Shown in pieces: positions 1-36,528 of a DNA stretch of 36,528 bases. This DNA is from a virus. Taxonomy: Duplodnaviria; Caudoviricetes. A model generated the notes under the pieces. It saw only the letters and a program-made list of their open reading frames with translations. It did not search any database and was not told where the DNA came from. The stretch is taken from the IMG/VR virus record IMGVR_UViG_3300032253_000018, positions 1 through 36,528 of that record. One strand, written 5' to 3'. Position 1 is the first letter of the stretch. Each line of letters begins with the position of its first letter. The position numbers and the translations under genes are program-made.

Positions 1-127
1 GAGATGTTCCAGAGCTATATTTGAATCTGAATTTAAACGTGTGTACCTGCCCATAGACAAATGCAAAGTTTGAGCCAAAGTAATTAAAAATACCATTAGG
101 CGTATTTTGTGTTAGCGGGTAATTATT
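1..127. repeat. 127-bp direct terminal repeat (copy 1), probably assembly circularisation overlap
   Basis: 1-127 is identical to 36402-36528; an ORF reads in frame across the joined ends. Confidence 0.95.
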
Positions 128-1027
128 TATACCTAAAAATTCAGGATTAGTGCCATTAAACCTAGCTACCGCATTAGAGTCATTTTCATAGTCTGGCAAG
201 CCTGTGGTATAGTTTACACCAGTACCGAAGCCACACTCTGTTAAATTATCAGGAATTGTACCAGCAAGCACATCCCAAGTGGGTTGCACAGTAAAGTCCG
301 CATAATCTTGTTGCCCATCTCCGTTTTCATTATTAATACCCTTTATCTTCATGAATTTTACAGAACCTTTTGAAGATTTTTTAGCTTCAAACTGTATGTA
401 AACATCATCTAAGTTTATATTTGAGACATCAAATTCAAGAGCGGAATAAACGCCACCAGCAGGTTCGGGAGTCGCCTGTATAATACTTTCAATGCATCTC
501 CCAGATGTAAAATCAACATCATTCTCAACTGTTAATGTAGTAGTACCTGCATTATAAGTTGCCCAAGATGTGTTTGCATAAGTAGAGGCAGGCGTTCTTT
601 CAGAAAGTACTTCCGAACCAACAACAAACTCCGCTTCCGTAAAGTCTACATCTGCAAGAGTAACTACGCCTGCCGATGTGATCGCACTTGTTGTCGCAGA
701 TTGAGAAGACCAAGCATTGCCCATCGAGTCCGTACCGCTATGGACAGAATAAAGGCCATAACCAACATCAGTAACCTGACTCGTATATGTTAAGCTGGTT
801 GCGCCTGCTATCAACGTAGCGTCATCCCAATACCAAGCAACTGTTACAGTGCCGAGTGTCGCAGGGCTTCTCGAAAGAGTGTTTGATGAGGTTAAAACTT
901 GACCTTGCGTTACTGAGCCAGAAATAGAGATAGAGCCTGTGAGTGTAACAATGCCGGACGTGATTGAGGAATGGAAAAGGCCATTACCATCGGCAGTCCA
1001 ATTATATACAGGGAAAGAATATGGCAT
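1..1027 (-). CDS. Junction-spanning 408-aa virion accessory protein, 5' part (Ig-like domain followed by a ConA/polysaccharide-lyase-like beta-sandwich)
   Basis: Hand translation from ATG at 1027: MPYSFPVYNW...ISGSVTQGQVLTSSNTL...WYWDDATLIAGATSLTYT...; open to base 1, continuing at 36401; absent from the ORF track. Confidence 0.85.
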   Translation of the reverse strand, partial: MPYSFPVYNWTADGNGLFHSSITSGIVTLTGSISISGSVTQGQVLTSSNTLSRSPATLGTVTVAWYWDDATLIAGATSLTYTSQVTDVGYGLYSVHSGTDSMGNAWSSQSATTSAITSAGVVTLADVDFTEAEFVVGSEVLSERTPASTYANTSWATYNAGTTTLTVENDVDFTSGRCIESIIQATPEPAGGVYSALEFDVSNINLDDVYIQFEAKKSSKGSVKFMKIKGINNENGDGQQDYADFTVQPTWDVLAGTIPDNLTECGFGTGVNYTTGLPDYENDSNAVARFNGTNPEFLGINNYPLTQNTPNGIFNYFGSNFAFVYGQVHTFKFRFKYSSGTS

Positions 1028-1054
1028 GTAATATCTCTATTAAAATATAAAGAG

Positions 1055-1082
1055 ATTATAACGTATTCCTTATGTTAAGCAA
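1055..1082 (-). promoter_or_regulatory. sigma70-like promoter for accessory/structural genes
   Basis: TTGCTT-N16-TATAAT upstream of ATG 1027. Confidence 0.55.
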
Positions 1083-1293
1083 TGCTTAGCCATTGTTTGT
1101 ACTTTTTCATTAATTCTTTGAATATTGGGTTATTTTCTATGGTATCGAGTTCAGAGCGTGATAAAATCTTACATGACCGATAGATAAAGTTTTTAGCTAA
1201 GGCTTCTGAGGGGGAGTAATGCAGGCTCTTAGGATATTTTTCATTAAACCTTTCTGCTGCGTACTCTTGAAAGTTATTGTCCGTCCAAATCAT
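1075..1293 (-). CDS. Hypothetical phage protein
   Basis: 72 aa, start overlaps the stop of the upstream gene; C.I.SR.ELD motif seen in small phage proteins. Confidence 0.7.
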   Translation of the reverse strand: MIWTDNNFQEYAAERFNEKYPKSLHYSPSEALAKNFIYRSCKILSRSELDTIENNPIFKELMKKYKQWLSIA

Positions 1294-1622
1294 ATATTGC
1301 CGCGTCTTTTTGAGGCTTCCTGAGTCCTAAATACCTCGACTTTTAATTCAGCTACGTTTCTATACGCATCAATTAGAGTAAAAGCAGCTACTGAGTCCTT
1401 GTATCGACTTAAAATTTCTTTGTAAGCTTCTGAGGCTTCACCTCTCGTATTATTCTCAGTCATTGTTTTGCCAGTGGCTTTTAGTACCTCACTCGCCCTT
1501 ATCGACTTTCTGTAGACCTCTAAATGCTTCATTAGAGCCTTAGTTTCTGCATAGTCTTTTGCTGAGTTAGCCAAGTAAAGAATGGCTTTTTCTACATCAT
1601 CATCTGTTATTATTTCTCTCAT
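1290..1622 (-). CDS. Conserved helical phage protein (possibly UvsY-like coiled coil)
   Basis: Start re-assigned to ATG 1622 (AAGGGG RBS); A.AS.AY and FRT.EAS.R pattern. Confidence 0.6.
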   Translation of the reverse strand: MREIITDDDVEKAILYLANSAKDYAETKALMKHLEVYRKSIRASEVLKATGKTMTENNTRGEASEAYKEILSRYKDSVAAFTLIDAYRNVAELKVEVFRTQEASKRRGNI

Positions 1623-1668
1623 TTCATGCCCCTTAATAGTTTTAACTGCTCTTTGTAATGCGCCTTGA

Positions 1669-2289
1669 CTAATCTGGCATCCATGACCACGAAACACCCC
1701 TCGCGACATCGCTTGCATGTGATGGTGAAATACCGAATTTTTTGGCTATATGGATATTCTTTACCCCGTCCTCTCTCATCTTTCTTATGCTAATAACGTT
1801 ATTGCTAGTGAGCTTTGAGCTTCTTTTATTTCTGGCTTGCTCATAATCATTAGACCATTTACAGTTATCAGGAGTGTAATCACCGTTATTATTGATTCTG
1901 TCTATTGATAAATTATCTTTATACCCATTATTTAACGCCCATTCCTTAAAAGGTTCAAATTTACCCCATGCCTGACACACTTTTATGCCTCTCCCTCCAT
2001 ATAAATGATAGTTTTCCATATTAGGAAGGCTGCATCTATTAATCATGTGCCTATATATCCTATATAGACGTGACTTAGACATGCCATGTGTTTTATTTTT
2101 AGGCTCTGTCCGTAAGCAACCGCAAGATTTACTTGCCCCCGATCTTAGTGAGTCAGCCGTCACCGTGTGCGTTACCCCGCAATCACAATTACAAATCCAC
2201 TTCACTTGACCTCTATTGCCTCTTTCACTTGAAAGCCCAACAACAGATAATCTACCAAATACCTTGCCAGTTAAATCTAGTCTTTTCAT
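1669..2289 (-). CDS. HNH homing-type endonuclease
   Basis: [44 protein letters not shown] motifs; C-terminal HTH-like segment. Confidence 0.9.
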
Positions 2290-2305
2290 ACATAAGCCCT
2301 CATGG

Positions 2306-2866
2306 TTACTTATTACAGTGTAACATCTTTCGCTTCTTTTTGAAAATTTTAGTAAGTCTTTTTAAGTCGTCAGCAGTATATTTTCTTGGTCGTTGGTCAG
2401 CTTCTATTTTATCAACAAGAGCGACACCATACCTAAGCACCATGCCCTTCCTCATTTCTACTGAGTTGCCGCTTAGGTAGCGGTTACATTTAACGCACTG
2501 GCTCGACATGTTTAGAGTGTAAAACCTTAGATGAGGGGCGCTTCCAACTGACCGATAGTGCCCGCAGTCAATTTTCCCGCCATATTCCGTAGAATTATAG
2601 CGAACCCCGCACGAAATACAGTTATTGCCATCACGTTCTCTAATATACGCATTACATGCTGTCTGAGCCTCGTTTAGATGGTCGCTAAGGGTTTTTAATC
2701 TCTCCCTACCCTCTTTTAGCCTTTTACGTGCTTTCTTCTTCTTAGCCTCTTTAGCTACCTCTATTGCACACATTGGGGAGCAAGCAACGGCTAATGAACT
2801 GAAAGGGGTGAATAATTCTTTACAAGTCCGGCATTTCTTCTTTTTTAACGGACTAACCTTCACCAT
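2306..2866 (-). CDS. ninG: NinG/Rap recombination endonuclease
   Basis: KKCRTC..F.P...[45 protein letters not shown]. Confidence 0.92.
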
Positions 2867-2949
2867 TACTTAACCAACCTTACAACATTAGTCTTTTCTA
2901 ATTTAGGGTTACACAACACATCAATTTTCTGCATAGTTTGTTTATCCAT
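2866..2949 (-). CDS. Small hypothetical peptide (27 aa)
   Basis: MDKQTMQKIDVLCNPKLEKTNVVRLVK; fills the gap, TAATG overlap with ninG. Confidence 0.45.
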   Translation of the reverse strand: MDKQTMQKIDVLCNPKLEKTNVVRLVK

Positions 2950-2951
2950 AA

Positions 2952-3170
2952 TCATTTCTTTTGCAGCTTTTTAATTAATTCATGCTGTGTGTTAAATAAA
3001 TCTCGATATTGAATTAATAGTTTATTGCTTAAGTACTCTGATGCTCCAGATATGAGTGCGTACACACCCATTACAAGGAAAGCGAAATTCTCGTGACCAC
3101 TCGTATAAATCCACCATAAGATGGCTAGCATAAGAATATAAATTAAAAAGTCGACTCTTGTTTCCATCAT
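2952..3170 (-). CDS. Small two-TM membrane protein
   Basis: Two hydrophobic segments; coupled to neighbours. Confidence 0.65.
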   Translation of the reverse strand: MMETRVDFLIYILMLAILWWIYTSGHENFAFLVMGVYALISGASEYLSNKLLIQYRDLFNTQHELIKKLQKK

Positions 3171-3523
3171 TAAAACTTTTCTATTAATTGTAAGGCTTGC
3201 TCGGTATCACCTAAAATAAGCTCATCAATTAAATTTCTAACGTCCGTACTTATAGCCATTGATTGTTTGTCGTATTCTTTCCTGTCGAAAGTAGGCTCAA
3301 AAGGTGAGAAATCAAATACATCTATGACATTAGAATAAGAGTATATTTTAGTTACGCCTTTTTTAATTTTAACCTTCCCCTGTCTTAATAGCGTTAGTCT
3401 GCGTTCTCCAGTTAAAGGTTTGCCTTTCGTTAACTTATCTCTTAAAGAGTTTCTTTTGTTGTTCGCCTTGGCGTTAATTCTGGCTTTAGCGTGGTCTATC
3501 TGTATTTTGCTTAGTCTTTTCAT
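3170..3523 (-). CDS. Hypothetical basic protein
   Basis: 117 aa, AAGGGG RBS. Confidence 0.75.
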   Translation of the reverse strand: MKRLSKIQIDHAKARINAKANNKRNSLRDKLTKGKPLTGERRLTLLRQGKVKIKKGVTKIYSYSNVIDVFDFSPFEPTFDRKEYDKQSMAISTDVRNLIDELILGDTEQALQLIEKF

Positions 3524-3549
3524 TTTATTCCCCTTGTTTTAAATTAGTC

Positions 3550-3630
3550 CAGAATATCAGGAATTAATCCCGCCAAGACAGAACTTCTGTCTCGGTCGGC
3601 ATCGCCACTCTGGCATGGCTCCGTATTATA
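3550..3630 (-). promoter_or_regulatory. TATAAT -10 followed by a two-stem-loop leader
   Basis: TATAAT 3630-3625; bulged stem CATGCCA/TGGCGATG; 10-bp stem CCGAGACAGA-AGT-TCTGTCTTGG (3595-3573). Confidence 0.45.
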
Positions 3631-3663
3631 GCGTCAAATCAGTGTAGTGGCGCTATTTATGCC

Positions 3664-3957
3664 TTATTTCATTTCACCTAGTTTCTTGTACGTTCTCTTA
3701 ATTGAATTATTGTGAACAGGATTGAAGACTTTGACATGAATTCCTGTCGCCTCACTTAAGCTTAAAGCATGATCAGGTATCACAGGAAATATCTGGCCGT
3801 ATAAATAGTTTTCAATAGTTTTAATTGACTTACAGCCTAAAACATCCATAGATAGATATTCCCGAACTTTTTTTTCACTACACTTAAGTTTCTTGGCTCT
3901 TTTCTTAACCCAGATACCTAATTCTAGTTTTAGTAAGGCTTTTCTTGATTCACTCAT
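3664..3957 (-). CDS. Cro-like HTH transcriptional regulator
   Basis: VLGCKSIKTIENYLYGQIFP..DHALSLSEATGI resembles XRE/Cro HTH; no S24 peptidase domain. Confidence 0.65.
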   Translation of the reverse strand: MSESRKALLKLELGIWVKKRAKKLKCSEKKVREYLSMDVLGCKSIKTIENYLYGQIFPVIPDHALSLSEATGIHVKVFNPVHNNSIKRTYKKLGEMK

Positions 3958-3970
3958 AGTTTTCTCTTTT

Positions 3971-4150
3971 TTAAAATTTAACAGATTCGCGTTTAGTTGA
4001 CCAACTTACTTGGTCGCCATCACTCATCGCTAATAATCCAGTTTCACTCTCACGATTAACTTGCTCAATAACATTGCCGAGTAATCCATCAAGAGCATCT
4101 ATACTTAGAGCCTCTACTTTAATTGTTACCGTTACTTTTTCTGCTTTCAT
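3971..4150 (-). CDS. Hypothetical protein (59 aa)
   Basis: Start re-assigned to ATG 4150 with AAGGAG RBS; the track extension runs through structured RNA. Confidence 0.65.
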   Translation of the reverse strand: MKAEKVTVTIKVEALSIDALDGLLGNVIEQVNRESETGLLAMSDGDQVSWSTKRESVKF

Positions 4151-4165
4151 TACCTTTCTCCTTAA

Positions 4166-4238
4166 TGGGTGGGGTAGTGCTGAGGCGGGACTCAGCTTGT
4201 AACCCTGCACTCGGTGATCAACCTAAGTGGACTACCCC
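4166..4238 (-). ncRNA. Putative small structured RNA (module 3): closed three-way junction with ACCCA tail
   Basis: GGGGTAGT/ACTACCCC closing stem; inner hairpins CACTTAGGT-TGATC-ACCGAGTG and GCTGAG-TCCCGC-CTCAGC. Confidence 0.55.
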
Positions 4239-4258
4239 ATAACTCTTTAAATTCAACG

Positions 4259-4414
4259 CAGGAGTGGTTTTCGACACCACTCCCTATCTACTTTTATATA
4301 ACCGCAACCCTGTCAGCCTTAGGGGTGTAGAATATTGCGATCCCATTCTCATAACCTTTTCTCTAGCCGCGTTACTAGAGATAGCTGACCGAGAATTCTT
4401 TGTGGCTTTCACCA
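4259..4414 (-). ncRNA. Putative multi-hairpin/pseudoknot RNA (module 2)
   Basis: TGGT-GAAA-GCCA GNRA hairpin; GTCAGCT/GGCTGAC long-range stem; TCTCTAGT/GCTAGAGA hairpin; 8-bp GGAGTGGT/ACCACTCC hairpin. Confidence 0.5.
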
Positions 4415-4432
4415 TAACTCTTTACTTCTTAA

Positions 4433-4572
4433 TGGTAGGAGAGAGAGGATTTGAACCTCTGTTGCCCTAAGATACCAGCCAGCCTTTGTATACAAAGCTC
4501 TCGGTTGAGTAGGTCAAGTGTCATTAGGGCTTTAACTCCCATCACCGCATTGAGCCGCTCTGCCACTCTCCT
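4433..4572 (-). ncRNA. 140-nt tRNA-like RNA (module 1): acceptor, D and T arms plus encoded CCA, no canonical anticodon arm
   Basis: AGGAGAG/CTCTCCT-A-CCA acceptor; TGGCAGAGCGGCTCAATGC D arm; AGAGG-TTCAAAT-CCTCT T arm; insert closed by GCCCTAA/TTAGGGC. Confidence 0.8.
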
Positions 4573-4594
4573 GTATAACTCTTTAATCACTTAA

Positions 4595-4753
4595 CTATTC
4601 GAGCATCAAGGCTCCGCGACCCAAACCACCATCTTCATTCATCTGTAATTTGCGACTTTCTTTCTTGGCCAAGTTGATTGTCTTAAAACCCTGAACTTCA
4701 CCAGTAGCAATCGTTTTAATATTTTTACCTTTACGAATGTATTTTGTTTTCAT
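4595..4753 (-). CDS. Small basic hypothetical protein (52 aa)
   Basis: MKTKYIRKGKNIKTIATGEVQGFKTINLAKKESRKLQMNEDGGLGRGALMLE; AAGGGG RBS; below the track cutoff. Confidence 0.7.
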   Translation of the reverse strand: MKTKYIRKGKNIKTIATGEVQGFKTINLAKKESRKLQMNEDGGLGRGALMLE

Positions 4754-4776
4754 TTCTTATCCCCTTATATCTAAAA

Positions 4777-5003
4777 TTACTTAATGCCGTTTACTGCTTT
4801 AATTACGTCAGTTAAATCAAGCTCACTCATATATTGAGCAAACACTGTCTGAGTAACCTCTTCGTCTTCTTCCTGAGAATCTGCATAACCGTAAGCATGT
4901 TCATTATCGCTAGTTTTCTTGCCTGCGCCCTCTACCCACTCACGACGCCGTAATTTTTTTCTATACTAGTCTCTTCAATTGTTATTTTGTATCGTTTCAT
5001 CAT
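4777..5003 (-). pseudogene. 75-aa phage protein interrupted by a single-base frameshift in an A7 run
   Basis: Strong AAAGGGG RBS; frame 0 stops early; one extra A at 4954-4960 gives MMKRYKITIEE...YGY...ELDLTDVIKAVNGIK. Confidence 0.65.
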
Positions 5004-5029
5004 CTTCCCCTTTAGTTATTGATATACAC

Positions 5030-5057
5030 ATACTATACGATATAGCAGAGAATGCAA
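5030..5057 (-). promoter_or_regulatory. Leftward early promoter with operator
   Basis: TTGCAT-N16-TAGTAT; operator TACTATA-CGA-TATAGCA at 5031-5047. Confidence 0.65.
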
Positions 5058-5085
5058 GGTTTATTTAGAATAAAGTTTTGGGAAT

Positions 5086-5114
5086 AAAAAAACCCTAAGT
5101 TTTTAGGCTTAGGG
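5086..5114 (-). terminator. Rho-independent terminator
   Basis: CCCTAAG/CTTAGGG stem followed by a T7 run on the minus strand. Confidence 0.7.
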
Positions 5115-5201
5115 CAAAGCATATATTTCTATATGCACCCTTTCGGCTTGAAGCCACAGCGGGGGATCTGCATTCAGGGGTGATGAATGTTAATAAGTAT
5201 A

Positions 5202-5456
5202 CTACATGTCGTCAGGAACTTCTAGCAGGGCTTTCTCGCAGCGTCTTAAAAGCCAAAGAGCCTCGCCACCATCAGCCATTGTTGAAGCGAAATATTCTTC
5301 ACCGTCTTTCGTGTATCCAAGAATAACAACGCTTTCTAGTTTTTCTTTAGCGCCTTCAAGAACACGGGCAACAGGTAAATCTAGTTTTGTTATATTTCCA
5401 AGTGGGGCCACATTACTCATATTTTGTTTTGCCTTTGCCGAGGCTTGATAAACCAT
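5202..5456 (-). CDS. Conserved small phage hypothetical protein
   Basis: T.LDLP..RVLEGA...L..VVILGY..DGEEYFAS..ADGG..LWLL pattern; alternative start at 5420. Confidence 0.75.
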   Translation of the reverse strand: MVYQASAKAKQNMSNVAPLGNITKLDLPVARVLEGAKEKLESVVILGYTKDGEEYFASTMADGGEALWLLRRCEKALLEVPDDM

Positions 5457-5491
5457 CCACCTTTTAGATAAGTATACATGAATTAGAGAAT

Positions 5492-5526
5492 AAAAAAAGC
5501 CTCAAGGGTTTAATCAAGAGGCTTTT
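5492..5526. terminator. Possibly bidirectional intrinsic terminator
   Basis: AAAAAAAGCCTC...GAGGCTTTT inverted repeat with A/T tails. Confidence 0.65.
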
Positions 5527-5534
5527 CATACTAG

Positions 5535-5562
5535 TTGCAATGAATTGCGCTTGTGCTAGTAT
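5535..5562 (+). promoter_or_regulatory. Rightward promoter with extended -10
   Basis: TTGCAA-N16-TAGTAT with TGn extension. Confidence 0.55.
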
Positions 5563-5564
5563 GG

Positions 5565-5950
5565 GTTTACTGGTTCAACAAAGAGCCAGTAGATTGTCTA
5601 ATAAAGGTTTAGCGGCCTTAGACAGTGAGTAAAGTATACATTATCTAAATACTTTTTCCACCTCTAAAACCCTAAATCCAAATTAGACCGCTACGAATAG
5701 CTGACGGTTGCGATAATACGTGTGTGAAATAGAATAAAATACATAACGCGCCTTAAGACCAGCGCGACCAAATAGTTAAAACACTCGTTAAAAGTGAGAT
5801 AACCCCAACGGATGGGCAAAGAGGATGGGCATATCCTTGAGACCTTAGAACAGTCAAAGAATGTTGAGTGACAATGAGTTATGTATTTATTGGGCAGTAA
5901 AGGATTGTAGATAGTGAGTATATATAATATCCCTCACAGAACGGTCTTAT
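5565..5950 (+). ncRNA. Putative long structured non-coding RNA or origin region
   Basis: No ORF in the track; nested inverted repeats AGACCG/CGGTCT (5685/5942), AAATACATAAC/GTTATGTATTT (5737/5878), CACTC/GAGTG and several local hairpins. Confidence 0.45.
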
Positions 5951-6005
5951 TGACTACTATTGTTTAAAATAAAGTAATATGGACTTATTAAATGGGAGAA
6001 AGATA

Positions 6006-6137
6006 ATGAAAAACAGTCAATCAGGTAAGCGTCGAAATGCTCGTCACATAGCCAACTCTAGAAGTCGGTTTCGTAACGGTAAAGGCAAGACACATCGTTC
6101 TCTGAAGTTCGAGTTTCAAAAGCCGCCTAAAAATTAA
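6006..6137 (+). CDS. Arg/Lys-rich 43-aa peptide
   Basis: MKNSQSGKRRNARHIANSRSRFRNGKGKTHRSLKFEFQKPPKN; GGGAG RBS. Confidence 0.6.
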   Translation: MKNSQSGKRRNARHIANSRSRFRNGKGKTHRSLKFEFQKPPKN

Positions 6138-6149
6138 TTAATAATTAAC

Positions 6150-6177
6150 TTGTATTATCTACTATATTGTGTAGTAT
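6150..6177 (+). promoter_or_regulatory. Rightward promoter with operator
   Basis: TTGTAT-N16-TAGTAT; operator TACTATA-TTG-TGTAGTA at 6160-6176. Confidence 0.6.
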
Positions 6178-6196
6178 GTAATAAACGATAAAGGGA

Positions 6197-6427
6197 ATGA
6201 AGATGGCAAAGAAATATCCAGTAATCAATGGCGCAAGGAAAAAACCTAATAAAAATAAGGATGGTAAAAGCAATTATGGTGCGCCCTGCGTTATTTGTGG
6301 GAAAGGCACTATAGGCGAGAAATGGATTCAAGTTAATTGGTTTAGGGGTGACGATGAATCGGCGAGAGTATGCCACGAACATTGGAAAACGCCCGAATCA
6401 GAAATAATTGAGGCGGCGTTTAAATGA
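6197..6427 (+). CDS. Small Zn-finger-like hypothetical protein
   Basis: CVIC...C.EH; AAAGGG RBS. Confidence 0.7.
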   Translation: MKMAKKYPVINGARKKPNKNKDGKSNYGAPCVICGKGTIGEKWIQVNWFRGDDESARVCHEHWKTPESEIIEAAFK

Positions 6428-6894
6428 ATAACGAACAAAGAATAATCGAACTACTAACCGACATCAAAGCTCTGCTTGGTGGTAAAGGTAACAAGATAGT
6501 GAAAAATGTCGCTGTACCTGTTGGTGGGTTAGAGCGATTTGATGAATTTTGGAGTGTTTACCCCAAAAAAGCAGATAAAAAGCAAGTTAAGCGTAAATGG
6601 GCTGCACGTAAACTCGACAATATGGCTGATATGTTAATCGCCGATACTAGAAATAGGGTAGCGACTGACTCTCAATGGATAAGCGGTTATGCACCTAATC
6701 CCATGACTTATCTAAATAACGACAGATGGGAGGATGATATTCAGACAGCCGTACAGCCTGTTATTAAGGCTAATCCTGCTGACTACATAATCCCGCAAGA
6801 TTGGAAAGAGCTTGGGGCTAAGGTAGGTATAAAGCCGTTTAAAGATGAGAAATATGTTGATTTTAGGGCTAGAGTATCAGAGGCCACTAGGTGA
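6424..6894 (+). CDS. Phage replication initiator-like protein (C-terminal domain only)
   Basis: FDEFWSVYPKK..K....W and YAPNPMTYLN..RWED motifs typical of replisome-organiser C-terminal domains. Confidence 0.75.
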   Translation: MNNEQRIIELLTDIKALLGGKGNKIVKNVAVPVGGLERFDEFWSVYPKKADKKQVKRKWAARKLDNMADMLIADTRNRVATDSQWISGYAPNPMTYLNNDRWEDDIQTAVQPVIKANPADYIIPQDWKELGAKVGIKPFKDEKYVDFRARVSEATR

Positions 6895-6927
6895 ATCACA
6901 ATATAGTTATGATAATAGGGGGTTAGT

Positions 6928-7131
6928 ATGGAATTTTTAGATTATTTAGCGTGGGGTGTAATGGTGTTTTTGTATGCCGCTATTATTGTACCCCTAATTG
7001 GGTCAACTAATGATTATAACGAAGGGTACTTTAAAGCTATGAAACTAGGCTTGGTAATTCACGGTTTTTTAGTGGCATTTACGGCCATACTTTTTGGCTC
7101 TTTATGGGCTTTTTTTCGGATAATAGGATAA
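6928..7131 (+). CDS. Small two-TM membrane protein
   Basis: Two hydrophobic helices, GGGG RBS. Confidence 0.7.
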   Translation: MEFLDYLAWGVMVFLYAAIIVPLIGSTNDYNEGYFKAMKLGLVIHGFLVAFTAILFGSLWAFFRIIG

Positions 7132-7143
7132 GAGAGGCTTGAT

Positions 7144-7401
7144 ATGGTAAAGCGATACGAATACAAAGGCCAGATGCTAACCATTAGAGAGTTGGTTCCT
7201 TTTTCAGTGGTTGGTTACGAAACATTAATGCGAAGAATCTCAGTTAATAGTTGGGATGTTGATGATGTAATAAACAAGCCTGTCGATCCAACAAAGCGGC
7301 GAAGCAGTGCGCCTCCATGTAAAAGGGATATCAACAAGAAAAAACCTAAAGCTAAATTTCAGGTATTCGCTCGATGTGTGGGTAGACGTAATTCTAAATA
7401 A
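7144..7401 (+). CDS. Small HTH-like DNA-binding protein
   Basis: YEYKGQMLTIREL....GYETLMRRI...W pattern, like the DNA-binding modules appended to phage HNH enzymes. Confidence 0.6.
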   Translation: MVKRYEYKGQMLTIRELVPFSVVGYETLMRRISVNSWDVDDVINKPVDPTKRRSSAPPCKRDINKKKPKAKFQVFARCVGRRNSK

Positions 7402-7437
7402 CACTAATCTAAATAACACTAATCTAAATAACACTAA
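7393..7437. repeat. Perfect tandem repeat 3 x 15 bp (TCTAAATAACACTAA)
   Basis: Copies at 7393, 7408, 7423. Confidence 0.95.
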
Positions 7438-7460
7438 TAAAGAACTACAAGGGGGTAGTA

Positions 7461-7541
7461 ATGAATAATCTTTACAAACGAGACGCAGCCTATAAGTTTT
7501 GTGCTAACTATAAACCAAGCACAATACATTTGAGGGCTTAA
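7461..7541 (+). CDS. Small peptide (26 aa)
   Basis: MNNLYKRDAAYKFCANYKPSTIHLRA; AAGGGGG RBS; TAATG coupling. Confidence 0.5.
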   Translation: MNNLYKRDAAYKFCANYKPSTIHLRA

Positions 7542-7744
7542 TGATGAGATTTGAATTAATACCAATAAGCAAAGGAAAATACGCTATTCGAGATAATGAA
7601 GAACTAAAACATTATGATATCGACAGCCAAAGAGAATACTTGCTCTCTGTAAAGGGTGATGCGGAAGAAATAGTTAATTTATTGAATCAGTTTGTTAGAA
7701 CAATTGAACGTGATGTAGAGCCTTTAGAAATAACTCTTAGCTAA
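7541..7744 (+). CDS. Hypothetical protein
   Basis: 67-aa ORF in operon. Confidence 0.65.
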   Translation: MMRFELIPISKGKYAIRDNEELKHYDIDSQREYLLSVKGDAEEIVNLLNQFVRTIERDVEPLEITLS

Positions 7745-7760
7745 CAATACGCAAGGATAA

Positions 7761-7943
7761 GTGATGAATATTGAACTAATCAAAATAGACGATAAGCCGA
7801 TAAAACGGAGAGTATTTATGAAAGACCACGCAGGCAAGGAACGACGTAGAAAGCCAAAACTTAAGCAGTTTACCCGAATTATTGAGATTGCAATCGTTAT
7901 TTGTGGTGTGGCTTCTTTTATTATGCTGACTCACCCATCATGA
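7761..7943 (+). CDS. Small protein with C-terminal TM
   Basis: Basic N-terminus, hydrophobic C-terminus; ATGA overlap with the methyltransferase. Confidence 0.6.
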   Translation: MMNIELIKIDDKPIKRRVFMKDHAGKERRRKPKLKQFTRIIEIAIVICGVASFIMLTHPS

Positions 7944-8542
7944 AGGTTTTAATTGGGTGCGAGTATAGTGGAATCGTGAGAGATGCCTTTATTGCTAAAG
8001 GTTGTACTGCCATTAGCTGTGATTTATTGCCGACTGATAAACCCGGCCCACACTACCAAGGCGATATATTCGATATGCTTAACCAGAAATGGGATTTAAT
8101 AATTATGCACCCTCCTTGTACGGCATTAACCGTAGCCGGTAATGCGACATACGGCGAGGGGCAGCCAAAATATCAAGAAAGGCTCGACTCCGTTCAATGG
8201 GTTAAATCTTTATGGGATCAATGTCTTGAAGTATCTGGTAGCATTTGTTTTGAAAATCCAGTTGGTGTACTGCAAAGACTAGGCGGCTTCCATAAGCCGC
8301 AATATATACAGCCATACGAATTTGGGCACAAAGAACAAAAAAAGACGGGGTTATTCCTTTACGGGTTGCCACCACTAATGAAGGTCGCATCTAATAATGT
8401 TTACAAGGAAATGATGCTGCTGCCAAAAAATAAACGAGAGCGACTACATTATTTACCGCCCTCCATAGATAGATGGAAAATACGCTCAACAACATACCAA
8501 GGTATAGCAGATGCAATGGCTAACCAATGGGGCGCATTATGA
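7940..8542 (+). CDS. Phage DNA cytosine-C5 methyltransferase (short type)
   Basis: MKVLIGCEYSG.VRDAF, SCDL, HPPCT catalytic motif, ENPVG; start re-assigned to 7940. Confidence 0.85.
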   Translation: MKVLIGCEYSGIVRDAFIAKGCTAISCDLLPTDKPGPHYQGDIFDMLNQKWDLIIMHPPCTALTVAGNATYGEGQPKYQERLDSVQWVKSLWDQCLEVSGSICFENPVGVLQRLGGFHKPQYIQPYEFGHKEQKKTGLFLYGLPPLMKVASNNVYKEMMLLPKNKRERLHYLPPSIDRWKIRSTTYQGIADAMANQWGAL

Positions 8543-8721
8543 ATACGTGCCAATGGTGTAAACACCCCATTGAGGGCTTACCCCTTATCCACGTCCTAGG
8601 CTTGGATATTTACTTTCATGCGGAATGTGGTGAGAAAGTCGATTTAATCGACGATATGTGGCTAGGTTTTACGCTGCTTGCTTTACCGAGACGTGCAGAA
8701 TCCCACGCTCTATCAAGATAG
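8539..8721 (+). CDS. Small Cys-containing hypothetical protein
   Basis: MNTCQWCKHPI...FHAEC; ATGA overlap. Confidence 0.55.
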   Translation: MNTCQWCKHPIEGLPLIHVLGLDIYFHAECGEKVDLIDDMWLGFTLLALPRRAESHALSR

Positions 8722-8877
8722 CGATTGCGTGTTGGTCTCCGTTGCTTGCTCGTTTTAACAATTCTTTATTACTCACAATTAACCCCACTTATATGGGTAT
8801 TAGTAAAACTATATATAATTATATGCGAATATTAGAGAAAAGCAAATTAATGGGCTGAAATTAATTTAATTATTTAC

Positions 8878-8906
8878 TAGACATACTATAAAATATAGTA
8901 TATGAT
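8878..8906 (+). promoter_or_regulatory. Promoter whose 17-bp spacer is a perfect operator
   Basis: TAGACA-[TACTATA-AAA-TATAGTA]-TATGAT. Confidence 0.8.
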
Positions 8907-8931
8907 TAGTTCAAATCAAAGGGGAAATGAA

Positions 8932-9153
8932 ATGATAAGTGAACGATCAACAATACCTAATCCATTTAACAATGATGAAATTAACGTCGATATTGAGTAT
9001 GAAGTTTCATTTTACGAAGGGAATTCATTTGACGTTGAAATTAAATCTCTCGTCACGGATGAATTTGTTGAATTGATACCTTACTTGAGCTTTAAATATT
9101 TAGACGACTTAAAAGCGCCAGTAATGGCTCAATATAAGCAGAATCACCAATAG
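8932..9153 (+). CDS. Acidic hypothetical protein
   Basis: Start 8932 with AAGGGG RBS, first gene after the promoter. Confidence 0.7.
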   Translation: MISERSTIPNPFNNDEINVDIEYEVSFYEGNSFDVEIKSLVTDEFVELIPYLSFKYLDDLKAPVMAQYKQNHQ

Positions 9154-9157
9154 GGGG

Positions 9158-9742
9158 ATGAAGATGAAATTAAATATACAAGTAGAATTAGAGTGGCTAG
9201 ATGAAGAAGGCAATCTTGATGATAAAGTTCAGCATCAAATTATTTCTGGAGTGAAACAGGCAATAAGCAAGGACTGTCTAAGCCTAGTTGAGAAGAAAAC
9301 ACAGAAATCAATAGATGATGGCATGGAATCCGCTATCAATCTTATGAAAGATAAAGTTTCTGAATTTTTAGAGGACTGGCTAAATAATGAAGCCGTTATC
9401 ACTGATAAATATGGAGATAAAGTTGAAGAAGGTTCCTTAAAAGATATTATCAAGCGTGAGTTTAGTAATTGCATGAACGAAAGAGTTGGCTCTGACGGAA
9501 AGGCGGCCAGTTCCTATAACTCAAAGTATACTAGATTAGAGTTTGTGACTGGCAAAAAAGTTAAGGAAATCGTGGATGAGTACCTATCTAGCTATGGTAA
9601 GGATATTAATAAAACAATAAAAGAAAACATAGAGCAAGGCATTAAGTCTAGGGTTTCTAATAAGTTCGCTGAGATGGTTATCGGATATGCGAAACAAGAT
9701 CATCTTAATTCAAAAGCTATTGATAATCAGAGGGGAGAATGA
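9158..9742 (+). CDS. Hypothetical helical protein
   Basis: 194-aa ORF, GGGGG RBS. Confidence 0.8.
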   Translation: MKMKLNIQVELEWLDEEGNLDDKVQHQIISGVKQAISKDCLSLVEKKTQKSIDDGMESAINLMKDKVSEFLEDWLNNEAVITDKYGDKVEEGSLKDIIKREFSNCMNERVGSDGKAASSYNSKYTRLEFVTGKKVKEIVDEYLSSYGKDINKTIKENIEQGIKSRVSNKFAEMVIGYAKQDHLNSKAIDNQRGE

Positions 9743-9743
9743 A

Positions 9744-9917
9744 ATGAATTTTACACGCTCAAAACTATACATAGTATTTACGGTCTTTGTAATTATGCCA
9801 ATAAACGGTGCTCTAGTAACTACTAATCCTTGGTTTATATTATTGCTTGTGACTCAAATTCCTTGGTTTCTACTAAGGCTCGAAGATTACCACCCAAGCT
9901 TAGAGGGTAAGCCATGA
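9744..9917 (+). CDS. Small two-TM membrane protein
   Basis: Start re-assigned to 9744 (GGGGAG RBS); hydrophobic hairpin. Confidence 0.6.
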   Translation: MNFTRSKLYIVFTVFVIMPINGALVTTNPWFILLLVTQIPWFLLRLEDYHPSLEGKP

Positions 9918-10150
9918 CTAGCCCTTTCCGAGATATGGATTTAATCGTAAAAACATTTGACGACGCTATTAATAAAATGACGCAGGGGAGAAGCAACATG
10001 AATCAATCAGTAATAGAAGTGGAAAGCATTAGTCCGCACTATTTTGTAAAAAAGGATGGTAAGGAAGTAGCGAGATTTAACGATATTCTACGACCTGATG
10101 CATTAACAAAAGCGTATGAATTAAAAGAAAAACTAGAAGGTGAGAAATGA
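9914..10150 (+). CDS. Hypothetical protein
   Basis: ATGA overlaps at both ends. Confidence 0.65.
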   Translation: MTSPFRDMDLIVKTFDDAINKMTQGRSNMNQSVIEVESISPHYFVKKDGKEVARFNDILRPDALTKAYELKEKLEGEK

Positions 10151-11025
10151 GCGGATTTTCAAAAGACCAGATTAAACTATTAAATGAGCCTCTCTTAAAA
10201 GAGGACGTTAAAACCCGCGACGGTACAGGTAATAATAAATTATCGTATCTTGCATCGTTTCACGTCATTGAAGAAGCGAATCGGATATTCGGCTTTGATG
10301 GATGGGATTCTGAAATATTATCTCTGACTCAAGTCGATAAAACTGAATACCAAAAGCCACCATATCAAGGCAAAGGCGAGCCAAAGGAGATGATTTCAAT
10401 ATCTTATCTTTGTAAATTGCGCTTAACCGTAAAAGCAGGGGATACCGTAGTGGTAAAAGAGGATGCAGGCTTTGGGAATGGGGTCGCAGGGGCAACGGCT
10501 TACGGGATTGGTAGCTGTATCGAGCTTGCATCAAAAGAAGCCGTTACAGACGCTCTCAAGCGGTGCATGCGATATTACGGCAATAAATTTGGCCTTACTT
10601 TGTATGATAAAGATAATACAAATCAATTGGATTTTAACCAATTTGAAATGTCAAAACCTGTTACTGATGAACAGTTAAGCGATTTACGCGAATTATATGG
10701 TGAACGACATATAAACGATGAGTGGGTATTGATTGCGCTCAAATCTGAGGGGTATCCAGATGATACGCTCGAAGAAATGCGTCAGGATTGGTACAAGTTC
10801 GCTTTTGATGTTGCTCACAAATTCAAGCTTGATGAGATTAACGCGAAAAACTACGAACTTGAAATGGACAAAGCATTTAAGCTAATGCGCGAATCAGCAA
10901 GCCCTAATATGCTAAAAGCGTTATTTAAAGAAGCATTCGAGAAAGCCGCCAAAAATGAGGACAAAGAACGTCAACTTGAAGCGCGAAATATATTTGAAGA
11001 AGTTAAAAAGAGGCTAACGAAATGA
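10147..11025 (+). CDS. sak: Sak/Rad52-family single-strand annealing protein
   Basis: LSY....VIEEANRIFGFDGW, ED.GFG.G, A.KEAVTDALKR..R.YGN.FGL.LY. Confidence 0.92.
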   Translation: MSGFSKDQIKLLNEPLLKEDVKTRDGTGNNKLSYLASFHVIEEANRIFGFDGWDSEILSLTQVDKTEYQKPPYQGKGEPKEMISISYLCKLRLTVKAGDTVVVKEDAGFGNGVAGATAYGIGSCIELASKEAVTDALKRCMRYYGNKFGLTLYDKDNTNQLDFNQFEMSKPVTDEQLSDLRELYGERHINDEWVLIALKSEGYPDDTLEEMRQDWYKFAFDVAHKFKLDEINAKNYELEMDKAFKLMRESASPNMLKALFKEAFEKAAKNEDKERQLEARNIFEEVKKRLTK

Positions 11026-11513
11026 AATTGCATGAAATAACAGAGCAGCATCGAGAATTAATGGCTTTAGCGGAATCTGATCAAGATATGGCTCAAGCGG
11101 TAGCAGATACAATGGAGTCTCTTGATGGAAGTTTTAATGATAAAGCTTTGTCCTTGATGGGCGTCGTATCGAATATGGATGCCGATGTGCAGGCCATTAA
11201 AAGCGAAATAGAGCGCCTAACGAACCGTAAAAAAGCCATTGAGAATCGTCAACAGGGAATGCGGGAATACTTGAAAAGCAATATGGAGGCATCACAGATT
11301 AAAAAAATACTCTGCCCTTTATTTACAATTACCTTAGTGAATGGGCGCGATATTGTCAGAATCGACGATGAAAGCAAAATACCGACCGATTACCTAAATA
11401 TTGAAACCGTTGTATCTCCGATGAAAAAAGAGATTTTAGCGGCACTTAAAGAAGGTGAAAAGATAGACGGTGCAACATTAGTTAAATCAGATAAATCAAT
11501 CAGAATTAAATAG
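11022..11513 (+). CDS. Siphovirus Gp157-family protein
   Basis: MKLHEI...DT.ESL...F..K...IK.EI.RL..RKK...IP..Y...K..I..ALK.GE.I.GA.L......RIK. Confidence 0.85.
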   Translation: MKLHEITEQHRELMALAESDQDMAQAVADTMESLDGSFNDKALSLMGVVSNMDADVQAIKSEIERLTNRKKAIENRQQGMREYLKSNMEASQIKKILCPLFTITLVNGRDIVRIDDESKIPTDYLNIETVVSPMKKEILAALKEGEKIDGATLVKSDKSIRIK

Positions 11514-11821
11514 TGTGCGAAGTAATCAAAAAAATGGAGGCTGATAGGCTAAATTGTTTAAAAGCCGCCTCCAAGCTAACAAAGGGTAAACAGTCTTATT
11601 ATTTATCACGCGACAAAAGACAGTTAATAGCTATTAAGTCTGGTCGATACAAAAAGCACGTTAGCGATAGGGAGCTTGAATTGTTAGAAGCATTAGATTT
11701 TGCTAATAAAGCATTAAGAGAAGCCGCTAAACATTTAAAAGTTAAACAACAAGCGAGAATAACAGGAATGACGCAGCGACAAGTTGAATATTATCATTAT
11801 ATTAATCAGGGGGAACTATGA
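11513..11821 (+). CDS. Hypothetical basic protein
   Basis: 102-aa ORF in operon. Confidence 0.65.
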   Translation: MCEVIKKMEADRLNCLKAASKLTKGKQSYYLSRDKRQLIAIKSGRYKKHVSDRELELLEALDFANKALREAAKHLKVKQQARITGMTQRQVEYYHYINQGEL

Positions 11822-12036
11822 AAAAATGCGCTAACAATCAATGTGAACGCAAAGGCCAAGAGCTAAAGAATAGGTGCTTTGCGATAAAGCATCAAAATAG
11901 TGATGGCTTGGACACGGTTTGCAAAGCTTGCAGACGAAAGGCTGACAGAGAGATGCGCCACGGTAGAGGCTCGTTAAGGGAAAGAATGGCGCTTGAAGGT
12001 GTTGTTATGTCACATTCAGGGGTGAGTGATGGATAA
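11818..12036 (+). CDS. Zn-finger hypothetical protein
   Basis: KKC....C...F.....DGL...CKAC. Confidence 0.65.
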   Translation: MKKCANNQCERKGQELKNRCFAIKHQNSDGLDTVCKACRRKADREMRHGRGSLRERMALEGVVMSHSGVSDG

Positions 12037-12361
12037 AATAAACTTGGTAAGCCAAGCAAGAGTTATTAAGTGTCGTAGATTATCAGAAGAAACCGAAACA
12101 GACTGGTGTTTAGCTGATGCTAGTCGTGAGTCATTACGTGAGTACATGAAGCTATTAAAAGAAGCTACAGGGCGCATCAACTACTTAGAGAGCTTAAGGC
12201 TAGATGAAATTGCTGTAGGTGATAGATTTATTGAAAATGGCGACGCGCAAGGAACTATATTGTCTACTGAGAATTGGGATAAGCGAATGATCGAAGCGGG
12301 ATTATCAGAGCGTTGGTGTCAAATCATTATAAGACCTGTAACGACAAGCCATGACACATGA
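12026..12361 (+). CDS. Hypothetical protein
   Basis: 111-aa ORF in operon. Confidence 0.65.
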   Translation: MMDKINLVSQARVIKCRRLSEETETDWCLADASRESLREYMKLLKEATGRINYLESLRLDEIAVGDRFIENGDAQGTILSTENWDKRMIEAGLSERWCQIIIRPVTTSHDT

Positions 12362-12536
12362 AAAAACATTAAACTTAGTTTTATTTGTATTGATGCTAGC
12401 GACCGTTTTCTATGCAGGATTTAATTATGGTGAGCGTAGAGAGCAAAAGCGAATCCTTACCGATTGCGAGAATGAAGAGTTTACACAGATATACGATAAG
12501 CAAATTAGTTGTTCGATCAGGACGATGATACGTTGA
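12351..12536 (+). CDS. Small N-terminal-TM protein
   Basis: Hydrophobic N-terminus then two Cys. Confidence 0.6.
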   Translation: MTHEKTLNLVLFVLMLATVFYAGFNYGERREQKRILTDCENEEFTQIYDKQISCSIRTMIR

Positions 12537-12561
12537 CATATACTATATTTTATAGTACAGT
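12533..12561 (+). promoter_or_regulatory. Strong promoter with perfect operator
   Basis: TTGACA-N17-TACAGT; TACTATA-TTT-TATAGTA at 12541-12557. Confidence 0.8.
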
Positions 12562-12582
12562 TAAGTCATAAAGGGGATGAAT

Positions 12583-12711
12583 ATGATATTTAAGCAGCTA
12601 CTAATATATTACACAGATAGTCGAGATACTTCGATTGACTGGTTATTCGATAACGAACTAGAAATGATGATTAGGAGAAATAAAAATGACATGGTACACA
12701 AACGAAAGTGA
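12583..12711 (+). CDS. Small hypothetical protein (42 aa)
   Basis: MIFKQLLIYYTDSRDTSIDWLFDNELEMMIRRNKNDMVHKRK; AAGGGGA RBS right after the promoter. Confidence 0.55.
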   Translation: MIFKQLLIYYTDSRDTSIDWLFDNELEMMIRRNKNDMVHKRK

Positions 12712-12916
12712 GCTTGATTATTCTAAACCGATAATTGCGATTGGTAAGGATAGCACTTATTTACTGGTTCCATCTAATAAAAATACAGCTACCTATGATT
12801 GGCTGAACATAGAGACAGGGGGGTACAATTCGACTATGCAATGGGGCAGCGCGAAAGCTGCTATTGACGCATACAGCAGCTACGAAATAAAAAACGCAGA
12901 AATTAAAGCAGTATAG
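12686..12916 (+). CDS. Hypothetical protein
   Basis: AGGAG RBS, 76 aa. Confidence 0.75.
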   Translation: MTWYTNESELDYSKPIIAIGKDSTYLLVPSNKNTATYDWLNIETGGYNSTMQWGSAKAAIDAYSSYEIKNAEIKAV

Positions 12917-12924
12917 GTGATGAT

Positions 12925-13350
12925 ATGAAAAAAGAACTACTTAAATTATTGGAAACAAATAAAGAAAGCGAAAAAGCGATTAACGAAGTGCTTAAGTTAC
13001 TTGAGCCTGCTTGTCCATTTAAACATGATGAGTTGATAGCTGTTGGCGGCGATACACTGCGACATTTTAAAGAAATGAAAAACGGTAAGTATATTTGCTA
13101 TAATAATAACCGCTCATCAAAAGAAACATCACGGGTTGCTGTATGGAATGATGCCGCTCCTGTAATTCTCTTTACTTTACACGATGGTAAGGGTGTTCCT
13201 AATGTGCCTGATTGGGTTAGTTGGGTGAATGTTAGGGCTAAAGATGGGCGTACAGATTGGTGCTTTAGTAGTGGCATGAATGCTTATAAGTTCATCTGGG
13301 AAAACGTACCTGAAGACATTATCGGCTATGAATTTATAAAGGTGGATTGA
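12925..13350 (+). CDS. Hypothetical protein
   Basis: 141 aa; C-terminal F.W.....DIIGY pattern of small phage domains. Confidence 0.75.
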   Translation: MKKELLKLLETNKESEKAINEVLKLLEPACPFKHDELIAVGGDTLRHFKEMKNGKYICYNNNRSSKETSRVAVWNDAAPVILFTLHDGKGVPNVPDWVSWVNVRAKDGRTDWCFSSGMNAYKFIWENVPEDIIGYEFIKVD

Positions 13351-13351
13351 G

Positions 13352-13810
13352 ATGAACAGAAAAGAAAGGTTAAAACAAATTATAGCAGATGCAGAAGCCG
13401 AGCTTGTGAATATTGAAAAGCAGGATGAGCTTAAGTTGCGTAAATATTTTTGGCGTGTGGATAGTGAAGGCTGCACTAATCTTGGTGCAAATAGACTTAT
13501 CACCGCATTTGCAAACTCATACGAAACAGAAGAGATAGCACAACAACGAGCCGATAAGTTATTTATTCAAAACTTATACTTTCAAGCAGCGTTACGATTT
13601 AATGATGGCGAGATTGATTGGAGTAATGAAGATCAAAAAAAACATACTATTGTATATTGTCACGATTCAAAAACTTACATTATTAGTCATGCATATTTAA
13701 CTGAAAGAGAAGAGTTAACCTATTTCACATCACAACAAGCCACAGAAAAAGCTATTGAGTTTATTAAGCATCATAAAGCATTAAGGGGGAAGGTAAATAA
13801 TGATGAGTAA
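13352..13810 (+). CDS. Hypothetical protein
   Basis: 152 aa; IDW.NEDQKK..I.Y...YF.S...EKAIE pattern. Confidence 0.75.
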   Translation: MNRKERLKQIIADAEAELVNIEKQDELKLRKYFWRVDSEGCTNLGANRLITAFANSYETEEIAQQRADKLFIQNLYFQAALRFNDGEIDWSNEDQKKHTIVYCHDSKTYIISHAYLTEREELTYFTSQQATEKAIEFIKHHKALRGKVNNDE

Positions 13811-14039
13811 TGTGACAAAATACGGCTGCTGTGAAGCATATTGCGGAATGGTAGAAAGAGAAGGTGGTAACTATGTTGAAATTAGTTACTATATTAGACT
13901 GGAGAATGAAAAAATAAAACTCCAAGCCCAACTAAAAAAAGCACAAAGAGAGATTGAGATTTTAAGGCAATACGGGAACAAAGATTGTACTGCTATGGCA
14001 GATGAAGCCTTAAACAAAAAGGTAAATAATGGTGATTAA
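13800..14039 (+). CDS. Hypothetical protein
   Basis: 79 aa with coiled coil. Confidence 0.65.
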   Translation: MMSNVTKYGCCEAYCGMVEREGGNYVEISYYIRLENEKIKLQAQLKKAQREIEILRQYGNKDCTAMADEALNKKVNNGD

Positions 14040-14235
14040 ACGAAGTCAATGTAATTGCCCTTGTCATAAGCATGAAGGAATTATTCACGCTTTTCCTTGT
14101 TGTAAGTCAGATAAAAAAACGATTGAGCTAGCCAAGAAAATAGCCGAGCAAATAGAAAATGAAACTCAAGAACCTATTAATAAAATTGCTTGGGCTGAAA
14201 AATTAGCTAATGATATTTCTAAATTTAATGATTAG
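14029..14235 (+). CDS. Cys-rich hypothetical protein
   Basis: C.C.CH...H..PCC. Confidence 0.6.
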   Translation: MVIKRSQCNCPCHKHEGIIHAFPCCKSDKKTIELAKKIAEQIENETQEPINKIAWAEKLANDISKFND

Positions 14236-14244
14236 AGGCAAATA

Positions 14245-14823
14245 ATGATGAGTGATAAATTAGAAAATGTTAAATGGTTTTTAACGGAATTAGCCAATCA
14301 AGACAGTGAAGATATTGAGTCTAATGACATTGAAATATATGGAGAAGATACGCTAGGCCGTGACGGTTGTTTTACGGTAGAAATAACAAAGGTTGCTCAA
14401 CAAGCTTACGATGAAATCGAGCAACTCCAAGCTAAACTTAAAGAAGCAGAGGAAAGAATAGCTTCTCTAGAGTGTGTCATTATAAACCCTAATTGGTGTA
14501 TTGGGTGTACGCCTGACACTTGCCAAGGATGCAATGAAGGCAGAGTCAGGAATATTGAAGCATTAAACAATAAAGGTAAATTTAAAAAGCTTAACGATGA
14601 AATAGAGAATCTGAAGGCTTCCGAGCGTGGCGCACAAGCTAAGAACAGGGAAAATGAAATAAATATTGATGAACTCCAAAATGTACGAAGAATTTTAGAG
14701 AGAGGTCTAAAAATAGCACAAACCACTCGAACGGAAAGTAATTATATAGACTTGTTTCAACACGGTTTAGATTTACTTGAAAGTGCAGGCTTACCTGCTC
14801 TACCAAAAGAAATAGATAAATGA
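14245..14823 (+). CDS. Coiled-coil hypothetical protein
   Basis: 192 aa, C..C....C..C insert. Confidence 0.7.
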   Translation: MMSDKLENVKWFLTELANQDSEDIESNDIEIYGEDTLGRDGCFTVEITKVAQQAYDEIEQLQAKLKEAEERIASLECVIINPNWCIGCTPDTCQGCNEGRVRNIEALNNKGKFKKLNDEIENLKASERGAQAKNRENEINIDELQNVRRILERGLKIAQTTRTESNYIDLFQHGLDLLESAGLPALPKEIDK

Positions 14824-15152
14824 AAACAGTTAAATTACAGGGCATACCGCTAAAAATTCATGGCGCAGATTTTAAAATATCCATCGATGAAGCTCGTGAA
14901 TTATATCTTGAGCTAAGTAAACTTTTCAATGGGCAAACGTTTTATCCAATACATGATGATTTCGATTATGAAACTGATGAGTTAAGGCCATGCCCATTTT
15001 GTGATAGTAAAGCTAACATAGATGATGATGTAACAGGAATACGTACCGTTACTTATTGGGTATCATGCAGTAATTGCGGAGTTGAAACTTTACCGACGAC
15101 TGATAAGCAAGCGGCAATCAAAGCATGGAACACAAGAAAATGGATAATTTAA
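14820..15152 (+). CDS. Protein with C-terminal Lar-like (restriction alleviation) Zn domain
   Basis: LRPCPFC...YWVSCSNCG......AAIKAWNTR. Confidence 0.8.
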   Translation: MKTVKLQGIPLKIHGADFKISIDEARELYLELSKLFNGQTFYPIHDDFDYETDELRPCPFCDSKANIDDDVTGIRTVTYWVSCSNCGVETLPTTDKQAAIKAWNTRKWII

Positions 15153-15170
15153 AAGCGATAGTTAAACAGC

Positions 15171-15386
15171 GTGAGGGTGTGTGATATGGCTATGTTTAAT
15201 TTTAAAGGCTGGAAAAAAGAAATACCTATAGACGAAAATACGTTTAGAAGCGGTTTTGCACGGGTAGCAGTTCCTCCGCCTCTCGACTATTCGGCGTACT
15301 CTGATGAGGTTGTGAGTCAAGAAGCCAGCTATAAAACAATAGAGTTTCGCTGGAATCCATTAATGAACTGGTTTGAGGTTAAATAA
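15171..15386 (+). CDS. Hypothetical protein
   Basis: 71-aa ORF in operon. Confidence 0.6.
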   Translation: MRVCDMAMFNFKGWKKEIPIDENTFRSGFARVAVPPPLDYSAYSDEVVSQEASYKTIEFRWNPLMNWFEVK

Positions 15387-15405
15387 CAATGATTAAGGTG
15401 AGAGT

Positions 15406-15651
15406 ATGAGAAAGCAATTAATATGCCCTTCACATCAAGATGTTATTATAGAAAATAGTCAATGCTATAAATGCAGGATAAAGAATCTAGAAATCGAAAA
15501 AGACGAACTAACCGAAACTAATAAGATGCTTTTAGATTCATTAGAAGGCATTGAAGCCTATATTCTAAATCAATGCGAGACCGGCAAAAAATTAAGTCAA
15601 CCCGCTTTGCTTGGATTCGTAAAAAAAGCAATTAAAAGGGCTGGACAATGA
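15406..15651 (+). CDS. Hypothetical protein
   Basis: C..H...C..C followed by a coiled coil. Confidence 0.65.
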   Translation: MRKQLICPSHQDVIIENSQCYKCRIKNLEIEKDELTETNKMLLDSLEGIEAYILNQCETGKKLSQPALLGFVKKAIKRAGQ

Positions 15652-15722
15652 ACATACTATTAATAACAACCACTCTACTAATAATGGCTAGCTGTGGGTT
15701 CATTATCCCTGTTCCTATGTAG
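15648..15722 (+). CDS. 24-aa putative micro-lipoprotein
   Basis: MNILLITTTLLIMASCGFIIPVPM; ATGA overlap; lipobox-like MAS-C. Confidence 0.45.
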   Translation: MNILLITTTLLIMASCGFIIPVPM

Positions 15723-15746
15723 CTACCAATCGTCATCATCTTCAAT

Positions 15747-15772
15747 AGGGGCGGCTTATGGCCGTCCTTTAT
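15747..15772 (+). terminator. Terminator-like hairpin ending the rightward operon
   Basis: AGGGGCGGC/GCCGTCCTT stem with G-U pairs on the plus strand at the convergent junction; short U tail. Confidence 0.5.
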
Positions 15773-16124
15773 AGGAATTCGTAGCATTAACACCAAAACT
15801 TGCTGAAACAATTGTGCCCCATGCGGTCGTTATAGGTAAAAACAAATCGGTCATGGCATCAATTGCAGATTGAGACTGAGTTACATCACCAACCCCGAAT
15901 GAGTGCATAAAAACTAATGCCGTAGTTGATGCCAAGTAGAACCCGTAGGCTATGCAAGCAAATCGGGATAAGTCTCGACGCATCTTACCGTTAGGATCTA
16001 AAACTTTAACAAATAAGGCTTTAGCCTCCGCTGTTTCTTTGTCGGTTTCAATAGCTTCACTGGCTATACGTTCTACTGATCCAACTATTCCTGAACTAAA
16101 TAAGCTTGTTAATAATCCAATCAT
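15756..16124 (-). CDS. Holin (3TM/GTA-type holin-like)
   Basis: Amphipathic N-terminus, TDKE..EAK, R..L + TM, second TM ending SFG; in the lysis cassette. Confidence 0.7.
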   Translation of the reverse strand: MIGLLTSLFSSGIVGSVERIASEAIETDKETAEAKALFVKVLDPNGKMRRDLSRFACIAYGFYLASTTALVFMHSFGVGDVTQSQSAIDAMTDLFLPITTAWGTIVSASFGVNATNSYKGRP

Positions 16125-16134
16125 GGTCTTACTC

Positions 16135-16437
16135 CTATTCTGGATGATACTTTTTGTTTATATCTTGAAGTTCTTTAATTTGCTTCGTGCACTCTGCGCA
16201 TTCTTTCTTAATAATAATCGTTTTCGTGATAGCTTTTGTTTCATTTGAACCCATCTTATGTAGATGTTCAGTAATAGCTAAGATAGAATCATCTTTTTCA
16301 AGATTTTCATTAGTTTTATAGGCAGAGAATCCAAGTAATCCCGCTATGGTCAATAATGCAGCTAGATTTTTAACGATCCAGTCTGACCAGTACCGAATTC
16401 GCTCGGACATAGACATTTTAGAACGTACCACCGACAC
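16135..16437 (-). CDS. Single-TM coiled-coil protein (i-spanin-like position and topology)
   Basis: N-terminal TM, helical C-terminal part with C..C. Confidence 0.55.
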   Translation of the reverse strand: MSVVRSKMSMSERIRYWSDWIVKNLAALLTIAGLLGFSAYKTNENLEKDDSILAITEHLHKMGSNETKAITKTIIIKKECAECTKQIKELQDINKKYHPE

Positions 16438-16825
16438 TAATCATTGTAATTACATCCTCTAAATCCTTAAAACTTGATTCGGATGTTGCTGAGAGCGTGT
16501 ATAAGTTCCCATTATGCCGCTTCCCAATAGCGAAACTTGGGACACGTTTATCTCGATAATTAACAACAACTAAGCTCCACTGAGGTTTATTCGTTCTATA
16601 ATCGACTTGATGCCCTCCACTTGCGGCTGCTGCTGCAATCGCACCACTTCTGTATAAAGTTGAGGCGTTTACGCCATCTTTACCGTCTACACCATCTATA
16701 CCGTTGGTGCCGTTTATCCCATCTCGCCCGTCAATACCATCTCGAACGCCTGTGTGGTGATGATTACCGCCTGCATAAGCAGATATTGACACCATCATAA
16801 GTAAAACTATATATACTAATTTCAT
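16418..16825 (-). CDS. Minimal collagen-repeat trimeric-autotransporter-like (YadA-anchor) protein
   Basis: Signal peptide (AYA), G-X-X repeats, GAIAAAAA linker, four predicted beta strands, terminal Phe. Confidence 0.6.
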   Translation of the reverse strand: MKLVYIVLLMMVSISAYAGGNHHHTGVRDGIDGRDGINGTNGIDGVDGKDGVNASTLYRSGAIAAAAASGGHQVDYRTNKPQWSLVVVNYRDKRVPSFAIGKRHNGNLYTLSATSESSFKDLEDVITMISVGGTF

Positions 16826-16846
16826 TGTTTAATCCTTAAGTTGTAT

Positions 16847-16942
16847 GTGTGTTATAATCATATCATGGCTAGGCTCATTACCGAACTCAGAGGTCGTTCC
16901 TCTGTTGCCATAAACTTTTTAAAACGATAATTCTTAACGGAG
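16847..16942 (+). promoter_or_regulatory. Extended -10 promoter and structured leader of the HNH gene
   Basis: TGTTATAAT; ATGGC/GCCAT closing stem; CAGAGG-TCGTT-CCTCTG hairpin whose loop is complementary to AACGA/AACGG by the RBS. Confidence 0.55.
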
Positions 16943-16944
16943 AA

Positions 16945-17448
16945 TTGCTCATTATTACTCAAGAACAACTTAAAGAAAATCTGCATTACAACCCAGATAC
17001 TGGTGAGTTTACTAGGATTACTGTGAAGTGTAACGCTATCAAGCGAGGCATTATCAAAACAAAGCCTAGAAGCGGGTATATCTGGATTACGGTTTGTAAA
17101 AAAATATACCCTGCACATCGACTTGCTTGGTTTTATGTTCACGGTGTTTGGCCTGAGCAAATAGACCATATTAACCACGCCAAAGATGATAATAGAATCT
17201 CTAATCTTAGGGATGTGACAAGCTATGAAAACTCTAAAAATCTTTCTCTCTCTAAGAGGAATAATTCTGGGATTGTTGGGGTGTGCTGGTGTAAATATAG
17301 GTTGAAGTGGGTGGCACAAATCCATGTTTATTATAAATCTATCCCTCTTGGCCGATTCAATGATAAATTTGAAGCTATTTGCGCAAGAAAGTCCGCAGAG
17401 CTTAAGCATGGCTATCATAAAAATCATGGAGCTGCCAACTGCAGATGA
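16945..17448 (+). CDS. HNH-AP2 homing endonuclease
   Basis: L.YNPDTG.F, AHRLAW.YVHG.WP..IDHIN..K.DNRISNLR, N.SG..GV.W...KW.AQI...LGRF. Confidence 0.92.
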   Translation: MLIITQEQLKENLHYNPDTGEFTRITVKCNAIKRGIIKTKPRSGYIWITVCKKIYPAHRLAWFYVHGVWPEQIDHINHAKDDNRISNLRDVTSYENSKNLSLSKRNNSGIVGVCWCKYRLKWVAQIHVYYKSIPLGRFNDKFEAICARKSAELKHGYHKNHGAANCR

Positions 17449-17840
17449 GCAGCATCCCAACCGTATGGGATACCGTTAATTAATTTGTTGCTTTTCCAAA
17501 AACCACCCCATTCCAGCCCATAACCTAAGATAGAAGCAGCTTGTAAGTGTGCCGCAGCAACGACAGTTAAGTGGTCTTCTTGCCATGAAGCGCGTCCGGC
17601 GACAAAAGCATAAAAATCTAAGGCATCCCCTGTTTGATGGTAACTCTCATTTACAAAACCATCGGCTTTAGATTTGCCATTCTTAAATAGCACGTTTTGC
17701 CTTTCAGCCGTTCTTATCCCGCCATCGCGTGGTATTCCAAAATCAATATGGCTAATAGTGAGAGCTAGGTCGTTAATCTCAATTAATCGAGAATTAACCC
17801 CATCCCTTCGTTTTTTGGATTTTTCACTAAGTGCAAACAT
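17424..17840 (-). CDS. Endolysin, M15-family (L-Ala-D-Glu) peptidase
   Basis: GG.RT.ERQ..LF..GKS..DG...S.HQ.G.A.D and WGG.W...D..H.Q. Confidence 0.9.
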   Translation of the reverse strand: MFALSEKSKKRRDGVNSRLIEINDLALTISHIDFGIPRDGGIRTAERQNVLFKNGKSKADGFVNESYHQTGDALDFYAFVAGRASWQEDHLTVVAAAHLQAASILGYGLEWGGFWKSNKLINGIPYGWDAAHLQLAAP

Positions 17841-17947
17841 TATGCGAGCCGATATGGTCTTTTGTCTTTCTTGGGTTTTCTTGGTGGTTTTCTTTTATCT
17901 GGCTTTTTGGGTTTTTTCGTACCTTTAATGGGTCTCGCTGTTTTCAT
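17840..17947 (-). CDS. 35-aa Lys/Pro-rich cationic peptide
   Basis: MKTARPIKGTKKPKKPDKRKPPRKPKKDKRPYRLA; ATGA overlap upstream, TAATG overlap with the endolysin. Confidence 0.7.
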   Translation of the reverse strand: MKTARPIKGTKKPKKPDKRKPPRKPKKDKRPYRLA

Positions 17948-18243
17948 TTTTTATTCCTCAATATGATGATATTATCTTTATTAGAGCTAACCGCATCCTT
18001 TAAGTCTACTACGTCCTCTTCTAGCCGCATTACCTTGCCAGATATACGCTCTCTGGCTTTTGTTGCATCTAAAATATAGTCTTGAACACTCTCCAGCGAT
18101 TTATTTATTTGACTTAATTCATAAACAGCGACAGACCCTAAAAGCCCAAGCAAAGGAAAGGTGAATAAGGTGACTATCCCTACAATTTTCATCCACATCT
18201 CTGTCGGTCTATCTGCCACTGGTACGGTTCGCACTTTATTCAC
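17944..18243 (-). CDS. Single-TM coiled-coil protein (holin/antiholin-like)
   Basis: One TM then heptad repeats, upstream of the endolysin. Confidence 0.6.
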   Translation of the reverse strand: MNKVRTVPVADRPTEMWMKIVGIVTLFTFPLLGLLGSVAVYELSQINKSLESVQDYILDATKARERISGKVMRLEEDVVDLKDAVSSNKDNIIILRNKK

Positions 18244-18270
18244 TGTTAGCTCACTTTATTAGATTAAAAT

Positions 18271-18615
18271 CTAGCAATGCCCGTCAATACTTGGGTCAAA
18301 AGGGTTTAGCATATAAGCGCATGTTAATGTTGCGTTACGGAGTCTCCAGCCTTTCGATTCGGCTTTGTGTCGTTCACATCGAGAGGTAAATAACCACTCT
18401 TTCGGGCGTTCTAAAAACATTAATGAGCCAACAATGATATTAAATAGGACATCGAATAATAACGCTATCACGTATAAAGGAATGAATAGATTTCTGATAA
18501 CAGGGTGTATCTTGTCTTTATTGCGCTTTAGATTCATAAAGGCGAGGTAGAATATCCATGTACTCGCGGTTATTGCGTACAGAGATAGAAAAGTTATTGC
18601 TATTGTATATATCAT
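18271..18615 (-). CDS. Conserved phage membrane protein
   Basis: Two TMs, DVLFN..GS..F.E.PKE..T.R...GWR....C...L.PFDP...HC. Confidence 0.75.
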   Translation of the reverse strand: MIYTIAITFLSLYAITASTWIFYLAFMNLKRNKDKIHPVIRNLFIPLYVIALLFDVLFNIIVGSLMFLERPKEWLFTSRCERHKAESKGWRLRNATLTCAYMLNPFDPSIDGHC

Positions 18616-18681
18616 GTATATTAGCCTATAATCTATGTATGGAAATACTATTTATACTCTTCATTTTAATTGTGTATACCG

Positions 18682-18906
18682 CTATAAGTTGCTTTTAACT
18701 GCTTGCTTGAACTCAGTCATGGTTCTAGGTGGTAGCCCCGCTTGCACTCTAAGTAAATTAATCTCACTAAAGATTGTCATAGCAAGGGCTTTAGCTGTTG
18801 GTGTTAATTTTTTAGTTATATTTGCATTTTCTGTTTTTTGTTGATCAAGGAACGCATCGACATCAGCTTGAGTTATTGGTTTTATGCCCATTATACCCAC
18901 CCCCAT
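18682..18906 (-). CDS. Hypothetical protein (tail-associated region)
   Basis: 74-aa ORF coupled to the upstream gene. Confidence 0.6.
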   Translation of the reverse strand: MGVGIMGIKPITQADVDAFLDQQKTENANITKKLTPTAKALAMTIFSEINLLRVQAGLPPRTMTEFKQAVKSNL

Positions 18907-19190
18907 AAGTCTCTAGGTTTATCTGTTGGCAGGGTTGAGTCATCGACTATCTCATAAGCCACCTCATTGAAAGTAAGGTTTGCGGCTTCACTGCGCTTGA
19001 CTAGATCCCCGATGAATACCGCCTTACCATTAATGAATCCATTTTGCGTTAAAATAACTGGAACGTCCATTAAGGCTATCGTTGAGATTGGGCCAGAATC
19101 ACCTTTAGCCGTTAACTCATTTAAGTATTTAGGTGCCGGCCTTAAGACGGAAACGCCGCCAGAACCATTGTTAAATATAATTACATCCAT
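18891..19190 (-). CDS. Tail-fibre-associated small protein
   Basis: II..N..GGVSVL.PA...IA..DVP...YEIVDDS.LP.D..R..W; directly after the fibre. Confidence 0.65.
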   Translation of the reverse strand: MDVIIFNNGSGGVSVLRPAPKYLNELTAKGDSGPISTIALMDVPVILTQNGFINGKAVFIGDLVKRSEAANLTFNEVAYEIVDDSTLPTDKPRDLWGWV

Positions 19191-20404
19191 TACTCATCTC
19201 CAAATACGGTAACAGTTATCTCAGCTACATCCACAACAGTAGATGTGGAATCTGAGATCTTAAAAACAACCGATGATGTTGTTCTTGTTAGCTCTACTGG
19301 CCCACGTAAACTATCGCTTGCTACGCCTGACGCGGTAACTATAGCAGGAAAATTATCATTTCCCATTGTCGAAGATAGATTGACTGTATAACTCCCTACG
19401 CCATTATCAACGATACTGGAAACTCCAAAAGAATCTCTATTAGAAATAGTCCCTGTGCCGTCCATGTTAATCCACGCTTTAACCAGTTTTTGCTCATTTG
19501 TTGGTGTTGGTTCAACTACAGCCGATCCGTCAGCCTTAGTATAAATAGTGCAACGCCACTTGGCCGCCTCAAACTCAACCATCTCCATCTCATCCCCTGC
19601 GGCCGTTGTAATATCAGCGGCACCCGGGAGAATGAAAGAGATAGAATCATAGGTTAACGTTAAAGCTCCATCAAAATGAAGTTTCACAATAGTGTCAACG
19701 CCGACAGTGTTAATAGCACCAATTGTTGCGCTACCAGTAATGTCAAAATAATTACCATCTGAGCCTAATGTTAATGTTGCCGCTGATGCAATGTCTGCGC
19801 CCTTAACAAATCGAGTGTTAGCCGCAGGTCTCCAGTTAGCAGTATCAGAAGAGGGGTTGTTGTTTAAGTTGCTGCTTACCTTCGATAGATATAAATACCC
19901 GTCTGAACCATAAACACTATCACCAACACCGTAAGTTATATTAGCGTTCCAGACACGCCCTAGCCGCAGCATTTCCCAGCTAACAACCGATGTTGTGGGG
20001 TCGTTCCCTTGGTTTCCATCTGAAAGCGACCGGTAATACTCATCATCTGAGCCTACAATAATATCAGGGATATTATAGGTACTATCATTTAGCCATGACT
20101 CAAATTGCCCCTCTGTAATATCCCCAATAGGGTCTCGCGTCCATAATGTAACACCATCATAGCCAGTAGCCGTGCCTGAGTTATCTTGCTGCTCTTCTGC
20201 GTAAATACCATCTAGGAATATCTCAGGCATACGGCCTGACGCATCCGATAGGGCGGGGTTAGCCGTGGAGACGCTTAAACCAGAATCAGAATAAATGGTT
20301 TTTTTAGTCGTAGTCTCAGTCTCGAAGAAGAACTTTTTAGCGCCAGCAATAGGCTTACCATTGCTATCTAATATTTGAGGTACTGAATTAATATATCTAC
20401 CCAC
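19190..20404 (-). CDS. Tail fibre/spike protein
   Basis: N-terminal head-binding-like domain (D.NG.P..G.K..F...T.TKKTIY.D...NP..SD..GR..IFL.G.Y), two W...TY...D.V.GSD repeats, C-terminal KAWIN.DG.G..S.GVSSI.DNG.G.YT. Confidence 0.8.
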   Translation of the reverse strand: MGRYINSVPQILDSNGKPIAGAKKFFFETETTTKKTIYSDSGLSVSTANPALSDASGRMPEIFLDGIYAEEQQDNSGTATGYDGVTLWTRDPIGDITEGQFESWLNDSTYNIPDIIVGSDDEYYRSLSDGNQGNDPTTSVVSWEMLRLGRVWNANITYGVGDSVYGSDGYLYLSKVSSNLNNNPSSDTANWRPAANTRFVKGADIASAATLTLGSDGNYFDITGSATIGAINTVGVDTIVKLHFDGALTLTYDSISFILPGAADITTAAGDEMEMVEFEAAKWRCTIYTKADGSAVVEPTPTNEQKLVKAWINMDGTGTISNRDSFGVSSIVDNGVGSYTVNLSSTMGNDNFPAIVTASGVASDSLRGPVELTRTTSSVVFKISDSTSTVVDVAEITVTVFGDE

Positions 20405-20407
20405 GGT

Positions 20408-22168
20408 TTATTCCTCTTCTTTTGATGATTTTATAGCGTTTACAAGAAATGCAGCATCATTAATCAGTCTTTTGTTTTTTACTGGCATATTTTTAGTAGC
20501 TATTTTCAGCCCTTCCAAGCTAATATCCGGCCTTAATAATAACTCTGTCAATTCTTGTGCTGTTCGTTGTTTAGCAGGCGTTATTTTCATATATGCCTTA
20601 ACGATTTCAAGACCATTCTTACCTGCCTTAACCATTAAATCGGCGTTCTTCCCGCCTTCGCGGGTCAATCTTTGAGCGAGTTTACGGGAAACTGAACCAA
20701 TAAGGGGTACAGCAACAGCGCCGGGGCCACCAAAAGCGGCGGCACCACCAGCGACACCTAGCGTCCCCATTAGCATGTTTGATGCCTGACCTTCGCCGAA
20801 CCCAAAACGACCTAATAACTTAGCAGTATTCTGTAGGCTTGTACCTTCAACGACTTGCCGCATTGCGCTTATCTCGTCAGCAGTGAAGCCTTTTCTTTGT
20901 TTTTTATTATTCAAGATAGATCTAAATTGTGTTCGTATGCCATTTTCAAAACCTGTTGCTTGTAATTGAGCCTTATTAAAAACTTCGGCCAACTGCTCTG
21001 CCTTTTTAACCCTACGCCACAATTGGCGTGCGTCACGATATTTTGCGCCTAGATCAGCGTTCGTTTTAGATAGCTCGTTTTTACCTGCGTGATCTAAAAA
21101 GTCATCCACTCTATTAGCTAGTATAGTGCCTAGTCGAGCCTCGTCCGGCTCAATACTTCTTGCGGCTGCTCCAGTAATTCGTCTTAAACTATCAATCTCA
21201 GATAGTTTTAGGGGCACACCAGACTCAGCGGCTTGTTTAAATTCGGTTAAGGCTACGTCCACTTTCGGATGGATTTTCCTGTGGAATCCTTTTTGCTTTG
21301 CCAGCGTGGTGAGTGATCTAGATAAATTCCCAATACTACGGCTATTGATATTAACGCCACTATTTTCAAGATCACGATAAACACTCCTTGCTGCATTTTT
21401 TAGCCCATCAATAGTTGGGGCTGATTCTGTTAAAAGTTTCTTAGCACTTTTCGTAATTAAAGACTTTCCTGTCTCTTTTGCTATTGCTACACCAAGAGGA
21501 GCGGCAAAACCACCAATCAAGCGACCCACAGCGCGCCCTTTCTCTCCAGCAACTATTTCGCCTGCTTCTGCTCCAACTTCGGAGCCTGCACCCGCTGTAG
21601 CGGCTGCTGTTACGTCTGTTATAGGTTTAGCGGCCATTGTCTGCGCGATTTTTTGGCCAACGGTTGCACCAATTTTAGGGGCTGTCTGAGCTACACCTCG
21701 AATCACCGAACCAACACCAGCAGAAGGGGCTACAAATTCACCCGCTGTTCTCACGGCTTTACGGGCAAGCCCCGGCTCCATCACATTACCTTCGGTTGCC
21801 TTTTGTATAAACTCACCGTCCTTTAACGAAGGAACACGCTTTTCGCTACCAATTAAGCTTAAGCCTGAGTTAATAGTGTCAGGCCCTAAAAAGTCAGCAA
21901 GATTAACCGCGCCTCGATTAATAGCTGAGGCTAATTCAGAAGCAGCCGCGCCAACGTCTGTATTTTCAATGGCTTCGGTTGCTTTACCAAGCATGCTTTG
22001 TTCTGGCTCAGCTTCTTGTTGTTGTAATGGCTTTTCTATAGGCTGCGTTACTGGCTGAGCCACGCCCTGCGAAGCGAATATTTGTTCTAATTCCTGTTCA
22101 GTAGGTGGCGAATCGCCTTCCAGCTCAAGGACTCTTCCATTTGGATCTGTTATTTCATATAACGGCAT
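20408..22168 (-). CDS. DNA ejection/pilot protein (gp16-like position)
   Basis: 586 aa, Ala/Gly-rich, third of three ejection-like genes. Confidence 0.65.
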   Translation of the reverse strand: MPLYEITDPNGRVLELEGDSPPTEQELEQIFASQGVAQPVTQPIEKPLQQQEAEPEQSMLGKATEAIENTDVGAAASELASAINRGAVNLADFLGPDTINSGLSLIGSEKRVPSLKDGEFIQKATEGNVMEPGLARKAVRTAGEFVAPSAGVGSVIRGVAQTAPKIGATVGQKIAQTMAAKPITDVTAAATAGAGSEVGAEAGEIVAGEKGRAVGRLIGGFAAPLGVAIAKETGKSLITKSAKKLLTESAPTIDGLKNAARSVYRDLENSGVNINSRSIGNLSRSLTTLAKQKGFHRKIHPKVDVALTEFKQAAESGVPLKLSEIDSLRRITGAAARSIEPDEARLGTILANRVDDFLDHAGKNELSKTNADLGAKYRDARQLWRRVKKAEQLAEVFNKAQLQATGFENGIRTQFRSILNNKKQRKGFTADEISAMRQVVEGTSLQNTAKLLGRFGFGEGQASNMLMGTLGVAGGAAAFGGPGAVAVPLIGSVSRKLAQRLTREGGKNADLMVKAGKNGLEIVKAYMKITPAKQRTAQELTELLLRPDISLEGLKIATKNMPVKNKRLINDAAFLVNAIKSSKEEE

Positions 22169-23442
22169 TACTTAACCCTTACTTTAAAACGTCCAACTTG
22201 TTGTGTTTCTGGTTTTTCAGTGGACTGTTCAGTTTTTTGCTCTTCTTTTTGTTTGGCCAGCCATCCAGCAGGAGAGCCGTCACCATCAAGGAATATCGCT
22301 TGGTCTTCAAGGTAATTAGCGAGTTTTTCTTGCGCGTTTATCTTATCGTTTACCCATTTTTTAAGCTCTAACGGTTTTAATCCAGTAGGTAAGGCGACAT
22401 CTTTAGCTAAGTCTAATTCACCTTTAGATAATGCGCCAAAAGTAACCGCACCAACCACATCAAGACCAAGCTGAGATTGTAGGTTCTGGAGTTTAACAGA
22501 TGCGGCTCTTAAGTTAGGAAGCATTTTTTCAACTGGACCAGTTTTAGCACCTTCATCAAGCAAAGTTATTGCTTTTCTTAAGTTTCTGTTATTTGCCCGC
22601 ATCTTTGACGATGTGTCAATTAATTTTAATGAGCGTTTAATCGAGCCTTTCCCAGTTTCCCGCTTTCTCGCTCTAAGGCCTTGGAGGTCAGCGGCTCTGT
22701 TTTCAGCTTGTTTGATTATCTTAGAATCAACTTCGGATTGTTCTTTGGTTAAAATATCACCGTTTTTCATAACCATTTGAACAACGCCGCCCGCTAATAT
22801 CTTAGAGGACTGCACTTCATTAGGCTTTATGAGGCTTGCTTTTTGTTGCTTAGCTTGAAGGCTTAGGCGGTCTTTAGTTGATAAAGCTGCCATTTGAATG
22901 CCTGTTAACCCTTGGTTTTGTTGTGCTTCATCTAAATCAAGTAATTGCATAGTATGGCTTGCATCGCGGCCTTGAGATTGTAAAGAGCGCGCGCGCGCGT
23001 TAATCATATCAGCACGCTTTTCAAAAGGCGTATTCTGTAGCTCAGCGGCAAAACGAGACATCTCTTCGCGCTGCAATTCACTATCTAACCCGAACTCTTT
23101 AATAAGTTTATTGGCTTGCACAGGATCGATATTTCTTGCCGCACTGACAATCTCATCTTGACTCATAATGGCCTTGGGCTGTTCAGATAAGGCTTGATCA
23201 CCACCCATGCCAGCCGTTTGAGCGCCTAGCATTTGCTCCTGCTCTGTTTGTGGTTGGGCTTGCCCTGCTTGGCCTAATAGCTCTCGGATTTGAGCTTGTC
23301 GGTCAGTTTGATCTTTTTGTTGCTGCACTCTTCCAGACAAAAGCTCATTTTGTAGCCTTGTGTTTTGCGTACGCTGGCCTTGCTCTAGAATATTTCCAGC
23401 ATTAAAGCCTAAATCAAATCCTCTAACATCTACTAACGGCAT
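22168..23442 (-). CDS. DNA ejection protein (gp20-like position)
   Basis: Start re-assigned to 23442 (GGAGG RBS); Gln-rich helical, TFGALS..EL motif. Confidence 0.65.
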   Translation of the reverse strand: MPLVDVRGFDLGFNAGNILEQGQRTQNTRLQNELLSGRVQQQKDQTDRQAQIRELLGQAGQAQPQTEQEQMLGAQTAGMGGDQALSEQPKAIMSQDEIVSAARNIDPVQANKLIKEFGLDSELQREEMSRFAAELQNTPFEKRADMINARARSLQSQGRDASHTMQLLDLDEAQQNQGLTGIQMAALSTKDRLSLQAKQQKASLIKPNEVQSSKILAGGVVQMVMKNGDILTKEQSEVDSKIIKQAENRAADLQGLRARKRETGKGSIKRSLKLIDTSSKMRANNRNLRKAITLLDEGAKTGPVEKMLPNLRAASVKLQNLQSQLGLDVVGAVTFGALSKGELDLAKDVALPTGLKPLELKKWVNDKINAQEKLANYLEDQAIFLDGDGSPAGWLAKQKEEQKTEQSTEKPETQQVGRFKVRVK

Positions 23443-23443
23443 A

Positions 23444-24121
23444 TTACCTCCCGTAACTTGCAGCGGTTTGACCGACTGTATTATAGAACTGATTTCTTGC
23501 TTGAGCTTGACCAAGTATACCAGAGGCTCTTGCTTGCCCTTGCTGTTGTAGCAAGTTAGAAATATTATTTGTTGTATTCGCGCCAAACTGCGCGGTATTT
23601 TGTGTTGCTGTTTGGCCTGTCCCAGAAATACTTGCTAAGCGGTTAAATTGATTCCCGATATCTTGCTGAGCAAAGCCGGCGGCCTGCTCTTGTAAATCTG
23701 TTCGTACATTCCCGCCACCAATCCCACCTATTGCAGCGGCATTTTGAAGCAGGGCGCGTTGCTGTCGTTTACGGATAAATTGCTGTCCGGGTGATTCGAT
23801 AAAGTTATCAAAATAAGCTTGTTGTGCTTTTGGCCCCGCCGTTCCTGTTAAAGCTTCCTGTTGTGTTAGAGCGCTAGTTCCAGCCTCTCGGTAAGGTCTA
23901 AACTGCTCATTGGTGACATCGAATTGTCGGCGCTGTTCGTCTATAGCTCTATCGGATGCCTCGCTTTGGGTGTTTGCGGCTCCTTCGGCTGCTCTTGATG
24001 AGCTTCTACTTGATATATAGCTTGCAGCAACAATAGCGGCAGCCGTCCATCTAAATAGAAATAGCTCGCCATTCAGATTAAGCGTCTTAAGTATTAGTTT
24101 ATTAAAATTAAGTAAAATCAT
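23444..24121 (-). CDS. DNA ejection protein (gp7-like)
   Basis: A/G/Q-rich, PY..AG..AL, SPG.QF, AA..GG..GGN. Confidence 0.75.
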   Translation of the reverse strand: MILLNFNKLILKTLNLNGELFLFRWTAAAIVAASYISSRSSSRAAEGAANTQSEASDRAIDEQRRQFDVTNEQFRPYREAGTSALTQQEALTGTAGPKAQQAYFDNFIESPGQQFIRKRQQRALLQNAAAIGGIGGGNVRTDLQEQAAGFAQQDIGNQFNRLASISGTGQTATQNTAQFGANTTNNISNLLQQQGQARASGILGQAQARNQFYNTVGQTAASYGR

Positions 24122-24570
24122 AATATAGCCTTAGTATAGTTGCATTCTATCTGCCTGTAACCGAGTTTATTGAATAATTTCTCATTATTCATGTATATCT
24201 TACGGCTCATAAATACACGCTCTACGCCTTTCCTCTTAAACTCATCATCTGCAAAAGCAAACATATTCGTACCATTTCCGTTTCCTCTGCTTTCAGGGAG
24301 TAGGTAATAGTGAGAGACCATTGCAGTCTTAATGTGCTTATAAAAAATATCATTAATTACAAAAGCAATATGGAACCCGACTAACCTGTTTTCTCTTGCG
24401 GTTACAACCTGTAAAGCGTCACCCATTTGAATAAACTGATCGTGATCAACATTCGGTGTAGGCGCTTCTGGGTATATATCAACTTCCTTGAAAAAAGGAA
24501 CATAAATATTTTTAAGCTCTTCCACAATATCAGCGTATTTTTCTATTGAATAAATCACACTAAAATCCAT
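24118..24570 (-). CDS. GNAT-fold acetyltransferase-like protein
   Basis: YYLLPE.RG.G.G motif A, LF.KLGY. Confidence 0.8.
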   Translation of the reverse strand: MDFSVIYSIEKYADIVEELKNIYVPFFKEVDIYPEAPTPNVDHDQFIQMGDALQVVTARENRLVGFHIAFVINDIFYKHIKTAMVSHYYLLPESRGNGNGTNMFAFADDEFKRKGVERVFMSRKIYMNNEKLFNKLGYRQIECNYTKAIL

Positions 24571-24806
24571 CCTGTGTTACTTGTGCCGGTTTTCTTAACG
24601 TACAAAATTGATCCTGCTGTGCCTGCGGTATCCATATACAACTGAGTGGGAATAGCCTCTATTACGCCTTCTGGGCTACCTGAGCCACTTAAAACAGTAT
24701 TCAGGTTAATTTGCCTGACCATTTGACGCAAAAAATCAAAAGCTCTCGGTGTTAACGTGCCATTCTCTGACTGAAATAACTCGAAAGATGAAAAATTACT
24801 AATCAT
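24555..24806 (-). CDS. Small tail protein (tail-needle position)
   Basis: GSGSPEGV..A....LY.DT.G..G..LYVK..G...TGW; follows the gp10-like gene. Confidence 0.6.
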   Translation of the reverse strand: MISNFSSFELFQSENGTLTPRAFDFLRQMVRQINLNTVLSGSGSPEGVIEAIPTQLYMDTAGTAGSILYVKKTGTSNTGWILV

Positions 24807-26251
24807 TTAAACTTAGCCTCCATCTTAATAATCACAACTTTTACTGGGTCACTGATTGAAAACCTATAAATGCGGCTTCTATGGAATTGTCCCTCTCTAC
24901 GCCATATCTGTCGCTTTTTATATTCACCTTGCTTGCCTAGAGAGCGGGAGGTTTCATTGCCAAACGTAAAGCCTCCATCGTCGGAATAAGAGCGCGTGAC
25001 ATACGGCTCATCATCTGCACCCAACCCTACACCCGACTCACAAGTTAACTCAATTTCCGATACACGGACGCTTTCGCCCTCCCCATGAAAAGGGGCGGTT
25101 GATACAATACGTGTAATAGAGTCGCCATATTCGGTATAAGTATCTCGGCTCATTTCACCGACACGACCATCTTGATTATCAGTAACCAATGTTTTTCCGT
25201 AAGCCTGCATAATGCCATTTACTCGCCAAGATGTATCCCTACCGTAAACATCCTTTGATTTTCGTTCGTGCCACACGTTTTTACCAAGTGATACCGTTGC
25301 TTGTGCATCAAAAGTAAGAACACGGTCTTTAATGTGGACGTTTAGAAAAAAAGAACCATATTCACCATAAACAGTCGTGAAAATATCTTGCTGCTCAGCA
25401 TCCGTTAACCCTAAGATAATATTGTCAATAGCTGCTGTCGATAACTTCTGAGCTGATCCGCCAATAAATTTATATACTCCCGGCTGTTCATTCTTTCCTC
25501 CGCCAACAAAAACAAAGGATTCATCATACTCATTTAAGGAAAATTTAGCACTAACACCCTTAGGAATAACGCCCCCTTGTATTCTTTGAAAAGGGAAATC
25601 TGCGCCACCTATGTTAGCAAAAGGCTCTATTGTTTTTTCTCCACAGACATATAACTGACTGCGACTCACATGAATCCCAGTAATATTATCAGGGTCGGCT
25701 TCGGCTGTTGCAAAGTCTAGCGCACTATAAGCAGTACCATCTTTTAATGCGGACTTGAAGATAATAGGGCTAGTACTTGCGGTTGAGCTATTATTAAAAT
25801 GTATGAAAAACCCATCAACAAAAACGACTTGCTCTGATGGGCCTAAAGTTGTTGTGAAATCTGTATCTGTGATAGCAACAAGACCACCCGCCACAGTGTA
25901 AATATACGCGGTTGAGCTAGGGACAACAATACACATTTGAACACCGTTATCTGCTATCGATACTTTCGATGTTCCAGAGATAGCTCCTAAAGACGTGTCC
26001 GTACCATCTGAATTAATGCGGTATAAGGTGGTACCTACAATATTGTAGGCAATGCCGCCCATTGTATGACGGCCTCTTGATGGGGTATTCCCAACATCGG
26101 CAAATAAGCTAATACCCGGTGTTCCGATTAACTGAGCAGGAGATAATCCTGTCGTTTGAGGGACGCGAGGGATTAAATTAACGCACTCTTGGGCGGCTAT
26201 CGGCTTGGATGCGTCTTCGTAAAACCCTGTTGCTATTGGAAATTCAGGCAC
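24803..26251 (-). CDS. Tail hub / packaged-DNA stabilisation protein (P22 gp10-like)
   Basis: 482 aa beta-rich; L.GTPG, DGFF, ATAE.DPD, S.SDDGG.TF, LGK.GEY.KR..WRR.G. Confidence 0.85.
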   Translation of the reverse strand: MPEFPIATGFYEDASKPIAAQECVNLIPRVPQTTGLSPAQLIGTPGISLFADVGNTPSRGRHTMGGIAYNIVGTTLYRINSDGTDTSLGAISGTSKVSIADNGVQMCIVVPSSTAYIYTVAGGLVAITDTDFTTTLGPSEQVVFVDGFFIHFNNSSTASTSPIIFKSALKDGTAYSALDFATAEADPDNITGIHVSRSQLYVCGEKTIEPFANIGGADFPFQRIQGGVIPKGVSAKFSLNEYDESFVFVGGGKNEQPGVYKFIGGSAQKLSTAAIDNIILGLTDAEQQDIFTTVYGEYGSFFLNVHIKDRVLTFDAQATVSLGKNVWHERKSKDVYGRDTSWRVNGIMQAYGKTLVTDNQDGRVGEMSRDTYTEYGDSITRIVSTAPFHGEGESVRVSEIELTCESGVGLGADDEPYVTRSYSDDGGFTFGNETSRSLGKQGEYKKRQIWRREGQFHRSRIYRFSISDPVKVVIIKMEAKFK

Positions 26252-26688
26252 TAGAAGTTTTCACTCTTGTTTGTACCAAAGAAATTCTGGTCAAGTGTAT
26301 CTATATCACAATTCCCCGCACCGATTGGCAAAGAGTCAGGATATTCAACGTCTAATGGTTTTTGTGTGATAAGTAGAATTGTATTTAGTCCAGCATCAGC
26401 CGACAAAGCCAAAGCTTGAGATATTTGAACCTCATACTCTGGAGCGAGTACAACGGCCAGATTTGATTTAATGCCTTCCTCTGTTCCACGTGGAACCCGG
26501 ACATTATCAGAAGGGGAGGCGATAGGGGAAAACCCCATGACGACGAGGCCGGAATTTTCCCAACCTATTAGCATATCGTTAAGTACTTCTACACCATCGA
26601 GCATTTCCTGACCGGTTATATCCGAGTCAGCGCCTTTTACGCCTAACTTTCTTAGTGCGCTAGTGACTAATTGTTGTCCTGTTGCCAT
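26251..26688 (-). CDS. Head-tail adaptor (P22 gp4-like)
   Basis: T..QLV..ALRKLGV...D...LNDM...W...NLAV.LAPEY...P.GAGN. Confidence 0.85.
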   Translation of the reverse strand: MATGQQLVTSALRKLGVKGADSDITGQEMLDGVEVLNDMLIGWENSGLVVMGFSPIASPSDNVRVPRGTEEGIKSNLAVVLAPEYEVQISQALALSADAGLNTILLITQKPLDVEYPDSLPIGAGNCDIDTLDQNFFGTNKSENF

Positions 26689-27016
26689 TGAGTAACGCCT
26701 CTATTTTTACGAGCATGTCGGCTTTTTTCATCTTTTCGCCTAAAGTAAACCCGAAATGTGTATCAGCGTAATCAATTAGGTCGGCTTTCGTCATCTCGTC
26801 AAGGTTTAGAGCACCGTTTAAAGCGTCTTTAACCCCTTCGATCGATTCACCTAAAGCTTGAACGGCTGCCACATCATCGGGATCTACATCAAAGTCTGTT
26901 GTTTTCACAAAGTAACGAGGGGAGTCCTTCCATCCATCATCATAATAAGACTGCGCTTCTTTTGCTTCTACAATGATTGGCTCTTTTGTTTCGTGATACA
27001 CCCAAACTTTCGACAT
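26660..27016 (-). CDS. Hypothetical head-associated protein
   Basis: W.YH....P......GW.DSP; C-terminal MTKADL helical module. Confidence 0.75.
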   Translation of the reverse strand: MSKVWVYHETKEPIIVEAKEAQSYYDDGWKDSPRYFVKTTDFDVDPDDVAAVQALGESIEGVKDALNGALNLDEMTKADLIDYADTHFGFTLGEKMKKADMLVKIEALLNGNRTTISH

Positions 27017-27028
27017 AAATACTCCCGG

Positions 27029-27256
27029 TTATTCGCCTGAATTAATGGCGGCTCTAAGTGATGCGTTATCGGCTAGTAAAAGCGTCAATTGCGCGTTAAT
27101 GTTTGCAACATATTGTCCTAACTCGGCAACCGTTGGTACGGTACCATCAGCAATTGTTTGCGTGGTTGATGCGGTTGGCTCGTTCGCTGTCCAAGTGATA
27201 GCAATCGCTTCACCCGTGGCCGCATCAGCTGTTTCCATTCGTGTGTTAATACCCAT
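27029..27256 (-). CDS. Small capsid decoration/fibre-like protein
   Basis: Ala/Thr-rich 75 aa after the coat gene; GGAG RBS. Confidence 0.6.
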   Translation of the reverse strand: MGINTRMETADAATGEAIAITWTANEPTASTTQTIADGTVPTVAELGQYVANINAQLTLLLADNASLRAAINSGE

Positions 27257-27271
27257 AATAATCTCCAGTTA

Positions 27272-27289
27272 AGGGGGATTTCTCCCCCT
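27272..27289 (-). terminator. GAAA-tetraloop hairpin after the coat gene (weak terminator or mRNA stabiliser)
   Basis: AGGGGGA-GAAA-TCCCCCT; poor U tract. Confidence 0.5.
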
Positions 27290-27294
27290 ATAAA

Positions 27295-28533
27295 TTACTT
27301 AGTGACACGTACCGCGAAAGAACGGTTCTGCACAATGACATCAAACAAGATATCAAAACGATAACTCATTGTCATTGACGTACCAGTGAACCAGCGAGTC
27401 GCAGTCAGTGAGATGCCTTTAAAGTTCTCACGATGTTGGATAACACCAGCGCCCGGGTCAGCTACGTCTAATGGAACAAACGCCATAGTGATAGCATTTT
27501 TATGGAATGCCATATTTTGACGATATGAAGCTCCGCCAGTACCCGTTTTGACGGTAATTACAGCATCATCAGCAGGTGCAGCCGTTACAGTCTGGTATGG
27601 GCCAGAGGTGATAATAGGCGGTGCGATTGTGATTGTTGCTGGGCCAGTCGTTGCGCCAGAAGTCGCATCAGCAGTTACAGTGAAAGTTTGTAAGTCGCCT
27701 GTATCTTCGCGTGTTCTACGGTTTACAGAATTAACACCTGCAATTGTAATAACGTCACCAGCTAACAAAATATTAGTTGTGTCATTAGTCCAACCGTCCG
27801 TAATTAGCGTCTGAGTGTCCGTATCTTTAGCTGTGGCATACGTTACATTTTGAGTCGCACCATTAACTAAAGGCGTACCCGTTGCAACACCAACAGTATG
27901 GGACTTTAAGCTATTAGATTCAAAGTTATCAAACGATGCATAACGACCTAAAGAGGCTTCCTCGATTGCTGTTTTAGCCATACCCTGAACAAACACACCT
28001 TTAAGTCCATTTGCTAAGTTTAAAGCTGAACCAGAATCCCAGAACGCACATCGATCACCCATTGGAACACCAAGCTTACTTAACTCTGCTTTAGCGTTAC
28101 CAATATCCAAGAAAGTACTTGGAGTTGTTCCGGGTGTACCTACAAAGTTTGGTATTTCTGTGTAAGTTGCGGCAATAGCAGACTCAACTACCTGAGCTAA
28201 TTCTTCCATTGCTGGTTTAATATAGCGAGTATTAGCATCTTCGATTTTCAAAGCTAAATCTTCGTCTGTAATATCAAAACCTACATGCTGACGGTTATTG
28301 ATAGTGACAGGAACGATTGCCTCTTGAATATCTTCTGCTGAATAGGTTGCTGATGCGGTTGCCTCGAACATAACGGGGCGGCGAATAGATGCGCTTGCAC
28401 TTACTTTTGCACCAGAAAAGATTTTACTCTCGTCTAGCTGGCGATCTACTTTAGAACCCATGACCATAGCGTTAAGGAATTCCTTAACCGCGTATTTAGC
28501 TACGAGTGATGTGTTTTTAAAATCATTAGCCAT
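27295..28533 (-). CDS. Major capsid protein (P22 coat family)
   Basis: 412 aa after scaffold; YIKPAM.ELA, LLAGDVITIAGVNSVN..T..DTG.LQTF.V, AFHKNAI. Confidence 0.92.
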   Translation of the reverse strand: MANDFKNTSLVAKYAVKEFLNAMVMGSKVDRQLDESKIFSGAKVSASASIRRPVMFEATASATYSAEDIQEAIVPVTINNRQHVGFDITDEDLALKIEDANTRYIKPAMEELAQVVESAIAATYTEIPNFVGTPGTTPSTFLDIGNAKAELSKLGVPMGDRCAFWDSGSALNLANGLKGVFVQGMAKTAIEEASLGRYASFDNFESNSLKSHTVGVATGTPLVNGATQNVTYATAKDTDTQTLITDGWTNDTTNILLAGDVITIAGVNSVNRRTREDTGDLQTFTVTADATSGATTGPATITIAPPIITSGPYQTVTAAPADDAVITVKTGTGGASYRQNMAFHKNAITMAFVPLDVADPGAGVIQHRENFKGISLTATRWFTGTSMTMSYRFDILFDVIVQNRSFAVRVTK

Positions 28534-28558
28534 TTGTATCTCCTAGGCCAACTCTCTA

Positions 28559-29344
28559 CTACATGTTGTATATTTCATCCATTGACATGTCCTCTTGTGA
28601 CTTTGAAGGACTGCCGCCGGAACCAACCGGTACTATAGGCGCTGGCGCTGCACTTGTTTTAACAGTTTTCGTTGTGGCTGCTAATTGCGCTGAGATTTCA
28701 CCTAGCTTTAATGCGGCGGCGATTGGATTCGCTGCGGCTATTTCGTCTGCAACATCTAAATGCTTTCCTAAATAATAAGCTAATTGTGGCCCATTGTCGG
28801 ATTGCATAATAGCGTCAAGCGTATCAGGTGGTAATTGTGGAACTCCAGCAATAACCGTCTCATAGTCAGGCGCTTTCTCGGTAAACTTCGCAGCATTAGC
28901 ATGGAACTTTTCTTGCGTCTGCTTTGCTTTTACTTCCGCCTGTGATTGACTTTGTCGCGTCTGAATGTCTGCTGTTTGCTTGGAGACTTGTTGTTTCACC
29001 TTATACTCGACTAATGCAGCCATGTATGCGGTTTCATCAAAATCAAAATCTTCTAGCTTTGGTTCTGCCCCTTGCGGAGTTGGTACAGACGATTGCTCAT
29101 CAATCTTTTTCTGTAACTCATCGGCGCGGCGCTTCTCTGCGTATTTTTCAGCCGTTATTTTGTTGATTCTTTTTTGGACGTTATCATTGTCAGTTTCGAC
29201 AAAACCGCCCTCTTTTTCCTCAACCTCTGCGGGTGCTGTCTCCGCCTGCCCTTCCGTCTCTGTAGCTTCTGTTTGTTCAGTCGCTTCTTCGTCCAGTTGT
29301 GGCATGTTTGGATCAATTTGATCCTGTGCAGCTTGCTCGGTCAT
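28559..29344 (-). CDS. Scaffolding protein
   Basis: Acidic N-terminus, QKRI.K.T..K, P.LEDF..D..AY, GPQLAYYLGK, S.AP.PI. Confidence 0.85.
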   Translation of the reverse strand: MTEQAAQDQIDPNMPQLDEEATEQTEATETEGQAETAPAEVEEKEGGFVETDNDNVQKRINKITAEKYAEKRRADELQKKIDEQSSVPTPQGAEPKLEDFDFDETAYMAALVEYKVKQQVSKQTADIQTRQSQSQAEVKAKQTQEKFHANAAKFTEKAPDYETVIAGVPQLPPDTLDAIMQSDNGPQLAYYLGKHLDVADEIAAANPIAAALKLGEISAQLAATTKTVKTSAAPAPIVPVGSGGSPSKSQEDMSMDEIYNM

Positions 29345-29396
29345 ATCTATATCCTATCTACCGCTTGTTAAGGTAAGCGTGAACCATTTAAGTATC

Positions 29397-29425
29397 ATTA
29401 TAGTATTAAGTATTTATATTAGCAA
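29397..29425 (-). promoter_or_regulatory. Internal sigma70 promoter for scaffold/coat
   Basis: TTGCTA-N17-TATAAT between portal and scaffold. Confidence 0.65.
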
Positions 29426-31522
29426 TTATTGATTCAATAAATCCTCTGCTTGCTCGCTGTTGGGTTGGCCTTGTTGGGTAATGTCTTGAGAGTCTGCGAC
29501 AATATCACCTTGGGTTATTAACAATGCTCTTTGTTGGGCTGTTAGTGATATTCCTAGATCAACTTGCTTCTGGAAAGCACTTAGCAATTCATTATATGTA
29601 GTAACTGCTTCGCCTTGCGTTTTAACTAACGTCTCTTGTGTCTGCGCGTCCTGTTTTTCGATATCTGCTTTTAACTTCTCAGTCTGCATCAATACATTAT
29701 CTTTTAGGGCTTCATCACCTTCATTCGGTGGTTGAGGTTGATTTAACCCTAATTCTTCAATCTCTTCATCGGTTGGGTCAGCAATACCTTGAGTAATGGC
29801 GTATTTTCTTAATCGTTTCTCGAACTCTTCACCATCGACAATATTTAAGTTTTTAGCAATCAAGTCTGGTGTTAGTTGCTCAAACACTGGTGAAGCTTGC
29901 GCTAATTCAATTAATTGTTGTGCTGATTCATCTCGCTGAGTGCTAAAGGCGGGGCCAGTCTCAACGGCAACACTATAACGACCTTTAGACAAGTCGTTAA
30001 CAATCACAGGCTCTTGAGTTTCTTCGTCTATAATTGTTTCGTTTATTTCATTTACTTGCTCAGTATTGATTTCAACAGTATCGGATGCCCCATTAATCTC
30101 TAGTATCTGAATCATTTGAGGTGTATCGAATATCTTAGGGATTAAATCCATTAATATCTCGCCGGTAAATTCTAAAGACTTTTCGTGATTGCTCTGGTAG
30201 ATATAAGCGCCTATATCACCTTTCTCTGCCTGAGACTTAACAGATTTCTCACTTAGCAATTGAGGTGCATTCCCCATTGCTGGTGGGTACATGCTTGTTG
30301 TGGCGTGGACATCATCAACAGATTGACGCGCTATCTCTAATCCCGCTACTGATACAGAGGGTGCGCCGCTTCGGGCTGGTGGGCCTTGTACCACTGGGTC
30401 AGGATTATAGGTCATAAACGGTTGATTCTTACGTGCGAACGTCTTTCTTTCGTTCTCGTGCCCTGCACGCATCTTAAGGGTTTCCCAATAAGGATCTTTA
30501 GGTGTTAGAGCGTAAGTTTCGACATCAGTAGAACGTGCATAGTTATAAACACGGTTAGCATCCTTAGCAAAGCGTACAATGCCACGAGTAAACCGTTTAT
30601 TTTCAACAGTAATTTGCTCGCCATAATCAGGGACGAGGGGGATATATTTACCAGCCCAAGGTAGGGGGCCTTCTAACACTTCGGCTCCATTGAGCTTATA
30701 CATTTCAACCTTGAAAGTTTCGACGCTACGCTCATCCATAATTGTTATATTTTTAGCGGCCAACTCATCCAAAATGGCCTCATCATCTTCTTTGTATAGC
30801 GTTTTACCATCAGACATCAAAATTAACGTTTTAGTAACAGGTGTTTTAACCCAATACTCCACAAGCCTAACGTTATTATCACTAAACCAGCCCTGACAGT
30901 TACCTTGATAGTATTGGCTTGGTTTAAAGTCAGTAATAGCCGCTTTAGGGTATTTAGCCTTAAACGCTTCCTCAGCCATTGAGGTGACTAAGAATTGATA
31001 CATTGAGTCTCGGCCGTCATATTCAGTCGATTGAGGGTCGATATAGTGGGAGGTAGCGGCTGATTTAATAGGTTTTATGCAAATATCTTGGTCGAATGAA
31101 TCATCTTTGTATTCAGTTAGGACTCTCCACCCACCATAGCCACCAGCGACTTTTTCATCAAAGGAGTTGTCGTAAGCGTTATTTGCTTTGGACTTCTGCT
31201 CAATCTTACGGATTAATCCACTGAAAACTTTAGCCACCTTGTCATCTGAGCTAACCGATTCAGGGCTTATCTTGATATTACTTCTATTTTGCTTGTGGTC
31301 GCCTGTTATCTGTTTAATTGCGCCGATAACACGATTAAAAGTGTATCGAGGTCTATTCCCTCTACGCTCTATGTCGGATTCTGACCACTGACCATCCTCA
31401 GCGTGAGCAAATCTCATATCTTCTACAGCAAGCTTTCTTTGTTCTCTATCGAAGTCTTCACATAAAGCAAAGCGATCAATTGCCTCCTTTAGAATCTTTT
31501 CATTACCTGATAATTCAGCCAT
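29426..31522 (-). CDS. Portal protein (P22 gp1-like)
   Basis: 698 aa; D.RF....GQW, RP..T.N, GG.GGWRV, W.GKYIP.VP..G, GP.F.TQR. Confidence 0.92.
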   Translation of the reverse strand: MAELSGNEKILKEAIDRFALCEDFDREQRKLAVEDMRFAHAEDGQWSESDIERRGNRPRYTFNRVIGAIKQITGDHKQNRSNIKISPESVSSDDKVAKVFSGLIRKIEQKSKANNAYDNSFDEKVAGGYGGWRVLTEYKDDSFDQDICIKPIKSAATSHYIDPQSTEYDGRDSMYQFLVTSMAEEAFKAKYPKAAITDFKPSQYYQGNCQGWFSDNNVRLVEYWVKTPVTKTLILMSDGKTLYKEDDEAILDELAAKNITIMDERSVETFKVEMYKLNGAEVLEGPLPWAGKYIPLVPDYGEQITVENKRFTRGIVRFAKDANRVYNYARSTDVETYALTPKDPYWETLKMRAGHENERKTFARKNQPFMTYNPDPVVQGPPARSGAPSVSVAGLEIARQSVDDVHATTSMYPPAMGNAPQLLSEKSVKSQAEKGDIGAYIYQSNHEKSLEFTGEILMDLIPKIFDTPQMIQILEINGASDTVEINTEQVNEINETIIDEETQEPVIVNDLSKGRYSVAVETGPAFSTQRDESAQQLIELAQASPVFEQLTPDLIAKNLNIVDGEEFEKRLRKYAITQGIADPTDEEIEELGLNQPQPPNEGDEALKDNVLMQTEKLKADIEKQDAQTQETLVKTQGEAVTTYNELLSAFQKQVDLGISLTAQQRALLITQGDIVADSQDITQQGQPNSEQAEDLLNQ

Positions 31523-33000
31523 TAAAATTCACTCTCATAATCAATTTCCTCAACATTTGCGTATAGTGTAGCACTAATTAAGCTCATCATTAAACTATCC
31601 GCGAGGTTAGGCGAGGGTATTTTGTGTATACGTAGCATATCGTCTTTACTCATTATTTGAATTAATCCATTGCCGTTAGGTTTTTTAGGTATTCGACATA
31701 CTTCTGACCTGAGTTGGTCAATACAATCTATATCACTGGATAGGCTTATCATTGTGTCGGGGTCAACATACTCATTCTTAGTAACAGCTCGATAAGTATT
31801 GTAAAATCTATCTCTTAACCTCCAGTAGTATTGGGCGCGTTTATTCTTAAAGGTCTGTCTATTTGTCTTTGCGCTCGTTAGGGTCACTCTTTCGTCAGGT
31901 TGATATATCTCATCTGGGTTATCGGCTTTTTCAGAGCCTTTGAACATTTCAAAAGTAATATGCTTCCCTTCGAATGATTTTGATACTTGCCTTCTTAAGG
32001 TTACTCCAAGCCCGTCACAATCCCATGTAAAAACATCAGCTAGATTGTTAATAGCGTAATCAGTTGCCCAATCACAGCCCTCGTTAACGTCTCCAGTTTC
32101 CATTTCAAGCACATTAAGAATAACCGATCCATATCTATCAACTAAACCTTTGCTATCGCTGCCTAAGTCCGAGGGGTCATGTGACACCACCCTTTGACCG
32201 ATAGGCTCAAATCCTAGTTTAAGATGCGCATCAATCGAAGCGTTAAACCAATCAACTGGAATAATGGCATTCTCCACGGTGTCCGAATACTCGCCACCCC
32301 ACTTATGATCGTATTCTGATGTACTCATGTGCTCTAAATCATCAAGTCTTTCTACTTCTAAGCCTGACTCATGGAACCAAGGATTTTCATTATAATTAAC
32401 TTGAACAATCATAATCGCATCATCTTCATAGATGCCGTACTTTAATAAGTCTTTCTCTGCTCTAGCGAGGAACTTCTTAGCGATAGGGTCATTCGATGAT
32501 CCTCTATTCATTGTTATCCATATCTCAGGAGGGACAACTTCGCTTCCTGTCTCCCTTGCGGCTTGTGCGTCTTTTGCTGAGATTCGTATGGATGCGGTTA
32601 ATATCTTAATAGTTTGGGCGCTTAGTGACTCTCCCTCTTCTATCCAAAGGCCATGAGCATTAATACCTTTGAGGCTCGTTATGTTCCTTGCAAGCCCACG
32701 ATAAAAAGCCTTCCCACCGGTTATGTGGTTTATTTCTGTTTTTAGAGGGATAAAGCCTTGGAAGTTACACCGCTCTATCTCATCTATCAGCATAGAATGA
32801 ACTGAATCATCTATAGAGTTTTGGTATTCACGACTACAGCACCACCTCTGGCCTGCTGAGACTTTAGATAATACGTAGTCAGCTACAAAAGTAGATTTAG
32901 TTGATGCCCTACCTCCAACAAGCATTTTAATTCGCTTAGGAGTTGATATGAGGATGCCGAGCTTATCGACGCATTCAATCTTGAGTTTTAACGCCGACAA
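31522..33000 (-). CDS. terL: Terminase large subunit (PBSX-like)
   Basis: GGR.S.KS Walker A, REYQNSI.DS, WIEE Walker B, DPSD, SPNLADSLMM nuclease motif. Confidence 0.95.
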   Translation of the reverse strand: MSALKLKIECVDKLGILISTPKRIKMLVGGRASTKSTFVADYVLSKVSAGQRWCCSREYQNSIDDSVHSMLIDEIERCNFQGFIPLKTEINHITGGKAFYRGLARNITSLKGINAHGLWIEEGESLSAQTIKILTASIRISAKDAQAARETGSEVVPPEIWITMNRGSSNDPIAKKFLARAEKDLLKYGIYEDDAIMIVQVNYNENPWFHESGLEVERLDDLEHMSTSEYDHKWGGEYSDTVENAIIPVDWFNASIDAHLKLGFEPIGQRVVSHDPSDLGSDSKGLVDRYGSVILNVLEMETGDVNEGCDWATDYAINNLADVFTWDCDGLGVTLRRQVSKSFEGKHITFEMFKGSEKADNPDEIYQPDERVTLTSAKTNRQTFKNKRAQYYWRLRDRFYNTYRAVTKNEYVDPDTMISLSSDIDCIDQLRSEVCRIPKKPNGNGLIQIMSKDDMLRIHKIPSPNLADSLMMSLISATLYANVEEIDYESEF

Positions 33001-33424
33001 AGGTCACATCTGCCAATTGGACTGGGCCACCATTAGGGCCGGATAACTCGCTCTCTGTTTTATCCTTCCATCCAAAGTTATTTTTAAGGCTAAATATTGA
33101 ACCGGTTACTGCTGTCCCTGCGAGTCTTTGCTCCAGTGACATCTCTACTCTTTGCTTGGCTCTTTTTACAGTAACAAGAAATTCGTCCTTTTGTTCGTAA
33201 TTCCTAAAGGCTTCCGTAGTCATACCCAATGTATAAGCGATACCTGATATAGATGGGGTAATATCTTCAATGTCTTTTATTGCGAATAACTCATCCCCTG
33301 TTAGGTCTTTTAGTAATGCGCTTTCATCTAACTGGTTATCTTTGCAGACTAAAAAATACAAGTCTATAACAGATTGCATTTCTTCTGGTGTTTCGTACTT
33401 AAGGGGTCTACCTACTTTAGCCAT
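32975..33424 (-). CDS. terS: Terminase small subunit
   Basis: GRP.KY.TPEE....D.YF, P.ISG.A..LG, G.IF.LKNNFGWKDK; adjacent to terL. Confidence 0.9.
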   Translation of the reverse strand: MAKVGRPLKYETPEEMQSVIDLYFLVCKDNQLDESALLKDLTGDELFAIKDIEDITPSISGIAYTLGMTTEAFRNYEQKDEFLVTVKRAKQRVEMSLEQRLAGTAVTGSIFSLKNNFGWKDKTESELSGPNGGPVQLADVTFVGVKTQD

Positions 33425-33427
33425 AAA

Positions 33428-33700
33428 TCACCCTACTAACTTCAAGTAAGGCGGGTTACTGCGTACGGCCTCTAGTCGAACCTTAGTTTCGTCTCTCATC
33501 CAATATGAGTGCTTTCCATCATTCCAGCATGGAACTGGTTCCGATGATTTAATCATAACACCGTAAAACCCAATGTAATCAAGCTCTTCTCTTGTGTAAG
33601 TTATATCTTTTAGTGGAATACGAATAAAGCCGAGATTTAATCTACGATGCTCCGTAATCTTGTTAGGGCTGTGTATTGTGTGGGCGTACTCTATTTTCAT
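33428..33700 (-). CDS. Hypothetical protein
   Basis: 90-aa ORF before terS. Confidence 0.6.
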   Translation of the reverse strand: MKIEYAHTIHSPNKITEHRRLNLGFIRIPLKDITYTREELDYIGFYGVMIKSSEPVPCWNDGKHSYWMRDETKVRLEAVRSNPPYLKLVG

Positions 33701-33750
33701 TGTTTTCTGCTCTCTTATCTTTCTACCTGATATGCGTTATCAGTGGGCGT

Positions 33751-34062
33751 TTAATCTAATACCGTAAATGTCTTATAATCACTTATCACTACATTAGTCG
33801 ATGATAATATGGCCTTTCCTTTAACACGCCATAATCCAGAATAATCCAAATCACCCTCGGCTATAGTGTATTTTAAGTATTCATTGGCTAGATAGGTTTC
33901 GTCGTCTACATCTACATTAGCTGTTCCTAATGTTGGCACCACTTCTTTTTGCGTTCCGAGCTTAGGTTGTAAATACATGGCTAACGATGTATTTGTTGAC
34001 ACATCCTCGCCTAGATTAACGTAAATTATCTGGCCGAACTCATTTTTGTTGAAATTTGGCAT
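33751..34062 (-). CDS. Small Ig-like/adaptor virion protein
   Basis: Y.KYT...GDLD..G.W pattern like BppU-type N-terminal domains. Confidence 0.6.
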   Translation of the reverse strand: MPNFNKNEFGQIIYVNLGEDVSTNTSLAMYLQPKLGTQKEVVPTLGTANVDVDDETYLANEYLKYTIAEGDLDYSGLWRVKGKAILSSTNVVISDYKTFTVLD

Positions 34063-34334
34063 TACTGCTTAATCAGTCCTACTGCTGTCCCGCTTGTGCG
34101 AGAAGTAAATTCCCATCGGTATAAAGCATCAGCAGATGAGCTTACACCTGTTTGCTCGGTATTTGCCGTAAAGGCCTCAACATCTACGGCTGTCGTTCCT
34201 TTATCGAAACTTCTTTGTAGTGTTACTGTTCCTGCCCATGTACCGCTTAGGGATGCATCAAAATCACCTTTATCCAGCTTTATCCAAGGCGTAACATCTC
34301 CTGTTGCTAGCATATCTGTTAATACTTCGGCCAT
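34062..34334 (-). CDS. Small beta-rich virion protein
   Basis: SGTW.GTVTLQRSFD.G.T..DV. Confidence 0.7.
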   Translation of the reverse strand: MAEVLTDMLATGDVTPWIKLDKGDFDASLSGTWAGTVTLQRSFDKGTTAVDVEAFTANTEQTGVSSSADALYRWEFTSRTSGTAVGLIKQ

Positions 34335-34357
34335 CGTTATTTCCTCTTAATTTAATC

Positions 34358-35662
34358 CTAGTTTAGCAATACATCTTTTAATATGCTAGATAATGGGGTT
34401 TTTAGTGTATTTTTAGTGAATCCACCGCTACTCGGCGCACTATATAAAAACGTATTTGTATCCCCTGTGCCCACTGTACCATTAGCTTGAATAACATAGT
34501 AATCAGAAGTGTTATTTTGGGTTAAGGGTGCGCCTAACGTATATGTCCCATCAACCGCTACAACAATCGCTAATGAATCCTCTGGTGTGGGGGTTTCATA
34601 AACAACTTGGTCGGTACTGACAGGTGCTGTGCCTGAGTACAAATAAGTAAAGGCCGTATCGTTAGCCGGTGGGTTAGAGGTTAAGGTTGTAAATGAATGT
34701 GTCGTTGGTGGCTCATAAGGCACTACCGCGCTTGTATCTGAGCTCGCATCGTCTGCCGTAAAAGTAAACGTGAAGCCTGTTGAGTTAAATAATGATGCAG
34801 GATCCGCAGGCATACTGAAAGTTACGGTCGTGTCTGTTACTCCTGTGATTGTTGCGCTTACAGAGGTTGTACCGTTCATAACTAGTGTGGCAGTTGCAAA
34901 TGTCGTACCGAATCCTGAGCCTGTTATTGTATTACCTATGCCGCTTGGACGAACGACTGCGGGTTGACCTGTTATTGTTGCACCGCCAACTACCGAAGGT
35001 ACAATAGATAACATATTTTGTGCGGGTTGATAGATTGAAGGGTGATCAACAATGGTAGGTGTACCACTGACAGTCCAAGCTATAACACCCTTCTTGTTAG
35101 TAAGTGTACCAACACCGTCCGTATACATTGTTAAACTCTGGGGACGAACTAATAGTGGGCTAACGCCGCTGGCTAAAGCTGCAATCTCAGCGTCACTTAG
35201 ACCAACATTCCATATTGCGCTCTCAGCAAGACTTGCATCTGTGTATGTATCTGGTGTGTTGGTATTATTAAAACCTAAACAAGTTGAATTTAGTCCTGTT
35301 GGGTTTGTAAGTGTAGTTACATCATTCGCTTCTTGTACGCCATTTACAAATATTCTATGGTCACTATCTGATCTTGCCGTTGCTACTACATGAGCACGAG
35401 TTCCTACTGAATAAGCAGAAGTTGATACAATATTTGTGGCAACACCTCCCGCTCGGTGTTGGTACTGATAAAATCCAGCACCCGATTGCATCATGATTAT
35501 AAAATCAGTTGCGTTTGTGTTGTTGTGCACACCACCATAAACTTCAGTCACTGCACTATTAGCAGGCGTGACAAAAGCAGCAAAGGTCATTGTGCCAGTA
35601 AAAGCATTATTAGTATTATCTACTAACCCTTCGCTAGACGCTGCAACAAAATCAATTGCCAT
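34358..35662 (-). CDS. LamG/ConA-like plus Ig(IPT)-like virion accessory protein
   Basis: T.AA.V.P, HVVAT, .FVNG, AE.AIWN..LSDAEI..LA.G (LamG); TITGSGFG...T...F..P (IPT). Confidence 0.8.
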   Translation of the reverse strand: MAIDFVAASSEGLVDNTNNAFTGTMTFAAFVTPANSAVTEVYGGVHNNTNATDFIIMMQSGAGFYQYQHRAGGVATNIVSTSAYSVGTRAHVVATARSDSDHRIFVNGVQEANDVTTLTNPTGLNSTCLGFNNTNTPDTYTDASLAESAIWNVGLSDAEIAALASGVSPLLVRPQSLTMYTDGVGTLTNKKGVIAWTVSGTPTIVDHPSIYQPAQNMLSIVPSVVGGATITGQPAVVRPSGIGNTITGSGFGTTFATATLVMNGTTSVSATITGVTDTTVTFSMPADPASLFNSTGFTFTFTADDASSDTSAVVPYEPPTTHSFTTLTSNPPANDTAFTYLYSGTAPVSTDQVVYETPTPEDSLAIVVAVDGTYTLGAPLTQNNTSDYYVIQANGTVGTGDTNTFLYSAPSSGGFTKNTLKTPLSSILKDVLLN

Positions 35663-35663
35663 G

Positions 35664-36176
35664 TTAAGTCTCTTTTATATGAATACTATGCAGATATTGA
35701 TCGGCTGCAACAGGTGTGCCTGTGGTTGCAGGTCGGCGTATACGAAGAATAAAATCTTCGTCTACCAACAAACTATCCATTTGAGCACCCGAAGTTAATG
35801 CAACATTGTCAGTAGTAGCTCTACCTACTACTGTTGGAGGTGTTATATCACCAGTATCCTGATAAACATAGGTATGGATTGTTGTATCTAAATCTTCTGC
35901 GTCATCAATACGTCGTATTGCAGCAGCCCATATACCTAAATTAGTTGTTAATCCTGCTCCCCACCGAACGCTTATCGTCAAACCTCCCCCTGCATAGTTA
36001 CTAGGTAAAATACATCTGAAATCTGCGTATTCAACTGTTGTTTGATCAAATGCCAGCACTCTTATTATTTCATTAGGGACAGAAGCCCCCTGAATTTCCT
36101 CCTGACCTGCCGCTAAAGTGTCAGGAAGTGAGGCATTATTCGGGTGTAAGATTAGTAAAGAGTCTCCACTAGCCAT
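35664..36176 (-). CDS. Beta-sandwich virion accessory protein
   Basis: LAFD.TT.E.A.F...LP.NYAGG.LT....W; GGAG RBS. Confidence 0.7.
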   Translation of the reverse strand: MASGDSLLILHPNNASLPDTLAAGQEEIQGASVPNEIIRVLAFDQTTVEYADFRCILPSNYAGGGLTISVRWGAGLTTNLGIWAAAIRRIDDAEDLDTTIHTYVYQDTGDITPPTVVGRATTDNVALTSGAQMDSLLVDEDFILRIRRPATTGTPVAADQYLHSIHIKET

Positions 36177-36201
36177 TATATATTCTCCAATTTAATATTC
36201 A

Positions 36202-36401
36202 TTATGCAAATCCGCCCGTGCTTATTTTAAAACCACTATATCTAAGAGTGTGTATAGCGTTATTATTTTGACCCCAATCAAAAAACGCAATCTTATCCAT
36301 TGAGCCGTTTGTGAAGTGCCTATTAAATATGTTCTGCACGTCTAAATAAACAACACCATCTATTTCAACGTATATTGCACCATCTGCAACCTCATTTGCA
36401 A
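36202..36401 (-). CDS. Junction-spanning 408-aa virion accessory protein, 3' part
   Basis: Frame continues ...LANEVADGAIYVEIDGVVYLDVQNIFNR...YSGFKISTGGFA to TAA at 36204-36202; total 1227 nt. Confidence 0.85.
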
Positions 36402-36528
36402 GAGATGTTCCAGAGCTATATTTGAATCTGAATTTAAACGTGTGTACCTGCCCATAGACAAATGCAAAGTTTGAGCCAAAGTAATTAAAAATACCATTAG
36501 GCGTATTTTGTGTTAGCGGGTAATTATT
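36402..36528. repeat. 127-bp direct terminal repeat (copy 2)
   Basis: Identical to 1-127. Confidence 0.95.

Follow-up and report, generated by a model that had tools for sequence, protein, structure and literature searches.

A candidate cassette of three small RNAs behind a repeated leader in a P22-type phage genome

The Locus and Its Operon

The stretch of DNA analyzed here (the window, 36,528 bases, 40% GC) is a virus record that is complete and bounded by direct terminal repeats, and its coat, portal, and terminase genes are of the P22 type. By coat and terminase, the closest cultured phages show 30%–46% identity and infect mostly Gammaproteobacteria, so that a host with both RNase E and RNase P is likely. 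On the minus strand, a gap of 444 nt (4151–4594) separates genes for 52-aa and 59-aa proteins, both with homologs, in an operon that runs via a putative Cro-like gene toward ninG and the packaging genes. The original prediction called this operon leftward; it does lie on the minus strand, but it is leftward in the orientation of the window only. The landmarks of the operon are as follows.

5030..5057, minus strand: promoter-like site TTGCAT-16-TAGTAT at the operon head, a candidate that scores under the threshold of the scan tool
4595..4753, minus strand: upstream 52-aa gene (one homolog, 52% identity)
3971..4150, minus strand: downstream 59-aa gene (homologs with 85% identity, on a 37.8-kb contig, and 64% identity)
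3664..3957, minus strand: 97-aa gene, putative Cro-like regulator, with a homolog in the same operon of a relative
2306..2866, minus strand: ninG, the operon marker that served to find the relative

The promoter-like site (5057–5030) is preceded by a terminator-like hairpin (5115–5092), and a similar promoter-like site stands at the head of the matching operon in the relative. A weak terminator-like site (4843–4821) lies upstream of the cassette, three such sites being found with 1.6 +/- 1.4 expected. The 97-aa gene has no Pfam or PHROG match, and its assignment as a Cro-like regulator is our own and putative; a search with the 59-aa gene in viral contigs gave no match. Neither ARAGORN nor Rfam found a canonical tRNA gene in the window genome.

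Several peculiarities of the surrounding region were noted in passing. The first gene of the operon (4777–5002, minus strand) seems to be broken by a frame change near 4955–4965, with no indel in the contigs that cover it, and appears to be either a pseudogene or a case of programmed frameshift. Two noncoding blocks are common to the window and the relative (genome G001), 52 bp at 5686–5737 that are identical and about 90 bp at 5482–5569 that are 89% alike and form a run of strong hairpins; they are possibly an origin or a regulatory RNA. A 15-nt unit occurs in three tandem copies at 7393–7437.

The absence of a credible gene from about 430 nt of the gap, noticed originally, is upheld. Open frames of 38–68 codons do overlap it, and two were searched: the 53-aa frame gave no homolog candidate, and the 43-aa frame gave a single match, in a 1598-aa protein, without a matched stretch. 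A hidden protein gene was rejected. The same stretch is identical wherever covered in contigs from all seven sequencing runs (four of which may be the source of this DNA) and so is not an assembly artefact; no variant was seen in these runs. Its features are as follows.

4575-4585, minus strand: leader copy 1, ending 2 nt before module 1 (A4572)
4433..4572, minus strand: module 1, predicted 140-nt tRNA-framed RNA
4572-4566, minus strand: acceptor 5' strand of module 1
4563-4547, minus strand: D arm of module 1
4545-4531, minus strand: 15-nt remnant of the anticodon arm of module 1, a weak 4-bp hairpin at best
4530-4524/4470-4464, minus strand: closing 7-bp helix of the 67-nt branched arm of module 1
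4460-4444, minus strand: T arm of module 1, preceded by three linker bases
4443-4433, minus strand: acceptor 3' strand of module 1 with ACCA
4422..4435, minus strand: 3' trailer of module 1, starting with CCATTAAG, common to module 3
4414-4424, minus strand: leader copy 2, abutting module 2 at G4413
4250..4413, minus strand: module 2, a segment of about 164 nt predicted to form four hairpins (4413-4404, 4396-4345, 4342-4300, 4284-4260)
4239-4249, minus strand: leader copy 3, abutting module 3 at G4238
4166..4238, minus strand: module 3, 73 nt, predicted three-way junction
4155..4168, minus strand: 3' trailer of module 3, entering the purine-rich ribosome-binding region of the 59-aa gene

The Repeated Leader

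The original prediction rested on a motif that recurs at the head of each module, and an exact-match scan of all 36,528 bases confirms it: the 11-mer TAAAGAGTTAT has three exact copies on the minus strand, at 4575, 4414, and 4239 (spacing 161 and 175), and no other, and these lie 2, 0, and 0 nt from the 5' edges of the three modules. When 4160–4590 was shuffled with dinucleotides preserved, an 11-mer was present three times in one of 5000 shuffles, the longest triple word usually being 5–6 nt. Copy 1 is predicted to be about half paired (mean unpaired 0.47). A –10 box was rejected as an explanation of the motif, the hexamers from its three copies being unlike.

The end of the leader resembles a processing site. 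At modules 2 and 3 and at the RNA of the relative described below, three of the four leaders compared, it closes with A(–2)U(–1) before G(+1), which is the optimal site of E. coli RNase P according to PMC10731613; the context at module 1, C(–1)/A(+1), differs from this optimum. Compared with the RNase E core of PMC5222698 (RN↓WUU, U at +2), the leader of the window agrees at four of five letters and that of the relative at five of five, although this core is common in AT-rich sequence. This combination of an RNase P-optimal end with an RNase E core leads us to regard the gap as a precursor that RNase E would open and RNase P would trim, and the repeated 11-mer likely is the cut-and-entry leader of each unit.

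Module 1: A tRNA Frame with an Enlarged Middle

Module 1 has the frame of a class II tRNA, that is, a 7-bp acceptor stem, a D arm with G18G19, a T arm, and NCCA, the ACCA following directly after the closing stem as originally described. The Rfam tRNA model (RF00005) matches it at 34.9 bits against a cut-off of 29, covering acceptor, D arm, and T arm and skipping a 72-nt middle; ARAGORN called no tRNA in it, and the output of that program at a lowered threshold was noise and was discarded. The first 27 nt resemble tRNA-Ser genes called by ARAGORN in the fetched loci, but module 1 departs from a Ser-like class II tRNA in A1-U72, A73, the 67-nt side arm, and the lack of an anticodon stem-loop. 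Pair probabilities are 0.77–0.87 for the acceptor, 0.86–1.0 for the T stem, 0.9–1.0 for the side-arm helix, and 0.01 for the D stem. Since the folding energy is not significant (z –1.14; 26 of 200 shuffles fold as well), the support for module 1 comes from its tRNA frame.

No anticodon arm of the canonical kind, with a 5-bp stem and a 7-nt loop, is found in module 1. A decoding tRNA with a UAA anticodon in the extended arm, or an intron-bearing or decayed tRNA gene, could be considered, as forcing the fold into a U-UAA-A loop costs 2.9 kcal/mol and archaeal-type tRNAs with introns fit the same search pattern. We regard this as most improbable: the UAA arm has a pair probability of 0.0 and competes with the perfect 7-bp helix, U33 is missing from the canonical register, and the frame is fully paired, which argues against a decayed tRNA gene. 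The stunted anticodon arm and the branched side arm of the predicted fold suggest instead that module 1 cannot decode, and we infer a non-decoding tRNA frame that carries a cargo.

The exact module 1 pattern twice gave no match in viral contigs, the middle of module 1 found no homolog in blastn and pattern searches of phages, plasmids, viral contigs, and metagenomes, and blastn with module 1 in cultured phages and plasmids returned matches of the T arm only.

Modules 2 and 3 and the Trailers

Modules 2 and 3, in contrast to the flanking coding stretches (z –0.26 and +1.27), fold better than their 200 shuffles: module 2 has z –2.61, with no shuffle as good, and module 3 has z –2.63, with two as good. 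Module 2 has unpaired ends, no CCA, and no tRNA frame, and despite the leader at its head it offers RNase P just a 3-bp stem; its last hairpin (4284–4260) consists of an 8-bp stem and a GUCGAAA loop. In module 3, an 8-bp closing stem is followed by a hairpin, an 11-nt single strand, a 6-bp hairpin adjoining the closing stem, and ACCCA directly after that stem, again as was first reported. A scan of the genome for at least seven Watson–Crick pairs spanning 55–170 nt and followed by ACC found five sites, two of which are modules 1 and 3. The trailers of these two modules are 86% alike over 14 nt, and the 8-mer CCATTAAG occurs on the minus strand at 4435 and 4168 only.

Rfam gave no match to module 2 at E<=10 and none to module 3, and neither module found a homolog by blastn in cultured phages or in plasmids. 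Further searches yielded nothing of use. Among 401 sampled genomes of one bacterial class, DNA matches were 0 of 400 scored and protein matches 0 of 401, in a search run without a positive control and hence uninformative. A metagenome pattern gave four loci, three being tRNA-Ser duplications and one carrying the sequence of the window itself, and a pair of motifs 140–170 nt apart gave 70 loci, of which not one resembled the window by blastn or had a T arm near the match.

A Related Phage with a Different RNA behind a Similar Leader

A relative of 37.6 kb (G001, locus L178) has a terminase 60%, an endolysin 85%, and one injection protein 79% identical to those of the window. It was found via ninG, nine loci coming from a ninG search and six from an alignment search. 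Among these 15 loci an enlarged frame with CCA occurs only in L178 and L184, which are one contig, the same that also carries the Cro-like gene; the frame scanner missed a true tRNA in L176, so that its sensitivity is incomplete.

The RNA of the relative (L178:3033–3165) is 133 nt long, tRNA-framed, and ends in ACCA. It lies between the Cro-like gene and ninG, that is, downstream of the former, whereas the cassette of the window lies upstream of it. It is the sole T-arm element of its genome, the window likewise having one. Its acceptor (G3.U70, A73) differs from that of module 1, its D-like hairpin is short, and its branched arm, closed by a 9-bp helix that adjoins the T arm, is unlike the middle of module 1. 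Modules 2 and 3 are absent from the relative, the gap having no blastn match in G001.

Directly 5' of the first base of this RNA stands TAACGATTTAT, which agrees with TAAAGAGTTAT in nine of 11 positions. Sites with at most two mismatches to the motif number 22 in the 2 x 37,622 positions of the relative, or 2.9e-4 per position, and by our own arithmetic the chance of the match is about 1 in 850 for four allowed offsets. At the leader position of unrelated enlarged tRNA frames, 14 of 14 show 5–8 mismatches. As judged from sequence comparison, this leader is the main independent support for the motif as a 5'-end signal, although it is one case and was noticed post hoc. When window and relative were combined into one search pattern, the viral collection yielded only the relative, a match by construction.

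Eight cultured P22-like phages have no exact copy of the motif; six lack a T-arm element, one has a normal tRNA-Gly, and one has an element after ninG. Unannotated RNAs with a T arm or T loop were also seen downstream of ninG in Pseudomonas phage AH02 (L192, about 33500–33605) and before a tRNA-Arg in another ninG locus (L185, about 8020–8130).

The repeats could alternatively have been left behind by short duplications or by microhomology-driven insertion, with module 1 a real tRNA-framed RNA, only the last few bases of the leader of importance, and module 2 a leftover or unrelated. Leader copies 2 and 3 are 83% alike over 23 nt, 12 of which lie inside the modules, and this suggests, at the level of sequence, that duplication, which needs no selection to produce such likeness, supplied at least one leader copy; the 14-nt trailer common to modules 1 and 3, the single leader copy of the relative, and the lack of homologs of modules 2 and 3 in the searches point the same way. 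Nevertheless, the leader of the relative keeps its register although the RNA behind it has another acceptor, another middle, and another position in the operon, and the folds of modules 2 and 3 surpass those of their shuffles. A relic seems unlikely to us.

Comparison with Known Phage RNAs

The closest parallels of the proposed precursor are the stable RNAs of the large phages. In T5 (GenBank AY543070), RNA1, RNAI, and RNAIII, stable RNAs of unknown function, are annotated end to end before tRNA-His, and RNA1, RNAI, RNAIII, RNA2, and RNA3 form a tandem mix of tRNA-framed and unframed RNAs like the cassette. RNA1 (144 nt) folds with a D arm, an enlarged middle, and a T arm, and module 1 shares with it the tRNA frame whose enlarged middle lacks an anticodon loop; RNA3 (73 nt), with a closing stem, two hairpins, and ACCA, follows the same plan as module 3. 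The T5 RNAs lie among 20-odd true tRNA genes in a phage of 122 kb, whereas the cassette occupies a 36.5-kb phage with no canonical tRNA and hence no tRNA cluster. No module reached z 2.5 against any of seven T5 RNAs, and homology beyond the frame was not found.

In T4 (NC_000866), the species 1 and 2 RNAs rnaC and rnaD sit in the tRNA cluster. The 139-nt rnaC combines a T arm and a closing stem with two long hairpins but, unlike module 1, has no D arm; it was detected by Northern blot and is "of yet unknown functions" in PMC9697503. Module 2 as a homolog of rnaD was rejected, the z of only 3.0 being the best of 40 comparisons, and is not counted as homology. A hairpin with a GUCGNWA loop was observed in rnaD (5 bp; L168:860), as in module 2 (4284–4260, 8 bp), in the relative's L178 RNA (3 bp), and beside a look-alike (L072:1417, 6 bp); the background with at least 5 bp is two in 334 kb, for a pattern chosen post hoc. 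By plan, the cassette would be of a known kind, that of the T5 and T4 RNAs, but sequence comparison does not support membership by descent.

The leaders of T5 are just AU-rich and not identical, in contrast to the exact 11 nt of the window, and this may point to a dedicated sequence-specific RNA-binding protein or nuclease, of phage or host, that releases or protects the units. Eleven exact bases are more than RNase P, which reads six leader bases according to PMC5602109, or RNase E, with five, would need, and the motif heads the unframed module 2 as well. Such a factor is quite unlikely in our estimate, given that PHROGs (33 proteins) and Pfam (10 proteins) revealed no nuclease or RNA-binding family besides DNA nucleases, and that the leader copy of the relative has two changes. 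A processing leader read by RNase E and RNase P is preferred, although this reading does not explain the exactness of the eleven bases or the leader on module 2.

Control of the operon in cis has also to be weighed, either by an antisense RNA of the C4/CI type (module 3) with repeated targets or by antitermination sites. P4 CI is a small stem-closed phage RNA released by RNase P. P1 C4, which PMC10731613 describes as a stem-closed phage RNA without a T loop that is cut by RNase P, resembles module 3 in size and shape, and the cassette precedes the putative Cro-like gene. In Rfam, the tRNA model matches module 1, but the C4, c4-like, and isrK models find nothing in the cassette, and no complementary targets were found: apart from one internal palindrome, the longest exact minus-strand complement is 11 nt and lies outside the operon, and the only exact 10-nt complement of the motif in the operon, at 3442, is inside a coding gene. 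The core of the motif is the reverse complement of the boxA consensus. Antitermination by boxA was rejected, as boxA would sit on the non-transcribed strand, and we consider cis control very unlikely.

Other classes were compared with the cassette. Allo-tRNA-like polycistrons are likewise arrays of irregular tRNA-like units, but in PMC5389517 they have 8/4 or 9/3 acceptor branches and anticodons, whereas module 1 is 7/5 and has no anticodon loop. Hammerhead and HDV-like ribozymes were rejected for the cassette; a relaxed theta/HDV-like descriptor (P3-L3-P3' core, then P1') gave no candidate in 4100–4620, and Rfam gave no match. Y RNAs of the YrlA type have a permuted order, with the T arm before the D arm; module 1 has D before T, no such RNA was matched in Rfam, and the 33 window proteins scanned with PHROGs include no Ro60/Rsr. 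A tmRNA has the alanine acceptor G3.U70 and a tag reading frame, and the RNA of the relative also has G3.U70 and A73; module 1 has G3-C70, and ARAGORN found no tmRNA in the window or in G001.

The literature search, mostly without subscription and older papers such as the original T4 and T5 work, found no report of phage tRNA-framed RNAs in a cassette punctuated by a leader, and the 10,006 candidate viral RNAs of PMC10690425 could include the modules. PMC3014915, PMC4810235, PMC13191261, and PMC13434031 contributed nothing about this class. The kind itself is already annotated in T5 and T4; what is new here is the exact common leader and a cassette in a genome that has no canonical tRNA gene.

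Proposed Mechanism

We propose that the gap probably is a polycistronic precursor, cut by host RNase E and RNase P into three stable non-decoding small RNAs. The operon transcript would run through the gap. RNase E would cleave each leader in its U-rich half, RNase P would act at the stems of modules 1 and 3, and trimming on the 3' side would leave CCA. The unframed module 2 would be freed by the cuts on both sides, in parallel to T5 RNAI and RNAIII, which lie end to end between RNA1 and a tRNA. These four steps taken together we hold to be somewhat more likely than not. The array with a shared signal, as originally proposed, is in our opinion the best reading, and the leader recurs before the different tRNA-framed RNA of the relative; it is tempered by the T5 and T4 precedents of the kind, by the conjectural role of the leader, by the likeness of copies 2 and 3 that reaches 12 nt into the modules, as after a duplication, and by module 2, which has neither homolog nor frame. 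The role in anti-defence or host takeover that was suggested originally is not supported by these results.

A fifth step is distinctly more tentative. The tRNA frame could be the handle by which an exchangeable folded cargo is processed and kept stable; the cargo in turn would act in trans on a host protein to which it binds, most plausibly a tRNA-handling one. The space spent in a 36.5-kb genome and the different RNA behind a like leader in the relative argue for a use beyond tRNA supply. The anticodon is dispensable for seryl-, leucyl-, and alanyl-tRNA synthetases, so that charging of module 1 or of the RNA of the relative is possible. Having no anticodon loop, these RNAs would be poor decoys for anticodon nucleases, although enzymes directed against the 3' ends of tRNAs could be attracted by their CCA. 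A bolder version, which we think improbable, is that leader and trailer form a lineage-specific slot system of small P22-like phages, in which unrelated RNAs are inserted between the fixed 11-nt leader and the CCA-led trailer and released by a dedicated sequence-reading factor, their anticodon-less CCA-ending products being decoys for defence enzymes of the host whose target is the tRNA 3' end. Were it true, the cassette would be a modular RNA counter-defence array and would suggest a function for the 50-year-old stable RNAs of T4 and T5.

Annotations still assign no function to the stable tRNA-like RNAs of T4 and T5. The present cassette stands alone in a 444-nt gap of a small phage that has no true tRNA genes, with a single repeated leader, so that the whole unit can be cloned and its elements mutated; it thus offers a compact test bed for how such RNAs are released and what they bind.

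Enlarged tRNA Frames in Other Genomes

A more general pattern (D arm, 72–102 nt, T arm) was searched for the class as a whole. It occurs at 11 viral loci, three of them tandem tRNAs and eight single frames (seven distinct) with paired acceptors and unrelated middles, and at 81 bacterial and archaeal loci, which comprise 22 tandem, duplicated, or gapped cases and 59 single frames, including archaeal tRNAs that carry intron-like inserts and a small number of tRNAs whose variable arms are very long. Conservation of the D arm among these matches is circular, because its sequence is part of the pattern.

Some of the look-alikes deserve mention in their own right. A tRNA-framed family of Streptomyces and Nocardia (27 of the 81 loci: L088, L090, L095, and 24 others) has extended anticodon and variable arms and differing neighbor genes, with no Rfam match in the four loci scanned. 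In L105, L131, L141, and L161 (about 1490–1615), bacterial tRNA genes combine a normal anticodon arm with a variable arm some 45–57 nt long. Finally, the first 3.1 kb of a 175-kb viral contig (L080:1–3130) have no ORF of at least 90 aa and, as judged by eye, hold several tRNA-framed RNAs with enlarged middles and also about five units with a similar short hairpin and CCA at their end, like repeated RNase P handles.
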